NCBI GenBank assembly: GCA_963697085.1
Contig: CAVOMR010000002.1
Coordinates: 145,913-209,912, forward strand
Reading direction: 5' to 3'
Source of the DNA: Candidatus Dormiibacterota bacterium
Lineage (GTDB): Bacteria > Chloroflexota > Dormibacteria > Aeolococcales > Aeolococcaceae
DNA length: 64,000 nucleotides
Part shown: piece by piece, positions 1 through 64,000 of the stretch
Position numbering within the stretch: position 1 is the stretch's first letter
Layout: each line of letters starts with the position of its first letter
Notes under the pieces: generated by a model
Seen by the model: only the letters and a program-made list of their open reading frames with translations
Told to the model about the DNA's origin: nothing
Database searches by the model: none
Made by a program: the position numbers and the translations under genes

Positions 1-3000
1 CGCTCTTTCCGCGCTGCACCAGCCACTCAGCAACCTCGAGGCGCGTCACCGCAAGCCAGAACGGCAGCTGGCGCTGCTGGAACGTGTCGATCGCCGCTTG
101 AGCGATGCGTATCGCTTCGTCATGCCGATCATCGAGCGCGGCGAGGCGCGCCCGGAAGCGATGGATGAATGCATGCGTGATCGGCGCGACCACCGGCGTC
201 ACACGTGCAGCGATGACGTCGAGCTGGTGACGGACGGACTCGAGGTCGTCCAGCGCGAATGCGAGTTCCACGCTTTCGTTGAGCACCCAGCGGCTGGATC
301 CGAGGTAGTCCATCGACTCGGTGGTCCGCGCATCCACATCGCCCAGGGCGGTCACGGCATCAGCACTGCGACCCTGCGCGCGCAGGACTCCCGCACTGAC
401 CGCGTCGTACGTCAGGCGCGTCTCCGGCCCGGAGCGTTCGCGCAGAAACGCAAGGCGATCGAGGAGCATTTGCGCCTCATTGACCTGACCCCGCCAGAGG
501 TGCACCCACCCGGCCAGGGGGAGTTCGATGAGGACGTCGGAATCGGCCACCCCCCGCTCATCGGTGCCAAGCATCTCGCCGACGACGGCCATGGCGGTGT
601 CCCACCTGCCCAGGTCGATGTGGATTGGCATCTCGCCAACCATGAACGACAGCTGAGACCGGCGTCTCCCCATCAGCCGCGCAAGCGCCGTCCCCGCCTG
701 CACGTATGTCGCGGCTCGCGCAGGATCCTGTCCCTGGAGGTCGGCGGCAACGTTGTTGTACGCCCGCAGCGCAGCCTCGTGCAGGTCTGCGGCCAGCGCA
801 TGGTCAAGCGCGGCGAGGATCAGCGCGCGGCCTTCCTCGCGGCGACCGCGACCGCCCATGATGAGGCCCTTCGTGTTGATCGCCTCGCAGAAGACCTGTG
901 ACTCGCCGATGCGCTCTGCGATGTCAAGCGCAAGCTCGAGTCGCTCCATCGCGATGTCGGACTCACGATGGGCGAGATAGAGCCTGCGACCGGCCTCAGC
1001 GGCGACGCGCGCGAGATCGGACTCATAGTCCGGCTGATCCGGCGGCGACTCGCGGAGCGCCGCAAATGCGCTCGCCATGCGATCGGCTGCTGCGGCGGCC
1101 TTCATCTCATGGGCATCGATCGCGGCCAGCGTCACCCCCACACGCGCCGCCTTGCCCACGCGCCCGGCAGCCGTGTGCATGGCGACTGCCTCCTCGAGAT
1201 GCTGCCGCGCCACATCGACGTTCAGCTGCAGCCAGGCCATCTCGCCGGCGCGCACCAGCAGCGCGGCACGGTCTGCAGGAGCGGCGAGTGTCAGCGCACT
1301 TTCAAAGTAGTGCTGCGCCGACTCGCCGGCGCCGAGTGATGCGGAGTGGTCCCCCGCGCGAACCAACGCGTCTCGCGCCCGATCGCGCAGCCCGGAAGCG
1401 TCCGCCGCATCGGTGTCCGCTTCGTACGCTTCGACAAGGTGTGAGGCAACGACCTCGGCAACCTCCTCCTCGTCACTCCAGGAACTTTCGAGATATGCGG
1501 CTGCCGCGAGATGACGCGCCTTTCGGTCGCGCCGCGCAAGCGTCCCGTACGCGACGCTCCGTACGAGGTCCTGCACGAAGACGTACTGGCCACGCTCCGG
1601 CGATCGTGGGTCCGACTGGATCGACAGCAGGTCCTTGTTGACGAGGCTTGCGAGGCTGGGCTCGACCGCGTCCGACGGGAGCGTGGTGATCGCTCGAAGC
1701 CCGGCCGCAGTGAACGACTTGCCGAGCACCGCGGCGTCCTGCAGCAGTTGCCGCTCCGCACTCCCGATGCTGTCGAGCCGCGCAGCGATGAGCGCATGCA
1801 GGGTCTCCGGGACCTCGAGGGATTCGAGCGAGCGCTCGACGTGGTACGCACCGTTCCGCTCGACGAGCAGCCCTCGATCGAGCAGCATCCGAACCGTCTC
1901 GACCGCATACAGCGGCACGCCGGCCGCGCGCTCGAGGATCCGGGCACTCAGCTCGTCCGGAAGCCCCGGCGCCATCCCCGCGAGCAGCTGGGTCATGGCA
2001 TCCGGCGACAGCGGATCGAGATACAGGGCGGCGAGGCCACGCTTTCCGGTGCCCCAGCCGGCGCGGCGTTCCGCGAGCTCAGGACGAGCAAGCGTGACCA
2101 CGAGGATGGGGGAATTGCGTGACCACTCGAGCAGGTACTCAATGAAATCGAGCAGCCCCGCGTCCGCCCATTGCAGATCCTCGAAGACAAGCACGGTCAG
2201 CTGCTGTGCCGCCAGCCGCTCGAAGAAGAAGCGCCAGGCCGCGTAGAGATCGCGCGGATCCGCTGCGGCCCGCTCCTCGAGTCCGACAAGGTGCGCCAGC
2301 CGCGGTTCCACCCAGCGACGCTCCTCGCCCAACTCGACGAACTCCTCGACGGTCTTGCGCAATTTCTCACGCGCGGTCTCCGGCGACTCGTTCTCGACGA
2401 TGCCGCAGCGCATGCGCACCATCTCGTTGAGGGCCCAGTACGCGACACCTTCGCCGTACGCGAGACAGCGTCCGCGGTGCCACCAGATCGTCTCCGTCAC
2501 GCCGTCGACGTATTTGAAGAACTCCCACGCGAGCCTCGACTTGCCGATCCCGGCGAGCCCGACGATGGACAGGAGCCGCGCGGTGCGCTCCTCCCCCGTC
2601 GCATGGAGCGATTCCTTCAGCAGTCGAAGCTCGCGGTCGCGGCCGACAAACGGTGGCTCGAGGCCGGTCGGTCGCAGCGCACCTCCGGCGGCGGCAACGA
2701 CATGCCGGGCACGCCACAGACGCTCCGGCTGGGGCTTGCCCTTCAGCTCGTGGATCCCGGCGTCGTCGTAGACGATCGCCGCCTCGGTCGCCTGGCGGGT
2801 CGCGTCGCCGACGTAAACGGTTCCCGGTTCCGCCACCGACTGGACCCGAGACGCGGTGTTCACGAGGTCGCCGGCGACCATCCCCTCGCCGGTGATGCCG
2901 AGGTTGACGGCCACCTCGCCGGTGAGCAGGCCGGCACGCGCGCGCAACCCGGGAGCACCCACCTCCTCGGCGAACGCGGCAACGGCATCGACAAGCTCGA

Positions 3001-3448
3001 GCGCGGCGCGCACCGCGCGCTCCGCATCATTCTCGAGCACGGCCGGCACGCCCCACACCGCCATGACGGCATCGCCGATGAACTTCTCGACCGTGCCGCC
3101 GTAGCGGGCGATGATCGTCCGCGCTGTGTCGAAGTAGCGGCTCAGGAGGTCGCGCACGTCCTCCGCATCGCGCTGCTGCGACAGCGGCGTGAAACCAACC
3201 AGGTCGGCGAAGAGCACGGTGACGTGCCGGCGCTCGGCGCTGCGCGCGACATCGATCTGGGTCGGTGCGATCGCAGGACGCGCAGCGGCGGCTCCGGCGG
3301 AGAGCGCCGAGCCGCACTCACCGCAGAACCGCTCGCCCTCGTTGTACGCAGCGCCGCACGATGGACACGCCCTGGTCAAGCTCGTCCCGCACTGGACGCA
3401 GAACCGGATCCCCGCGCGGTTCTCTGTAGCGCAGCTCGGACACCTCAT
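1..3448 (-). CDS. Double zinc-ribbon / class III adenylate-guanylate cyclase / STAND AAA ATPase / TPR protein (3' end runs off window)
   Basis: Not in ORF track (no stop in window). ATG at 3448 overlaps the upstream stop (ATGA). Reads MRCPSCATENRAGIRFCVQCG, then FADLVGFT, EKFIGDAVMAVWG, GDLVNTASRVQ and Walker A GLAGIGKSRL. Clear paralog of 3445-7047. Confidence 0.9.
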   Translation of the reverse strand, partial: MRCPSCATENRAGIRFCVQCGTSLTRACPSCGAAYNEGERFCGECGSALSAGAAAARPAIAPTQIDVARSAERRHVTVLFADLVGFTPLSQQRDAEDVRDLLSRYFDTARTIIARYGGTVEKFIGDAVMAVWGVPAVLENDAERAVRAALELVDAVAAFAEEVGAPGLRARAGLLTGEVAVNLGITGEGMVAGDLVNTASRVQSVAEPGTVYVGDATRQATEAAIVYDDAGIHELKGKPQPERLWRARHVVAAAGGALRPTGLEPPFVGRDRELRLLKESLHATGEERTARLLSIVGLAGIGKSRLAWEFFKYVDGVTETIWWHRGRCLAYGEGVAYWALNEMVRMRCGIVENESPETAREKLRKTVEEFVELGEERRWVEPRLAHLVGLEERAAADPRDLYAAWRFFFERLAAQQLTVLVFEDLQWADAGLLDFIEYLLEWSRNSPILVVTLARPELAERRAGWGTGKRGLAALYLDPLSPDAMTQLLAGMAPGLPDELSARILERAAGVPLYAVETVRMLLDRGLLVERNGAYHVERSLESLEVPETLHALIAARLDSIGSAERQLLQDAAVLGKSFTAAGLRAITTLPSDAVEPSLASLVNKDLLSIQSDPRSPERGQYVFVQDLVRSVAYGTLARRDRKARHLAAAAYLESSWSDEEEVAEVVASHLVEAYEADTDAADASGLRDRARDALVRAGDHSASLGAGESAQHYFESALTLAAPADRAALLVRAGEMAWLQLNVDVARQHLEEAVAMHTAAGRVGKAARVGVTLAAIDAHEMKAAAAADRMASAFAALRESPPDQPDYESDLARVAAEAGRRLYLAHRESDIAMERLELALDIAERIGESQVFCEAINTKGLIMGGRGRREEGRALILAALDHALAADLHEAALRAYNNVAADLQGQDPARAATYVQAGTALARLMGRRRSQLSFMVGEMPIHIDLGRWDTAMAVVGEMLGTDERGVADSDVLIELPLAGWVHLWRGQVNEAQMLLDRLAFLRERSGPETRLTYDAVSAGVLRAQGRSADAVTALGDVDARTTESMDYLGSSRWVLNESVELAFALDDLESVRHQLDVIAARVTPVVAPITHAFIHRFRARLAALDDRHDEAIRIAQAAIDTFQQRQLPFWLAVTRLEVAEWLVQRGKS

Positions 3449-6400
3449 GCTGTCGACTGTGCCTCGGCGACTGCTCCAATCGGGGTTCGCGCCGCCGCGT
3501 CGACGCGATCGATCCATCGCCTCGCCGCCAGCCGCATGAACGCGGAGCGTGCCGGCAGGAGCAGCTCCGCGGCTTCGGCATCACGGTGCTGGTGTATCAG
3601 CCATTCGGCGAACTCGAGTTGCGTGACCGCCACCCAGAAGGGCCGAGCCAGTGCCGTGAACGCCTCCAGTGCGAGCGTGAACTCGTCGGCCACGTCGTCA
3701 CCGCCACGATGTGCGGCCAGGGCGGCCCGCCAGCGATGGATATGCGCATCGATGGTGCGCTGCCGTCCCGGCCGGTAGTGCAGCCGGACGAGGTCGATGA
3801 GCTCCTTCACCTTGTCGTCTCGCCCCAGCGCGAAGGCTGCGCTCACCGCCTCGACGAGATTGAGGCAGGCAACCACCGGATACGACTGCTGCAGGCAGGA
3901 GTGCAATCCTGCCTCCGCGGTCGCCAGGGCATCGGCCCACCGTCCCTCTGCCACGGCGACCGCCGCGCGCGCCGCCTCGAAGATCCCGCGCATTTCGACT
4001 GTGGCGCCCTCCAGACCTGCCGCACTCGCTGCGATCCTGGCGCGGGCGGCGTCCAGCTCACCGCGCGGAATCTGGACCCAGACGACGCTGACCGCAAAGT
4101 GGGTCAGCGACTTCGCAGCCATGAGCTCCAGGCCCTCATTCTCGAGATAGTCCACGGACATCGCTATGTATTCGTCCCATCGACCCATCTCGATCAGCGC
4201 GTTGGCGCGGACCAGCCGCGACGACATGGCTGCGACTCGGTCGCCCTGCCTTCGAGCGAGGACTTCCGACAGTTCGTAGTGCACCAGGCTGTCCTCAAGC
4301 CGGTCCGCCTCTTCGAGCGTTGCGGCGAGATTCCCCTCGAGTGAGCGGAGTCGATCGACGCTCAGGTTTCGTTCATTCGCGAAGCGGAGTGCCCCCTCGT
4401 AAATAAGCTGTGCTTCATCGCGCCTCCCCATGGCGGCCAGGGCGCATGCTCGGGTGTCGAGTGCCGTGATGAACGCCTCGGGTGCGTCGATCATCTCGGC
4501 GATCTGCAGCGCGCGCTCGGAGCATTCCAGTGCTCCCTCGAGATCACCTGACGAATACAGCGAGAGACCGAGTTGCGCACTGATCGCAGCCAGTTCGGAC
4601 TCTCGGCCCTCGTCGCCGTGATCGGGGTTCGACAGCATGGCGACGGCCTCTCGCAACCGCTGGATTGCGGCATCGCGCTTTCCCTCGAGGATGTCCACAC
4701 GGGCGAGGCGCGAGAGGTATCGGGCCACAGCGCTGATCTGGCCCAATCCCTGGTAGAGCGCGCAGGCGCTGTCGAAGTGCTGTCTCGCCACCGACGCCTG
4801 CGCCCGCCGTTGGGCTGCGAGGCCGGCTCTGGCGTGAAGGTCCGCCTGGGACTGCTCATCGCCGCCCAGGGTCAATGCCCGCTCGAAGTACCCCTGCGCC
4901 AACTCGGCCGCTGCGAGCGCTTCAGCATGGTCGCCGGCACGCACCAGCGCAGTACGCGCTCGATCGCGGATTGCACTGGCGTCCTCTGCGTCCGGATCTG
5001 CCGCCAGCGCTTCGACGAGGTGTGACGCGACAACCTCGGCGACCTCTTCCTCTTCAGACCATTCACTTTCGAGATACGTTGCGGCGGCGACATGGCGCAA
5101 CTTGCGATCACGCCTCGCGAGGGTTCCATACGCGACGCTGCGGACGAGGTCCTGGACGAAGACGTACTGACCGCGTTCCGGTGACCGCGGGTCGGACTGG
5201 ACCGCTAACAGGTCCTTGCTCACGAGCCTGCTCAGCGTTCGCCCGACTTCGGCAGGTTCGAGACCGGAAACCGCGGTGATCGCGTGCGATGTGAATGACT
5301 TGCCGAGGACTGCCGCGTCCTGCAGCAGCTGCCGTTCGGTTGGGTCCAGACTGTCGAGCCTCGCGGCGATGAGTGCATGTAGGCTCTCCGGAACCTCGAG
5401 CGCATCGAGCGACCCCTTGGCACGGAACGTTCCCGCCTCCTCGACGACGAGTCCGCGGTCGAGCAGCATGCGCACCGTTTCGACCGCGTACAGCGGAATG
5501 CCGGCAGCGCGGTCCCGGATGCGCGCGCTCAGGTCATCGGGGAGGCCCGGGAGGATCCCTTCCAGGAGTTGGTGCATCGCGTCGGGCGTGAGGGGATCGA
5601 GGTACAGCGACGAAAGCCCTCGCTTGCCCGTACCCCAGCCCGGGCGGCGGTCGTTCATCTCCGGTCGCGCGAGAGTGATGAGGAGAATCGGCGAGGAGCG
5701 CGACCACTCCAAAAGGTATTCGATGAAGTCCAGCAAACCGCTGTCCGCCCACTGCAGATCCTCGAAGACGAGCACCGTCAGATGCTTCGCGGCCAGACGC
5801 TCGAAGAAAACACGCCAGGCTGCATAGAGATCTCGGGGATCGCTCGCCACTCCCTCCTCAAGGCCGACCAAGTGCGCGAGACGTGGCTCTACCCACCGAC
5901 GCTCCTCGGGGTCCGGGACGAACTCCTCGACTGACGCGCGCAACTTGGCACGTGCCGACTCCGGGGGCTCGTTCTCGATGATGCCGGCCCGCATGCGGAC
6001 CATTTCGTTGAGCGCCCAGTACGCAACGCCCTCTCCGTATGCGAGGCAGCGACCGCGGTGCCACCAGATGGTCTCTGTCAGGCCGTCGACATATTTGAAG
6101 AACTCCCACGCCAGGCGGGACTTCCCGACGCCTGCCACCCCGGTGATGGACATCAGGCGGGCGGTCGACTCCTCGGCGGTGCCGTGCAGCAACTCCTTGA
6201 GCAGTCGCAGTTCGCGGTCGCGACCGACGAACGGCGGCTCGAGACCGGTGGGGCGCAACGCGCCACCAAAGGCGGCGACGACCCGCGCCGCACGCCAGAG
6301 GTGGACCGGCTCCGGTTTGCCCTTCAGCTGATGCGCACCGGCGTTCTCGTAGACGATCGCCGCCTCGCTCGCTTCGCGCGTGCCGTCACCGACGTACACG

Positions 6401-7047
6401 GTTCCGGGTTCCGCGACCGACTGCACCCTCGATGCCGTGTTGACAAGGTCGCCCGCGACGCTGCCCTCGCCGTTGTCGCCAAAGCTGACCGCAGCCTCGC
6501 CGGTGAGCACACCCGCGCGCGCCCGCAGTCCGGGAGCGCCGACCTGATCGCCGAAGACGGCCACCGCGTCGACGAGCTCCAGGGCTGCCCGCACCGCGCG
6601 TTCCGCGTCGTTCTCCTGCACCGATTCGACGCCCCAGACGGCCATCACGGCGTCACCGATGAACTTCTCCACCGTCCCGCCATAGCGCCCGATGATGGTG
6701 CGGGCGGTCGTGAAATAGCCGCTCAGGAGTTCGCGGACGTCCTCCGCATCGCGCTGGTCAGAGAGCGGCGTGAAGCCGACCAGGTCCGCAAAGAGCACGC
6801 TCACATGTCGACGCTCCGCCGCCGGCCGGGTGCTGACGGCGGCCTGCGCTGGGCGGTACGCGCTGAGGTTCACCGGCTCGGGCACGGCCGGCGCGAGCCC
6901 GAGCGAGGCACCGCAGGCGCCGCAGAAGCGCTCGCCCTCTTCGTTTGGCGCGCCGCACGACGGGCACAGCCGGTCGAGGGATGCGCCACATTGGCCACAG
7001 AAACGCCGGCCGGGCCGGTTTGCGGCACCGCAGGCGGTGCAAGTCAT
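3445..7047 (-). CDS. Double zinc-ribbon / class III adenylate-guanylate cyclase / STAND AAA ATPase / TPR protein
   Basis: CxxC x4 at N-terminus, FADLVGFT, EKFIGDAVMA, GDLVNTASR, GVAGVGKS (Walker A), VFEDLQWAD (Walker B), helical repeats. Start set at ATG 7047, 7 nt after a TAATCT -10-like box. Confidence 0.93.
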   Translation of the reverse strand: MTCTACGAANRPGRRFCGQCGASLDRLCPSCGAPNEEGERFCGACGASLGLAPAVPEPVNLSAYRPAQAAVSTRPAAERRHVSVLFADLVGFTPLSDQRDAEDVRELLSGYFTTARTIIGRYGGTVEKFIGDAVMAVWGVESVQENDAERAVRAALELVDAVAVFGDQVGAPGLRARAGVLTGEAAVSFGDNGEGSVAGDLVNTASRVQSVAEPGTVYVGDGTREASEAAIVYENAGAHQLKGKPEPVHLWRAARVVAAFGGALRPTGLEPPFVGRDRELRLLKELLHGTAEESTARLMSITGVAGVGKSRLAWEFFKYVDGLTETIWWHRGRCLAYGEGVAYWALNEMVRMRAGIIENEPPESARAKLRASVEEFVPDPEERRWVEPRLAHLVGLEEGVASDPRDLYAAWRVFFERLAAKHLTVLVFEDLQWADSGLLDFIEYLLEWSRSSPILLITLARPEMNDRRPGWGTGKRGLSSLYLDPLTPDAMHQLLEGILPGLPDDLSARIRDRAAGIPLYAVETVRMLLDRGLVVEEAGTFRAKGSLDALEVPESLHALIAARLDSLDPTERQLLQDAAVLGKSFTSHAITAVSGLEPAEVGRTLSRLVSKDLLAVQSDPRSPERGQYVFVQDLVRSVAYGTLARRDRKLRHVAAATYLESEWSEEEEVAEVVASHLVEALAADPDAEDASAIRDRARTALVRAGDHAEALAAAELAQGYFERALTLGGDEQSQADLHARAGLAAQRRAQASVARQHFDSACALYQGLGQISAVARYLSRLARVDILEGKRDAAIQRLREAVAMLSNPDHGDEGRESELAAISAQLGLSLYSSGDLEGALECSERALQIAEMIDAPEAFITALDTRACALAAMGRRDEAQLIYEGALRFANERNLSVDRLRSLEGNLAATLEEADRLEDSLVHYELSEVLARRQGDRVAAMSSRLVRANALIEMGRWDEYIAMSVDYLENEGLELMAAKSLTHFAVSVVWVQIPRGELDAARARIAASAAGLEGATVEMRGIFEAARAAVAVAEGRWADALATAEAGLHSCLQQSYPVVACLNLVEAVSAAFALGRDDKVKELIDLVRLHYRPGRQRTIDAHIHRWRAALAAHRGGDDVADEFTLALEAFTALARPFWVAVTQLEFAEWLIHQHRDAEAAELLLPARSAFMRLAARRWIDRVDAAARTPIGAVAEAQSTA

Positions 7048-7153
7048 CTCCGGAAGATTACTCGTCGCCGAATGGGGTTGATCCAATCGGGGTGCAATCA
7101 GCGACTGCGCCCGACGACGTCGCCGCCGAAGGTGGGGGGACGATCATGGGGAG

Positions 7154-8191
7154 ATGGGCGACCGTTCTCGGTACTCATGGCGCGCAGGGGTCGCATTGGC
7201 CATCGCGGTCGCCGGAATGGGCGTCGCCGGCTTTCTGATCTCGCGCTCATCCCGCCCAACGCACCCTGTGCCACCGGGGTCCACGACGCCACCGGTGACG
7301 CAGAACCCGTCGCTGTTCGGGCCGCAATCCACAGGCGGATTCACCGTCGCGAACGATGCCGCCTCACACCAGGTGGTCGTCTTTGGCGGCATCCAGGATG
7401 ACCAGGCGACCTGGCTCTGGAACGGCACGCGCTGGGACCTGGCGGCGCCGGCGGCGAGCCCTCCCGGACGCATCGACGCCGCGATGGCGTACGACCCAAC
7501 CCTGCACCTCGTGCTGCTCTTCGGAGGACATGGACCCCCCGGGACCGATCTCCACGACACGTGGGCGTGGGGAGGCACAACCTGGCGTGAGCTGGACAGC
7601 GGGGCTGGCGAATCGCCGCCTGCCGATGGCGACATGGCATGGGACGCGGCCCGGGGCGACATGGTGCTCGTCGCTGCCGGCTCGGCGGACACGACGAGCA
7701 CGACCTGGGTGTGGTCCCAGACGCACTGGACTCGGGTGGCGAGCGGCCTGCCCACCACGCCGGCCGCGGTGTCGGTGGGATTCGACCCGGCGACGCAGCG
7801 CCTGGTCGCAGTCGGGTTGGCGCACGTGCCGGATCCGCCGCTCGGGCAACCAACCCGGACGTGGAGCTGGAACGGGTCGGCCTGGCAGCAAATCTCCCTA
7901 ACGGGGGCACCCATCGCCGTCGACGTGCTCGCCGTGAGCTGGGACCCGGTGACCGGTGAGTTCCTGCTCTTTGCCGATCAGCCGTCGAGCACGAAGCCCG
8001 CAAGCGCCTGGAGCTGGACCGCTGCGGGATGGGTTGCATCCGCCACGGTGGCGCAACCAGTCCTCGACGGCGCCGTGGTGACCACGGCCACGGCGCTGCT
8101 CCTGGTGGGTGCACTCGACTCGACGGGGCTCGGCCCCGTGACGCGCGTCCAGGTCTTCTCCTGGAGCCCTGAGGGCTGGAGCGCGGCGTGA
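7154..8191 (+). CDS. Membrane-anchored/secreted kelch-like beta-propeller protein
   Basis: N-terminal TM, Pro/Thr linker, repeated 'AMAYD...LLFGG...DTWxWxGxxW' units. Confidence 0.75.
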   Translation: MGDRSRYSWRAGVALAIAVAGMGVAGFLISRSSRPTHPVPPGSTTPPVTQNPSLFGPQSTGGFTVANDAASHQVVVFGGIQDDQATWLWNGTRWDLAAPAASPPGRIDAAMAYDPTLHLVLLFGGHGPPGTDLHDTWAWGGTTWRELDSGAGESPPADGDMAWDAARGDMVLVAAGSADTTSTTWVWSQTHWTRVASGLPTTPAAVSVGFDPATQRLVAVGLAHVPDPPLGQPTRTWSWNGSAWQQISLTGAPIAVDVLAVSWDPVTGEFLLFADQPSSTKPASAWSWTAAGWVASATVAQPVLDGAVVTTATALLLVGALDSTGLGPVTRVQVFSWSPEGWSAA

Positions 8192-8625
8192 CGCTCAAGC
8201 CGCTGTCCGAATATCACGCGGAACCCTACCGCCCACGCTGGGTGGCCGTCGCCGGCCTCCTTGCGGTCGCCGCGGTGTACGTCGCGTCGATGCCGCTCCT
8301 CTGGGTTGGCGTGGTCACGGCAACCGGGGGCTATCAGCGTGTCCCCGGGATTGAGCGGGCCAACTGGATGATCCTCGCCGCAGCCGTTGTCCTTGCCGTC
8401 GCCGTGCGGCTGATGCGAAGCCCGCCGAGCGGCTACGTGCGATTTCTCCTGCTGCTGCTCGATTTCTTCATCCCTCTCGGCATGTACATCGAATACATCG
8501 ACAACCTCGGTCGAGCATCCGCGGATGGCCTGTCGCCGTACCTGGGACCGGGATACTTCCTCGCACTCGGTGCGACCGCAGCGCTCATCGTCGTGAGCGT
8601 TCTCGCCTGGCGCGACACCTCCTAA
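8188..8625 (+). CDS. Hypothetical 4-TM membrane protein
   Basis: GTGA overlap with previous gene; four hydrophobic segments. Confidence 0.7.
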   Translation: MTLKPLSEYHAEPYRPRWVAVAGLLAVAAVYVASMPLLWVGVVTATGGYQRVPGIERANWMILAAAVVLAVAVRLMRSPPSGYVRFLLLLLDFFIPLGMYIEYIDNLGRASADGLSPYLGPGYFLALGATAALIVVSVLAWRDTS

Positions 8626-8688
8626 CAACGGGCCCTGGCGTCGGGGACGAGAACCATTCCGGCGCAGGGCCCGTTTGCCAAGTGACAG

Positions 8689-9954
8689 ATGTTGCGACGA
8701 TCGATTCGTCTCCGGCCGCGCTCAGGCCACCTCCCGCGCCGGTTGTTCGCAATCGCGGCGCTCTCGGGAGCCGCGATCGTCGCATGTGCCACGACTCCCT
8801 CTCCGCGTACACCGGCACCGTCGGTATCACCGTCGTCGGAACCGACATTCCCGCCGCTGCCGTCGTTGCCCGCCCCTTCGGCGCCAGCGAGTCCGACGCC
8901 GGTTCCGGTCGGCAGCCTGCCGATCGGGCCGGTGCCGAAGGGCTTCGTGCCGGCCTCGGTCACGTTCGTGTCGCTCGACACCGGATTTGTCCTCGGCTCT
9001 GCGCCGTGCGGAAGCGCCACATGCGTCGTGGTGCTCAAGACCCTCGACGCCGGTCGCCGGTGGGTAAGCATCAACCCGCCACCAACTCCCTTCATGAGCA
9101 ACGCGGTCGACGACTACTCGGCAGTGAGCGAGATCCGGTTCGCCGACACCTTGAACGGGTGGGCATTCGAACCCGGCCTCTGGGCGACGCACGACGGCGG
9201 TGCGCACTGGCACCAGGTATTCCTTCCCTCGAAACCCGCGGCCGGGATCATCGATGACATCGAGGCCGCGCGCGGGATCGTGCACGCGTCGGTGCTGGGA
9301 TACGGCAACGGCCTCACGAACATCGAGACGAGTCCGACCAGCACCAACTCCTGGCGTGCCACCTCTATCGCGGTGACGGCCGGCGCGGGGCCCGAGCCTT
9401 TCGGTGCTCTGGTGCTCAGCGGCGACGACGGCTGGATGGTCCAGGTGGACCGCACCGTCATCGGCGGCGCTCGTTTCGAGAATGACCGGTGGTCGACGTG
9501 GCAACCCCCCTGCGAAACCGGCGGTGGAGGCCTGTACCTGGCTGCCGCCACCGCCACCAGCGTTGCGGCGGTGTGCACCGACGGACAGTGGACCAACTTT
9601 CCACAGCGTGTGGTCGTCGCCTTCTCGTCCAACGCGGGGACGACGTTCGACAACGCACGGACGCAGCCGGACATCGTGGATGCGTATGGCGCATCGAGCC
9701 CGATGCCCGGCGAGGTCGTGATCGCGACTCAGGGTGCGAACGCCAACGTGGTTTTGATCGCAACGTACAACGGCGGCGCCACGTGGGAGAAGGTCTTCGG
9801 AACCATCTCCTACAACTTCGAGTTGGATCTGGGGTTCACGAGCCCGTCGCAGGGGGTCGCCGTGCTCAGCACGGGCGCAGGCGCCGCCGGCGAGTTGCTC
9901 ATGACCTTCGACGGTGGGCACTCCTGGGCGCCGGTGGCATTTCAGCAGGCGTAG
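8689..9954 (+). CDS. Lipoprotein with BNR/Asp-box beta-propeller repeats
   Basis: Lipobox-like IVAC, Pro/Ser linker, repeated TxDxGxxW Asp-boxes (TLDAGRRW, THDGGAHW, TYNGGATW, TFDGGHSW). Confidence 0.8.
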   Translation: MLRRSIRLRPRSGHLPRRLFAIAALSGAAIVACATTPSPRTPAPSVSPSSEPTFPPLPSLPAPSAPASPTPVPVGSLPIGPVPKGFVPASVTFVSLDTGFVLGSAPCGSATCVVVLKTLDAGRRWVSINPPPTPFMSNAVDDYSAVSEIRFADTLNGWAFEPGLWATHDGGAHWHQVFLPSKPAAGIIDDIEAARGIVHASVLGYGNGLTNIETSPTSTNSWRATSIAVTAGAGPEPFGALVLSGDDGWMVQVDRTVIGGARFENDRWSTWQPPCETGGGGLYLAAATATSVAAVCTDGQWTNFPQRVVVAFSSNAGTTFDNARTQPDIVDAYGASSPMPGEVVIATQGANANVVLIATYNGGATWEKVFGTISYNFELDLGFTSPSQGVAVLSTGAGAAGELLMTFDGGHSWAPVAFQQA

Positions 9955-10004
9955 GGCATACCGTCTCCGGCGACACCCAGGAGTGCGCCACGAGGAGACC
10001 GGCC

Positions 10005-10421
10005 GTGACCCTCACGAAGATCAACCCGCCTGCCCTTCCCGTCCCGATGGGGTACACGCAGGTGGTCGCCACCACGGGGGCGCAGACGATCTATGTCGCC
10101 GGTCAGGTTGCAGTCGACGCGATCGGTAACGTGGTCGCGCCCGGCGATGTGATCGGCCAGGCGCGGCGGGCCTTCAGCAACGTGAAGGCAGCGGTCGAGG
10201 CGGCCGGAGGAAAGGTCGAGGACATCGCCAAGGTGACCTGGTATGTCGTGGGATACCGCCCCGAGTTGCTGCCCCACCTGGCGGCAGCTCGCCGGGACGT
10301 GTTCGGCGACCACGCGCCGGCAAGCACGCTCATCGGGGTCGCGGCACTTGCGACCCCCGACTACCTGGTCGAGGTCGAGGCGATCGCCGTGATCGACGGC
10401 AGCACGCGTAGCCACTGTTGA
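10005..10421 (+). CDS. RidA/YjgF family protein
   Basis: GTG after GAGGAG; GYTQVV, IYVAGQV, PASTLIGVAALA, LVEVEAIA motifs. Confidence 0.88.
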   Translation: MTLTKINPPALPVPMGYTQVVATTGAQTIYVAGQVAVDAIGNVVAPGDVIGQARRAFSNVKAAVEAAGGKVEDIAKVTWYVVGYRPELLPHLAAARRDVFGDHAPASTLIGVAALATPDYLVEVEAIAVIDGSTRSHC

Positions 10422-11511
10422 CCGCACTCGACGGCGTCGAGATCGGGCTCGGGGCCATCCTCACCGCGATCACGCTGTTCGACGTGTTCCAGTCGATCGT
10501 CTTTCCACGCCCGTCGGTCGGTCGCGTGCAGCTGAGCGTCAATCTCGTCCGATTCGGGTGGCGTGGGTGGCGGGCCGTCGCGCAGCGGCCGAAGAAAGTT
10601 GCAGATACGCGAGGCGGCGCTCGCCGCCTTCGCGCCGCTGTCGGTCGTCGGGCTGCTCGTGCTGTGGGCGCTGCTGATCATCACGGGCTACGCGCTGATC
10701 TTCAGCGGGCTGCACGACGGCCTCTCGCCGCAGCCGGACTCCTTCGGCACCACCCTCTTCTTCTCCGCAGGCCGGATGCTCGCGTTTTCCGTGGGCGGCA
10801 TCGAGGCCACCGACGTCGCGACACGAATCCTGACGAGCATCGAGGCCGCGACCGGATTTGGTCTCTTTGCCCTGGTGATCAGCCTCCTGTTCTCTCTCTT
10901 CAGCTCCTTTCAACGGCGCGAGACCGCAGTCGTCGCACTCGACGCGCTCGCAGGCGCACCGGCCGACTGGTCTCCAGTTACTCGAGACGTGCGCCAAGGA
11001 TGACCTCGCGGACCATCTCGCCGTCACGTTCGATGAGTGGCGGATGTGGACGGTGGACGTGCTCGAGTCCCATCTTGCGTATCCCCTGCTCTTCTACTTT
11101 CGGTCGAGCCACGATAACGAGGCGTGGCCGAATTCCTTTGGGGCAGTGATGGACGCGGCAATCCTCGTGATCACGACGATCGAGGGTGGACCCACGGGTC
11201 ACGCGCGGCTCATGCACAAGGTGGGTTCGCATCTGGTCGCCGATATGCGCCACTACTACTACCGGGGTGTCAGCGACGAGACCCCCGGCGTGGAGCACGA
11301 CGAGTTCGTTGCGGCGTGCACTCGCCTGAGAGCCGCTGGGTACCACCTGCGCGATACGGACACCGCGTGGCAGGAGTTCAGCGCGATGCGAAGCAAGTAC
11401 GCCGCCTGGCTCAACGTGATGACCAAAGGGCTCGCCATCCCGCCGGCGCCGTGGATCGGCGACCGCTCGTACCTGCCGCACCGCGAGCGTGTGGCGAGAC
11501 GTCGAAAATAG
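10418..11511 (+). CDS. Potassium-channel-family (2TM ion channel-like) membrane protein, split by two +1 frameshifts
   Basis: Three overlapping ORFs join into one protein (DVFQSIVFPR...EAATGFGLFALVISLL...ESHLAYPLLFYFRSSHDNEAW). Extra bases near 10595 and 10961. The pore segment reads AFSVGGIE rather than TVGYGD. Confidence 0.72.
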
Positions 11512-11518
11512 TTCGACC

Positions 11519-11938
11519 TCAGATCGCGCGCATGCGATTGTTGCGCGGGTTGTGCTCGACCTCCGCAAGTCCGAGTGCCTCGAGAACCGGTGGCACGTAG
11601 TTGCCGAACCGCCCGCGCAGGCCCTTCTTGAAGCCGTACCAGCCGTGGACCGGATTGCTCGCCGAGCGGCCCCACGCCTCGACCGTCCCCGGGGCCGCGT
11701 CCTTCTGCTCGTCCGCGTTGCCGAGCGGCATCCAGTCGCCGTGCTTGACGAGCATCGTGTGCAGGTCCTCGATCGCCGAAAGGTGATAGCGCAGTTGGGT
11801 CTTCCCGACCTGCACCACGAGCGCCGGCGGGTCTGCGTCGGGGTCCCGGTAGGCTTCGAACTCGCTGCTGCCGGGAGGGGTGGTCAGCTGCCAGGGATCG
11901 GACGGGGTGCCGGTGCCGACGACGTCATCTTTGCTCAT
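11519..11938 (-). CDS. Conserved hypothetical protein (DUF6855-like)
   Basis: GTxxDPWxLxTPPGSS...GWYGxKKGLRGRFGxYVPP...EVEHNPRNNRMRA pattern recognised from memory. Confidence 0.7.
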   Translation of the reverse strand: MSKDDVVGTGTPSDPWQLTTPPGSSEFEAYRDPDADPPALVVQVGKTQLRYHLSAIEDLHTMLVKHGDWMPLGNADEQKDAAPGTVEAWGRSASNPVHGWYGFKKGLRGRFGNYVPPVLEALGLAEVEHNPRNNRMRAI

Positions 11939-11964
11939 GGACGCGCACCCTACCAGGGCTAACC

Positions 11965-11979
11965 TGACATCTTCTGTCA
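11965..11979. promoter_or_regulatory. Palindromic operator TGACA-N5-TGTCA in the DUF6855/WYL divergon
   Basis: Perfect inverted repeat in a 62-bp intergenic gap; TAGACT -10-like box at 11989-11994. Confidence 0.6.
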
Positions 11980-12000
11980 TATTCCTTTTAGACTGCCTGC

Positions 12001-12684
12001 ATGCGTGCGGCACGAGTGCTCGACATGCTGCTCGTGCTCCAGCGCCGCGGCCGGATGACGGCGCGAGAGCTCGCGGAAACCCTCGAGGTCTCCGAGCGGA
12101 CGATCCTTCGCGACGTCGAGGCGTTCAGCGAGGCGGGCGTCCCGATCATCACGACCCGCGGGGCCGGTGGTGGCATCGAGCTGCTCGACGGATTCCAGAC
12201 GCACCTCACCGGGCTCACGACCGATGAGGCGTTCTCGCTCTTCCTCGTCGGGCAGCCGCAGATCGCTCACCGGCTCGGACTCGGCGCACCCAGCCGGTCG
12301 GCGCGCAACAAGCTGCTCACCGCGATCCCGTCACGCCTCGCCGAGGAGGCGGATCGGCTCGCCACCTGGTTCCTCAACGATCCCGACCCCTGGGGCGGCA
12401 ATCGGATCCCGCATGGCGAGCTCCGGCGGCTGGCGCGATGCATCCAGCAACGCCGGCAGGTTGAGGTCACGCTCGCGGGCGAGTCTCCGGTGACCGTGAG
12501 CCCCATCGGACTCGCCATCAAGGCGGGGTCCTGGCACGTCGTCTGCGCCGCCGAGGGAGACACCGTCGAGGTGCGATGCATCGACGAGCTGCGCGCCACG
12601 CGGCTCACGAATCGTTTCTTCACGCCGCCACCCGGCTTCGTGCTCGCCGAGTTCTGGCCGAGACACGTTGCCGGGGCGCGCTGA
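12001..12684 (+). CDS. YafY-family HTH-WYL transcriptional regulator (no C-terminal WCX)
   Basis: HTH_11-type start (TARELAETLEVSERTILRDVEA...RGAGGG) and WYL-like segment (VSPIGLAIKAGSWHVV). Confidence 0.88.
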   Translation: MRAARVLDMLLVLQRRGRMTARELAETLEVSERTILRDVEAFSEAGVPIITTRGAGGGIELLDGFQTHLTGLTTDEAFSLFLVGQPQIAHRLGLGAPSRSARNKLLTAIPSRLAEEADRLATWFLNDPDPWGGNRIPHGELRRLARCIQQRRQVEVTLAGESPVTVSPIGLAIKAGSWHVVCAAEGDTVEVRCIDELRATRLTNRFFTPPPGFVLAEFWPRHVAGAR

Positions 12685-12690
12685 TCGGCC

Positions 12691-13194
12691 TCAGATGTTC
12701 AGCGGCTTGCCTTCCATCTCGTCGAGCGGGTCGCGCGTGATCTCGAGCAGCGCGCCGTCCGGATCGTGGAAGTACAACGAGTTCTCGACGCGGTCCGGAC
12801 CGAAATACTCGATGTGCAGGTCGTCGAGCTTCGCGCGGATGGTGTCGAAGTACTCGGGGTGCACCGCGATCGCGATGTGGTGCATGCCACCGATCGACTC
12901 GCGGGTTGCCGGCATCGGGTCCTCTGGAAAGTCGAAGAACGCCAGGAGATTGCCGTTGCCGATGTCGAAGAAGAAGTGCGTCGAGCTCGGGAGATCCCGG
13001 TTCTCGAACAGCTCGACGAGCGGGAACCCGAGCACCTCGGTGTAGAACTTGATGGTGCGCTCGATGTCCGAGCAGATCAGCGCGAGGTGGTGCGAGCCTC
13101 GTGCCGTTGACTCGGGTCGCTCAGACTTCGGCTTGAGGTACGTCTGCATGAGCGACTCGCGCCTGGCGTTGTAGTCGACTGCGGTATCCACCAT
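12691..13194 (-). CDS. VOC/glyoxalase family protein
   Basis: HHLALICSD...FYTEVLG, HHIAIAV, SLYFHDPDGALLEI; AGGAGG SD before ATG 13194. Confidence 0.9.
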   Translation of the reverse strand: MVDTAVDYNARRESLMQTYLKPKSERPESTARGSHHLALICSDIERTIKFYTEVLGFPLVELFENRDLPSSTHFFFDIGNGNLLAFFDFPEDPMPATRESIGGMHHIAIAVHPEYFDTIRAKLDDLHIEYFGPDRVENSLYFHDPDGALLEITRDPLDEMEGKPLNI

Positions 13195-13271
13195 GGTGAT
13201 GCCTCCTTTCTGCTCGATCTCGCCTATTGTGCGATCGCTCGCCGGCAGTCGCGCAACCCGCCCGCGACGAC

Positions 13272-13286
13272 TGTCACAAGGTGACA
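13272..13286. promoter_or_regulatory. Inverted repeat TGTCAC-aag-GTGACA between the divergent VOC and LRV genes
   Basis: Perfect 6-bp arms seen directly. Confidence 0.4.
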
Positions 13287-13365
13287 AAAGTGCCTCGACC
13301 TCCCAGGTTGCATCGCGCACAGGGGACAATCGACCGATGGAAGGGGTCAGGGTCGAGGCTCGCGG

Positions 13366-14841
13366 ATGGTGACGCAGGATCCGAGCGCCGTTCCTGCGCT
13401 CCCCGAGCAGCCTGCGAAAGAGCCCCGTCCAACCTGGCGCGCCAGGGCGATCTCCGCCGCCTCTGAAGCCGCCACCAATCCTTCGAGCAGCCTCGCCCGG
13501 CTGTGGCTGTTGTCCTTCGTGTTTGCAAACAGCCATGCGATCGATCGGGCGCTGGCGGGAAACCCGGCCACGACCGAGCGGTTGCTGCGTCGCGTCACTC
13601 ACCGTGCCCTTCGCCGGGGTCACTGGAACGTGGGTGTGATCGCCGCAGGACATCCTGCCTGCTCCGTTCGCCTGTTCCGCTGGCTGCTCTGGTCGTCGTA
13701 CCCGGCGGTCGAGGTTGCTGTTGCGACCGACCCGCGAGCGTCATCGATGCTCATGGAGCGGCTCACCGAAGGGGTGCCGGAGGCGCGGTTACGGTTGCAC
13801 ATCGCAGCAAACCCGTCCGCGCCACCCGAAGTCATCGATCGCCTCCTCGACGATCGGGATGTCTATGTCCGGCGTGTTGCCGCAGCCCACCCGGCGGCGA
13901 CTCCCGAAGGATTGCGCCGCCTGTGCGGGGACATGTCGCAGCCTGCGTGGACCCTCCGCGCAACAGCCACGAACCCGGCATGCCCGCCGGATCTTTCCGA
14001 CCAACTGCTGACGTGGCTCGCGTTGGGAGGTGCCGGATCCTCCGACCCACACTTCGATCCCATCGCGTGCACCGGCCACCCCGGCTCCACCGAGGTTCAC
14101 CCCGGAGCGTGGTACGCCAATGCCGCCCGTCAGGATCGCGCCGAGACGCATCCGCTCTGGCGGGTCCGGGCCGCGATACCGATGGCACGGCCTCGGATCC
14201 TCATCTCCGTTCTGAAGCTGCTGGCCCTCGACCCTCGAGTCGAGGTCCGACGCCAGGCCGCTCGTTTTCAGGGGCTGCCGTTCGCGGCCCTCCGCGAGCT
14301 GCGAGCCGACACGGATCCGGCCGTCGCGCGGCTGGCCGAGGGGGCGCTGAAGAACAAGCCGAAGGAGTTGCGCAAGCGTCTCCGGTGGCGGGGATCGCGG
14401 CGACGCCTCGCGATCACCCTGGTCATCGCGGTGGGTCTTGTCATCCTCGACACGCACCAGTTCTTTCTGCCGTCGCCGGTGCTGCCCGCACCCAGCATTC
14501 CCACCGTGACACTCGATGACGGCGTCCCCGTCGCAGGCACCATCGCGATGACGCGCAGCGTCCCCGGTGGCGGCGCGGTGGCCTCAGGCACGCTCAGCGG
14601 GTTCTCCGACCTCCCGAACCTGCCCTTCATCGCGGTGACCGCAGGGTCGGTCGCCCTCACGGTGACGGTTCCCGGCGCGTTCAGCACCGGCCAGGTCCCC
14701 GTCATCGAGTCCGGTCCGGTGGTGGTGCCTGCGCATCAGCGAACGGTCGTCGTCATTCCCACCGACCCCACATCGGTTAGCGTCACCCTGACCGCTTCGG
14801 ACGGGACACCGGACACGCTGTTCTTCACATTCAACGGCTGA
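13366..14841 (+). CDS. LRV/HEAT-like repeat protein with a C-terminal TM and extracellular beta domain
   Basis: Repeated 'A.NP..P..L..L..D....VR..A' units, then basic RRRL, hydrophobic TM and a Pro/Thr/Val-rich tail. Confidence 0.75.
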   Translation: MVTQDPSAVPALPEQPAKEPRPTWRARAISAASEAATNPSSSLARLWLLSFVFANSHAIDRALAGNPATTERLLRRVTHRALRRGHWNVGVIAAGHPACSVRLFRWLLWSSYPAVEVAVATDPRASSMLMERLTEGVPEARLRLHIAANPSAPPEVIDRLLDDRDVYVRRVAAAHPAATPEGLRRLCGDMSQPAWTLRATATNPACPPDLSDQLLTWLALGGAGSSDPHFDPIACTGHPGSTEVHPGAWYANAARQDRAETHPLWRVRAAIPMARPRILISVLKLLALDPRVEVRRQAARFQGLPFAALRELRADTDPAVARLAEGALKNKPKELRKRLRWRGSRRRLAITLVIAVGLVILDTHQFFLPSPVLPAPSIPTVTLDDGVPVAGTIAMTRSVPGGGAVASGTLSGFSDLPNLPFIAVTAGSVALTVTVPGAFSTGQVPVIESGPVVVPAHQRTVVVIPTDPTSVSVTLTASDGTPDTLFFTFNG

Positions 14842-14844
14842 GGT

Positions 14845-15966
14845 ATGAGTACAACCATCCGCTCTGCTCTCGGCGTGGCGGTCGGCGCCAGAGTCCCCGT
14901 CCTGCTCTGGGGTGGAGCCGGTCTGGGCAAGAGCTCAGCGGTCCGGGAGATGGCCCTGGCGGCCGGCCTCCCGTGTGAGACCGTCATCGCCAGCATTCGC
15001 GAGCCTTCGGACTTCGCCGGCCTCCCGATCGTGTCTCCGGTGGGTGACAGCGTCCACTTCGCGCCACCCGACTGGGCGCGGCGGCTCGCCGAGAGCGGCC
15101 GCGGCGTCCTGTTTCTGGATGAGATCTCCACAGCACCCCCGGCTGTGCAGGCGGCGCTGCTGCGCGTGGTGCTCGAACGGACCGTCGGCGATCTCGCACT
15201 TCCCGACGGCGTGACCGTGGTGGCGGCCGCGAACCCGCCGGAGCAGGCAGCCGACGGCTGGGACCTCTCACCGCCACTCGCCAATCGGTTCTGCCACCTT
15301 GACTGGGATCTCGATGCACGGGAATGGGCGGAGGGGATCCTCGCCGGGTTCACCACGGCCGCCGTCCCGGTGTTCGATGACGAGCAGCTCGTCGGCGAGC
15401 TGACCGCTGCGCGGGCGGCCGTCGGTGCGTTCGTGATGGCTCGTGGGCATCTCCTGCACGCACATCCCGGCAATGAGGCGATGGCCGGACGTGCCTGGCC
15501 GTCGCCGCGGTCGTGGGAGATGGCCGCACGGTTGATCGCGGCGACGGTCGTCTCCGGCGCTGCCGAAGCGGTGCGAGCCGTGCTCGTTGCCGGCGCCGTC
15601 GGGCCGGCGGCAGCCGCGGAGTTCCTCGCCTGGCGTGAGGATCTCGATCTCCCCGACCCCGAGGAGGTGCTCCGGGATCCGACGTCGTTCCGGCTCCCGG
15701 AACGCGGTGACCGGGCGTATGCCGCCCTGGCCGCGGTGACCGCGGCGGTGCTGTCGAACAACACCGCCGAACGCTGGGAAGCGGCGTGGCTGGCGATCGC
15801 AGCAGGCACCGAGAACGGGCACGCGGACATCGCGGTCGCCGCCGTCCGGTCGCTGATCGCTCACCGCCCCGACGGGGCCACGCCGCCACCCGAGGTGCTC
15901 ACGAAGATGACCCCGGTGTTGAAGACCGCCGGGCTCTTCGATGTTCTGACCCGTGACCGTCGATAG
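14845..15966 (+). CDS. MoxR/dynein-related AAA+ ATPase
   Basis: WGGAGLGKS Walker A, LFLDE Walker B, AAANP sensor, LANRF Arg finger, PSPRSWE. Confidence 0.9.
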   Translation: MSTTIRSALGVAVGARVPVLLWGGAGLGKSSAVREMALAAGLPCETVIASIREPSDFAGLPIVSPVGDSVHFAPPDWARRLAESGRGVLFLDEISTAPPAVQAALLRVVLERTVGDLALPDGVTVVAAANPPEQAADGWDLSPPLANRFCHLDWDLDAREWAEGILAGFTTAAVPVFDDEQLVGELTAARAAVGAFVMARGHLLHAHPGNEAMAGRAWPSPRSWEMAARLIAATVVSGAAEAVRAVLVAGAVGPAAAAEFLAWREDLDLPDPEEVLRDPTSFRLPERGDRAYAALAAVTAAVLSNNTAERWEAAWLAIAAGTENGHADIAVAAVRSLIAHRPDGATPPPEVLTKMTPVLKTAGLFDVLTRDRR

Positions 15967-17233
15967 ACCCGTTCAGCTCGATCTCACGAGGCTGGCTGCC
16001 GCCCGATTGCTCGCGGCGGAGTCGCATCCGTTCCTCGCGATCGCCCTCTACGCGCTCACGCCGGTCGCCGATTACTCGAGGCCGACCTTCGCCGTCGACG
16101 AGAACTGGCGGTTGTTCGTCAACCCGCAGCAGCTGATCGACTGGTCGGTTCAGGAGGTTGCCGGTGTGCTGCTGCACGAGGTTGGTCATGTGGTTCGTGA
16201 CCACGCGGGTCGCGCGAGGACGGCGATCGTCGTCGACAACTCCGCGCGCCTCCTGTGGAATCTCGCCGCTGACGCGGAGATCAACGACGATCTCCGCAAC
16301 GCGAAGGTTGTCCTGCCAAAGCCTCTGGTATTGCCGGAGACACTGAAGTCGCCGCCGGGGAAGGTGGCCGAGTTCTATTACGCGAACCTGACGGAAAACG
16401 GGCTCATGCCTGATTTTGCGGTCGCCGACTGTGGCGCCGGATGTCATGCGCATACCGACGACGTCGACGCCCAGATATCCGCGACGCTGCCCGGCGGGCT
16501 CTCGAGCAGCGAGTCGTTGCTGCTCCGGCGCCGCGTTGCCGAGGCGATCGTCATCGCCGCGGCCAAGCAACCCGGTGCGCTGCCCGGCGGCTGGGTGCGC
16601 TGGGCGGAGGCGACGCTCCGGCCGAAGCTGGACTGGCGAAAGCTCCTGAATGCGGCCATTCGATCAGCCGTGGCCGCAGTGGCCGGGGCCTCGGATTACT
16701 CGTACCAGCGCCCACCGCGCCGGCAGGTCCCGCGCGTGGTTCTGCCGTCCATGCAGCGTCCGCTGCCGAGGGTCGTCGTGATCGTGGACACATCGGGATC
16801 GGTTCGCGAGGCCGCCCTGCAACGCGCGTGGAGCGAAGTGCACGGCTGCCTTCGCACCCTCGGCGTGCGCCGTGATCTGCTGACCGTGTTCGCAGCTGAC
16901 GTGGAGGTGCGCCGGCTGACAGGGCCCCCGCGTCGACAGATGGCGCTCCTGGGTGGCGGCGGGACGAACATGGCAACTGCCATCGAGACCGCACTCCGGT
17001 CGACGGCCCGACCCGATCTTGTCGTCGTGATCACCGACGGGTTCACGCCGTGGCCCGCGCGGAAACCATCGCGTCCCGTGATCGTGGCGCTGCTCCCCGG
17101 TCATATGAGCCCCCCGGCACCGCCAGGTTGGGCACGAACCATCGACATCGACGACGGCGACGCCGATCCTGGTGAGAGCCATGTTCCGGGACAGCCCGCA
17201 GCGCCACCCAAGCGCGGGAAGCACGCGGCTTAG
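15953..17233 (+). CDS. DUF2201-type putative metallopeptidase (HExxH) plus VWA domain protein
   Basis: LLHEVGH, WNLAADAEIND, DCGAG, DTSGS MIDAS, GGGGT, VITDGFTPWP. Confidence 0.88.
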   Translation: MTVDRPVQLDLTRLAAARLLAAESHPFLAIALYALTPVADYSRPTFAVDENWRLFVNPQQLIDWSVQEVAGVLLHEVGHVVRDHAGRARTAIVVDNSARLLWNLAADAEINDDLRNAKVVLPKPLVLPETLKSPPGKVAEFYYANLTENGLMPDFAVADCGAGCHAHTDDVDAQISATLPGGLSSSESLLLRRRVAEAIVIAAAKQPGALPGGWVRWAEATLRPKLDWRKLLNAAIRSAVAAVAGASDYSYQRPPRRQVPRVVLPSMQRPLPRVVVIVDTSGSVREAALQRAWSEVHGCLRTLGVRRDLLTVFAADVEVRRLTGPPRRQMALLGGGGTNMATAIETALRSTARPDLVVVITDGFTPWPARKPSRPVIVALLPGHMSPPAPPGWARTIDIDDGDADPGESHVPGQPAAPPKRGKHAA

Positions 17234-17238
17234 CCCGA

Positions 17239-17754
17239 GTGATCCTTCCCAAGATCCGGGATCCCCGGTTCATCACCGTGCGTCGCGGCGGGACCCTCAG
17301 CGACGACGATCACCGTCTTCTCGCGATGTGGGCGGCTGACTGCGCAGAACACGTGCTGCACCACTTCGAGGAGGTGCGGCCAGTGGATGACCGCCCGCGC
17401 CGAGCCATCGAACGCGGGCGTGCGTGGGCGCGTGGCGAGATCACGTGGTGGGAGGCCCGCACGGCGGGTGGCCATGCGAATGCCGCCGCCAGAGACCTGG
17501 CTGGGGCACCGCGACATTCCGCATACGCAGCCGGCCAGGCTGCGGCGGTGGGCCACGTGGCGGCCCACGAGCTCGGAGCTGCCGCCTACGCGATCAAGGC
17601 AGTGCGGGCTGCGGCGACTCACGACGGGGCCGCGCAGGACGGACGTCTGGAGTGCCGGTGGCAGCGCGCCCAACTCCCCGATGCGATCCGCGAGCTTGTG
17701 CTCGACGACCAGCGGTTGCGCAACGAGTTGTGCTGGTTTGCGTTCGACTGCTGA
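17239..17754 (+). CDS. Imm5-like putative immunity protein
   Basis: HRLLAxWAADCAEHVL..FE...DxRPRxAI...AAGQAAAVxHVAAHELGAAAYA...ECxWQ family pattern. Confidence 0.75.
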   Translation: MILPKIRDPRFITVRRGGTLSDDDHRLLAMWAADCAEHVLHHFEEVRPVDDRPRRAIERGRAWARGEITWWEARTAGGHANAAARDLAGAPRHSAYAAGQAAAVGHVAAHELGAAAYAIKAVRAAATHDGAAQDGRLECRWQRAQLPDAIRELVLDDQRLRNELCWFAFDC

Positions 17755-17787
17755 CGCGGTTCGCTTCCCAGCTGCCGTGGCCCGTCT

Positions 17788-18645
17788 TCAGGCGTCAGCG
17801 ACGTCCATCCCGAAGCGATCGAGTGCTGCCCGAACCTCGTTGAGCCCCTCGATTCCCAATTTGCGCCCATCGGGGAGCTGGTCGTCTCGATCCCAGCGCC
17901 ACGCTGTGACCATCGCACGTACGAGGACCCGGCACTCGCGAAGCAGCTCTCGATCAACCGCCGGATAGTATTCGCCGACTGCTTCGGGTGCGTGAGCGAT
18001 GTCGAACTCGACAGGTCCTCGGCAACACGTTTCCAGGTCGATGAAGAGCAGCCCTCTCGTCGTGTTCAGCAGGTTGCCCGCGTGCGGCTCGCCATGCAGC
18101 AGCTGCTCGGGTGCTCCCCGATCGACGATCGCGCGCGTCACGTCTCGTAGCGTGTTGCTGAGCAGCGTTCGTCCCGTGTCATCAAGGTCCGCTGTGCGGG
18201 CGCGGTTGTCGACCAGCGACTGGGCTTCCGCGACTCGATCGGTGAAGTGCGGCGCCGTCAGATGTGCCTGGCGCATGCCGGTGTGGTGCCGCTCGAGCAC
18301 CTGCGCAAACTCTGCCGGCGCGATGTCTTGCGACGACACGGCCTCGTAGTAGGTCCACAGCGTGATCGCGAAGCCGTCGCGCACGTAGACGCGCGGCTCA
18401 ACCCGAGGTTCGAGCTCCTCCACCGGGCACCCAGCTTCGGCGAGCCGCCGACCCACCTCGACTTCGAACTCAGCGCTTGCCTGATGCGCTACAGGCGCCA
18501 CCCGAGCGAGAACATCGCAAGGGGTCAGGCGCACGGCGATGCGGTTCGAGTTGTGGACAACGACGCCGTCATCGACTCGAAGGCCCAGCGAGGAGGCCGT
18601 CGACCTCCCCGCTTCAAGTGCTCGTTGGACGTCTGCCGTTTCCAT
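17788..18645 (-). CDS. Aminoglycoside phosphotransferase (APH/kinase-like) family protein
   Basis: LLHGEPHAGN (Brenner motif variant) and FIDLE. Confidence 0.82.
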   Translation of the reverse strand: METADVQRALEAGRSTASSLGLRVDDGVVVHNSNRIAVRLTPCDVLARVAPVAHQASAEFEVEVGRRLAEAGCPVEELEPRVEPRVYVRDGFAITLWTYYEAVSSQDIAPAEFAQVLERHHTGMRQAHLTAPHFTDRVAEAQSLVDNRARTADLDDTGRTLLSNTLRDVTRAIVDRGAPEQLLHGEPHAGNLLNTTRGLLFIDLETCCRGPVEFDIAHAPEAVGEYYPAVDRELLRECRVLVRAMVTAWRWDRDDQLPDGRKLGIEGLNEVRAALDRFGMDVADA

Positions 18646-18699
18646 CGGTTCCCTCGATCGTCGCCGCGTGGACCTCACCCAAGTCCCAGAAATCCTGAG

Positions 18700-18830
18700 G
18701 GATCAGGGGCCGCACGGGGCGGTGCCGGAGCGGACATACGTCTGCCCGAAGACACTGAGTGGGGCCAACACGAGGGTGCCGTCGTCGACCCCAACGGCAA
18801 CCGCATTGGATCCGGCTCCCCGACGAAGCT
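18700..18830 (+). pseudogene. C-terminal remnant of a VOC/bleomycin-resistance-type gene
   Basis: Reads IRLPEDTEWGQHEGAVVDPNGNRIGSGSP, typical of a VOC C-terminus, with no start or N-terminal half. Confidence 0.55.
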
Positions 18831-18857
18831 TACCTGCCCGACTGGGTGGGTAAGCCG

Positions 18858-18905
18858 TGGGGCGGGAGACGAGGCTCCAACTCGCGACCCCGACCTTGGC
18901 AAGGT
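18858..18905 (-). repeat. Degenerate copy of the tRNA-Gly 3' half (att-like direct repeat)
   Basis: 48 bp matching 22547-22594 with 3 mismatches. Confidence 0.9.
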
Positions 18906-19340
18906 CCGATGGCGAGTTTGATAAGAAAGGTGCAGTGATGGTGCCTCCTCGTGGATTGGAGGCCCAAGTGAGCGGTGAAGAGACCGTCGCGACCAGGAGG
19001 TTCAGGCCAAGTGTGGGGATAACTCCCTCGGGTACTGGCGTGGTGAGGGTATGGACGCAGCCGTCTGCGTCGTCGACGCGCCGAACAAAGGAGGGTGCAG
19101 TCGCAGTCCACCGCAAGGCGATGGCCTCGACGCCGGCGACCTGACGGACGTTCAGGAGGGCGCTTGACTCCGGACGGACTCTCGGCCAAGCGGTGATGGC
19201 CCCGGGCATCTGCTTCAGCGGATCTCTCACCGAGACCACCGATCGCCTTGTGGGCGTCTTCTCCCCAGACGCTGGCTCGACGAGACCGAGACGGTGTGAG
19301 CGGGGGGCATAGTACCCGGCCCCCCACCTACACTCCGCGC

Positions 19341-22300
19341 ATGCCGTCCTGCCCGCGCTGCGGCGAATCGAACCCCGATCGAGCGAGATTCTGCCTCGCC
19401 TGCGGCGAAGCACTGGCACCGCTCACGAGCGGCGAAACACGAAAGACGGTAACGCTTCTTTTTTCCGACATCGTCGGCTCGACCGCTCTCGCCGACCGCC
19501 TCGATCCGGAGTCCATTCGACGCGTGATGGCGCGGTATTTCGAGGTGATGCAGTCGGTGCTCGAACTCCACGGCGGGACGGTCGAGAAATTCATCGGCGA
19601 CGCCATCATGGCCGTATTCGGCATTCCACACGTTCATGAGGACGATGCCGAACGAGCCCTCCGCGCAGCATGCGAGATGCGGGAGCGACTGCACGACCTC
19701 AACGAAGAGTTCGACACCGGGTGGGGTGTTCGGCTTGTCACACGGATGGGGGTCAACACGGGCGAAGTCGCGGCCGGCGATCCTTCGAAGGGTCAGGCCT
19801 TCGTCTCCGGCGACGTTGTGAACGTCGCGGCCCGCTTCGAGCAGGCCGCGCAACCCGATGAGATCTTGATCGGGGAGCGCACTTGGAGACTCTGCACGGC
19901 GGCCATCGACGCCCAGCCCGTGGCGGCCTTGACGCTGAAAGGAAAACCCGAGCCTGTGCCGGCATGGCGCCTGGTGAGCATGTCTCAGGAAAGCGCGGGG
20001 CTACGGCGCCTTGGCAAGGCACCCTTTGTCGGTCGTGACGAGGAAATGGAGCTACTGAGGAAGCAACTGGAGCGCGCAACACGTGAGCGCAGATGCATCC
20101 TTGTGACTTCTCGTCGGTCCACCTGGCATCGGCAAGTCAAGACTCGCCGATGAGCTGGCGGCGTCGGCGGCGCCCCACGCGCGCGTGGTGACCGGACGCT
20201 GCCTTCCCTATGGCGAGGGCATCACCTACTGGCCCCTCGCCGAGATCGTGAGCGAGGTGGCGGGGAGCGACCTGCGCACCACGGTTGCCCGGCTGGTGCC
20301 TGAGCAGGCATCGCTCGTTTCCGAACGATTAGCCGCGGCAATCGGAAGCGGTGGTGCTCCAGGGTCGCCGGCCGACATTTGCTGGGCCTTCCGCCTGTTG
20401 TTCGAGGGGCTCGCCGCGGAACGCCCGCTCGTTGTGGTAATCGACGACATTCATTGGGCGGAGCCGACACTGCTCGATCTGCTCGAATACATCGCCGGAT
20501 TCGCAACGGGCTTCCCCATCCTCCTGATTTGCCTGGCACGCGCTGACGTATTTGACGTTCGCCCCAGTTGGGCAGTGCCGCGGCTGAATACTCTCGTGAT
20601 CTCACTTCAACCGATGTCTGATCGGGATGTGGACGCCCTGATCGAAAAGCTGCCTGCTCGACACCTGGCGCCCGAGGCACGGCTGCGAGCCGCCCGTGCG
20701 GCGGAAGGCAACCCGCTCTTCATCGAACAACTCCTGGCATTCAACGCCGACGCCGCGACCGGCAACGAGTTCGATCCTCATTCCTCCAACGATTCATGCC
20801 CTCCTCGCCGCGCGAGTTGATCGCCTGAGCGGATCCGACCGAGCCGTCGTCGAACGTGCTGCGGTAGAGGGCCGAAACTTCCATCGCGGGGCGGTGGCGG
20901 AACTCCTCGCGGAGGACGCCCGTGCCAGCGTCGGCGCATGTCTGATCGCATTGGCGCGAAAGGAGTTGATACAAACGGGAGACACGTCTTTCCCCGGCGA
21001 CGAAGGGTTCCGCTTCAGCCACATCCTCATCCGAGACGCGGCCTACGATGCGATACCCAAACAGCTTCGGGCCGAGCTACACGAACGTTTCGCGGCGTGG
21101 CTCGAGCATTCGGCGGGAAGCCGGGCGGGCGAATATGAGGAAATTCTGGGCTACCACCTCGAACAAGCCGCGCGATATCTTGCCGAACTCGGACGCACCA
21201 ACGAAACGCAGCGCCTCGCGGAGGCGGCCGGCCGGCGGCTTGCGGGTTCCGGATTGCGAGCGCTGGGACGCGGCGATCTCCCCGCCGCCATGAACCTGTT
21301 GACGAGGGCAACCGACCTGCTTCCTATCGATGACTCGTTCCGCCTCACGCTCCTGCCGGAGCTTGGCATCGCGTTGACTGAGGCCGGGGAAATGGATCGA
21401 GCAGAGGAGATTCTTCGCGATGCCGAGGCACGCGGACGCGCAGACGGCGATGAGGTCGCGATGTGGCGCGCGTCGGTCGCGCGCCTGGGCGTGCGGGCAT
21501 GGACAAAGTCGGTGGACGCCGATGAGATTCCCGCGCTGGCGGCGGTGGCGAAGGATGCCCTCTCCGGTCTGGGAGACGAGTTGGGTCTCGCGCGGTCATG
21601 CCACCTCATCGGCCTCTATCAGAGCTGGGCGGGGCGCAGCATGGAAAGCGATCGTTCTTTCGAGGAGGCTTTGACCCACGCGAGAAACGCGGACGCCCGC
21701 CGTGAAGAGTTGGTGATCCAACAGTGGATGCTCATCAACTCGTGGTACGGGCCCATCGCAGGTGCGGAGGGACTGCGCCGGTGCCGTGAGGTTCTGCAGC
21801 AACCGAACCCGCGACTGGTCGAAGCCACCGCTGCGATCGAACTCGGCTGCTTTCTCGCCATGACCGGCGACTTCGACGAGGCTCGGGCCTCGCATGCGCG
21901 CGGGCGCGAGGTGCTCGACGAGCTGGGACAGCAGTTGAGCGCCGCTGGCGCGTCGCAGGAATACTTCGACATCGCCATGCTCGCAGAGGATCCGGCCGGG
22001 GCTGAAGGCTGCCTCCGGGAGGCATGCGCCGCGCTCGTGACCATGGGCGAGCGAGGGTTCCTCGCAACGCGTCTCGGATGCCTGGCAGAGGCCGTTTACG
22101 CTCAGGGCCGCTTCGAAGAGGCGGAGCAGATCAGCGAGCAGGCCGAGGAAGCCGCCTCGACTGACCCGGGTGACGTCGATGCCGGAATCCGCTGGCGAGC
22201 TGTTCGGGGCAAGATCTTCGCCCGGCGTGCCGACTTCGCAAGGGCCGAGATCCTGATACAACAGGCGCTTGATCTTATCGCCGGCACGGACTGGCTGAAT

Positions 22301-22474
22301 ATGCGAGCGCAGCTCCAGCTCGATCTCGCTGAGATCCTGGATCTTGGGGCCCGACCGGACGACGCAACAGCTGCGGTGCAGGAAGCGCTCCGCCTTTTCG
22401 AGGAGAAGGAGAACCTCGTGGCGGCGTCACGGGCTCGGACACGGCTCGCCGGCTCATCGAATCGCCAGCGCTGA
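19341..22474 (+). CDS. Zinc-ribbon / class III cyclase / STAND ATPase / TPR protein, split by two +1 frameshifts
   Basis: CPRC..CLAC, FSDIVGST, EKFIGDAIMA, GDVVNVAAR. Removing one base at about 20109 restores LVGPPGIGKS; one at about 20770 restores IPPTIHALLAAR. Confidence 0.85.
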
Positions 22475-22546
22475 TCGGCCCGTCCCCGCCATTCGCTGCA
22501 GACGTCTCTGGACGTCCAACCCGCACGTCCTGTTTCCAGGAACGAC

Positions 22547-22621
22547 TGGAGCGGGAGACGAGGCTCGAACTCGCGACCCCTACCTTGGCAAGGTAGTGCT
22601 CTACCACTGAGCTACTCCCGC
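22547..22621 (-). tRNA. tRNA-Gly(GCC)
   Basis: GCGGGAG acceptor stem, TAGCTCAGTGGTAGAGC D arm, CTACC-TTGCCAA-GGTAG anticodon arm, GTTCGAG T loop, encoded CCA. Confidence 0.97.
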
Positions 22622-22676
22622 TCGTTACCGCGAAGGCGCGCAGTATATCGTCGCCGGTGCGACGGACCCGGCGAGG

Positions 22677-23318
22677 TCAGACCGGCTGTGCCGCCTCCTG
22701 CCGCTGCGATGCGATCCAGCGCTCGAGCGCGTCACCGGACTCGAACGACGTGATCAGCGCGTAGCGCGGCCCCGGTCCGGGGTTGTGCACGACGTGGTAC
22801 AGCCGCTCCGTATCGAGCACGAGCTGCCGCTGCGGATGCAGCGGAATCCGAAGCTCGGTCGAGGGATCGTCCCTGACCTCGCGGAGGATGAACGTCGACC
22901 CGGCAGGGGCATTCAGCTCGAGCCAGGCGCGCACGACCCACCCCTCGCCGTCGGGATTGAGGCGGTTGTTATCGTCCTGATGCAGCTGGCGCAGCGCAGC
23001 CTCCTCCGAGGAGGGATTCAGCTTGATCACGCGGACGCGACCGTACCTCGCCCCCACCGCCTCCACGTACTTGCAGAGCGTCGGTGCGATCTCACGGTTC
23101 GCTGTCCAGATGCCGTCCTTGTCGGGCTTGCCGTGGTCCCAGAAGCCGGCGCACTCCATCTCCCCCATCGCGGATGCGAGCGGCGCGAAGTTCGTGTCGC
23201 CGCCGGACTTCCAGTCGACGTATTCCAGGCCCTCCCATTCCGCGGGCGGGATGGCCGGGCCGTCGCGCAGGACAACGGATCCATTCTCGGAGAGCACGTC
23301 GAGTTTCTTGTAGCCCAT
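22677..23318 (-). CDS. Putative Fe(II)/2-oxoglutarate oxygenase (AspH-like cupin)
   Basis: GRVRVIKL...LHQD...LYHVVHN...RYALI gives an HxD...H triad and a 2OG-binding Arg pattern. Confidence 0.6.
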   Translation of the reverse strand: MGYKKLDVLSENGSVVLRDGPAIPPAEWEGLEYVDWKSGGDTNFAPLASAMGEMECAGFWDHGKPDKDGIWTANREIAPTLCKYVEAVGARYGRVRVIKLNPSSEEAALRQLHQDDNNRLNPDGEGWVVRAWLELNAPAGSTFILREVRDDPSTELRIPLHPQRQLVLDTERLYHVVHNPGPGPRYALITSFESGDALERWIASQRQEAAQPV

Positions 23319-23431
23319 GGAAGTTCCTCTCGATCTCGGATGACGCAGTTCAGCAAACGTGGGATCGAACGCTAAGGCTACACGCGGGTCGGGAGCCGTG
23401 GCACATCTCCACCCGGCTAAGCTCACCACCG

Positions 23432-24211
23432 GTGATTGACGACCTTTCCCTTGCGCTCGAGCTGGCAGACGTCGCCGACGGCATCTCGATGGAGCGATTT
23501 CGTGCCCACGATCTCAAGATCGACGCGAAGCCGGACCTGTCGCCGGTGACCGAGGGCGACCGCGCAATCGAGCGGTACGCACGCGATCGCATCGGCTCGG
23601 AACGCCCGGATCACGCGATCATCGGCGAGGAGTTCGGCGTCGTCGGCGATCGAGACGCAACGTGGCGATGGGTCATCGATCCGATCGACGGGACGAGGAG
23701 CTTCGTACGCGGCAACGAGACCTGGGCGACGCTGATCGCCCTGCAGCGCGACGGCGAATCAGTCGTTGCGGTCGCGTCCGCGCCTGCGATGCGCCTGCGC
23801 TTCCACGCCACGAGGGGCGGCGGGTCGTTCCTGAACGGGCGCCGGATCCACGTGTCGAAGATCTCGGAGATCTCGGAGGCCCTCATCACCCACACCGCAA
23901 TTCGGGGCTTCGTCATCACGAAGCAGTCCGAGCGGCTCGTCGCGCTCGCCGGCCGGTGCTGGGATGCCCGCGGCATCGGCAACTCGATGTCGCACCTCGC
24001 GGTTGCGCGCGGCACCGCCGACATCGGCTGGACGTCCCGCGCCAACATCTGGGACTTCGCGGCGCTCTCCCTGATCGTCACGGAGGCCGGAGGCCGCTTC
24101 ACCGACCGGAGCGCCGACGATCCGGTCCTCGGCGGCACCGGCATCTCGTCGAACGGGCTCCTTCACGACCTCGTCCTCGAGGCCGCCGGCTATCCGGAGC
24201 TTGCTGCATGA
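23432..24211 (+). CDS. hisN: Histidinol-phosphatase, inositol monophosphatase family
   Basis: KPDLSPVTEGD, GEEFG, WVIDPIDGTRSFVRG, WDFAAL. Confidence 0.75.
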   Translation: MIDDLSLALELADVADGISMERFRAHDLKIDAKPDLSPVTEGDRAIERYARDRIGSERPDHAIIGEEFGVVGDRDATWRWVIDPIDGTRSFVRGNETWATLIALQRDGESVVAVASAPAMRLRFHATRGGGSFLNGRRIHVSKISEISEALITHTAIRGFVITKQSERLVALAGRCWDARGIGNSMSHLAVARGTADIGWTSRANIWDFAALSLIVTEAGGRFTDRSADDPVLGGTGISSNGLLHDLVLEAAGYPELAA

Positions 24212-25122
24212 GAATCGGCACCCTGCGCGACGGCGCCGCCACGCTTCCCGCGCTCATCGAGGGTGAGCGCGCGTACCGGCTCGACGACGTGCTCGGCGCG
24301 ATGGGCGGCGGGCTCGTCGCCGTTCCGGATGGCGCGGATGCGGCGACCATCCTCGCCAGCCCTGCGCTCAACGCGGCGGCGCGCGCCGCTGTCGAGGCGC
24401 TCCCCGACCTCATCACGCGCGGCGCAGCGCCCTCGTATCCGCTCTATATCCTCGGACCGCCGGTGCCGCGCCCCGGCAAGATCGTCTGCGCCGGGCGCAA
24501 CTATGCGGAGCACGCGAAGGAGCTCGGCAACGACATTCCGACGCGCCCGATCCTCTTCGCCAAGCTTGCGACCTCCGTGCGCGGACCGTTCGATGACGTG
24601 GTGCGGCCGCGCGAGGTTGACGACCTCGACTACGAGGCCGAGCTCTGCGTGATCATCGGGAGCGGTGGACGGCGCATCCCCAAGGATCGCGCGCTGGCGC
24701 ATGTGGCCGGGTATTGCTGCGCCAACGATGTCTCGGCCCGCAACGCGCAGCTCGGCCTCGGCGATCAGTGGCTGCGCGGCAAGAGCTTCGACACCTTCTG
24801 CCCGATCGGTCCGTGGATCGTCACCGCCGACGAGATCCCCGATCCGCAGGCGCTGAAGGTTCGATGCCGCGTGGACGGCGCGCTCCGGCAGGACGGATCG
24901 ACCGCGGACATGATCTTCGACGTCGCGACGCTCATCTCGTACATCGCGGATGCGTTCACGCTCGAACCAGGCGACCTCATCCTCACGGGCACACCATCGG
25001 GTGTGGCAATGGGACAACATCCAGCGCCATGGCTCCAGCCGGGTCAACTCTGCGAGGTGGAGATCCCCGGCATCGGGAGCATCGCCAACCGCATCGTCGC
25101 CGAGGAACCGGAGCAGCAGTAA
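24208..25122 (+). CDS. Fumarylacetoacetate hydrolase family protein
   Basis: KIVCAGRNYAEH, DYEAEL, NDVSAR, GKSFDTFCPIGP, GDLILTGTPSGV. Confidence 0.92.
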   Translation: MRIGTLRDGAATLPALIEGERAYRLDDVLGAMGGGLVAVPDGADAATILASPALNAAARAAVEALPDLITRGAAPSYPLYILGPPVPRPGKIVCAGRNYAEHAKELGNDIPTRPILFAKLATSVRGPFDDVVRPREVDDLDYEAELCVIIGSGGRRIPKDRALAHVAGYCCANDVSARNAQLGLGDQWLRGKSFDTFCPIGPWIVTADEIPDPQALKVRCRVDGALRQDGSTADMIFDVATLISYIADAFTLEPGDLILTGTPSGVAMGQHPAPWLQPGQLCEVEIPGIGSIANRIVAEEPEQQ

Positions 25123-25124
25123 CC

Positions 25125-26876
25125 GTGAACGGCGTGGGGGCTCGACCGGCACACGGTCGAACGCGGGGAACCTTGCCGCGCAACGCGGCTCGATGGTTCG
25201 GCGCGCTGGTGCTGCTCGCGCTCTTCTCCCTGGCCGGTGCGACGACCGTGCTCGCGGACTGCGGCGATGTCGGCGCGGCCACGCTCTCCGGTGCATGGCA
25301 GCTCAAAGAGACCGTCGCCTCGTACAGCTCCGGGACCGTGTCGTCCTTTCGCAAGCCGGTCGGTTTTCAGAACATCGACGAGGTCACGTTCGTCTCGGCG
25401 TGCACCGCAGCCGGAGCCTGCACGGTGACCATCCCCGGGAGCTCTGGTGGCGCCTCCCAGTTCGACAGTCAATCCCCGATCGGGTTCGTGGGGCCTGGCA
25501 CCGACAAACCGTTGATCCAGACGGGCGCGAACCTCGCGGATACATACCTCACGGCAGGCGGAATCGGCGGCCCGGGCTTGCCACCGTGCAGTCCCCCGAA
25601 GGGCTTCCTCGACGCCACATTGACGCTGCACGTGGTCTCCGCCGCCCGAGACCCGGAGGGTGCCTGGCAGGCGACGCTGATCACGGGGACGTACGCCCAA
25701 GAGGCGGGAGACTGGACCTGTTCGGGTGGGGTGGGCGTCCCCGGCGTGATGGAACATGTGACGCTCGAGGCGGTCCCTGCTGGGAGCACGTTCCCCGCAC
25801 GCATCACGGCCACGTGCGCCGCGGCAGCCGCGACGCCGAAAGCACCGGCGACGACACCGGGCAACCCGAGTGAGTCCTCGATCTCGTCGGCGCTGTCGAC
25901 ACCGACTGATGCGTTCTCCTCGCTCGGCAACAGCCTGGTCAACGCGGCGATCACGCTCGGGATCATCCTGTTCATCACCTTTCCCTCGCAGGTGTTCAAC
26001 CGCACCTTCGAGGAGAACTACGACGAGATCCGTGCCATCGCGTCGCGCCGGGTGCGCTGGCTGCAGCGCCTGCGTCGCGAGGCGTCGAAGTCGTCGACGA
26101 CGATGCGCTCTGCGCTCATCTTCGCGGTGGTCGTCCTGGTGGGCGCCATTCTCGGCGGCCTCAACGATCCGAAGTTCGGGTTCAACGGACGCTCCGCCGC
26201 CACCTATCTCGCCGTCATCCTCGCGATCCTCATCGGCGTCGCCGTCTCAGGTCTCGTCAACTACACGTACCGGCGCGCCCGTGGACGCGATGTGCGCTGG
26301 CAATTTCATGCACTCCCCGCCGGGCTCGCGGTCGCGGCGACGTGCGTGCTCATCTCGCGCCTGTCCGAGTTTCAGCCCGGATATCTGTACGGCATCATCG
26401 TCGGCATCGCGTTCGGCGGCGTGCTCGCCAAGAACGAGGCAGGGCACAGCGTCGCACTCGGCTCGATCGCGAGCCTCGTCATCGCCGTCCTGGCATGGTT
26501 CGCCTGGGTCCCCGTGCACGGCGCGGCGGCGTCCACGAACGCTGGATTCTTCACGGTCGTCGCCGCGGACGTGCTCGCGTCGCTGTTCATCGGCGGGCTC
26601 GTCGGCAGCGTCATCAGCCTGCTGCCACTGCGATTCCTCCCGGGCGGCACCCTGCTGACCTGGAGTCGCGCGGCCTGGGCGGTCGTCTTCGGCATCGCCG
26701 TCTTCGGGCTGCTCGAGGTGGAGCTGCGTCCGCAGTCAACCGCCGCACATCCGGGGAAGGCGCCGATCGTCACCGCGATCGTGCTGTTCGTGCTCTTCGG
26801 CGGTCTCTCGGTCGGGCTGCGTGTCTACTTCAACGCGCGCAGGCGCCGGCTCGCGGGCACTCCAGCCACGAGCTGA
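25125..26876 (+). CDS. Multi-TM membrane protein (FGLLP-motif-like) with Cys-containing extracellular N-domain
   Basis: Signal peptide, Cys-paired domain, then FPSQVFNRTFEENY, FQPGYLYG and LLPLRFLPG TM region. Confidence 0.72.
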   Translation: MNGVGARPAHGRTRGTLPRNAARWFGALVLLALFSLAGATTVLADCGDVGAATLSGAWQLKETVASYSSGTVSSFRKPVGFQNIDEVTFVSACTAAGACTVTIPGSSGGASQFDSQSPIGFVGPGTDKPLIQTGANLADTYLTAGGIGGPGLPPCSPPKGFLDATLTLHVVSAARDPEGAWQATLITGTYAQEAGDWTCSGGVGVPGVMEHVTLEAVPAGSTFPARITATCAAAAATPKAPATTPGNPSESSISSALSTPTDAFSSLGNSLVNAAITLGIILFITFPSQVFNRTFEENYDEIRAIASRRVRWLQRLRREASKSSTTMRSALIFAVVVLVGAILGGLNDPKFGFNGRSAATYLAVILAILIGVAVSGLVNYTYRRARGRDVRWQFHALPAGLAVAATCVLISRLSEFQPGYLYGIIVGIAFGGVLAKNEAGHSVALGSIASLVIAVLAWFAWVPVHGAAASTNAGFFTVVAADVLASLFIGGLVGSVISLLPLRFLPGGTLLTWSRAAWAVVFGIAVFGLLEVELRPQSTAAHPGKAPIVTAIVLFVLFGGLSVGLRVYFNARRRRLAGTPATS

Positions 26877-26888
26877 GCGCGCCGCTCG

Positions 26889-27314
26889 TCAGATCGGAAG
26901 CTTCGTCTCCGCGTCGCGGAGACGCCTGCAGAGGGTGAGGAGCAGCTTGAGCGCAATGCTCGGGTTCTCCCGCAGGGCGCCTCTGAAATGCCACACCGCA
27001 AGTGACAGCGTGCTCAGCGGCGTCTCCGCCTCCACAGTGGCCGACCGGGGTCCGCCATCGATCAGGGCGATGTCCCCGAACGAATCGCCCGGACCCAGTG
27101 TGCGGATGCGCCGGCCGCGTCGTGTCACGACCGCCGTTCCCGACACGATGAGGAAGAACCGACCGCCCTCATCACCTTCTCGCACAACAACCTTCCCCGC
27201 CGGAAAGTCGAGCTCCCGGGTGAACTGGAGCACCAGCCCGACCTCTTTCCTGGACAGATCCGCAAAGAGATCGACCGCCCCGAGCATGTCGACCTGAGCG
27301 CTACGACTTGCCAC
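26889..27314 (-). CDS. Stand-alone cyclic nucleotide-binding domain protein
   Basis: REGDEG, LGPGDSFGDIALIDGGPRSATV phosphate-binding cassette; no HTH; GAGGAG SD. Confidence 0.9.
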   Translation of the reverse strand: MASRSAQVDMLGAVDLFADLSRKEVGLVLQFTRELDFPAGKVVVREGDEGGRFFLIVSGTAVVTRRGRRIRTLGPGDSFGDIALIDGGPRSATVEAETPLSTLSLAVWHFRGALRENPSIALKLLLTLCRRLRDAETKLPI

Positions 27315-27383
27315 GCTGTTCTCCTCGTATCCCTTGATCGCCGGGGCGCTCAGTCCCGTTGCCGCGCCGGCGAATGTCCGCTG

Positions 27384-29363
27384 TCAGAGATGGATGCCGC
27401 GCATGAGCATCCCGAGCGCGTACGCCTCGGGAGTCACCGTTTGGTCGGAGCGGTCGCCACCGTCGTGCGACTGCGAGCTGCTGTCGGGAAGCATGTGGAA
27501 CGCGCCGGCCATGATCAACTGGTGAACGTTGGGCGCGATCGCGTGCACCAGCTCGCCGAATTTTCCCACGCGGGTCGACACTTCGTGCGGCCGCTTGATC
27601 AGCGCCTCCACCACCATGTCGGCCGCCTCATCGGAGCTGATCGTCGGGAAGTTCTTGTACATCCCGGTCGGCGCGATCATCGGCGTGCGCACCAGCGGCA
27701 TGTGGATCGTCGTCACCGCGATCCCCTCAGCGGCGACCTCCGGCGCGAAGCATCGGGAGAAGGCGTCGAGCGCGTTCTTGCTCGCGACGTACGCGGCGAA
27801 GCGCGGCGGGTATGCCTGCCCGCCGATCGAGGTGATGTTGATGATGTGCCCGTCCTGGCGCTCGCGCATCCCCGTGATGACGGCCATGATCAGGGCGATG
27901 GCGCCGAAGTAGTTCAGCTTCATGGTGCGCTCGAAGTCGTGGAAACGATCGAGGGAGTCGAGCACCGAACGCCGGATCGACCGGCCCGCGTTGTTGATGA
28001 GCACGTCGACGCGACCGTGGTCGGCGATCACCTGCTCGATGAGGTGGGTGCACGCGTCGTGGTCGCTGAGGTCGGTCGGGTAGATGTATGCCTTGCCGCC
28101 ACCACTCGCCACCTCGTCGCGCATCTCCTCGAGCTGCTCGACCCGGCGCGCGACCCCGATGATGATCGCGCCCGAGGCGGCGAGATGCCTGCAGACGGCG
28201 CGGCCGATCCCGCTCGACGCGCCGGTGATGACCACGACGCGGTCGCCCACGACGCGGCGCACGTTGGCCGGCGTCGGCAGCTGCGGGTCGAGGTGGCGCT
28301 CCCAGTAGTCCCAGACCTTCCACGCGTAGTCGTGCAGCGGCGGGCACGTCACGCCGCTGCCCGCGAGCGCCGCCTGCGCATCGGTGGCATCGAACGTCGC
28401 CGGATAATCCATGTAGGTGAACGCCGCCTCGGGGATGCCCAGTCGCGTCAGCGCCTGCTCGCGCATCCGCTTCACCGCCGGGAGCGATCCCATCGCAGAG
28501 AACCCACCCGGGATCATCCGAGCCATGCGCCGGTCGATCCGGAGCGCGAACTCGGGTGCGTGCGCCGCCCTGCAGAAGGTGTTGAGCGTGTCACCGAGTG
28601 AAAGCGGGGCTGGATCCACGATGTGAAACGCACGTCCATCGAGACCGTCGACGTGCGCGATGTGGTCGATCGCCTTGACGACGAAGTCGACCGGCACCAG
28701 GTTGAACGGCCCCCCCTCCGGTCCGATGAACGGCACCCACTGCGGGAAGGCGTCGCGCATCTGCTGGATGAGCTTGAAGGCGTAGTAGGGGCCGTCGACG
28801 CGATCCGCCTCGCCGGTCTCAGACGAGCCAATCACCAGGCCGGGGCGGTACACCCGCCAGGGTACGGTCGCCTCCTCTCGAACGATGCGCTCGGCCTCGT
28901 GCTTGGTCTTGTAATAGGGATGGTCGAGGTCCTGGCCCTCGTCGAACATCGCCTCGGTGAACGAGCCCTTGAACTTTCCGGCGACGGCGATCGAGCTGAC
29001 GAGGTGCAGGCACGAGGCACCGACCTCGTTCGCGACGCCGACGACGTTGTGCGTCCCGGCAACGTTCACCCGCTCCGTCTCCTCGGCCGGAGCGGTCAGG
29101 TCGTACACCGCCGCGAGGTGGAAGAACTGGGCGCCCCGCAACCGGTCGCGGTCGTCCGCCGACAGCCCGAGACCGGGTTCCACGAGATCACCGATGAGCG
29201 CATGGAGACGCTTGCCGCCCGGATCGAGGCGCTCGCGCTGCACGGCGAAGCGAGCGCGCGACCCATGGCGAACAAGGACGAAGACGTTGTCTCCCCGCGC
29301 GAGCAGCAGGGGGACGAGCTGGCGGCCGATGAAACCCGTGGCGCCGGTGACGAAGTAGTTCAC
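27384..29363 (-). CDS. Two-domain SDR oxidoreductase (fatty acyl-CoA reductase AcrA1/Fcr1-like)
   Basis: N-terminal TGATGFIG/YYKTK extended SDR plus C-terminal TGASSGIG/NNAGRSIRRS/YVASK classical SDR. Confidence 0.88.
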   Translation of the reverse strand: MNYFVTGATGFIGRQLVPLLLARGDNVFVLVRHGSRARFAVQRERLDPGGKRLHALIGDLVEPGLGLSADDRDRLRGAQFFHLAAVYDLTAPAEETERVNVAGTHNVVGVANEVGASCLHLVSSIAVAGKFKGSFTEAMFDEGQDLDHPYYKTKHEAERIVREEATVPWRVYRPGLVIGSSETGEADRVDGPYYAFKLIQQMRDAFPQWVPFIGPEGGPFNLVPVDFVVKAIDHIAHVDGLDGRAFHIVDPAPLSLGDTLNTFCRAAHAPEFALRIDRRMARMIPGGFSAMGSLPAVKRMREQALTRLGIPEAAFTYMDYPATFDATDAQAALAGSGVTCPPLHDYAWKVWDYWERHLDPQLPTPANVRRVVGDRVVVITGASSGIGRAVCRHLAASGAIIIGVARRVEQLEEMRDEVASGGGKAYIYPTDLSDHDACTHLIEQVIADHGRVDVLINNAGRSIRRSVLDSLDRFHDFERTMKLNYFGAIALIMAVITGMRERQDGHIINITSIGGQAYPPRFAAYVASKNALDAFSRCFAPEVAAEGIAVTTIHMPLVRTPMIAPTGMYKNFPTISSDEAADMVVEALIKRPHEVSTRVGKFGELVHAIAPNVHQLIMAGAFHMLPDSSSQSHDGGDRSDQTVTPEAYALGMLMRGIHL

Positions 29364-29501
29364 GCGCCGACAATAGCGGCCGGGGAGTCGGGAGGCAATC
29401 GCCGTGGGTCGGGCTCGCTTGACCTTGGACGACCCCGATCGTCAGACTGCATCCAATTCAGCAAGAGTGGCTGACCAAGAGTGGCACAAGGGGGCATGCA
29501 C

Positions 29502-30920
29502 ATGGGTCCAGGAACCATTCGTCGTGCGCTGATCACGGGCACCGTGGCCGCGATCGGTGCGGCCTCTGCCCTGCCGGGCATTGCGGTGGCCACGCAGTTG
29601 GCTGGGGGACCAGTCCCGATCCCTGCGATCACGGGCAACCTCGTTGGCCATCTCAGCGGCGCCAGTGCGCCGACAACAGCTGAGTGCCTGGCCGCGTTCA
29701 ATATCCCCTGCTACACGGGCATACAGCTCGAGCACCACTACGGCCTGCCGACGCTCTATGCGCAGGGGCTCAACGGCAAGGGCCGGACGATTGCGATCGT
29801 CAACTCGTACGGCTCTCCGACAATCGTCTCCGACCTGCAGACCTTCGACGCTGCAATGCACCTGCCCAATCCGTCGCTGAGCATCATTCAGCCCGTCGGC
29901 GCCGTGCCGCCGTTCGATCCGACCAACGGCACGATGGTCGGCTGGGCGGAGGAGACCACTCTCGACGTCGAGATGTCGCACTCGATCGCGCCCGGAGCCA
30001 AGATCCTCCTGGTGGAGACTCCCGTCGCCGAGACAGAGGGTGTCACCGGCTTCCCGCAGATCGTCGCGGCTGAGAACTACGTCATCAACCACCACCTCGC
30101 CGACGTGATCTCACAGAGCTTCGGAGCCACGGAGGAGACTTTCCCGACCGCGCAGTCGCTCCTCAACCTTCGCAGTGCGTACGAGAATGCGTGGGCCCAC
30201 AACGTGACCGTGCTCGCGTCCTCGGGCGACAACGGCGTCACCAACGCCTACGCCGACGGATCGTGCTGCTACGCGAGGCCCGTCAACTCATGGCCGTCGT
30301 CCGACCCGCTGGTCACCTCGCTCGGGGGCACCCAGATCCACCCGAACTCCGCCGGTACAGGCCCCGGGCCAGTCGGGCGAGATTCCGTGTGGAATGACCT
30401 CAACAGCGCCATCGGCGGTTCTTCGACCGACCCGACGTCGTGCTGCGCCGGCGGTGGCGGCAAGTCCGAGATCTTCTCGCGACCCGCTTTCCAGAACTCG
30501 GTAGCTGACGTGGTCGGTGCGCATCGCGGCACGCCGGACGTCTCCATGAGCGCGGCCGTGGACGGTGCGGCGCTGGTGTACTTCAGCTTCGCTCCTGCCG
30601 AGACCGGCGCCCCTGGATGGTTCCTCTTCGGTGGAACCAGTGAGGCATCGCCACTCTTCTCGGGCATCGTGGCGATCGCCGACCAGACGGCCGGGCATGA
30701 CCTCGGGCTTCTGAACACCAAGCTCTACGCCATGGAGTCACAGGCGAATTCGGGCATCGTCGACGTCACGAAGGGCAACAACACGCAGATCTTCGACAAC
30801 GCCCACAACGGCGGCAAGCTCACCACGGTGCAGGGCTACAACGCCGGACCCGGCTACGATCTGGCGAGCGGTCTCGGCACGATCTGGGCTCCTCTGTTCG
30901 TCCACGCGCTGGCGAGCTGA
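29502..30920 (+). CDS. Secreted S53 (sedolisin/kumamolisin) peptidase
   Basis: Signal peptide; ETTLD (Glu/Asp), SSGDNG oxyanion Asp, GGTSEASP catalytic Ser, GYDLASGLG Ca site. Confidence 0.92.
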   Translation: MGPGTIRRALITGTVAAIGAASALPGIAVATQLAGGPVPIPAITGNLVGHLSGASAPTTAECLAAFNIPCYTGIQLEHHYGLPTLYAQGLNGKGRTIAIVNSYGSPTIVSDLQTFDAAMHLPNPSLSIIQPVGAVPPFDPTNGTMVGWAEETTLDVEMSHSIAPGAKILLVETPVAETEGVTGFPQIVAAENYVINHHLADVISQSFGATEETFPTAQSLLNLRSAYENAWAHNVTVLASSGDNGVTNAYADGSCCYARPVNSWPSSDPLVTSLGGTQIHPNSAGTGPGPVGRDSVWNDLNSAIGGSSTDPTSCCAGGGGKSEIFSRPAFQNSVADVVGAHRGTPDVSMSAAVDGAALVYFSFAPAETGAPGWFLFGGTSEASPLFSGIVAIADQTAGHDLGLLNTKLYAMESQANSGIVDVTKGNNTQIFDNAHNGGKLTTVQGYNAGPGYDLASGLGTIWAPLFVHALAS

Positions 30921-30937
30921 GGGCAACTGACACCAGG

Positions 30938-30971
30938 AGGGCCGGGTCGCAGGACCCGGCCCTTCGTGTTT
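30938..30971 (+). terminator. Intrinsic terminator-like hairpin
   Basis: AGGGCCGGGTC-gcag-GACCCGGCCCT followed by TCGTGTTT just after the S53 stop. Confidence 0.75.
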
Positions 30972-30989
30972 CAGGGACAATCACTGCGG

Positions 30990-32156
30990 ATGCCCGAGCC
31001 AGTCATCGTCGCGCTTGGCAGGTCCCCCATCGGTCGCGCGATGAAGGGATCGCTGGTCAACGTTCGCCCCGACGACCTCGCGGCGACGATCGTCCTCGAG
31101 GTGCTCGATCGGCTGCCGGAGCTCGACCGCGCCACGATCGAGGACCTCATCTGCGGCTGCGGGTTGCCCGGCGGCGAGCAGGGGTTCAACCTCGGACGCG
31201 TCATCAGCATCCTCAGCGGGCTCGACGTCCCCGGGACGACGGTCACCCGATACTGCTCGTCGTCGCTCCAGACGACGCGCATGGCCGCGCACGCGATTCG
31301 CGCGGGCGAGGGTGACGTCTTCCTGAGCGTGGGCGTCGAGTGCGTCTCGCGGTTCGCCAACGGCAGCAGCGACATGAGCCAGTGCCGCAACGAGCGTCTC
31401 GAACCGGGCAACGCCGAGGGCCTGCCGGATGTGTACATCGCGATGGGCCAGACCGCGGAGAACGTCGCCGCTCGCGAGGAGATCTCGCGTGAGGAGATGG
31501 ACCGCTTCGCGCTCCGCAGCCAGCAGCGCGCGGTCGCGGCCCAGGACAGCGGCTTCTTCGACCGCGAGATCATCCCGGTCACGCTGCCCCACGGCGGCGG
31601 GACGGTCACCAAGGACGACGGGCCGCGTCGCGAGACAACGCTCGAGAAGCTCGCCGAGCTCAAGCCGGTATTCCGCGAGAACGGCACCGTCACCGCCGGG
31701 AACGCCTGCCCGCTCAACGACGGCGCGGCGGCGGTCGTGATCATGTCGGACACCCGCGCGAAGGAGCTCGGCATCACGCCGCTCGCACGCATCGTCTCGA
31801 CCGGTCTGACCGCGCTCGAGCCCGAGTTCATGGGCCTCGGCCCCATCCAGGCGACGAAGCAGGCACTCGGCCGTGCCGGCATGACCATCGCCGACGTCGA
31901 CATTGTGGAGATCAACGAGGCCTTCGCGGCGCAGGTGATCCCGTCCGCGCGCGGCATCGGCCTCGACCCGTTCGATGATCGCCTCAACCCGCATGGTGGG
32001 GCGATCGCCCTCGGTCACCCCTTCGGGATGACCGGCGCGCGCATCCTCTGCACGCTGCTCAACGACCTCCAGACCGACGGCAAGACAATCGGTCTCGAGA
32101 CGATGTGCGTGGGCGGCGGCCAGGGGATGGCGATGATCATCGAGCGCCTCAACTAA
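30990..32156 (+). CDS. Acetyl-CoA C-acyltransferase (thiolase)
   Basis: RYCSSS, NEAFAAQ, GAIALGHPFG, TMCVGGGQG. Confidence 0.95.
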   Translation: MPEPVIVALGRSPIGRAMKGSLVNVRPDDLAATIVLEVLDRLPELDRATIEDLICGCGLPGGEQGFNLGRVISILSGLDVPGTTVTRYCSSSLQTTRMAAHAIRAGEGDVFLSVGVECVSRFANGSSDMSQCRNERLEPGNAEGLPDVYIAMGQTAENVAAREEISREEMDRFALRSQQRAVAAQDSGFFDREIIPVTLPHGGGTVTKDDGPRRETTLEKLAELKPVFRENGTVTAGNACPLNDGAAAVVIMSDTRAKELGITPLARIVSTGLTALEPEFMGLGPIQATKQALGRAGMTIADVDIVEINEAFAAQVIPSARGIGLDPFDDRLNPHGGAIALGHPFGMTGARILCTLLNDLQTDGKTIGLETMCVGGGQGMAMIIERLN

Positions 32157-32178
32157 CCGCTCGAGACTCGGCCGGGGT

Positions 32179-33444
32179 CTACACCTCTCGGCGAACCGCC
32201 CGCGAGCGCCGCCGCAGCGGCCGTCCCGGGAGCACGACCTCGACGTCCTCGGACATCCCGTTCACAGTCGCCCGGCGTCGCGGCGGGCGGCTCGCCAGGA
32301 TGATCGCGGCAAGCGTCTCGACGACGGTGTCGACCTCGCGCCGGTCGAGGATCAGCGGTGCGAGGATGCGGACGCACCCCGGACCACCGGGGAGTGCGAG
32401 GATCTCGCGCCGTTGCAGGTTGCGGAGGACCATCTGCGTGTTGAGGCTGGTTTCGACCGCAACCATCGACCCGCAGCCGCGCACCTCGCGGATCTCCCCG
32501 AGACGCAACGCCCGCAGGCGCGTCTGCAGCCGCTCCGATGCAAGGCTGGTGAGCGCGCGCAACGTCGGCCCGAGTGCGGTCCGGATCGTGGCGTTGACCG
32601 AGGCGCAGACGAGCGGCGGGCACGAGTCCTCGTGCTCGCGACGCGCGAGACGGGTGCGACGTGCGATGGACGGACCCACCGCGGTGACGCCGAAGGGCAT
32701 GCCGTTCGCGAGGGACGAGCCGAGGCACACGATGTCCGGCTCGACGCCCGGGCCGGCGGAGGCAAGCGACGGTCCCATGCGCAGCGCGGTTCGCACCTCG
32801 TCGATGACGAGAAGGGCGCCAACCCGGCGGCAGGCGTCAGCAACCGCGGTCAGGTAGCCGAACGCGGGCACGCGGATACCGGCCTCGACCTGCACCGGTT
32901 CCACCATCACCGCGGCGACACCGTCGTCCAGGCTTGCCTCGAGCGCGGCGACGTCGTCGTACGGAACTCGGACCACCTCGAGGCTTCGCCCCGCGACAGC
33001 GCTGATCCGGTCGCCGGCGCTCGCGGCACGTCCACCGATGCCGGTCCCGTGATCCGAGCGGTCCATCGCGATGAGGCGCGGCCGATCCGACGCCGTCGCG
33101 ACCCAGGAGATCGCAAGGTCGACCGCCTCCGACCCGGAGGCGGTGAAGCTCACGTGGGTGAGCGGCACCGGGATGATGAAGCTGAGCGCCTCGAGGAGCT
33201 CCTCGCGAAGGTCGTAGTCGAACCCGGGTGGCACCGCGCCGAACGCCGAGAGTTGCGCGCTGATCGCGTCGTTCACCCGGGGATCGTTGTGACCGAGCAG
33301 CGTCGTGCCGCCGTTCGAGGTCAGATCCAGATAGCGGCGTTCCTCGTCGTCCCAGACATAAGCGCCTGCGCCGCGCGTGAGGCGAAGGTCACGCGAGGTG
33401 CGGCTCAACTCATTGAGCCATCTGTCAGGGAGAACCGCGGTCAC
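32179..33444 (-). CDS. Class III aminotransferase homolog (ArgD/LysJ-like) lacking the catalytic Lys
   Basis: GAYVWD..RYLD, LGHN, SGSEA, EPVQxEAG, DEVRT; DIVCLGSSLANG where K is expected. Confidence 0.8.
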   Translation of the reverse strand: MTAVLPDRWLNELSRTSRDLRLTRGAGAYVWDDEERRYLDLTSNGGTTLLGHNDPRVNDAISAQLSAFGAVPPGFDYDLREELLEALSFIIPVPLTHVSFTASGSEAVDLAISWVATASDRPRLIAMDRSDHGTGIGGRAASAGDRISAVAGRSLEVVRVPYDDVAALEASLDDGVAAVMVEPVQVEAGIRVPAFGYLTAVADACRRVGALLVIDEVRTALRMGPSLASAGPGVEPDIVCLGSSLANGMPFGVTAVGPSIARRTRLARREHEDSCPPLVCASVNATIRTALGPTLRALTSLASERLQTRLRALRLGEIREVRGCGSMVAVETSLNTQMVLRNLQRREILALPGGPGCVRILAPLILDRREVDTVVETLAAIILASRPPRRRATVNGMSEDVEVVLPGRPLRRRSRAVRREV

Positions 33445-33618
33445 CGTGCCTCCTCAGCCTCCGCCACCGCTATGTCGCTTAGCGTACCGCCAAATCGTTC
33501 CAAATGCCCATCCGCTTTACGCGCGTCAGCCCGGGCTTTACACGCATCCCTCCGTCGCAGTACTCTCCGTTTGACACGCCAGCATCGTGCGACGCGTTCG
33601 GGGTGTCGAGGGGAACTC

Positions 33619-33672
33619 AGCACACATCAGGGGGGTCGGCGTTCGGGGGAGCGTCGACCCCATCTTTGTGCT
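33619..33672. terminator. Strong hairpin downstream of the sulfurtransferase gene
   Basis: GGGGTCGGCGTTC-gggg-GAGCGTCGACCCC with outer AGCACA/TGTGCT pairing. Confidence 0.5.
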
Positions 33673-33711
33673 CGGGGACTGCCGGTACTTGGAGTCCTTC
33701 GAGCGCCTGTC

Positions 33712-34542
33712 TCAGCCGCCGGTCTCGATCTGGCGTGTCGGATCGGTGACCCACTCGCTCCACGACCCGGCATACAGGTCCGCGTCGATGCCCGCCAGCG
33801 CCATGGCGAACACCTCCTCGGTCGCCACAACACCGGACCCGCAGTAGACGGCCACGGGTTCGCCGGGTCGCACGCCGACCGCAGCGAACCGCTCGCGCAG
33901 CGTTTCGGGCGGGAGAAATGTGCTGTCCTCGGCGAGGGTTCGCTGCGCGGGGAGGTTTCGCGCTCCCGGGATGTGACCGGCGATGGGATCGATCGGTTCG
34001 ACCTCTCCCCGATACCGTTCCGGCACCCGCGCGTCGACGAGCACGCCACGCGTCGCCATGTCCGCGGCGCCGCGCGCGTCGAGCAGCGGCATCGCGCCTG
34101 CGCGGGCGGTGAAGTCGCCGGGGACGGGATCGTTCTCCTCCCCTGTCGCCACCGGAAGGCCGGCGGCCAGCCATGCCGCGTAGCCGCCGTCGAGCAGTGA
34201 CACCGCCTCGTAGCCGAAGTACCGGAGCAGCCACCAGGCGCGCGCCGCCGCGGTGCCGGTCGCGGCGTCGTAGACCACGACCGGTCGCCCGTCGCCGACC
34301 CCGTGCCGTCGCATCGCCGCCTCGAAGGCCGCGGCTTCCGGCAGCGGATGACGTCCCGGGCCGGGTGGAGCGCTCAACTCCGTTTCGAGATCCACGAACT
34401 GCGCCCCGGGGATATGACCACGAAGGTAATCGCCCCGGCCCGGGGGCCCGCCGAGCGTCCACCGGACATCGAGCACGAGCGGCGGTTCGGGTGTCGCAAG
34501 TCTGGTCGCAAGATCGTTGCAATCGAGCAAGAGCGATACCAT
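33712..34542 (-). CDS. sseA: Two-domain rhodanese / 3-mercaptopyruvate sulfurtransferase
   Basis: GHIPGA twice, GRHPLP, YCGSGV active site, LYAGSWSEW. Confidence 0.88.
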   Translation of the reverse strand: MVSLLLDCNDLATRLATPEPPLVLDVRWTLGGPPGRGDYLRGHIPGAQFVDLETELSAPPGPGRHPLPEAAAFEAAMRRHGVGDGRPVVVYDAATGTAAARAWWLLRYFGYEAVSLLDGGYAAWLAAGLPVATGEENDPVPGDFTARAGAMPLLDARGAADMATRGVLVDARVPERYRGEVEPIDPIAGHIPGARNLPAQRTLAEDSTFLPPETLRERFAAVGVRPGEPVAVYCGSGVVATEEVFAMALAGIDADLYAGSWSEWVTDPTRQIETGG

Positions 34543-34661
34543 TGGGCGAGCATCCCCCAGTGAAGTGGAACGGCGAAACCCGATCGGTGGTGCCGGCGTT
34601 ACCAGTCTGAACTCAGGCGTCGAACACGCCCTGAGACCGAACAATGGTACGGTGGAATTGA

Positions 34662-35942
34662 ATGGCTGACCTGACCAGGCGGGGCCGTGGTGGCCTGTTC
34701 GTCGGAGGCATCGCCTTCGGTGGATTGCTGCTCACCTCCTGCGCCCTTCCCGGCACTCAGGCGCCGGTCGCCGCTGTCGGTGTCCACGTCGCCGGTGCGC
34801 CGGCGGTCGCCGCCCCGCCCACAATCACCGTCAGCCCCGCGAACGCGAGCTCTGGTGTCGGGCTCGACGCGCCGATCGTCGTGACTGCAAGCACCGGGCA
34901 TCTCGACACGGTGTCGCTCTCCGAAGCGGGCTCGTCCGCGACGCTCGCCGGCGTGCTCTCTCCCGACGGTCAGAGCTGGCGGATGAGCCAGCCCCTCGAC
35001 CAGGGCGCGCACTACACGGTGGTCGCGACGGCGACGAGCACCGCGGGATCGACGTCCACCAGCACCTCGACGTTCAGCACGCTCACCGCCAAGAGTCGCC
35101 TGCTCACCGGCATGACCCCGCTCGACGGCGAGACGGTCGGTATCGGCGAGACGATCGATCTCAGGTTCAACACACCGATTCCCCCTGCGGAGCGGGCGGC
35201 AATCCTCGAGCGCATTCAGGTGACGTCGACGCCGCCGGTGCTCGGTGGATGGCATTGGCTCAGTTCACAGATCGTTCACTTCCGCACGGCGACGTTCTGG
35301 CCGGCCGGCGCCAAGGTCACGGTGACCGCCAATCTCAAGGGCTTCGACGCCGGAAATGGCATCTGGGGGCTCGCCGACTGGTCCTCCTCGTTCAACATCG
35401 GCGCGAGCCACATCTCGATCATCAACAACAAGACACACGAGATGCAGGTCTACAACAGCGGCAAGCTGATGGCGACCTGGCCGGTCAGCCTCGGCAAGGG
35501 CGGCTTCGCGACGATCCAGGGCACGCTGATCGTCCTCTACAAGACGCCGGTCGTCGTCATGAAGTCCTGCCCGACGTTCCACACACCGGCCGCGTGCATC
35601 CCGGGCGGTGCCCAGTATTACGACGACCCGGTGTACGAGGACACCGCGATCTCGACAAGCGGCTACTTCATCCACGCCGCGCCGTGGTCGGTCGGCTCGC
35701 AGGGCCGCGCCGACGTGTCGCACGGCTGCGTCAACCTCAGCAACTCGCGCGCGACCACCTTCTACAATTTCAGCATCCCGGGTGACGTCGTGCAGATCGA
35801 GAACACCGGGTACAACGCCGGATACTCCGACGGTGAGGGCGACTGGCAGATCCCGTTCGCGCAGTTCTCGAACACCGACGGGCTCGGCGCTGTCTGGACG
35901 GGCCCCATGGCGGCGTCGTCGCTCCCGGGCCAGATCTCTTAA
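34662..35942 (+). CDS. Lipoprotein L,D-transpeptidase with Ig-like domains
   Basis: LTSC lipobox, Ig-like repeats, FIHAAPWS...SHGCVN. Confidence 0.92.
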   Translation: MADLTRRGRGGLFVGGIAFGGLLLTSCALPGTQAPVAAVGVHVAGAPAVAAPPTITVSPANASSGVGLDAPIVVTASTGHLDTVSLSEAGSSATLAGVLSPDGQSWRMSQPLDQGAHYTVVATATSTAGSTSTSTSTFSTLTAKSRLLTGMTPLDGETVGIGETIDLRFNTPIPPAERAAILERIQVTSTPPVLGGWHWLSSQIVHFRTATFWPAGAKVTVTANLKGFDAGNGIWGLADWSSSFNIGASHISIINNKTHEMQVYNSGKLMATWPVSLGKGGFATIQGTLIVLYKTPVVVMKSCPTFHTPAACIPGGAQYYDDPVYEDTAISTSGYFIHAAPWSVGSQGRADVSHGCVNLSNSRATTFYNFSIPGDVVQIENTGYNAGYSDGEGDWQIPFAQFSNTDGLGAVWTGPMAASSLPGQIS

Positions 35943-35974
35943 CCGCAGATCGCACTGACCACCGCGGCGGACTG

Positions 35975-36964
35975 ATGCGCGCTGTCATCGTCACCGAGCC
36001 GGGTGGCCCCGAGAACCTTCGGGTCGAGGAACAACCCGATCCCCGCGCCGGAGACACCGAGGTCGTTATCCGCGTTGCGGCTGCGGGTGTCAACCGTGCC
36101 GACCTGATCCAGCGCATGGGTCACTATCCGCCTCCTCCCGGCGCGAGTGACATCCTCGGTCTCGAGGCGTCCGGTGTCATTGAGGGCGTCGGCCGCGAGG
36201 TCTCGGGACTTGCCGAGGGCGACCGCGTCATGGCGCTGCTCGAGGGAGGCGGCTACGCGGAGCTTGTCGCGGTTCGTGCGCGCCAGGCAGTCCGCGTTCC
36301 AGACAACATTGACTTGATCGATGCGGGTGGCATCCCCGAGGTGTTCATCACCGCGCACGACGCGCTCTTCGCTCGGGCGCGGCTGCAGCACGGGGAGACC
36401 ATCCTCATCCACGGTGGCGGCGGCGGTGTCGGCACCGCCGCGGTGCAGCTGGCGCGCCGGCACGGGTGCCGCGTGCTCGTGACGGCGGGCAGCGACGCGA
36501 AGCTCGCGCGCTGCGTCGAGCTCGGCGCCGATGCGGGGATCAACTATCACGCCGAGGATTTCGTGGCGCGCACGCGCGAGCTGACCGACGGACGCGGTGC
36601 CGACGTGGTGATCGACATCATGGGCGCGTCGTATCTCGGCCGGAACCTCGATACCGTTGCGACCGACGGACGCATCGTCGTCCTCGGCATGATGGGCGGC
36701 ACCCATGCCGATATCGACCTCGGCGTGATGATGCGGCGTCGTGTCTCCCTGATCTCGACAGCACTGCGCGCACGCCCCGCTGATCAGAAGGCGGCCATCG
36801 TGGCCGCATTCGCCGCGGACGTCGTCCCCGCCCTGGTCGCGGGCACACTGCGACCGGTGATCGATCGAGTCCTCACGTTCGACAAGGCCGGTGATGCCCA
36901 TCGCCAGATGGAGGCCGGCGAACCGGTCGGCAAGATCGTCCTCGTCCCGACCGCGCGTGCCTGA
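35975..36964 (+). CDS. NAD(P)H-quinone oxidoreductase (PIG3 family)
   Basis: GVNRAD..QR.G.YPPPPGASDILGLE, IHGGGGGVG. Confidence 0.92.
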   Translation: MRAVIVTEPGGPENLRVEEQPDPRAGDTEVVIRVAAAGVNRADLIQRMGHYPPPPGASDILGLEASGVIEGVGREVSGLAEGDRVMALLEGGGYAELVAVRARQAVRVPDNIDLIDAGGIPEVFITAHDALFARARLQHGETILIHGGGGGVGTAAVQLARRHGCRVLVTAGSDAKLARCVELGADAGINYHAEDFVARTRELTDGRGADVVIDIMGASYLGRNLDTVATDGRIVVLGMMGGTHADIDLGVMMRRRVSLISTALRARPADQKAAIVAAFAADVVPALVAGTLRPVIDRVLTFDKAGDAHRQMEAGEPVGKIVLVPTARA

Positions 36965-37832
36965 CACCGACGTCTGGGCCGCCTGGCTCCGCACCGGGCG
37001 CGACGGGGGCAGCGAGCGCATGCGCGCCGAGAACCTGCGACGGCTCGCGAGCGTTCGCGATCGCATCCTCGATCGCGCCGAGATCCTGCCAGGCGACACC
37101 GTCCTCGATGTCGGCACCGGCCAGGGCCTGCTCGGCCTCGCGGCGCTCGACCGGACGGGCGATGCCGGTCATGTGATCTTCTCGGACGTCTCGGAACCGT
37201 CGCTCGATGACTGTCGTACCGACGTGGAACAGCGCGCCGCGCTCGACCGGGCGAGCTTCGTCCACGCGTCGGCGACCGATCTCTCGGCGATCCCGACCGC
37301 ATCGGTCGACGTACTCGTCGAGCGAGCGGTGCTGCTCTTCGTCGAAGATCGCGACCGTGCCTTCGACGAGTATCGCCGCGTGCTGCGTCCCGGCGGGCGC
37401 CTGTCGCTCGGTGAGCCGTTGAACATCTGGATGAGCGCAGACCGGCCCGGCTACCTGTGGGGATATGACGTGACCGAGGTGGTCGACCTCGAGCGAAAGC
37501 TCCACGAGGCGGAGCGCGCCGGCGGGGCGGCGGCTGATGATCTGCTCTGCGGGTTCGACGATCGCGACCTCATCGCCATGGCGCACGAAGCGGGGTTTCG
37601 CCGGATCGATGCCCAGACCGATCTGTCCCTCGCGCCACCACCGGCTCGCGACGATCTCGACGTCTTTCTCGACACGGCACCGAATCCGCTGGCGGCGACG
37701 ACCCGCGCGTTGATCGCCGCGGCGTTGACCCCGGCCGAGGCGGAGCGCTTCACCGCCGTGCTCGGGGAGTTGGTGCGGCAGGGGCGTGGCGAACGCCGCC
37801 AGGCGATGACCCTGCTGCGAGCCTGGGTGTGA
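36957..37832 (+). CDS. Class I SAM-dependent methyltransferase
   Basis: VLDVGTGQG, RVLRPGG. Confidence 0.85.
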   Translation: MPDTDVWAAWLRTGRDGGSERMRAENLRRLASVRDRILDRAEILPGDTVLDVGTGQGLLGLAALDRTGDAGHVIFSDVSEPSLDDCRTDVEQRAALDRASFVHASATDLSAIPTASVDVLVERAVLLFVEDRDRAFDEYRRVLRPGGRLSLGEPLNIWMSADRPGYLWGYDVTEVVDLERKLHEAERAGGAAADDLLCGFDDRDLIAMAHEAGFRRIDAQTDLSLAPPPARDDLDVFLDTAPNPLAATTRALIAAALTPAEAERFTAVLGELVRQGRGERRQAMTLLRAWV

Positions 37833-39376
37833 CGAGCGTCCTCGCGACAACGATGTGGGACACCGTGGTGGTGGGCGCCGGGCACAACGGCCTCACGGCC
37901 GCCGCGTACCTCGCTCGCGCCGGACGCACGGTGCTGGTGCTCGAGGCGCGTGATCGCATCGGCGGCGCCTGCACGCTCGAGCGACCCTTCGACGACGAGG
38001 GCTTCGTGGTCAGCCCGTGCGCCTATCTCGTCGGCCTCCTCCACCCGCGGGTCATCGACGAGCTGGACCTGCGCCGGCACGGCTATCGCGTGCACCTCGT
38101 CGATCCGCACCTCTGGTGCCCCTTTGACGACGGAACGTCGCTGAGCCTCTGGGACGACTCGGAGCGCAACCATCGAGTGGTCGCGGCGATGAGCCCCGGC
38201 GACGCAGACGGATACACGCGCTACGAGCAGCTTTTCGCGCGCATCCGCACCGCGCTTCGCGCCGAGCCGCACGACACGTGGGTCGGCGATGCGCCGTCGC
38301 GCCCTGCCCTCGAGGAGCTGCTCGGCAACGATCCCGAGCTGATCGAGATCGTGTTCGAGGAGTCGATCGCGTCGGTGATCGAGCGGCACGTCACTGACGA
38401 GCGGTTGCGCACCGCGCTCCACGGCCAGGGTCTCATCGGCACGTGGGCGGGACCGCGCGACGCGGGAACCGCGGCCATCCACGCGATGCACTCCATGGGA
38501 ACCGTCGAGGGGCGGCCCGGTGCGTGGGGCTACGTGCAGGGCGGGATGGGGAGCGTCTCGTTCGCACTGGCGAAGGCCGCCGAGGAGGCGGGCGCGGTCA
38601 TCACACGCAACGCCCGCGTGGCCGAGATCGTCCCCGGGGAGTCGGTGCTGCTCGAGGACGGATCGCGAATTGCCGCGCGCACGATCGTCTCGAATGCGGA
38701 CCCCCGGAGCACGCTCGCGCTGTGCGCTGACTCCGCGCCGTCAGCCTTCGTGCAGAAGGTCGACGGATGGCGGATGCAGGGACCGGTGCTGAAGATCAAC
38801 TGCGGCCTCTCACGTCTCCCCACGTTCACCGCCGCGGGTCCTGGCGACGAGCCCCATCGCGGCATGGTCACCATCGCGCGCAGTCTTGACGAGACCCAGG
38901 CGGCGTACGAGCGCAGCCGTCTCGGCGAGCCGGCGCCGCGGTGGGCCGAGCTGTACTTCCACAGTGCCTACGACCCGTCGGTGGCGCCCGAGGGCAAGCA
39001 TGTGATGAGCGTCTTCGCGGAGTACGCGCCGTACACGCTTGCCACCGGCACGTGGGACGAGCGACGTGAGGCAGCTGCCGACATGGCGTTCGCGGAGATC
39101 GCCCGCTTCGCGCCCGACATCCTCGACTGTGTCGAGGCGCGTCAGGTGCTCGCACCGCCGGACATCGAACGCGCGGTCGGGCTCTCGGGCGGCCACATCT
39201 TCCAGGGCGAGTGCCTCCCCGACCAGATGTGGGACCGCCGGTTCTCGCCGCGGACGCCGATGCCAGGGCTCTACATGTGCGGCGCAAGCACGCACCCCGG
39301 CGGGAGCGTCATGGCCATCAACGGACGCAACTGCGCGATGGCGCTTCTCGCGGATTCGGGATCACCGCTGGGGTGA
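37829..39376 (+). CDS. Phytoene-desaturase-family FAD oxidoreductase
   Basis: VVGAGHNGL, GGMGSVS, GGHIFQG, GASTHPGGSV. Confidence 0.88.
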   Translation: MTSVLATTMWDTVVVGAGHNGLTAAAYLARAGRTVLVLEARDRIGGACTLERPFDDEGFVVSPCAYLVGLLHPRVIDELDLRRHGYRVHLVDPHLWCPFDDGTSLSLWDDSERNHRVVAAMSPGDADGYTRYEQLFARIRTALRAEPHDTWVGDAPSRPALEELLGNDPELIEIVFEESIASVIERHVTDERLRTALHGQGLIGTWAGPRDAGTAAIHAMHSMGTVEGRPGAWGYVQGGMGSVSFALAKAAEEAGAVITRNARVAEIVPGESVLLEDGSRIAARTIVSNADPRSTLALCADSAPSAFVQKVDGWRMQGPVLKINCGLSRLPTFTAAGPGDEPHRGMVTIARSLDETQAAYERSRLGEPAPRWAELYFHSAYDPSVAPEGKHVMSVFAEYAPYTLATGTWDERREAAADMAFAEIARFAPDILDCVEARQVLAPPDIERAVGLSGGHIFQGECLPDQMWDRRFSPRTPMPGLYMCGASTHPGGSVMAINGRNCAMALLADSGSPLG

Positions 39377-39383
39377 CCCACCA

Positions 39384-40526
39384 CTAGTTGATGCTGGTTT
39401 GTGCTGCGTACGTTGCGTTGATGAGCGTTGCCATGCCAGTCGTCGCAACCGAGTAGGTCTTGTCAACACCGAACTCGGATGCGATCAAGACGTCGTCCGG
39501 CGTCCAGAGCGTCGCGGCCAGGCTGCTGGCACCGGTGACACTCACGACATGGCCGCCCGCCAGATCCAGCAGGACGAGCCGAATAGCCGATGAGGTGGGA
39601 CACGAGAGAGACACCGCTGCGAACCGGGCGTCGGCTGAGAGCAGCGCCGCTCCATTGAGGCATCGCGGAGACGTCATCCCAGGAATGCTGTAGGTGGTCT
39701 GCGTGCCATCGGGCGCGACGACCCGAATCCCCGGTGCCGAACCACCGGCTGCACAGACGATGGTTCCGTCGTCGGCGATGTCTTCGAAATTGCAATCCGT
39801 TCCGATGCGAGATGCCAGATCAGTGGCCGCTCCCGTGGAAGGATCAATGAGGATGGTCGGCGAGATCGACAATGTCGAGGGGTTGCCGGGACCGCCGCAG
39901 GTGTTGTCGCCTTCCGCCACGATGCCGGCAGATGTCCACGCCGCAAGACTGACGTGCGTGACCCCCGCGTCGAAGGAGGCACTCCCGATCTTCGTCGCTC
40001 CACTGCCATCGTCGGTGTAGACGTCGAATGCCGCTCGGGTCGACGATCCGCAGGCCGGCGAATTGGTTTGCAGAGCCCAGGCCCACGCCTGACCATCGTC
40101 GCGTCCGACCGCCGACGGTGAACCGGCAATGCCCTTCTCGAGTGTTGTGAGGGTGCCATCTGACGACAGCGCGACAATTGAGACCGGTCCGCTCGCCGTC
40201 GAACCGCCCTGCTGGCCGTCAGTTCCAATCATTCGAGCGCCAAACGGACCGGCGATCGCCAATGTCGCGTCACCGCCGACCACAGGCCCCGAAGGGATCG
40301 GGACAGTCGTCTGTCCGCTCGCCAGCATCAACACCCCCGGGACCTGATCTCCGCCAAACGCGACGAGGAGCGGCTCGAACGATGGCTGTGCCGGCGTAGG
40401 AGAAGGTGTCGCACCGACCGTGCCGCGCGGCGATGGCGGTGAGGCGGTCGGTGCAGTCGTCGCGGCTCCGCAGGCTGCGAGGGCAGCGGCGCTGGCGATC
40501 ATCAGAGCGGTTCGTTGGATCCGCAT
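39384..40526 (-). CDS. Hypothetical lipoprotein (probable beta-propeller)
   Basis: LAAC lipobox, Pro/Thr linker, beta-rich Cys-containing body. Confidence 0.7.
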   Translation of the reverse strand: MRIQRTALMIASAAALAACGAATTAPTASPPSPRGTVGATPSPTPAQPSFEPLLVAFGGDQVPGVLMLASGQTTVPIPSGPVVGGDATLAIAGPFGARMIGTDGQQGGSTASGPVSIVALSSDGTLTTLEKGIAGSPSAVGRDDGQAWAWALQTNSPACGSSTRAAFDVYTDDGSGATKIGSASFDAGVTHVSLAAWTSAGIVAEGDNTCGGPGNPSTLSISPTILIDPSTGAATDLASRIGTDCNFEDIADDGTIVCAAGGSAPGIRVVAPDGTQTTYSIPGMTSPRCLNGAALLSADARFAAVSLSCPTSSAIRLVLLDLAGGHVVSVTGASSLAATLWTPDDVLIASEFGVDKTYSVATTGMATLINATYAAQTSIN

Positions 40527-40644
40527 CGAGTGGTTCCTTCCTTCGTTTCTTCTGTGTGTGTATGCGAAACGTCCCTTCTTCGGTTGGGTTACGCGACTGA
40601 CGCGTTCGCGAGCCGGTACGGAGTCGCCGGGCACGTCCGGTGCA

Positions 40645-42129
40645 CTAGCGGCCGATTCGCAACGCGTTGCGAATCAGGCTCATCTCTTCGCGATCCGCGA
40701 CGCGAAGCGCGAGCAGAGCCGCCCCATAGATGAGCGCCGACGCGATCACGACGACGAAGAGGAGGACGCGACTCTGATGCGGGTTGGCGACGTAGATGAA
40801 TCCGCCCATGACCAGTCCCGCGACGATCGCCTTCCAGGATGTGGCAACGAGCTTGATCGTCCCGAGCTGCGCGCGCAGCACGATCCATCCGACAACGACC
40901 AGTGCCGCCTCCGTGACCACCACCGCCCAGCTCGCACCGAGGTATCCATAGCGAGGGATCACGATCAGGTTGACGCCAACGTTGATCACGAGACCGACCA
41001 TGGCGACGAACGCGAACACGTTCTGCTTGTCGATCGCGTTGAGGGTTGCGGCGAACGTGTTGTCGGCGAACATGAACACGATAGCGAGAGCCAGGATCTG
41101 CAGCGCGGGCTCGGACCCGGGATACAGCTGGAGCAGTGTGTTGAACTGCGGCGCGAGCAGGAACACGCCGACGGTTATGGGCCAGCCGAGGATCACGAGT
41201 GCCTTGAAGAACTTCTCGGCGAGCGGGAGCACGCGATCAGGTGATCGCCGGTGGTACACCGAGAGGACAGGAAACACAACGCTGCGCAACGCAAACGGAA
41301 TGAAGAGCAAGGACTCGAATGGCTTGTAGGCGAAGGTGTAGTACCCGACCTCGCTATATGGGCGAAAGCGCTGCAGGATGGGTACATCGACCTTGAAGTA
41401 CACGGTCGTGATGATGAAGGTGATGCCGAGCGGGATCGCCACGCGGACCCATGAGAGCAGGAGCCCAGGCTCGAGCCGCACGCCGGGGCGCAGCACACCC
41501 ATCGCGATGAGCACCGTCGCGAAGTACAAGCAAGCGAACCCGTAGCTGATCGCATAGGCCCAGAGGAAGAATCCGGTGTCGGCGCCGATGTGCACGCCCA
41601 CCAGAACCAGCGCGAAGACGACCAGCGTCTCGGGAACGATCTCGATGATCTCGAACGTGAGTCGCTGCAGCGCGTACAGGGAGTTGCGCAGCAGCAGCTG
41701 ATATCCGGAGAGCACGAGGATCGCAAAGCACGGCCAGAGGAGTGAGCGCACCCCGGCGAAGTACAACGCGCCAAAGAGGAGCGGCAGCCCGATCGCAGCC
41801 CCCAGCAGCTTGAGCGACGCCACGTTGTTCCAGTAGCGGGAGAGCTGATCTGTGTGGCGAGCACCCTCGCGAACATAGAGTGCGGAGAAGCCCAGGTCGG
41901 TGAGCGTTCCGACCAGGCCGACATACGTGATCGCGGTCTGCATCTCGCCAAACCTCGTCGGATCGAGGTAGTTGCCGACGATGATCACGGCAATCAAGGC
42001 GACGATCCGCGAGATCACGCGGACGACGAGGATCAGGATGGTGTTGCGCAGCGCTCGCATCCCGAGGCCGCCGGGCATGTCCGGCGTCGCCGCGCCGGGT
42101 GCCGGGGGTTCGTCCTGCAAGGCGCTCAT
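40645..42129 (-). CDS. Wzx/PST-family polysaccharide flippase
   Basis: About 14 TM; RNT..., FG, DLG, YFKVD, VGYY, LIVIPRYGYLGASWA. Confidence 0.88.
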   Translation of the reverse strand: MSALQDEPPAPGAATPDMPGGLGMRALRNTILILVVRVISRIVALIAVIIVGNYLDPTRFGEMQTAITYVGLVGTLTDLGFSALYVREGARHTDQLSRYWNNVASLKLLGAAIGLPLLFGALYFAGVRSLLWPCFAILVLSGYQLLLRNSLYALQRLTFEIIEIVPETLVVFALVLVGVHIGADTGFFLWAYAISYGFACLYFATVLIAMGVLRPGVRLEPGLLLSWVRVAIPLGITFIITTVYFKVDVPILQRFRPYSEVGYYTFAYKPFESLLFIPFALRSVVFPVLSVYHRRSPDRVLPLAEKFFKALVILGWPITVGVFLLAPQFNTLLQLYPGSEPALQILALAIVFMFADNTFAATLNAIDKQNVFAFVAMVGLVINVGVNLIVIPRYGYLGASWAVVVTEAALVVVGWIVLRAQLGTIKLVATSWKAIVAGLVMGGFIYVANPHQSRVLLFVVVIASALIYGAALLALRVADREEMSLIRNALRIGR

Positions 42130-42187
42130 TCTATCCGCGCGTCCGCGCACTGCCCGCCACCAATCCCGGCCGATACACTGCGACCCC

Positions 42188-43909
42188 ATGGCTGACGTCG
42201 CGGCCGAGCGACCTCGCACCGACGCCGAGCTCCGCACCGACGGCGGTGCGCTGATGGCGCGAACGCTGCGCGAACGTGGTGTGACCACCGTCTTCTCGCT
42301 CCCCGGCGGCCACATCCTGCCGTTCCTCGACGCGTGTCTCGACGAGGACATCCGGGTCATCGACACCCGCCACGAGGGTGCTGCGGTGCTCGCCGCCGAG
42401 GGGTGGGCGCTCGCGACCGGCGAGACCGGCGTCGCGGCGGTGACGGCAGGACCGGGCTTCGCCAACGGGCTGATCGGCCTGCTCGACGCGAGCGTCTGGA
42501 GCGTGCCGCTCCTGATGCTCGCCGGCCGGACGAGCCACACCCGCCAGGGGCGAGGTGCAGTCGGCGATGTCGATCAGCGGGCGATCGCCGCCCCCATCGC
42601 GAAGTGGGCGGCAACCTGCGCCGAGCCGGGTCTCGTGCCGCGCTCGATTGCCGAGGCGCTGTACCGCGCTCGCAGCGGCTGCCCGGGCGCCGTGTACCTC
42701 GAGATCAACTCGCACGCCGTCTACGGCAAGGCCGCCCCACTCGACGTTGCCGCACCCGGGTATCCGGCGGCGGCGGCGCGTCCGGCCGGAGCGCCGGCGG
42801 AGATCGGCGCCGCCGTGGCCACGCTGGCGGCAGCGGAGCGCCCGGTCATCGTCGCCGGCAGCGGCGCCTTCTGGTCCGGAGCGGGAGAGGCGATCGGTCG
42901 CTTTGCCGAGATCGCCGGGATCCCGGTCATCACCGCGAGCGGCGCCCGTGGAGTCGTCGCGGACTCGCATCCCTGGAGCCTCGGGTCGCTCGTCCACGGT
43001 GGTCTCGCCATCCCGAGTGCCGACTGCGTCCTGGTGCTGGGCTCGGCATTCAACGCCAACGTGATGTACGGCGGTGCGCCACTCTTCGGCGCCGAGCAGA
43101 CGATCATCCAGATCGACATCGCACCCGAGCGGGTCGGCGGCAACCGGGCAGCCGACGTCACCGTGATCGGCGACATCGCGTCGGTGATGCGGGACTGCAC
43201 CGACGCCTGGGCGGTCAACCCACCGGGAAGGGACGAGTGGCTGACCCACGCCCGCAACCTCGCCGATGCGTCGATCGGGTTCTGGAACCGCCAGGTCGAC
43301 GAGCACACCGGCGCGCTCGTGCACGCCGGCGCGGCGGCCCGTGAGGTCGCCGCATTCGTCGGGGAGCGCTTCGGTGGCAACGCAACTCTGGTCGCGGATG
43401 GCGGCGACGCCCTCGCATGGGCGCTCGCCTATTTCGGCGCCGAGCTGCCCGGCCGGCTGCTCACCACGACCACGGCGCTCGGGACGCTCGGGGTCGGCAT
43501 GCCCTTCGCCCTTGCGGCTCAGGCTGCGCGTCCGGATGAGCGGGTCTTCCTCTTCAGTGGCGACGGCGCCTTCGGCCTCAGTGCCATGGAGGTGGCAACC
43601 GCGGTTCGCCATCAGCTGCCCGTGATCGTGATCGTCTCGAACAACGCCGGCTGGGGTGACGTCCGATTCGAGCAGGACGAGCTCTTCGGGCCGGGCCGGA
43701 ACGTGGCCAGCACGCTCACGGGCATCCGCTACGACCGTCTCGCGGAGTCGCTCGGCGGGCACGGTGAGCGCGTCGAGCGCCTCGGCGACCTGCGCCCGGC
43801 GCTCGAGCGTTCGATCGACAGCGGTGTCTGCAGCGTCATCGACGTCCACACCGATCCGACGGTCATCTCGGAGTTGCTCCGCATGGTTGCCCAGCTCGGT
43901 CTCATGTAG
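42188..43909 (+). CDS. Thiamine-diphosphate enzyme (acetolactate synthase / 2-hydroxyacyl-CoA lyase-like)
   Basis: FSLPGGH, RHE, TAGPG, GDGAFG...NN TPP motif. Confidence 0.88.
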   Translation: MADVAAERPRTDAELRTDGGALMARTLRERGVTTVFSLPGGHILPFLDACLDEDIRVIDTRHEGAAVLAAEGWALATGETGVAAVTAGPGFANGLIGLLDASVWSVPLLMLAGRTSHTRQGRGAVGDVDQRAIAAPIAKWAATCAEPGLVPRSIAEALYRARSGCPGAVYLEINSHAVYGKAAPLDVAAPGYPAAAARPAGAPAEIGAAVATLAAAERPVIVAGSGAFWSGAGEAIGRFAEIAGIPVITASGARGVVADSHPWSLGSLVHGGLAIPSADCVLVLGSAFNANVMYGGAPLFGAEQTIIQIDIAPERVGGNRAADVTVIGDIASVMRDCTDAWAVNPPGRDEWLTHARNLADASIGFWNRQVDEHTGALVHAGAAAREVAAFVGERFGGNATLVADGGDALAWALAYFGAELPGRLLTTTTALGTLGVGMPFALAAQAARPDERVFLFSGDGAFGLSAMEVATAVRHQLPVIVIVSNNAGWGDVRFEQDELFGPGRNVASTLTGIRYDRLAESLGGHGERVERLGDLRPALERSIDSGVCSVIDVHTDPTVISELLRMVAQLGLM

Positions 43910-43911
43910 CG

Positions 43912-44907
43912 ATGCGCGCGGTCAGGCTCGTCGAGGCGCACCACCTCGAGCTCGTCGACATCGCTGCCCCCGAGGCGGCGCCCGGCGAAGTCGTCCTCCG
44001 CGTCGACGGCTGCGGCATCTGCGGATCGGATCTCACGTCGTACAAGGTCGGGCTCTTCACGGATGCCGTCCCCGGGCACGAGCTTGCGGGCGTCATCGAG
44101 ACGGCCGGCGACGGGGTGACCGTGTGGACAGCCGGGGATCCTGCGGTCGTCGACCCCAAGATCCCGTGTGGCGCGTGCGACGACTGCCGGAACGGGGCGT
44201 CATATCGCTGTGCGATGGCGCTGACCTCGGGCATCGGATTCGCCAGGAACGGCGGCTTCGCCGAGCTGGTCGCGGTCCCCGCGTCGCTGCTCCACCGGCT
44301 GCCGACCGGGCTCGCGCTCGAGCACGCCTGTCTTGTCGAGCCGCTGTCCGTGGCAATCCATGGTGTCGAGCGTGCCCATCTCCATCCCGGCGACCCGGCT
44401 GTGGTCATCGGCCTCGGTCCGATCGGTCTCCTCACCGTCGCGACCTTGCACGCCCGTGGCGTCGGACCGATCGTCGGGGTCGACCCCGTCGCGGACAGGC
44501 GGGACCTGGCGCTGGCGCTCGGCGCCGCCACCGCGGTCGCCGAGTTGCGCGAGGTTCGCAGCCACGTCGCGCCGGCGCCCGCCGTGATCGAATGCTCGGG
44601 CCACGCCCCACTCCTCCATGCGGCGGCCGACCTCGTCGAGCCCGGCGGCCGACTGGTGCTCGTCGGGGTTCCCTTTGGCGAGGCGACCGTCATCCCGCTC
44701 ATGTGGGTGACCCGCGAGATCGAGATCGTCGGGAGCATCGCCTCAAATGCCGCCGACTTCGCCGTCTCGCTTGAGATGCTCGCCGCCGACCCGGGCATCG
44801 CCAGGGTTGCGACACGGCGCGTCGGGCTCGCTCAGGTCCCCGAGGTGTTCGAGGAGCTGATCACGCCTTCTTCGGGCGGGAAGGTGGTCGTCGACCCCCG
44901 GCTTTGA
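43912..44907 (+). CDS. Zn-dependent alcohol/threonine dehydrogenase family (MDR)
   Basis: CGICGSD, GHE, CGACDDC...C, GLGPIG. Confidence 0.9.
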   Translation: MRAVRLVEAHHLELVDIAAPEAAPGEVVLRVDGCGICGSDLTSYKVGLFTDAVPGHELAGVIETAGDGVTVWTAGDPAVVDPKIPCGACDDCRNGASYRCAMALTSGIGFARNGGFAELVAVPASLLHRLPTGLALEHACLVEPLSVAIHGVERAHLHPGDPAVVIGLGPIGLLTVATLHARGVGPIVGVDPVADRRDLALALGAATAVAELREVRSHVAPAPAVIECSGHAPLLHAAADLVEPGGRLVLVGVPFGEATVIPLMWVTREIEIVGSIASNAADFAVSLEMLAADPGIARVATRRVGLAQVPEVFEELITPSSGGKVVVDPRL

Positions 44908-45547
44908 CCGCCTTTCCGGCGACCGCCTTGGGCTGGGCCGGTGGTGGCGCGGCAGCGCGCCAGCAGTACCAGGCGGCCGTGCTCCGGTAGGGACGGAACA
45001 CGTCGCCGAGCCCCTCGAGCTGCTTCGGGACCGGCGCCGCTTCGCTGCCATGGATCCGCGCCCAGCCGTTGCGGACCCCGAGATCGTCCACGGGCCACAC
45101 ATCCGGACGGCTGAGCTGAAAGATGAGGAACATCTCCGCGGTCCAGCGGCCGACGCCACGCACCGTGACGAGGCGGCTGACGATCTCGTCGTCGCTGAGA
45201 TCGTCGAGGTCGTGCGTCGGCACCGTGCCGTCGACGAACTTGAGGGCGAGGTCGGTGATCGCGGCCAGCTTGTTGCCGGACAGGCCGGCCGCTCGGAGCG
45301 CCTCCGGGCTGGCCGCGAGCACGCTCTCGGGCGCGACCGGTGCACCGCCGAGAGTCGCGACCACTCTGCCGTGGATCGTGCGGGCCGCCGCCCCGGCCAG
45401 CTGCTGGAAGACGATCGCGCTGAGCAGCGCCTCGAATGCGGACCCGTCCTCGGGCTTGAGGATCATCTCGGTGCTGGTCTCGACGATCCGCCGGAATGCG
45501 GGATCCGCGCGGACCACGTGCGCGGCGGCCTTGCCGAGGTGGGTCAT
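44861..45547 (-). CDS. alkA: DNA-3-methyladenine glycosylase II (HhH-GPD)
   Basis: IVFQQL, VRGVGRWTAEM, PVDDLG, PYRS. Confidence 0.88.
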   Translation of the reverse strand: MTHLGKAAAHVVRADPAFRRIVETSTEMILKPEDGSAFEALLSAIVFQQLAGAAARTIHGRVVATLGGAPVAPESVLAASPEALRAAGLSGNKLAAITDLALKFVDGTVPTHDLDDLSDDEIVSRLVTVRGVGRWTAEMFLIFQLSRPDVWPVDDLGVRNGWARIHGSEAAPVPKQLEGLGDVFRPYRSTAAWYCWRAAAPPPAQPKAVAGKAVKAGGRRPPSRPKKA

Positions 45548-46059
45548 GGCGCCGGCGGCGACACGGTCGCGAGCCCCGTGACGACGCGCGCGGCCGGGAG
45601 CCGCAGGAGCCCCGACGGCGCGAGCCGGATCTTCATCGATCTGCTGCCTCCACCGATGACGACGCTCGGCTGCTCCATCACGCGCTCGTCGATGTACAGC
45701 GGCAGGCCGTCGGCAAGACCGAACGGGGTCACGCCGCCGATCATCATCCCCGTGAGCTCGCGAGTCTGATCGGCGCTCGCAAACGACGCCTTCCGGACTC
45801 CGAGGAGATCGCAGACGGCGTGGTTGACGTCGAGACGGCAGGTCGCGAGCACCAGGCAGGCGCAGGCAACTCCGGGCTCCTTGCGAGCCGCGACCACGAT
45901 GGTGTTCGCCGACTGCTCGGGCGGCACGCCGTACTTCGCGCAGAACGCCGCCGTGTCCGCGAAATCCGGATCGCATTCCATGATCTCGTGCTCAACTCCG
46001 AACGTCCGCAAACGCTCGTGCACCCGCGCCTCGATCGCGCCGCTCTCTTCAGCGAGCAT
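45544..46059 (-). CDS. YbaK/EbsC aminoacyl-tRNA deacylase family
   Basis: ADTAAFC, TGMMIGGVTPFG, GGGSRSMK. Confidence 0.85.
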   Translation of the reverse strand: MLAEESGAIEARVHERLRTFGVEHEIMECDPDFADTAAFCAKYGVPPEQSANTIVVAARKEPGVACACLVLATCRLDVNHAVCDLLGVRKASFASADQTRELTGMMIGGVTPFGLADGLPLYIDERVMEQPSVVIGGGSRSMKIRLAPSGLLRLPAARVVTGLATVSPPAP

Positions 46060-46097
46060 CGCGTGAGCACGGCAGACCCGTAGAGTAGGTCTCCAGC

Positions 46098-47240
46098 ATG
46101 CGAATCTCCGCTCCCGCAGAAACGGCGCCGGGTGAAACCCGCGTCGCCCTCGTGCCCCGTTCGGTCACGCAGCTCGTCTCCACGGGCGCCACAGTAGCCA
46201 TTCAGGCAGGCGCGGGGACCGCCGCGGGCCTCCCCGATGCGGCGTTCAAGGAGGTCGGCGCCGAGGTGGTCGCCACTCGAGCGGCGCTCCTCAAGGACTC
46301 TGACATCGTCATCGTCGTCCGCCGGCCGGACCGGAATTTCGTCGGCGAGCTCAAGAAGGGATCGATCCTGATCGGCGTCCTCGAGCCCGCGGCGGACCCC
46401 GACCTCGTGCGAGCCTTGGTCGAGCAGGGCGTGACCGCCTTCCGGCTCGAGGCGATGCCCCGCATCAGCCGCGCCCAGGACATGGACGTCCTCTCGTCGA
46501 TGGCGACGCTCGCCGGCTACCACGCCGCGGTGATGGCGGCGTTCCGGCTGCCGCGCATCTTTCCCCTGATGATGACCGCGGCCGGAACGATCACCCCGGC
46601 TCGCGCGCTGATCATCGGCGCCGGTGTGGCCGGGTTGCAGGCGATCGCGACCTGCCGGCGGCTCGGTGCGGTGGTCGAGGCATTCGACGTTCGCCCGGCG
46701 GTGCGCGACCAGGTCGAGTTGCTCGGCGCCCGCTTCGTCGAGACCGGGGTCGAGTCGGAGACGGCACAGGACACGGGTGGGTACGCGAAAGAGCTTGCGG
46801 CGGACGCCCAGGAGCGCCAGGCCAAGGTGCTCGCCGAGCACGTGCGCGAATCCGACGTCGTGATCACCACCGCCCAGATCCCGAATCGCAAGGCGCCGGT
46901 CCTCGTCACCGCGGCCATGGTGGCGTCGATGCGCAGCGGCTCCGTGATCGTCGACCTCGCCGCACCCGGCGGCGGGAACTGCGAGCTGACCCGGCCCGAC
47001 GAGGAGGTTACCGACCACGGTGTCCTCATCCTCGGACCGACGAACCTTCCCGCGTCCATCCCCGGCCAGGCGAGCCAGCTCTACTCGCACAACGCGACCC
47101 GCTTCGTGAATCAGATGCTCAAGGATGGACAGGTGCACCTCGATTTCGACGACGAGGTCATCAGCCAGACGTGCATCACCCACGAGGGCAAGGCGATGGG
47201 CGAGCAAATCGAAGCACTGCTGCAGGGAGCCGGCGCGTGA
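46098..47240 (+). CDS. pntA: NAD(P) transhydrogenase subunit alpha, part 1 (domain I)
   Basis: ETRVA, PRISRAQ.MDVLSS, GAGVAGLQA, GGYAKE, GGNCE. Confidence 0.95.
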   Translation: MRISAPAETAPGETRVALVPRSVTQLVSTGATVAIQAGAGTAAGLPDAAFKEVGAEVVATRAALLKDSDIVIVVRRPDRNFVGELKKGSILIGVLEPAADPDLVRALVEQGVTAFRLEAMPRISRAQDMDVLSSMATLAGYHAAVMAAFRLPRIFPLMMTAAGTITPARALIIGAGVAGLQAIATCRRLGAVVEAFDVRPAVRDQVELLGARFVETGVESETAQDTGGYAKELAADAQERQAKVLAEHVRESDVVITTAQIPNRKAPVLVTAAMVASMRSGSVIVDLAAPGGGNCELTRPDEEVTDHGVLILGPTNLPASIPGQASQLYSHNATRFVNQMLKDGQVHLDFDDEVISQTCITHEGKAMGEQIEALLQGAGA

Positions 47241-47593
47241 GCGCGGGGCAGACGCTCGCGCTCGGCGCATTCATCTTCGCACTCGCCGTCTTCGTCGGAT
47301 TCCTGCTCATCTCCAAGGTCCCGACGATGCTGCACACGCCGCTCATGTCGGGAACGAACTTCATCCACGGCATCGTGCTCGTCGGTGCGCTCACCGTTGC
47401 CGGGGCGGCGAACGATACGCTCGGCTACATCATCGCGATCGCGGCGGTGCTGCTCGGCACGCTCAACGTCGTCGGCGGCTGGGTCGTCACCGACCGCATG
47501 CTGCAGATGTTCCGGCGACGCCCGGCGGCCGACGCGAAGAAGACCGAGACGGCAGCGGCGACACCGACGACACCGGTCACCCCGGAACACTGA
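47237..47593 (+). CDS. pntA: NAD(P) transhydrogenase subunit alpha, part 2 (membrane)
   Basis: LHTPLMSGTN, NVVGG.VTDRML.MF. Confidence 0.92.
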   Translation: MSAGQTLALGAFIFALAVFVGFLLISKVPTMLHTPLMSGTNFIHGIVLVGALTVAGAANDTLGYIIAIAAVLLGTLNVVGGWVVTDRMLQMFRRRPAADAKKTETAAATPTTPVTPEH

Positions 47594-47598
47594 TCCCG

Positions 47599-48993
47599 AT
47601 GCAGCCATCCGCCCTCACGACACTCGGCTACATGCTGACCGCGATCAGCTTCATGTTCGGCATCCAGCTGCTTCGCTCACCTGCGACAGCGCGAACCGGG
47701 AATCGCGTTGCGGCAGTGGGCATGTTGCTCGTCCTCGGCATCACGGCGGCCCTCATCCACAACACCGGCAACTGGCCGCTGATCATTCCGCCGATCGTCA
47801 TTGGCGCGCTCATCGGCGCGGTGTCGGCGCGGCTCGTGCGCATGACCGCGATGCCCCAGATGGTCGCGCTCTTCAACGGCATGGGCGGTGGCTCTGCAGC
47901 GTTGATCGCGGCGCAGGATTTCCGCACCGCGGTGGCGCACAACGTCGCAACGCCGGACCTCACCTGGGCCATCATGGTGAGCTGCGTCATCGGCTCGCTG
48001 AGCTTCGCCGGCAGCCTGGTCGCGTTCGCGAAGCTGCAGGAGCTGATGCCCGGGCGGCCGCTGACGTACCGGCTCCAGAGCGCAGTCAACGGATTGCTGC
48101 TCGTCGTGATCATCGCACTCGGCGTCTACCTGATCGTCGGTGATCAGAACCTCGCGCTCTTCATCGTCTTCATCGTCCTCTCGCTGCTCCTCGGCGTCCT
48201 GTTCGTGGTGCCGATCGGCGGCGCCGACATGCCGGTGATCATCTCGCTCCTCAACTCGTTCACCGGGCTTGCGGCGGCAACCACCGGCTTCGTGCTGAGC
48301 AACGACGTCCTGATCGTCAGCGGCGCGCTCGTCGGAGCCTCGGGAACCATCCTCACGCTGGCGATGAGCAAGGCGATGAACCGCTCGCTGTTCAACGTGC
48401 TCTTCAGCGGCTTCGGCTCGAAGGTCGAGGCCGTCGGCAGCGCCGCCGGCGCGGAGGGCGGCACCATCCATCCGACGACCGTCGAGGACCTCGCTCCGCT
48501 GCTCGCCTTCGCGCAACTCGTCATCTTCGTGCCCGGGTATGGCATGGCGGTTGCTCGCGCCCAACACGAGGTGAAGGAGCTTGCCGACGAACTGGAGAAG
48601 CGTGGCGTGACCGTCGAGTACGCCATCCATCCAGTCGCCGGCCGTATGCCCGGCCACATGAACGTGCTCCTCGCTGAAGCCAACGTGCCGTATCCGCAGC
48701 TCAAGGAGATGGACGCGGTCAACGGCGACTTCCCGCGCACCGATGTCGCTGTCGTCATCGGCGCCAACGATGTCGTGAACCCCGCGGCTCGCACGCAGAC
48801 CAGCAGCCCGATCTACGGGATGCCGATACTCGACGTCGACCAGGCGAAGACGGTCGTCGTCCTCAAGCGCAGCATGGCGACGGGGTTTGCCGGCGTCGAC
48901 AATCCCCTTTTCTACAAGCCGAACACGCTCATGCTGTTCGGGGACGCGCGCACCTCGGTTGCCGCACTGGTCGCCGAGGTCAAGAAGCAGTAG
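47599..48993 (+). CDS. pntB: NAD(P) transhydrogenase subunit beta
   Basis: MTAMPQMVA, IGGADMPV, PGYGMA, HPVAGRMPGHMNVLLAEA. Confidence 0.96.
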   Translation: MQPSALTTLGYMLTAISFMFGIQLLRSPATARTGNRVAAVGMLLVLGITAALIHNTGNWPLIIPPIVIGALIGAVSARLVRMTAMPQMVALFNGMGGGSAALIAAQDFRTAVAHNVATPDLTWAIMVSCVIGSLSFAGSLVAFAKLQELMPGRPLTYRLQSAVNGLLLVVIIALGVYLIVGDQNLALFIVFIVLSLLLGVLFVVPIGGADMPVIISLLNSFTGLAAATTGFVLSNDVLIVSGALVGASGTILTLAMSKAMNRSLFNVLFSGFGSKVEAVGSAAGAEGGTIHPTTVEDLAPLLAFAQLVIFVPGYGMAVARAQHEVKELADELEKRGVTVEYAIHPVAGRMPGHMNVLLAEANVPYPQLKEMDAVNGDFPRTDVAVVIGANDVVNPAARTQTSSPIYGMPILDVDQAKTVVVLKRSMATGFAGVDNPLFYKPNTLMLFGDARTSVAALVAEVKKQ

Positions 48994-49378
48994 GCGTCCT
49001 TCCGGTCGCGGCCACGCTGCGCAGCGCGTTGAGCAGGTCCGCCGGCGCCGTGTCCTTCACGACGTAGCCGACGGCGCCACTCTTCAGCGCCTCGACCATG
49101 CGCTCGTGACCGCCGAACGAGGTGAGCATCATCACGCGTGTTTGCGGCGCGCTCTCGACAAGGCGCCGCGTCGCCTCGATCCCGCCCATGCCGGGCATGG
49201 AAAGGTCCATCAGCACGACATCGGGATGGAGTTCCGCGGCCATCTCCAGCGATTGCTCTCCAGAGTCCGCGAGGCCGACCACCTCGATGTCCTGCTCATG
49301 GCCGAGGAATGACGCGAGACCCTTGCGGACAACGGGATGGTCGTCCACGATCAGGACGCGAATCTGCGCTTGGGGCAT
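48980..49378 (-). CDS. NarL-type response regulator, receiver domain only
   Basis: IVDDHPVVR, DVVLMDLSMP, LTS, GYVVKD; ends at 132 aa overlapping the pntB stop, with no HTH. Confidence 0.88.
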   Translation of the reverse strand: MPQAQIRVLIVDDHPVVRKGLASFLGHEQDIEVVGLADSGEQSLEMAAELHPDVVLMDLSMPGMGGIEATRRLVESAPQTRVMMLTSFGGHERMVEALKSGAVGYVVKDTAPADLLNALRSVAATGRTPTAS

Positions 49379-49390
49379 CCGAGATCCACT

Positions 49391-50896
49391 CTACCCGATG
49401 GGCAACATCAAGACGACGAGCGTGCCACGGCCGGGCTCGGAGTCGATCGTGAGCGTGCCGCCGGCCTCTTCGGCGAGGTCGACGATCGCTGACGTGCCAA
49501 GGTGATTCTCCGAGCGGCGGCGGGCGACATCCTCCGGCGTGAAGCCCCTGCCGTCGTCCTCGATGCTGAGGATCGCCGAGCCATCCTCGGTGACCAGCTC
49601 CACCTTCACGTTCTTCGCCTGCGCATGCGCCGCGACGTTGCGAAGCACCTCCTGGGCAACGCGGAAGATCAGCGCGGCGCGGTCCTTGCGCAACCGGAGG
49701 TTCGGAGGAAGGTCGAGGTATGTGTTGGTGCCCTTGCGCTTGATGTCGCGGAGCACCTCGAGAAGCGCAGCCTGGAGTCCTTCCCGTCGAAGTGTCGGCG
49801 GCGCGAGGTCGATGATCAGCGTTCTCAGATCCTTCATAGCGCCTCGCGTCTCCGTCGCCGACCGCTCGAGGAGCTCGAGCAGTTCCCCGTTGCCGTTCAT
49901 CCCGTCCGGATGCGTCTTCAGGCGCGATGCCTCAGCGGAGAGCTCGAGAGCCAGGCCGGCGAGGTTCTGGACGACACCGTCATGAAGATCGCCTGCGATC
50001 TTGGTGCGCTCCTTCTCGGAAGCCTCGGCCTCCTTGATCAGCAGCTCCTCGCGTTCCTTCTGATGGGCGATGCGCTCGACCTCGATCGCATGCGACTTGT
50101 TCGCAAAGATGATCAGGTAGATGTGGAGAACGATGATCGGTGAAAGCAGCGCCAGGAATCCGACCGTTTGCTTTGTCGCCATCACGACAAACGCGAAGGC
50201 GGCGAAGCCATAGGCGATGCTGTACGGCATGACGCTGAGACGTGGTCGCAGTGCGCGCGCGATCGATATCTTGGAATCCGACAGGTGCACCACCACCGCG
50301 ACGAACCCCGAGTTCACCGCGAAGTGGACGAATCCTGCGGCCAGCCCCGCAAGGAGCGGTCGCCAGGTCCCTTCCACCTGTAACCCCTTCGCCGTCTCCC
50401 CGCCATTGATCGCGATGAAGACGGCCCATGCGGCCACGTTGGCGAGGAAGTGATTCGACATGTTGAAAAACGTGCGAACCCATCCGTTCCGGTTGCGGAT
50501 GCTGACGCCGGTGGACTCGGCGACCGCTCCCACCGCAGCACCCACAGGCCCGAAGACGACTGACAGGCCAAGGTGCACGAAGGTGGTCGGGACCCAGGAG
50601 ATGTTGATCATCCGGATCGCGTACACGGACATCAGGAAGATCGCCAGACCGCCGACCGCGAGCGTCGCGGGATCCAGCGGCACTCTCACCGTGAATGCGG
50701 TGACCACCGCTGCGCACGCCGCAGTGAAGTACGTCCCGACGACGTAGGTGATCAACTCCGGCGTGTAGACAACGGGCCCGAGCGCGGGCGGCGTCGGCAG
50801 GAGGTTGTTGAGACGGCGAACCTGCGTCCACACTGCATGCGTCCACGAACGCGAGGGTTCCTCTCTCACATTCGGCGCGACGGCATCCTGCGCCAT
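49391..50896 (-). CDS. HisKA_3 sensor histidine kinase with multi-TM (MASE-like) input domain
   Basis: About 7-8 TM N-terminus; ERTKIAGDLHDGVVQ H-box, QEVLRNV N-box, DDGRGF, DSEPGRGT. Confidence 0.92.
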   Translation of the reverse strand: MAQDAVAPNVREEPSRSWTHAVWTQVRRLNNLLPTPPALGPVVYTPELITYVVGTYFTAACAAVVTAFTVRVPLDPATLAVGGLAIFLMSVYAIRMINISWVPTTFVHLGLSVVFGPVGAAVGAVAESTGVSIRNRNGWVRTFFNMSNHFLANVAAWAVFIAINGGETAKGLQVEGTWRPLLAGLAAGFVHFAVNSGFVAVVVHLSDSKISIARALRPRLSVMPYSIAYGFAAFAFVVMATKQTVGFLALLSPIIVLHIYLIIFANKSHAIEVERIAHQKEREELLIKEAEASEKERTKIAGDLHDGVVQNLAGLALELSAEASRLKTHPDGMNGNGELLELLERSATETRGAMKDLRTLIIDLAPPTLRREGLQAALLEVLRDIKRKGTNTYLDLPPNLRLRKDRAALIFRVAQEVLRNVAAHAQAKNVKVELVTEDGSAILSIEDDGRGFTPEDVARRRSENHLGTSAIVDLAEEAGGTLTIDSEPGRGTLVVLMLPIG

Positions 50897-51186
50897 GCGA
50901 CCGATCCTATGCCGCGTGGCGAGAACGAAGCGTTCTGCGTGACAGGATTGTCAGCGACAGCATGACAAAAGCCCTTTGCCTGCTTGCGTTTGACGCGTTA
51001 GAGACAATCATTGCATCAATCGCGTCAGAGAACGAAACGCGTCACTTTCAGCGAAGAAATGTGAATGCGTATTCAGCACGATGGTCTTAAGCCTTGAAAT
51101 GCGCAGCAGCGTTACAGTACGCGCAACAGCAACCGCACTGTGGGTTGGGTCTCAAGCTACCCACGGCGCATTTAAGGAGTACACCA

Positions 51187-51219
51187 ATGGCAAGTTGGGG
51201 CGACGGCGACAACTGGTAA
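51187..51219 (+). CDS. Micro-peptide ORF 1: MASWGDGDNW (10 aa)
   Basis: TAAGGAG SD at 51173-51179, 7 nt before ATG; TAA stop; hairpin follows; shares a motif with micro-ORF 2. Confidence 0.65.
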   Translation: MASWGDGDNW

Positions 51220-51229
51220 CTAGTCGTAT

Positions 51230-51253
51230 CCGGGCTTCACTGTAGAGGCCCGG
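51230..51253 (+). terminator. Hairpin after micro-ORF 1
   Basis: CCGGGCTTC-actgta-GAGGCCCGG; no U-tract. Confidence 0.5.
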
Positions 51254-51465
51254 TGTGACGAAGCTTTGGATGATTTCGTGACGACCCGATAGCGGGTCGA
51301 TCGCGTCATTGTCACGGAGGGGCCGGGTCATTCTGGCCGCCGGGTGCGCAACCTGCGCATTCGGCTCCGGTTTGGCGGGCACGCGCGGGCGCATTTTCGG
51401 CTCCGTTCTGACGGGTGTGCGCGTACGCTTGACGACGCACACCAACTCTCCTGGAGGAGCTGACG

Positions 51466-52680
51466 CTGATCCCTTCGGCGGACGCGCCCTCGGCACCCAG
51501 AACGCACGGAGTAGCTTCAAACGAAGCTCTCCGGCTGCTCATCGGGTCGGGCACATCCTCATACGGCGACTGGCTCACGACGGTGGCGTTGCTCGTTCTG
51601 CTGTTTCGGCTGACGGGCTCCTCCGTCGGGCCGGCCGTGTACATGCTCGCGCGTGTCGCACCGAAGGTCGTGGGCCCGTTTCCGGGCGGCGCCCTCGCCG
51701 ATCGGTTCGGGCCCGCCCGCGTTGCCGCGACCTGCGCGTGCGCGCAGGCGATCCTCACCGCGTCGATCGTCGTGTTCGCCGACAACCGCGCAATCTGGCC
51801 GATCTACATCGCGGTGGCGCTCGCGCAGCTCTTCGGCTCGGCGGCGCAGCCCTGCTACAGCGCCCTCATCCCCCGCGTCACGTCCCCTGAGAGCCTCGGA
51901 CGCGTCCAAGGGATCTACTCGGCGCTGAGCAACTCGAGCATCCTCGTCTCGCCGGCGTTTGGAGCGCTGGTCCTGCCGTTCACGACTCCCCAGGTGCTCA
52001 TCGGCTTCGATGCGGCGACGTTCGTCGTTGCCGCGGTGATGATCGGCACCCTCACCGGCGTCAGCGGGGGAAGCTCCGAGCCACTGTCCGCCCGTGGGAT
52101 GTCGGCGGGGATCCCCGTGGTGCTCGGCGACCCGATGCTCCGTTTCCTCACCGCTGCGTACGTGTCGAACGCGGCTGCGGTCACCGCCCTGCAGGCCGTG
52201 CTCGTCGTCGCCGCAGCCCAGCGCTTCGGGCACGACACCGCGGTCGGATGGCTGTACGCCGCGGTCGGCGCCGGCTCCTTGCTCGGCACGCTCCCGGTGA
52301 TCCGCAGGACACCCCGGCGCGTGAACACACTCCCGATCGTGGCGGCCACGGCCGTCGAGCTCGTCCCCCTCGCGCTCTTCGTCTTCATCGGAGTCCTCCC
52401 GATCGCGGTCGCGCTGCTCTTCGTGAGCGGTCTCGGGGCGGCCCTCTACCAGACCCGCGGCGTGATCGGCCTGCAGCAGCGCGTGCCGCAGCAGTTGCTC
52501 GGCCGGACCATGGCGGTCATCCGGTCCGCACAGTACCTCGGGATGCTCGCCGGGGCCCTTGCGGCAGTGGTCATCGTCCAGCCGCTCGGCTGGGAGGCCA
52601 CCGTCCTCATCGTCTGCGCGCTCGGGGCGACGCTGCTCTTCTTCACCGCGGTCACCGAGGGACGCGGCACCCAGGGCTGA
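51466..52680 (+). CDS. MFS transporter (DHA3/MefA-like exporter), probable CTG start
   Basis: 12-TM pattern, SSYGDWL in TM1, motif A GALADRFGPARV. TM1 lies upstream of the first GTG. GGAGG at 51453-51457 precedes an in-frame CTG. Confidence 0.85.
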   Translation: MIPSADAPSAPRTHGVASNEALRLLIGSGTSSYGDWLTTVALLVLLFRLTGSSVGPAVYMLARVAPKVVGPFPGGALADRFGPARVAATCACAQAILTASIVVFADNRAIWPIYIAVALAQLFGSAAQPCYSALIPRVTSPESLGRVQGIYSALSNSSILVSPAFGALVLPFTTPQVLIGFDAATFVVAAVMIGTLTGVSGGSSEPLSARGMSAGIPVVLGDPMLRFLTAAYVSNAAAVTALQAVLVVAAAQRFGHDTAVGWLYAAVGAGSLLGTLPVIRRTPRRVNTLPIVAATAVELVPLALFVFIGVLPIAVALLFVSGLGAALYQTRGVIGLQQRVPQQLLGRTMAVIRSAQYLGMLAGALAAVVIVQPLGWEATVLIVCALGATLLFFTAVTEGRGTQG

Positions 52681-52876
52681 GCTCGCCACGGTACCCTTCC
52701 GGTGGCGGCAAAGCTGCGTATCGATCCGCAAAGAGTTATGAATTTTCAGCCGATCTTTGTAAACCTGGTACCTGGCGTGCCTGGCGCGGGAGCGCGGCGA
52801 GCCGCATCGTCTGCGAGGCCAGTCTCGGCACAGATACACCGAGGCTACCCGGTGCCGGCGGAACATGGAGGCAGAG

Positions 52877-52903
52877 ATGGCGGACGGCGTTCAGTGGGGC
52901 TGA
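52877..52903 (+). CDS. Micro-peptide ORF 2: MADGVQWG (8 aa; an in-frame ATG at 52865 would give MEAEMADGVQWG)
   Basis: GGAGG SD at 52867-52871, 5 nt before ATG; TGA stop; hairpins follow. Confidence 0.6.
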   Translation: MADGVQWG

Positions 52904-52919
52904 GCCCGACTTCCTAGGC

Positions 52920-52992
52920 ACCCGAGCGAGGCTCGGGTTATGTGAACCCGTTGGCGCGACGTCGCGGATAACCCGGCGTCGCGTTCCTTTTC
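52920..52992 (+). terminator. Two hairpins after micro-ORF 2; the second is terminator-like
   Basis: ACCCGAGC-gag-GCTCGGGT (52920-52938). GCGCGACGTCG/CGGCGTCGCGT (52954-52984) followed by TCCTTTTCT. Confidence 0.55.
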
Positions 52993-53015
52993 TCGCTCTG
53001 GGTTAGGGAGCACAT

Positions 53016-54357
53016 ATGCCGATCGACACCGCACGGTTCTCCCCCAGAGCCGCGACCGTCCGGCCACAGGCCGACCGGTCCGCGCGTCTGCTGCTGGCCG
53101 CCGGTGTTTCCACCTACGGCGACTGGCTGACGGTCGTCGCGCTTGCCGTGCTCCTCTTCCGTCTCACGCACGAGCCCGAGGCGCCGGCGCTCTACGTGCT
53201 CTTCAAGGTCGCCCCGCGCGTGCTCGGGCCGGCTCCCGGCGGCTACCTCGCCGACCGCTTCGGTCCAGGCCGCGTCGCCGGGTGGAGCGCGCTGGCGCAG
53301 GGCCTGCTGACAGGCGCCATCGTGGCCGCCGCGGCTGCCGGCGCTGTCTGGGCGATCTTCGCCGCCGTCGCGATAGCCCAATTCCTCGGGTCGATGGGGC
53401 AACCCGGGTACAGCGCAGCCATTCCCCGCGTCACACGCCCCGACCGCCTCCTGCGCGTCAACGCGATCTACAGCGGCCTCTTCGAGTTCGAGCGTGCTCG
53501 CGGCGCCGGCGATCGGCGCGCTCCTGCTCGCGGTGATGCAACCACAGACGTTGATCGCGTTCGACGCCGCGTCCTTCGCCGTGGCGGGCGTGCTCATGTT
53601 CTCGCTCCGGGTCGGCCCCGCCCCGCGGAGGTTCACCGCGGCATCGCGCTCGGCATCGGCGGCGGCCTTCGTGTTCCGCGATCCCATGCTCCGCTCCCTC
53701 GCCGCATCATTCTTCTGCAGCGCGGCGCTGGTCACGGCCCTCCAGGGAGTCCTCGTCGTCGCTGCGGCCGAGCGTTTCGGCCAGGACACGAACGTCGGGT
53801 TTCTGTACGCGGCGGTGGGCGCGGGAGGCGTTGCCGGGAGCCTGGTCCTGCTCCGCTGGAGGCCGCCGCCGATCAGCGCCCGGGGGATCGCGATCGCGTT
53901 CGTGCTCGAGAACGTCCCGCTCGGCCTCTTCGCAGTGGTCGGCGGCCTGGTGCCCGCGCTCGCCCTGCTGGCGTTCAGCACGGCGGTCGGAGCGCTCTAT
54001 CAGACCAGGGGGCAGACGGCGCTCCAGCAACGCGTTCCTGCGGAGATCCTCGGCCGGGTCAACGGCGTGATGCGCCTGCTCCTCTACACGGGCATGCTCG
54101 TGGGGGCGGTAGTCGCGGTCGCGCTGGTCGACGAGCTCGGCTGGAGCACGCTCATCGCCGGCACCGCCATCGCGGCGATCGCGCTCTACGCGGTCCTCCT
54201 GCTCACGTTGCAGCTCGTGGTCCGGAGTCCCGACGAGGTCTCGCTCGCCGGCACCCCGTTGCCGCAGTTCTCGGATCACGCCGCGCCCGCCTCACGGGCC
54301 CCGTTTTCGATCGGAAGGCCGGCCGAGCTGCCCCACTCGCTCCAGGATCAGTCGTAG
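53016..54357 (+). CDS. MFS transporter, paralog of 51466-52680, with one +1 frameshift
   Basis: STYGDWL, GYLADRFGPGRV, DPMLR, LYAAVGAG and ALYQTRG shared with the paralog. Removing one T at about 53487 restores FESSVLAAP. Confidence 0.85.
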
Positions 54358-54361
54358 GCGC

Positions 54362-55054
54362 TCATCCGGCTCTTCGACCAAGGAGATAGCCTCGCGTCGT
54401 CTGCACCTCGACGTCGGGATACGGCGCACGGACGGTGCGAGCCTCGATTCGGAAGCCGGCGACCTCGAGCAGCGAGACCAGGTGCTCCATCTCGAAGAAG
54501 CGGAAATCCATGTCCACCGGCACGCCGAGCATGTCGTCCGCATGGACGGTCGAATCGCCGTGCTCGCCGAGGTGCACCCCCACAAGCAGCAGCCCTCCGT
54601 CCTCGAGCACGCGATGGAACTCGCCCAGTGCCACGCGCAGCTCCGCGTCACCGACGAGGTGGATGATCGAGAAGAAGGCGGCGATCCCGGCGAAGCGCCC
54701 GTCCGCAACACCGAGCTCCGTCATCGTCCCGACCTCGAACGTCATGTCGGGATGAAGGCCTCGCGCCCGCTCGATCATCGCCGGGGACAGATCGATGCCG
54801 GTGACGCGCAGTCCCGTGCGCGCGAGGAACGCGCCGACATGACCCGGGCCGCATCCCATGTCGCACACGGCTGCGCTCACGCCGAACTCGCCGGCGACCT
54901 GCTCGGCGAACGCCGTCAGCAGGCCGCGGTCGAGCGGCTTGTCGCGCAGCTCGTCGTGGACGCGCTCCGTGTACGCGGCCGCGACGGCGTCGTAGCTCAC
55001 GCGCACCTGCTCCTGGTCCTGCGGTTCGCGCTGCTCGGGAGGGAGGTCGCTCAT
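54362..55054 (-). CDS. Class I SAM-dependent methyltransferase
   Basis: SYDAVA..Y, DMGCGPG, GIDLSPAMI, FHRVL..GG. Confidence 0.88.
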   Translation of the reverse strand: MSDLPPEQREPQDQEQVRVSYDAVAAAYTERVHDELRDKPLDRGLLTAFAEQVAGEFGVSAAVCDMGCGPGHVGAFLARTGLRVTGIDLSPAMIERARGLHPDMTFEVGTMTELGVADGRFAGIAAFFSIIHLVGDAELRVALGEFHRVLEDGGLLLVGVHLGEHGDSTVHADDMLGVPVDMDFRFFEMEHLVSLLEVAGFRIEARTVRAPYPDVEVQTTRGYLLGRRAG

Positions 55055-55101
55055 GCCAATGCTCCGGACCCGCATGCGACGCCTGCTATGTTCGCCACGC
55101 C

Positions 55102-55476
55102 ATGCAGCGTAAAACGGTGCTCGCCGCAGCCGCAGCCGACGCACTATCGCTCGCGCTCTTCGTGGCGCTCGGCCGAGAGAGCCACGACATCGACTCCGGC
55201 ATCACGTGGTATCTCACCGTGCTCTGGCCGTTCATGCTCGGCTGGTTCGCCGCCGCGGCGAGCTTGCGTCTCTACGTGACGTGGCCGAATCGGTGGATCC
55301 TCCTCGCGTCGACCTGGGTTGGCGGCGTCGCGATGGCGATGGTGTTGCGCGCGGTCGTCACCGGTCGCGCGACGCCGGTTGCGTTCGTGATCGTCGCCTA
55401 CGCATTCACCGGGCTCCTGGTCTTCGGCTGGAGGCTCGCGGTGCGCGGCGTCACGCTCCTGCGCCATCGCGCCTGA
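55102..55476 (+). CDS. DUF3054 membrane protein
   Basis: D...FVALGRESH, WPF, GWR motifs; 4 TM. Confidence 0.8.
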   Translation: MQRKTVLAAAAADALSLALFVALGRESHDIDSGITWYLTVLWPFMLGWFAAAASLRLYVTWPNRWILLASTWVGGVAMAMVLRAVVTGRATPVAFVIVAYAFTGLLVFGWRLAVRGVTLLRHRA

Positions 55477-55478
55477 CC

Positions 55479-56363
55479 TCAGCTGATGACGCGCTTGCGG
55501 AAGTTGCGGGTCCCGACCCAGAGAAAGAACGCGCAGAAGCCGAGCAGGACCGGGTAGACGATCCAGAGCGACATGTGCGGCGCCGACGTGAGCGCGCCGC
55601 GCATCCCCTCGTTGATGTAGATCAAGGGGTTGACGAGCACGAGCACCTGCAGCCAGTGGAAGCTGCCGATCGTCACGGGCGCAAGCGTCGTCCACGAGTA
55701 GTACGTGCCGCCGAGGAACGTGATCGGCAGGATGATGATCCCGAAGAGCAGCGGGACCGTGCGCGGGTCGAAGATCGTTCCGAAGGTGAGCCCGAGCGCC
55801 GACGTGGTGATGCACGCGAGCGGGATCAAGGTGATCAACTCGAACCAGTGCACCTGCAGGTTGAGGTGCACGCCGCCCGCATGCACCACCGCCGCGATCG
55901 GAAAGACGATCGCCGCGGCGATCAGACCCTGGATGGCGCCGAAGAGCACCTTCTCGATCGCGACCAGCGACACCGGCAGCGGCGCGAGCACGCGGTCCTC
56001 GATCTCCTTCGTGTAGCCGAACTCCTGGACCATCGGCAGCGCGACCGCCTGGATCCCCTGGAACATCACGGAGAGGCCGACGACGCCGGCGACGAGGATC
56101 GTGGCGAACGCCAACTCCCCCGCCGCGCCATGCCCACCGCCGACACCCTGGCCGATCGTCGGAAAGACGTACAGGAAGACGAAGCAGAGCAGGAACGGCT
56201 GGACGATCGTGCGCGGGATGAATTCGCGCAGCCGCTTCTTGAGCACCACGAGGTCTCGCAGCAGCAGCGCGCCGAGGGCGATGCGCGACGACGCGGTCGA
56301 CGAGCGCAGCGGCGTGAGACTCGCGGACGACGCCACCTTCGTCTCCACGGCGACAGTCGTCAT
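55479..56363 (-). CDS. ABC-2 type exporter permease
   Basis: 6 TM, EIEDRVLAPLP, NPLIYINEGMR. Confidence 0.9.
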   Translation of the reverse strand: MTTVAVETKVASSASLTPLRSSTASSRIALGALLLRDLVVLKKRLREFIPRTIVQPFLLCFVFLYVFPTIGQGVGGGHGAAGELAFATILVAGVVGLSVMFQGIQAVALPMVQEFGYTKEIEDRVLAPLPVSLVAIEKVLFGAIQGLIAAAIVFPIAAVVHAGGVHLNLQVHWFELITLIPLACITTSALGLTFGTIFDPRTVPLLFGIIILPITFLGGTYYSWTTLAPVTIGSFHWLQVLVLVNPLIYINEGMRGALTSAPHMSLWIVYPVLLGFCAFFLWVGTRNFRKRVIS

Positions 56364-57355
56364 TCGCGCAACTCCTTGCCGGTGAGGTTGATGAACACAG
56401 TCTCGAGATCCGGATGGGCCACCTGGATGTCGCGGATGACGTGACCGCCGGCGTCGGCGCAGTCGATGACCCTGATCAGAATGCGATCACCGCCGCGCAC
56501 CGCGAGCCGCACGGTCCCCTTGCGCACCGTCGACGACTCCACGCCGGGCACGTCGCGGAGCAGACGCGCGGCGAGTGCTTCGAGATCCCCCTCCGCGGTG
56601 ACGGTCACGATCGTGTCGGCCCCGATCGTCGACTTGAGGCGGGCAGGCGTGTCCAGGGCAAGGATCGCGCCGTGGTCCATGATCCCGATGCGATCGCAGA
56701 GGCTATCGGCCTCGTCCATGTTGTGCGTGGTCAGCAGCACCGTCTGGCCGCCGGTGTGGAGCTCGCCGAGGATCTCCCAGAGCGCGATCCGGCTCTGCGG
56801 GTCGAGTTCCGCGGTCGGCTCGTCGAGGAAGAGCACGGCCGGGTTGTGCAGGATTGCCCGGGCAACCATGAGGCGCTGCGCGAGGCCGCCGGAGAGCGCC
56901 ATGATCGGAGCCTTGGCACGCTCGGTGAGCCGGAACTTCACGAGCATCTCGTCCGCTGCCGCCCGCGACGCGCGTGCGCCCATCCCGAAGAAACGCCCGT
57001 GAAAGTAGAGGTTCTCCCAGACCGTCAGCGCGCGATCGAGGGTGTTGGTCTGCGCGACGACGCCGATGAGCTGCTTGGCGATCGCGGGATGCTTCACCAC
57101 GTCGACGTCACCGACGAAGGCCTGCCCGTGCGTCGGGATGGTCCGCGTGGTGAGCATGCTCGCCGTGGTGGTCTTGCCGGCGCCGTTCGGGCCGAGGAGC
57201 CCGAAGATCTCGCCCTGATGGACGGTGAGGTTGAGAGTGTCCACCGCCCGCACGGTGCCCGTGTAGATCTTCGTGAGGTCGATCGTCCGGATGACCGCGG
57301 TGCGGTCACCGGCGGCCGCCGCGGTCACCGGCTCGGCGGGAAGTGTTGCTGTCAA
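56360..57355 (-). CDS. ABC exporter ATP-binding protein (DrrA-like)
   Basis: GPNGAGKTT, LSGG, FLDEPT, TTH; TTG start after AGGAG. Confidence 0.9.
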   Translation of the reverse strand: MTATLPAEPVTAAAAGDRTAVIRTIDLTKIYTGTVRAVDTLNLTVHQGEIFGLLGPNGAGKTTTASMLTTRTIPTHGQAFVGDVDVVKHPAIAKQLIGVVAQTNTLDRALTVWENLYFHGRFFGMGARASRAAADEMLVKFRLTERAKAPIMALSGGLAQRLMVARAILHNPAVLFLDEPTAELDPQSRIALWEILGELHTGGQTVLLTTHNMDEADSLCDRIGIMDHGAILALDTPARLKSTIGADTIVTVTAEGDLEALAARLLRDVPGVESSTVRKGTVRLAVRGGDRILIRVIDCADAGGHVIRDIQVAHPDLETVFINLTGKELRE

Positions 57356-57377
57356 TCTCACTCCTGGTGATGCAGCC

Positions 57378-57581
57378 ATGCCGGCTGCGGCGCGAACCCA
57401 CGATACATACACTGTCTTCGTGGCCGGCGTGATTCTGTTGATCGTCCTCGGGCTCGGCGCCGGAGCGCTGATCTGGTGGGGCGTGTCGCTCCCGCCCACC
57501 AGGCCACGCCCCGACAGCCGTTACCGGGGCAAGGTCTACATGGAGGTCGACCGCAAGGTCAAACGCACGAAGCGCGACTGA
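57378..57581 (+). CDS. Small single-TM protein (start uncertain)
   Basis: Hydrophobic stretch then basic tail; fills the gap before the SARP gene. Confidence 0.45.
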   Translation: MPAAARTHDTYTVFVAGVILLIVLGLGAGALIWWGVSLPPTRPRPDSRYRGKVYMEVDRKVKRTKRD

Positions 57582-57631
57582 CAAGTCCGGGCGCGCCCGT
57601 GGCCAGTGGTACGCCCACGTAGGATTGCAGC

Positions 57632-60622
57632 GTGCTCGTCTGCGTGCTCGGTCCGCTCCAGGTCCGGGACGGGACGACCGTGCTGGCGCGCGGCGGCCGG
57701 CAACAGCGCCGCATCCTCGCCGGACTGGCGCTCGGTGGGGGCCGGCCGGTGTCGTTCTTCGACCTCGAGGCTGCGGCGTGGGGCGAGGAACCCCCGGCCA
57801 CCGTCCGCCACACGATTGCCACACACGTGCTCCGGCTGCGCGCCATCGGTCTGGACATCTCGACCACCGCCGACGGCTACTGTCTCGAGACGCCGACCGA
57901 CGCAACCCAGCTCGAGCACCAGCTTGCGGCAGCGCGCGAGATCGCGGACGGCGACCCACCCCGTTCGGCCGCACTCCTTCGCGAGGCGCTCGGCCTGTGG
58001 CGCGGGCGGCCATTCCCCGAGCTCGACGTGCCCGAGGCCGAGGTCGAGGCGACACGCCTCGAGGAGGTCGTCGAGAGTTCGCGCGAGCAGCTGCTGCGCA
58101 CCCAGCTCGCGTTCGAACGCCCCGGCGACCTCGTTGCCCCTGCGATGTCGCTCGTCGCCGAGCAACCGTATCGGGAGCACCGCTGGGAGCTCCTCATGCT
58201 CGCCCTGTATCGAGCGGGCCGCCAGGCCGAGGCGCTCGACGTCTACGCGCAGGCGCGCGCCAAGTTGATCGATGAGCTCGGCGTCGAGCCGGGCCCGGCG
58301 CTGCAGCGCATGCAGCAGGCCGTGCTCGCCCAGGACCCGGCGCTCGACGCGCCGGTGGACAGTGCGGGCGGGAAGCGCGCCGAACGTGCGCGGCTCCCCG
58401 GCACGGCGACGCGGCTCATCGGACGCGCACTGGAACGTCAGGACCTCACCGAGGTGTGGGGTCGCGCGCGGCTTGCCACGCTCGTCGGACCGCCGGGCGC
58501 CGGGAAGACCCGTCTTGCCCTTGCGGCGGCCGGCGAGACCGACGGCGCCGTCTGGTACGTCGATGTCGAGCATCTCCCCGCGACCGAGCCGCTGGCCGAC
58601 GCGGTGCTCGACGTGGTCGCGCCGTCCTCTCGATCGGTCGACGCCGCCGAGGGCATGATCGACCGCCTCCGCGACGCCAGCGGTCTTGTGGTCCTCGACG
58701 GGTGCGAGCGCCGCCTCGGCGAGGTCGCGGGGCAGGTCCAGCGACTGCTTGCCTCCTGTCCCGGAATTCGCCTCCTGGTCACGAGCCGCGAGCGGCTCGG
58801 CGTTCTCGATGAGGCGCTGATCCCGGTGGGGCCGCTGCCGCCCGAGGACGCCCTCGCGCTCCTTGCGGACCGCGCCCGCCTGGTGAACTCCCGCTTCTCG
58901 GTCGAGGTCGTCGACGCGCCGGCCGCGGACCGGCTCTGCGGGCTCGTCGACCGGCTGCCGCTCGCGCTCGAACTGGTCGCGCGCCATCTGAACCTCCTGA
59001 GCGTGCGCGACCTGACCGCCCGAGTGGAGACGGATCTCGGGCGCTGGGCGGGGCGCTCAGCCGGCGGCCGCGACGGGCTCTGGCTGGCGCTCGACACCAG
59101 CGTGGCAACGCTCTCGCCCGACGAGCGAGCGGTGCTGCTCGCGTTCGCGGTCATGGTGTCCGACGCCGACACGGCGCTGCTCGGAGACGTCGTCGGCCCG
59201 GATTTCACGGGAGACCTCCACGAGGTCGTCGGCCGGCTCGTCGATGCCAGCCTCCTCCAGGTGCGCAGCGCGGTGAGCTCGACGCGGTGCCAGGTGCTGC
59301 GCACAGTTGCGGTGCACACCCTGGAGGCAGCGGAGCCCGGCGCCGTCGCGGCGACCCGCACCCGGTACATCGATGCCGTGCTCGAGCGGGTTGCGAGCGT
59401 CGTCCCTCGTCTCGCCTCACCGGATCGGCCCGACGCGATGCGGGAGCTCGACAGCGACATGCCCCACGTCCGCGCCGTCCTCGGCGAGCTCTGCGCGCCG
59501 GGCGCGGATGCGCGCACCGCGCTGCGAGGTCTCGACATGGCCACTCGGCTCACCGACTACTGGCTCGGCCGGCGCCCGGCCGAGGGGATGGAGTGGATCA
59601 CCCGTCTGGTCGCCGTCGCCGACCCGCGACCCGAGCTGCGCGCCGAGGCGCTGCTCCGCTGCGGTCACCTCGCGTACTGGATGGCGGATTTCGCGCGCGG
59701 AGCGACGATGGCGTCCGAGGCCCACGCGCTCTTCGACGATCTCGGCGACGCGCTGGGTGACGGACGGGCGCTTCGTCGCCTCGGAGCCATCGCCGCGGCG
59801 ACCGACGACCTCGCCACCGCGCGCACCCTCCTTGAAGCATCGTTGGCGCGCCTGGACGAAGCGGGAGTCGAGGCGGAGACGGGCATCACCCTCCTCCACC
59901 TCGGGTCGCTGCTCGCGGACGAAGGGGATGTGGAGGCGGCGTTACCGGCACTGCAGCGCGCGCTCCGCATCGCCGTCGACGGGGGCAACCCGCTCGCCAG
60001 AGGCCAGGCCCTCGCGGCCCTGGCCCTCGCGGAATGGAAGGGCGCGGATCTCGAGGCCGCGCTGCGCTCCGGCGAGGAGGCGCTCCGGCTCCTCCGCGAG
60101 CTCGGTCACACCACGATGGAAGGGACGGTCGCCTATCGAGTGGCCGCGGTCACGCGTGGCCTGGGAAATCCCGACGTGGCTCGCTACCACGCACAGCTGG
60201 CAATCGACGCCGGCGACGCAGGCGGTACGCGCACGACGGTGGCGCACGGTCACCTCTACCTTGCACGCCTCGATCTCGATGCAGATGACGTCGACGCCGC
60301 GAGTGGGCATCTCGAGGCGGCGCTCGAGATCATCGACCCCGCCTCGGACCGATGGGTCCTCGTCGACGCGCTCGAGGTCGTCGCCCGGCTCCTCTCCGCC
60401 ATGGAGCTTCCCGAGGCAGGCGAGCTGCTGGATGCCGCTGCCGCCATCCGTGCCGAAATACGACAGCCGATCCCGCCGACCGACGGCGCCGATGTGGCAG
60501 CGACACGCACGCGAATCGGATCGCGTGCCTCCGATCACACCGCCGTGCACCCGGACCCTGCCGAGGTGCTGCGGCAGGCCACTGCCGCGCTGCGCGGAGT
60601 CCCGAGGCGCCGCGTGCGCTGA
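57632..60622 (+). CDS. AfsR/SARP-family regulator (wHTH-BTAD-NB-ARC-TPR)
   Basis: VLGPL, ALGLWRG, P.RE..W.LLMLALYRAGRQAEAL, GPPGAGKTRLA, LVVLDGCE, LPLALEL. Confidence 0.92.
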   Translation: MLVCVLGPLQVRDGTTVLARGGRQQRRILAGLALGGGRPVSFFDLEAAAWGEEPPATVRHTIATHVLRLRAIGLDISTTADGYCLETPTDATQLEHQLAAAREIADGDPPRSAALLREALGLWRGRPFPELDVPEAEVEATRLEEVVESSREQLLRTQLAFERPGDLVAPAMSLVAEQPYREHRWELLMLALYRAGRQAEALDVYAQARAKLIDELGVEPGPALQRMQQAVLAQDPALDAPVDSAGGKRAERARLPGTATRLIGRALERQDLTEVWGRARLATLVGPPGAGKTRLALAAAGETDGAVWYVDVEHLPATEPLADAVLDVVAPSSRSVDAAEGMIDRLRDASGLVVLDGCERRLGEVAGQVQRLLASCPGIRLLVTSRERLGVLDEALIPVGPLPPEDALALLADRARLVNSRFSVEVVDAPAADRLCGLVDRLPLALELVARHLNLLSVRDLTARVETDLGRWAGRSAGGRDGLWLALDTSVATLSPDERAVLLAFAVMVSDADTALLGDVVGPDFTGDLHEVVGRLVDASLLQVRSAVSSTRCQVLRTVAVHTLEAAEPGAVAATRTRYIDAVLERVASVVPRLASPDRPDAMRELDSDMPHVRAVLGELCAPGADARTALRGLDMATRLTDYWLGRRPAEGMEWITRLVAVADPRPELRAEALLRCGHLAYWMADFARGATMASEAHALFDDLGDALGDGRALRRLGAIAAATDDLATARTLLEASLARLDEAGVEAETGITLLHLGSLLADEGDVEAALPALQRALRIAVDGGNPLARGQALAALALAEWKGADLEAALRSGEEALRLLRELGHTTMEGTVAYRVAAVTRGLGNPDVARYHAQLAIDAGDAGGTRTTVAHGHLYLARLDLDADDVDAASGHLEAALEIIDPASDRWVLVDALEVVARLLSAMELPEAGELLDAAAAIRAEIRQPIPPTDGADVAATRTRIGSRASDHTAVHPDPAEVLRQATAALRGVPRRRVR

Positions 60623-60712
60623 CTCCGAGCCTGCGATCGGCCTGCGATCGCGCTGCGATCGGTGCTCCTCAGCCTCGGCTGATCACCAACTCAGCCCATG
60701 GAGGAGCCACCC

Positions 60713-61418
60713 GTGACGAACCACCTCAACGTCTTCCGAAACCGATCGCGCACCGTGGCGTGCGCCGCCACTGCGGGTGCCGCCGCGGCGCTGCTCGCCG
60801 CCTGCGGCGCCACAACCGTCCCCGGTTCCCCTTCGTTGCCGACGCTCCCCGCGGGCCTCGGGTCCTCGCCGAGCGCCAGCGCAAGCCTCGGACCCACCAG
60901 CGGCAACCTCGGCGACACCCTCACGATGATGGACGCCGGCGACGACATCGCTCACGTGACCCTGGTCAAGGTCTTCGATCCCGCGACCGGGCTCGATCCC
61001 GACGACACGCCTCCTGACGGAACACGCTGGGTCGCCTTCGAGGGAACGATCGTCATCAACGGCGCTCGCTCCGGAGAGGAACTCGACGGCGTTCGACGTC
61101 ATCGGCTCCGACGGCCAGACCTACGGAGCGGATACCGCGTACCACATCGGTACGTTCGACGGCTGCACGGACACGGGCATTGACGTCCCGTCGGGCGCGA
61201 CGCAGACCTTCTGCGCCGGAGTCGGCCTGCCGCCCGGCATCACCGTGGCCAAGGTCGGCTACAGCACCGAAGGAGTCGACGGGAACGCACCCGCAGCACT
61301 CTTCTGGACTGTCGACGATTCCGGCGCCAGCGCGCCGACGGCAACGCCGACCGACACCCCGGAGACAACACCGACCGACACCCCGGAGTCAACGCCGACC
61401 GCAACTCCTGGGACGTGA
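60713..61418 (+). CDS. Lipoprotein (DUF4352-like Ig fold) with PT-rich tail, one +1 frameshift
   Basis: LAAC lipobox; removing one A at about 61080 continues DVIGSDGQTY...FCAGV...TPTDTPE to TGA 61418. Confidence 0.65.
61344..61401 (+). repeat. 24-bp coding tandem repeat (TPTDTPE[T/S])
   Basis: ACRCCGACCGACACCCCGGAGWCA repeated about 2.4 times. Confidence 0.7.
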
Positions 61419-61510
61419 TGACCGAACGGGTCGAGGAATGGCAGCCCCCAGAGGGGGGAGGCGACGGGGAGCCGCGAGTCACACCTCGCGGCCCCTCTGT
61501 CCGTCAACCG

Positions 61511-62861
61511 TCAGTCGCTGGGGATCCCGTTCGCCGGGGGCGTGGACGGCGTCCCCGAGTAGGTCGTGATCGGGCCGGAGGCCGTGTCGTCGGTGACCTG
61601 GACCGGTCCGATGGAGGAGGCGGTGCCGCTGGTGCCGATCTGGACCATCTCGAACTCCGAGGAATCCGAGGTGGTTGGAGGCTGAGTACCCGTAGGGCAC
61701 CAATCCGGGTCCGTCCGTCCACTTGCTGTTCTGAATCGCGTTGACGATGGATTGACGCGTCGGGTTCTGTCCCGCCGCCTTCAACGCCTGCACGAACGTG
61801 TACGCCTCTGCGAAACCGTAGAGGACGTTGCCGTCCCACGGGAGGCTCGGCGCGTACGTCGCCTTGATCGACTGGAACAGGGTGATCCACGGGTTGGTGG
61901 TGTCGCTCTCGAGCGGCAGGTACGTGTCACTGATCGTGCCGTCGATCAGCGCCGCGGGGAGCTTCGCCCCGAGGCCGCCGCTGGTGAGGATGCCGGTGAG
62001 GGTCGGCGGGTCTGATCCGACGTTGCTCACCACGAACTTCGGCGCGTAGTGCAGCGCGGCGGCACTCGCCTCCATGACCGCGGTGAAGGTCGGGATCGAG
62101 AACGCGATGATCACCTGCACGCCCGCCGCCTGCAGCTGCGCGATCGTCGCGCCAACCGCCATGGCGCCGGCCGCCGTGGGTGTGTAGTACCCGGGCGTTG
62201 AGTCAAGGGTGACCGCGCCGCTGCTGAGCTCGTCGGTCGCACCCAGGATCCCGTCGGTGCCGAACTCGTCGTTCGGACCCTGCGCGAAGAATCCCACCTT
62301 CTGACCGGCGAAGTTCTGCGCGACGTACTGCCCGAGGATCTTGCCCTCGATGGTGTAGTCGGGCTGCCAGCCGAATGTGTACGGGTACTGGGCGACGTTG
62401 TTCCAGCAATTGCAACCGGAGGCGACAAACAGGTCCGGCACCTTCTCGCTGTTGAGCGAGCTGACCACCGCGAGGTGGGTTGGCGTGCCAAGTGCCTGGA
62501 ACATGGCGAACACCTTGTCCTGCAACACGAGCTGCTTGGTCAGCGTGGTCGTCGTCGTCGGGTTGTACATGTCGTCGAGGTACTTGTAGGTGATCGTCCG
62601 GCCGTTGACGCCGCCGTGCGCGTTCACGTACTTGAAGTACGCGTTCGCCGCGGGTGCGATCTCCGAGTAGCCCGGCGCCGCCGGCCCGGTGAGCGGCTGG
62701 GTGCTGCCGATCGTCACGGTCGTCGCGGTGATGCCCGGGGCCGACGCGGAGTTGGCAGCGGGTCCCGACGAGCTGCTGCCGCAGGCTGCGGTGAGCACTG
62801 CGGCCGTCATGCCAGTGGCGGCCACCGCCCACGTCCTCGATCTCGTGATCTGTAGTCGCAT
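61511..62861 (-). CDS. Branched-chain amino acid-type ABC substrate-binding lipoprotein, +1 frameshift near C-terminus
   Basis: TAAC lipobox, PLTGPAA, YF.YVNA.GGVNGR.I...DD.YNP; corrected tail GVEMVQIG...NGIPSD*. Confidence 0.85.
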
Positions 62862-62902
62862 TCGCGTGCTCCTTGTGTGTGCTGATGCCGTTGTTGCTGG
62901 TG

Positions 62903-64000
62903 TCAAGAGGAGGGCGCCGCAGGCGCTGCGGGCAGGGTACTCGTCTGCCGGCGGGAGCGCAGCAGGCGCGCGATGCGGCGCGCAAGTGCCGCGAGCTCGC
63001 CGGCGATGCCGCGCGGAAACAGGAGGATCGCGACGATGAGCACGATCCCGTAGATCGCGAGCGGCACGTTGTTGGCGACGTTGCTCGCGAGGTTGAGGTT
63101 GCTGGCGAAACCGCCGGTCCAGACCGGGAGATAGACCAGGATGAACGCGCCGATCACCGCGCCGGTGAGGCTGCCGAGACCGCCGACCACGATCGCGGTG
63201 AGCAGCGACAGCGAGAGGTTGAGCGTGAACCCGGTCGGTGACGTGATCGTCGCCCAGTATGCGAACAGTGATCCGGCAAGGCCGGCGCAGACGGCGCTGA
63301 TCACGTAGGCGAGCACCTGCGTGCGAGCCACGTTGACGCCGGAGAGTCGTGCCGCCACCTCGTTGTCACGGACCATGCGCAGGCGGCGACCCGTGGAGCC
63401 ACGCACGAGGTTGGCGAGGAGGAAGAACGTTATCAGCGCTGCCGCGAGGCAGACCCAGTCGAACCACTCGAACGGCGAGAAGCTCGCACCGAGCGCAGCG
63501 GGTGGTGAGGGCGTCAGGATGCTGATGCCCTGGTTGCCGCCGAAGATGCTCGCAAAGTGCGTCGGCACCTGGGGCAGCGCAACGGCGAGCGACAGTGTCG
63601 CGCCGGCGAGATACGGGCCGCGCAGCCGCGCACCCGCGATGCCGATGATCCCTCCCGCAACCGCGGTCGTCACCATCGACGCGATGACGGTGACGATGAA
63701 CGGGACGTCGGCGTTCCACTGGAGCAGGACCGACGTGGTGTACGCGCCGACCATCATCAACGCGCCGTGACCGAGTGACACCTGGCCGTTGATGCCAGTG
63801 AGCACGGTCAATCCCGCGGCGGCAATCGCGTAGATGGCGATCTCGGTGACGTTGTAGTTCGTGTAGTCGTCGAAGACGAAGTTGGTGAGCAGCAGCAGGA
63901 CTCCGGCGAGCACGATGAAGAAGGTCCCGTGCCGCAGGAGAGTCGAGTTGCGGAAGCGCTCGCGGATCCGTTCGTCGTCCTCGTCGGGCAACACCTCCGC
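62903..64000 (-). CDS. livM: Branched-chain amino acid ABC permease (5' end may lie outside window)
   Basis: GQVSLGHGA, RLRGPYLAGATL, RDNEVAA, GGLGSLTGA. Confidence 0.88.
   Translation of the reverse strand, partial: AEVLPDEDDERIRERFRNSTLLRHGTFFIVLAGVLLLLTNFVFDDYTNYNVTEIAIYAIAAAGLTVLTGINGQVSLGHGALMMVGAYTTSVLLQWNADVPFIVTVIASMVTTAVAGGIIGIAGARLRGPYLAGATLSLAVALPQVPTHFASIFGGNQGISILTPSPPAALGASFSPFEWFDWVCLAAALITFFLLANLVRGSTGRRLRMVRDNEVAARLSGVNVARTQVLAYVISAVCAGLAGSLFAYWATITSPTGFTLNLSLSLLTAIVVGGLGSLTGAVIGAFILVYLPVWTGGFASNLNLASNVANNVPLAIYGIVLIVAILLFPRGIAGELAALARRIARLLRSRRQTSTLPAAPAAPSS

What the first reader, a model, noticed from the sequence alone, without database searches (positions are those of the whole stretch)
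48980..54357. Candidate micro-peptide signalling/export system: two Trp-Gly micro-ORFs, each paired with an MFS paralog, divergent from a membrane histidine kinase
Seen: the module [strong SD - tiny ORF - hairpin(s) - MFS transporter] occurs twice in tandem. Peptide 1 is MASWGDGDNW (51187-51219) and peptide 2 is MADGVQWG (52877-52903). Both start MA and share DG-x-[NQ]-W and WG, and a GCTACCC heptamer lies about 25-30 nt upstream of each ATG. The two MFS genes are paralogs, so the peptide appears to have been duplicated with its transporter. Divergently placed are a HisKA_3 kinase with an all-membrane input domain and a receiver protein. Established: peptide + exporter + HK/RR is the layout of Gram-positive quorum sensing (agr, comQXPA), though those use longer precursors and a processing enzyme. 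Inference: leaderless 8-10 aa peptides may be exported by dedicated MFS proteins and sensed by the kinase. From memory and unverified, similar Trp-Gly units occur as C-terminal repeats of S8 proteases next to this kind of membrane sensor, so these may be free-standing versions. Standard gene callers would miss both ORFs.
Basis: partly seen in the sequence, partly recalled or inferred. Interest (0 to 1): 0.88.

Follow-up and report, generated by a model that had tools for sequence, protein, structure and literature searches.

The report
Trp-ended micro-ORFs before MFS genes
Two tiny conserved genes of 8 and 10 codons, each ending in or next to tryptophan, sit in front of two transporter genes beside a membrane sensor kinase in an uncultured soil bacterium, and they are either regulatory leader peptides or, less likely, a new kind of directly translated peptide signal.

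Summary
Both micro-ORFs lie at the stated coordinates. uORF1 is kept in 19 of 19 relatives found through the MFS protein alone; uORF2 or a close variant is kept in 19 of 20.

The lineage is Candidatus Dormibacterota. In one family I found four classes of SD-led ORFs of 6-14 codons. All have Trp last or second-last. All lie directly upstream of a DHA3-like MFS gene linked to one family of HisKA_3 kinases. The kinase is either divergent, with a REC-only regulator, or in an operon uORF-MFS-RR-HK.

The spacers to the MFS genes are long, structured and far better conserved than synonymous sites.

My best reading (about 0.5) is cis-acting leader peptides that control MFS expression through ribosome pausing near the Trp/stop. 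It gains from a side finding: a secreted S8 protease with a C-terminal (G-x-x-W-S)n tail sits beside a GGDEF-EAL protein whose membrane domain is homologous to the kinase's.

No experiment exists for this lineage, and no antiterminator was found.

The parts
48980..49378 (-). Receiver-only response regulator (132 aa)
   Evidence: Pfam Response_reg 1.5e-31 and no output domain. Orthologs end within 0-9 codons of the receiver domain, or at an aligned stop, in 18 of 18 loci where a stop was reached, of 20 examined.
49391..50896 (-). HisKA_3 histidine kinase (501 aa) with an N-terminal polytopic membrane domain of about 290 aa
   Evidence: HisKA_3 6.4e-11 and HATPase_c 1.2e-13. The N-terminal part has no Pfam hit. 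MASE9 is only a lead (0.88). The domain is homologous to the membrane domain of a GAF-GGDEF-EAL protein.
51083..51093 (.). GGTCTTAAGCC, half-palindromic motif in the divergent promoter region
   Evidence: The TTAAGCC core is conserved. Full GTCTTAAGAC palindromes, 1-3 copies, lie upstream of uORF1 in other genera. Its function is not tested.
51174..51179 (+). Shine-Dalgarno of uORF1 (AAGGAG)
   Evidence: Seen. An SD lies 6-9 nt before the ATG in all 19 loci.
51187..51219 (+). uORF1, MASWGDGDNW-TAA (class A micro-ORF)
   Evidence: Consensus M-A-[STN]-W-G-D-x-[DEA..]-[NST..]-W-(G/T)-stop.
51230..51253 (+). Hairpin P1 with conserved loop CACUGUAG
   Evidence: RNAalifold on 32 sequences. Stem pairs show up to 16 of 32 double changes.
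51262..51322 (+). Long hairpin P2 with near-invariant sequence blocks
   Evidence: covariation at 140:178, 141:177 and 155:162.
51339..51365 (+). Hairpin P3 (GCCGGGUGCGC..GCGCAUUCGGC)
   Evidence: The pairs hardly vary, so the structure is neither supported nor refuted by covariation.
51466..52680 (+). MFS1, DHA3-like MFS transporter, probable CTG start
   Evidence: MFS_1 7.2e-24. TIGR00900 3e-39, below its cut-off. CTG start.
52867..52871 (+). Shine-Dalgarno of uORF2 (GGAGG)
52877..52903 (+). uORF2, MADGVQWG-TGA (class B micro-ORF)
   Evidence: 30 sequences, 17 distinct peptides, all ending W-[GAS]-(G)-TGA.
52896..52907 (+). Small hairpin H0 with the stop codon in its loop (GGGC-UGA-GCCC here)
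   Evidence: mean energy -10.0 against -7.4 for shuffles. Only 7 of 27 sequences are individually at p<=0.05, so support is weak.
52921..52937 (+). Hairpin H1, followed by a T-enriched tract
   Evidence: Covariation at 92:110 and 97:105. Mean 4.4 T in the next 10 nt against 1.6 expected.
52953..52995 (+). Hairpin H2 (15 pairs) with T-rich tail, terminator-like
   Evidence: The simple terminator scan did not call it.
53016..54357 (+). MFS2, paralog of MFS1, frame broken between about 53480 and 53515 in this assembly
   Evidence: It is intact in most relatives.

Best explanation
The micro-ORFs are translated leader peptides that act in cis.

**Proposed mechanism**
- Each MFS gene is transcribed with a long structured 5' leader that begins with an efficiently initiated ORF of 6-14 codons.
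- A ribosome that lingers at the end of this ORF, at the terminal Trp codon or at the stop codon just after it, changes what happens to the leader. It alters how the nascent leader folds, or whether a termination factor can load on the C-rich tract after the stop.
- That in turn decides whether transcription and translation reach the transporter gene.

**Shown**
- The ORFs, their SDs and their conservation at peptide level.
- The conserved hairpins.
- The strong constraint on the leader.

**Inferred**
- Translation itself, the pause, its trigger and the direction of control.
- The trigger could be charged tRNA-Trp supply, or a small molecule acting with the nascent peptide as in TnaC or ErmCL.

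The kinase and regulator form a second control layer or a co-sensing partner of the MFS.
For: 1. The micro-ORF is always directly 5' of an MFS gene on the same strand. This holds in four classes and two gene orders: class A in 30 loci plus other genera, class B in 30 sequences, class C in 18 of 18, and class D in 3 of 3. It is missing from 5 of 5 kinase loci that have no MFS.
2. The spacers are 110-300 nt and structured. P1, P2, H1 and H2 show compensatory or wobble changes.
3. Leader-1 nucleotide identity is 0.72 against 0.39 at four-fold sites of MFS1, where 0.335 is expected at random. The leader is the more conserved in 153 of 153 pairs.
4. In class B both hairpins are followed by T-enriched tracts, 4.4 and 4.5 T in 10 nt against 1.6 expected.
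5. In class C the 24 nt after the stop hold 1-3 G and 9-12 C in 18 of 18 sequences. The predicted folds often pair the uORF's own SD with a downstream C/U-rich stretch.
6. MFS1 keeps a weak CTG start.
7. One soil metatranscriptome holds a 169-nt contig with 1 mismatch that covers only SD+uORF1+P1+P2. This is a weak hint of an abundant short leader RNA.
8. There are precedents for very short arrest or leader peptides. I read passages of PMC11890864 on PepNL, a 14-aa peptide that stalls at UGA, relieved when Trp-tRNA reads through the stop. I saw only the search-listing abstracts of PMC4191407 (BmrB-BmrCD) and 10.1101/2021.11.29.470318 (MsrD leader).
Against: - I found no mutually exclusive antiterminator or anti-sequestor. 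In class B a ribosome at the stop would not reach H1, which starts about 19 nt after the stop (my reading).
- The simple scan called no terminator, and Rfam gave nothing.
- The stop-codon hairpin is only weakly better than shuffles.
- Class-specific peptide conservation (WGD, NGW, HVDLD) is more than a Trp-codon sensor needs.
- trpE in this genome has no Trp leader peptide. There is therefore no sign of Trp attenuation as a habit of the lineage.
- This reading does not explain the conserved link with the kinase.
- It also does not explain the Trp-repeat protease tail beside a homologous sensor domain.
Confidence: 0.5

Rival explanations
1. Exported Trp-peptide signal. The micro-ORF products of 5-13 residues after start processing are the cargo of the adjacent MFS. 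They are sensed by the polytopic membrane domain of the kinase. Hairpins and weak MFS start codons serve to make much peptide and little transporter.
For: - The four components travel together in two orders, including uORF-MFS-RR(NarL type)-HK, which is the layout of an autoinducing loop.
- Each paralogous kinase/MFS pair has its own conserved peptide class, and some genomes hold two systems.
- Conservation is at peptide level, with synonymous change.
- A homologous membrane domain (hhalign 95.3%, E 2.3e-8) sits beside a subtilase with a signal-peptide-like start whose tail is 8-15 copies of G-x-x-W-S. Two kinds of short Trp units thus lie next to one sensor-domain family.
- The short RNA contig over uORF1 alone also fits a highly expressed peptide gene.
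Against: - I recall only one directly translated signal or antibiotic peptide under 12 aa, MccA, and it needs MccB.
- There is no processing or modifying gene beside the module. The neighbours are PntB and a methyltransferase on the other strand.
- The regulator in this architecture is receiver-only.
- The peptides are hydrophilic and acidic.
- The strongly constrained 250-nt leader is not needed for this model.
- The micro-ORF follows the MFS and not the kinase.
- Four other paralogs of the sensor domain in this genome have no Trp feature nearby.
Confidence: 0.3
2. Pure Trp-codon attenuator. Only the UGG codons matter. The ribosome stalls when charged tRNA-Trp is scarce, through starvation or an inhibitor of TrpRS, and this switches the MFS genes.
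For: - Trp is the only residue shared by all four classes. It makes up 1-3 of 6-14 codons.
- Trp leader peptides that control operons are classical. The listing abstract of 10.1101/606483 describes trpL.
Against: - Most classes have a single Trp codon.
- Asp6, Gly5 and Asn-Gly are conserved as residues.
- There is no link to Trp genes, and trpE lacks such a leader.
- The proposed trigger and the role of an efflux-type MFS are guesses.
Confidence: 0.1
3. Intracellular peptide that binds the kinase or the MFS from the cytoplasmic or membrane side. This would be a small-protein modulator and not a secreted signal.
For: - The same co-occurrence data as above.
- The sensor domain is almost wholly membrane-embedded.
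Against: - The peptides are hydrophilic and very short.
- I recall no precedent at this size.
- Nothing here tests it.
Confidence: 0.05
4. RNA-only element. The 'ORFs' are not translated, and their conservation reflects RNA sequence or structure.
For: - The Gly5 codon is GGC in 36 of 36 sequences.
- TGGGGC is invariant in both uORFs of the genus.
- This suggests some nucleotide-level constraint.
Against: - An SD at the right distance and a start codon (ATG or GTG) are present in every class.
- The frame is intact throughout.
- Length changes come in whole codons (9-14 and 8-9 codons).
- Synonymous changes occur at Ala2, Asp6 and Gly11.
Confidence: 0.03

Closest known systems
TnaC / tna operon leader (E. 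coli)
   Same: A short leader ORF with a functionally key Trp. The ribosome is held at the stop codon. A C-rich site for the termination factor lies right after the stop, as in class C here. The downstream genes include a transporter. Details of tna are recalled; I saw only the listing abstracts of PMC8450073 and PMC8429421.
   Different: TnaC is 24 aa, with Trp 12 residues from the end and a terminal Pro. Here Trp is last or second-last in 6-14 aa. No stalling, no Rho dependence and no Trp response have been shown.
Drug-sensing leader peptides of resistance or efflux genes (ErmCL, CmlA/Cat leaders, MsrDL, BmrB-BmrCD)
   Same: SD-led ORFs of 6-19 codons plus hairpins or terminators upstream of an efflux or resistance gene. 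Peptide identity matters. I saw listing abstracts of PMC4191407 and 10.1101/2021.11.29.470318; the rest is recalled.
   Different: No alternative structure was found here. The motif (small residue - W - G/S/D - stop) matches no stalling motif I recall. The module also carries a dedicated kinase.
PepNL (E. coli)
   Same: A 14-aa uORF that arrests at a UGA stop with no added inducer, with a link to Trp-tRNA (PMC11890864, passages read).
   Different: There is no sequence likeness. PepNL has no terminal Trp, and its arrest depends on a hairpin-shaped nascent chain.
MccA-MccC of microcin C (recalled)
   Same: A 7-codon ORF translated directly, followed by a hairpin, in an operon with an MFS exporter.
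   Different: MccA needs the adenylating enzyme MccB and a C-terminal Asn. No such gene was seen beside this module, and the peptides end in W, G, S or D.
Peptide quorum sensing with polytopic kinases (agr, ComX-ComP; recalled)
   Same: Peptide gene, exporter, polytopic kinase (ComP is HisKA_3-type) and regulator in one locus. Trp is the key residue of ComX.
   Different: Those precursors are 40-55 aa and need AgrB or ComQ. Here there is no leader and no processing gene, the exporter is an MFS, and in this architecture the regulator is receiver-only.
UhpB-UhpC (recalled; UhpB appears among the NCBIfam hits)
   Same: A HisKA_3 kinase with a polytopic membrane domain that works with an MFS protein as co-sensor.
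   Different: There is no micro-ORF in uhp, the MFS subfamily differs, and nothing here shows contact between the two proteins.

Membership tests
Ribosome-mediated attenuation / leader-peptide control | SD-led short ORF in the 5' leader, same strand, upstream of the controlled gene | tested here: met
Ribosome-mediated attenuation / leader-peptide control | Terminator or SD-sequestering hairpin between leader ORF and gene | tested here: inconclusive
   H1 and H2 have T-enriched tails in class B. The simple scan called none. Class A has no clear U-tract, with a mean of 3.1 T after P3.
Ribosome-mediated attenuation / leader-peptide control | Alternative (antiterminator) pairing that a paused ribosome would favour | tested here: not met
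   None was found by inspection or by RNAalifold. This was not an exhaustive search.
Ribosome-mediated attenuation / leader-peptide control | Ribosome pause on the leader ORF that changes downstream expression | not testable with these tools
   The lineage is uncultured. There is one metatranscriptome contig only.
Gram-positive peptide quorum sensing (agr/com type) | Precursor with leader, plus a dedicated processing or export enzyme | tested here: not met
   The ORFs are 6-14 codons. The neighbours are PntB and a methyltransferase, and the exporter candidate is an MFS.
Gram-positive peptide quorum sensing (agr/com type) | Polytopic sensor kinase with a DNA-binding regulator in the locus | tested here: inconclusive
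   The kinase is present. The regulator is receiver-only in this architecture and NarL-type with an HTH in the operon architecture.
Microcin C-like system | MccB-type adenylyltransferase next to the tiny ORF, and a C-terminal Asn | tested here: not met
   No such Pfam hit among the neighbours tested. The peptides end in W, G, S, D or A, with Asn in one class C locus.
DHA3 family of MFS (TIGR00900) | Score above the curated cut-off | tested here: not met
   135.4 bits against a cut-off of 319.6. Pfam MFS_1 is above its cut-off. EntS, Tet(V), Tap and Mef(A) match only weakly.
HisKA_3 histidine kinases | HisKA_3 dimerisation domain plus HATPase_c | tested here: met
   43.1 and 51.9 bits, both above their cut-offs.
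MASE9 membrane sensor domain | Match to PF20972 | tested here: not met
   No Pfam hit at E<=10. There is only a feature-based lead of 0.88.

The most novel reading that the evidence does not exclude
One family of Dormibacterota may use short unmodified Trp peptides as signals, and these would reach a shared membrane sensor domain by two routes.
- **Route 1:** peptides of 5-13 residues are translated directly from micro-ORFs and exported by a dedicated DHA3-like MFS. They are sensed by HisKA_3 kinases.
- **Route 2:** G-x-x-W-S pentapeptide units are carried as a tandem tail on a secreted subtilase. They are sensed by, or tethered to, a GAF-GGDEF-EAL protein with the homologous membrane domain.

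The micro-ORFs could at the same time act in cis on the MFS leader.
Probability: 0.3. Interest if true: 0.9.

Novelty: new variant of a known kind. Interest (0 to 1): 0.7.

Why it matters
**If the leader-peptide reading holds**
- This is a new, family-wide set of very short regulatory ORFs with a defining terminal Trp, in a phylum with no cultured members.
- It comes with a ready comparative data set: four classes and more than 80 sequences. That set can be used to study how ribosomes are held near a stop codon.
- It also shows that gene callers miss both the micro-ORFs and the CTG start of MFS1.

**If the signal reading holds**
- It would be the first peptide signalling built on leaderless, directly translated peptides exported by an MFS.
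- It would assign a ligand class to an uncharacterised membrane sensor domain found in kinases and c-di-GMP enzymes.

Tried and rejected
**Searches and scans that gave nothing**
- An Rfam scan of 50800-53100 at E<=10 found nothing relevant.
- The promoter and terminator consensus scan gave 0 and 0.
- A scan of the own genome for further SD-led ORFs ending W or W-x with a stop-codon hairpin found one hit. It is probably inside a gene, and my strict rule did not recover uORF2 itself.
- I looked for a Trp leader before trpE and found none. The gene follows another gene directly.
- ESM Atlas and Pfam on the kinase N-terminus gave only a MASE9 lead.
- A BLASTP of the kinase N-terminus against the GGDEF-EAL N-terminus gave E 0.059. 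Only the profile comparison was clear.
- Literature searches for Dormibacterota with leader peptide, small ORF or two-component terms turned up nothing on this module. This is one search of the held library only.

**Structure tests that were weak or negative**
- The stop-codon hairpin test was weak.
- I looked for an antiterminator in class B by eye and with RNAalifold and found none.

**RNA evidence**
- One run held a small share of the stretch. One near-identical 169-nt contig lies over the leader, and one contig from a relative lies over the 3' end of MFS1. Parts without cover say nothing.

**Kinase loci without an MFS**
- Three short ORFs (MKGLWR, MRRWL, MGGRPW) turned up in 2 of 5 such loci. 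I judged them chance because they are not conserved and fit no class.

**Steps not attempted**
- I did not try complex prediction or structure prediction, because the peptides are far under the 30-residue minimum. I did not try a partial Mantel test of peptide-kinase co-variation, because the peptides are too short.
- I did not use supplements of papers.


Full report
**What is at the locus**

The window region reads as follows.
- On the minus strand lie a receiver-only protein (48980-49378) and a 501-aa HisKA_3 kinase (49391-50896).
- On the plus strand lie uORF1 (51187-51219, MASWGDGDNW), MFS1 (51466-52680), uORF2 (52877-52903, MADGVQWG) and MFS2 (53016-54357).

- MFS1 has no canonical start before its first helix. 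A CTG follows GGAGGAG by 6 nt. By my pattern this CTG is kept in 17 of 19 relatives, and 11 of those 17 have no in-frame ATG, GTG or TTG upstream.
- MFS2 changes frame between about 53480 and 53515 here but is whole in most relatives. The break is either a young pseudogene or an assembly error.

Source names of homologs place the lineage in Candidatus Dormibacterota / Dormibacteria.

**Are the micro-ORFs real?**

I fetched 20 loci from same-genus genomes by similarity to the MFS1 protein only.
- uORF1 is present in all 19 loci that include the upstream region. Its pattern is M-A-[STN]-W-G-D-x-x-x-W-(G/T)-stop.
- uORF2, or a W-A/W-S variant, is present in 19 of 20. One locus has no MFS2.
- The kinase lies divergently beside MFS1 in 19 of 20. 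The last locus is cut short.

Among 36 distinct leader sequences collected with a pattern that fixes M, A, W, G, D and W, the free positions behave like a coding sequence.
- Ala2 uses all four codons.
- Asp6 is GAC 15 / GAT 21.
- The optional Gly11 uses all four codons.
- Gly5, however, is GGC in 36 of 36, a sign of some extra nucleotide constraint.

The pattern with its SD was searched in one genome for each of 185,579 species and gave 43 stretches.
- Thirty are 10-11-codon ORFs, and all 30 have the MFS and/or the kinase beside them.
- Thirteen lie inside long ORFs in unrelated taxa with neither gene.

In a 401-genome sample of the phylum the ORF pattern hit 4 genomes. The reversed control pattern hit 3.

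**A wider family of Trp-ended micro-ORFs**

The kinase's membrane domain occurs in 94 of 117 genomes of the family, in 16 of 22 genera. In the phylum sample it occurs in 13 of 17 family members and 0 of 384 others at E<=1e-8. I read the DNA around such kinases in other genera.

- **Class A (divergent kinase).** Variants include MANWGDVGGWG, MASWGDSATWG, MASWGDNYGWG, MASWDNFGWG, MASWDNDSW, MGSWGIRLDWCRWA, MGTWDTQCSCWSWG and MASWNSQCQHYGWA. These more distant loci have a single MFS. uORF2 plus MFS2 (class B) therefore looks like a duplication within the genus.
- **Class C.** The operon is micro-ORF - MFS - regulator - kinase. The micro-ORF has six or seven codons, M-x-(x)-N-G-W-[SGDN]-stop, in 18 of 18 such loci. 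The regulator there is a full NarL/LuxR type.
- **Class D.** This is a further divergent kinase/MFS pair in the same genomes. Its micro-ORFs are MAHVDLDQLDW, MSHVDFDWLDW and MAHVDLDNLSW.

Five of 5 kinase loci without an adjacent MFS have no convincing micro-ORF. One MFS-kinase locus in another genus (L117) has none either.

The common denominator is an SD-led ORF of 6-14 codons with Trp last or second-last, directly 5' of the MFS.

**The leaders**

Class A leader (32 sequences):
- It carries a hairpin right after the stop with a conserved loop and covarying stem.
- It also carries a long second hairpin with some covariation and a third that hardly varies.
- Between lineages whose four-fold sites in MFS1 are near saturation (identity 0.39, random 0.335), the leader keeps 0.72 identity. 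The leader is higher in 153 of 153 pairs.

Class B leader (27 sequences):
- It has two hairpins with compensatory or wobble changes.
- Each is followed by about 4.5 T in 10 nt, against 1.6 expected from genome composition.
- A small hairpin that puts the stop codon in its loop recurs, but it beats shuffles clearly in only 7 of 27 sequences.

Class C leader:
- The 24 nt after the stop are G-poor and C-rich in 18 of 18 sequences.
- Predicted folds often pair the micro-ORF's own SD with a downstream stretch.

Negative results. Rfam and the simple terminator scan gave nothing. I could not find an antiterminator.

**RNA evidence**

One soil metatranscriptome holds a 169-nt contig, with one mismatch, over 51174-51330. 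This span covers the SD, uORF1 and the first two hairpins and nothing of the MFS1 body from this organism. Contigs cannot show transcript ends, and DNA carry-over is possible. I treat this only as a hint of an abundant short leader RNA.

**A side finding that bears on the signal reading**

In this genome one subtilase has a signal-peptide-like start and ends in about eleven copies of G-[AS]-S-W-S. A 904-aa protein with a polytopic membrane domain, GAF, GGDEF and EAL follows 48 nt later.

- The pair is kept in 30 of 30 same-genus loci.
- It is kept in 13 of 20 further loci. The repeat unit differs by genus (GTSWS, GVSWS, GSTWS, GGGWS, GGQWS, GAAWS).
- It is absent in 3 of 3 loci of one genus, in 1 locus of another, and in 3 within-genus paralogs.
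- A profile comparison shows that this membrane domain is homologous to the kinase's (95.3%, E 2.3e-8, 166 columns).
- Four other copies of the domain in this genome have no Trp feature nearby.

**Weighing the readings**

For the cis reading:
- The fixed place of the micro-ORF at the head of the MFS leader.
- The strongly constrained structured spacers.
- The T-rich or C-rich tracts.
- The weak MFS1 start.
- The fact that nearly all known ORFs of this size and place are leader peptides (recalled; examples).

For the signal reading:
- The four-part module is kept in two gene orders.
- Each kinase/MFS pair has its own peptide class.
- The second Trp-peptide source lies beside a homologous sensor.

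Against the signal reading:
- This locus has a receiver-only regulator, which holds in all 18 orthologs where a stop was reached.
- There is no processing gene.
- Precedent is lacking.

The two readings are not exclusive. The listing abstract of 10.1101/606483 describes a Trp leader peptide that also acts in trans. I put the cis reading at about 0.5 and the exported signal at about 0.3.

**Limits**

- All counts across relatives are phylogenetically dependent.
- Class A counts from pattern searches fix the conserved residues by construction. The independent set is that.
- Several genomes are incomplete MAGs.
- Tallies include unpublished genomes.

Noticed in passing
G000 contig C3, L148:7197-8780 (+) and L148:8829-11543 (+), outside the window: A secreted-looking S8 subtilase ends in about 11 tandem G-[AS]-S-W-S units. 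It is followed after 48 nt by a membrane-GAF-GGDEF-EAL protein. The pair is conserved across at least 10 genera, with a genus-specific repeat unit. Its membrane domain is homologous to that of the kinase in the finding.
   Followed up: partly
window 51466 (and L002-L018): MFS1 appears to start at a conserved CTG behind a strong SD. Gene callers in public sources give lengths from 320 to 439 aa for its homologs.
   Followed up: partly
window about 53480-53515: There is a frame change inside MFS2 in this assembly. Similar splits of MFS1 or MFS2 occur in a few relatives (G002, G004, G007, G020). I could not tell decay from assembly error.
   Followed up: no
window 51373-51410: This genome, L022 and L015 carry an extra copy of about 40 nt that repeats the 3' half of hairpin P3 (GCGC..CATT..CGGCTCC).
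   Followed up: no
window 51083-51093; L021/L096, L062, L064, L065 upstream of uORF1: The palindrome GTCTTAAGAC, present in 1-3 copies, lies 80-150 nt upstream of class A micro-ORFs in several genera. It is a likely operator of an unknown regulator.
   Followed up: no
window 48980-49378: The receiver-only regulator is much better conserved (72-95% identity) than the kinase (40-82%) or MFS1 (53-89%) across the same loci.
   Followed up: no
L060, L065 (public records): Two contigs that carry the module are labelled Candidatus Saccharimonadales and Candidatus Acidiferrales in their records. The module's gene identities match Dormibacterota, so these contigs may be mis-binned.
   Followed up: no
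L117 (G263, another genus): A third layout: the MFS gene sits directly upstream of a longer kinase-like open frame of about 840 aa on the same strand, with no micro-ORF.
   Followed up: no
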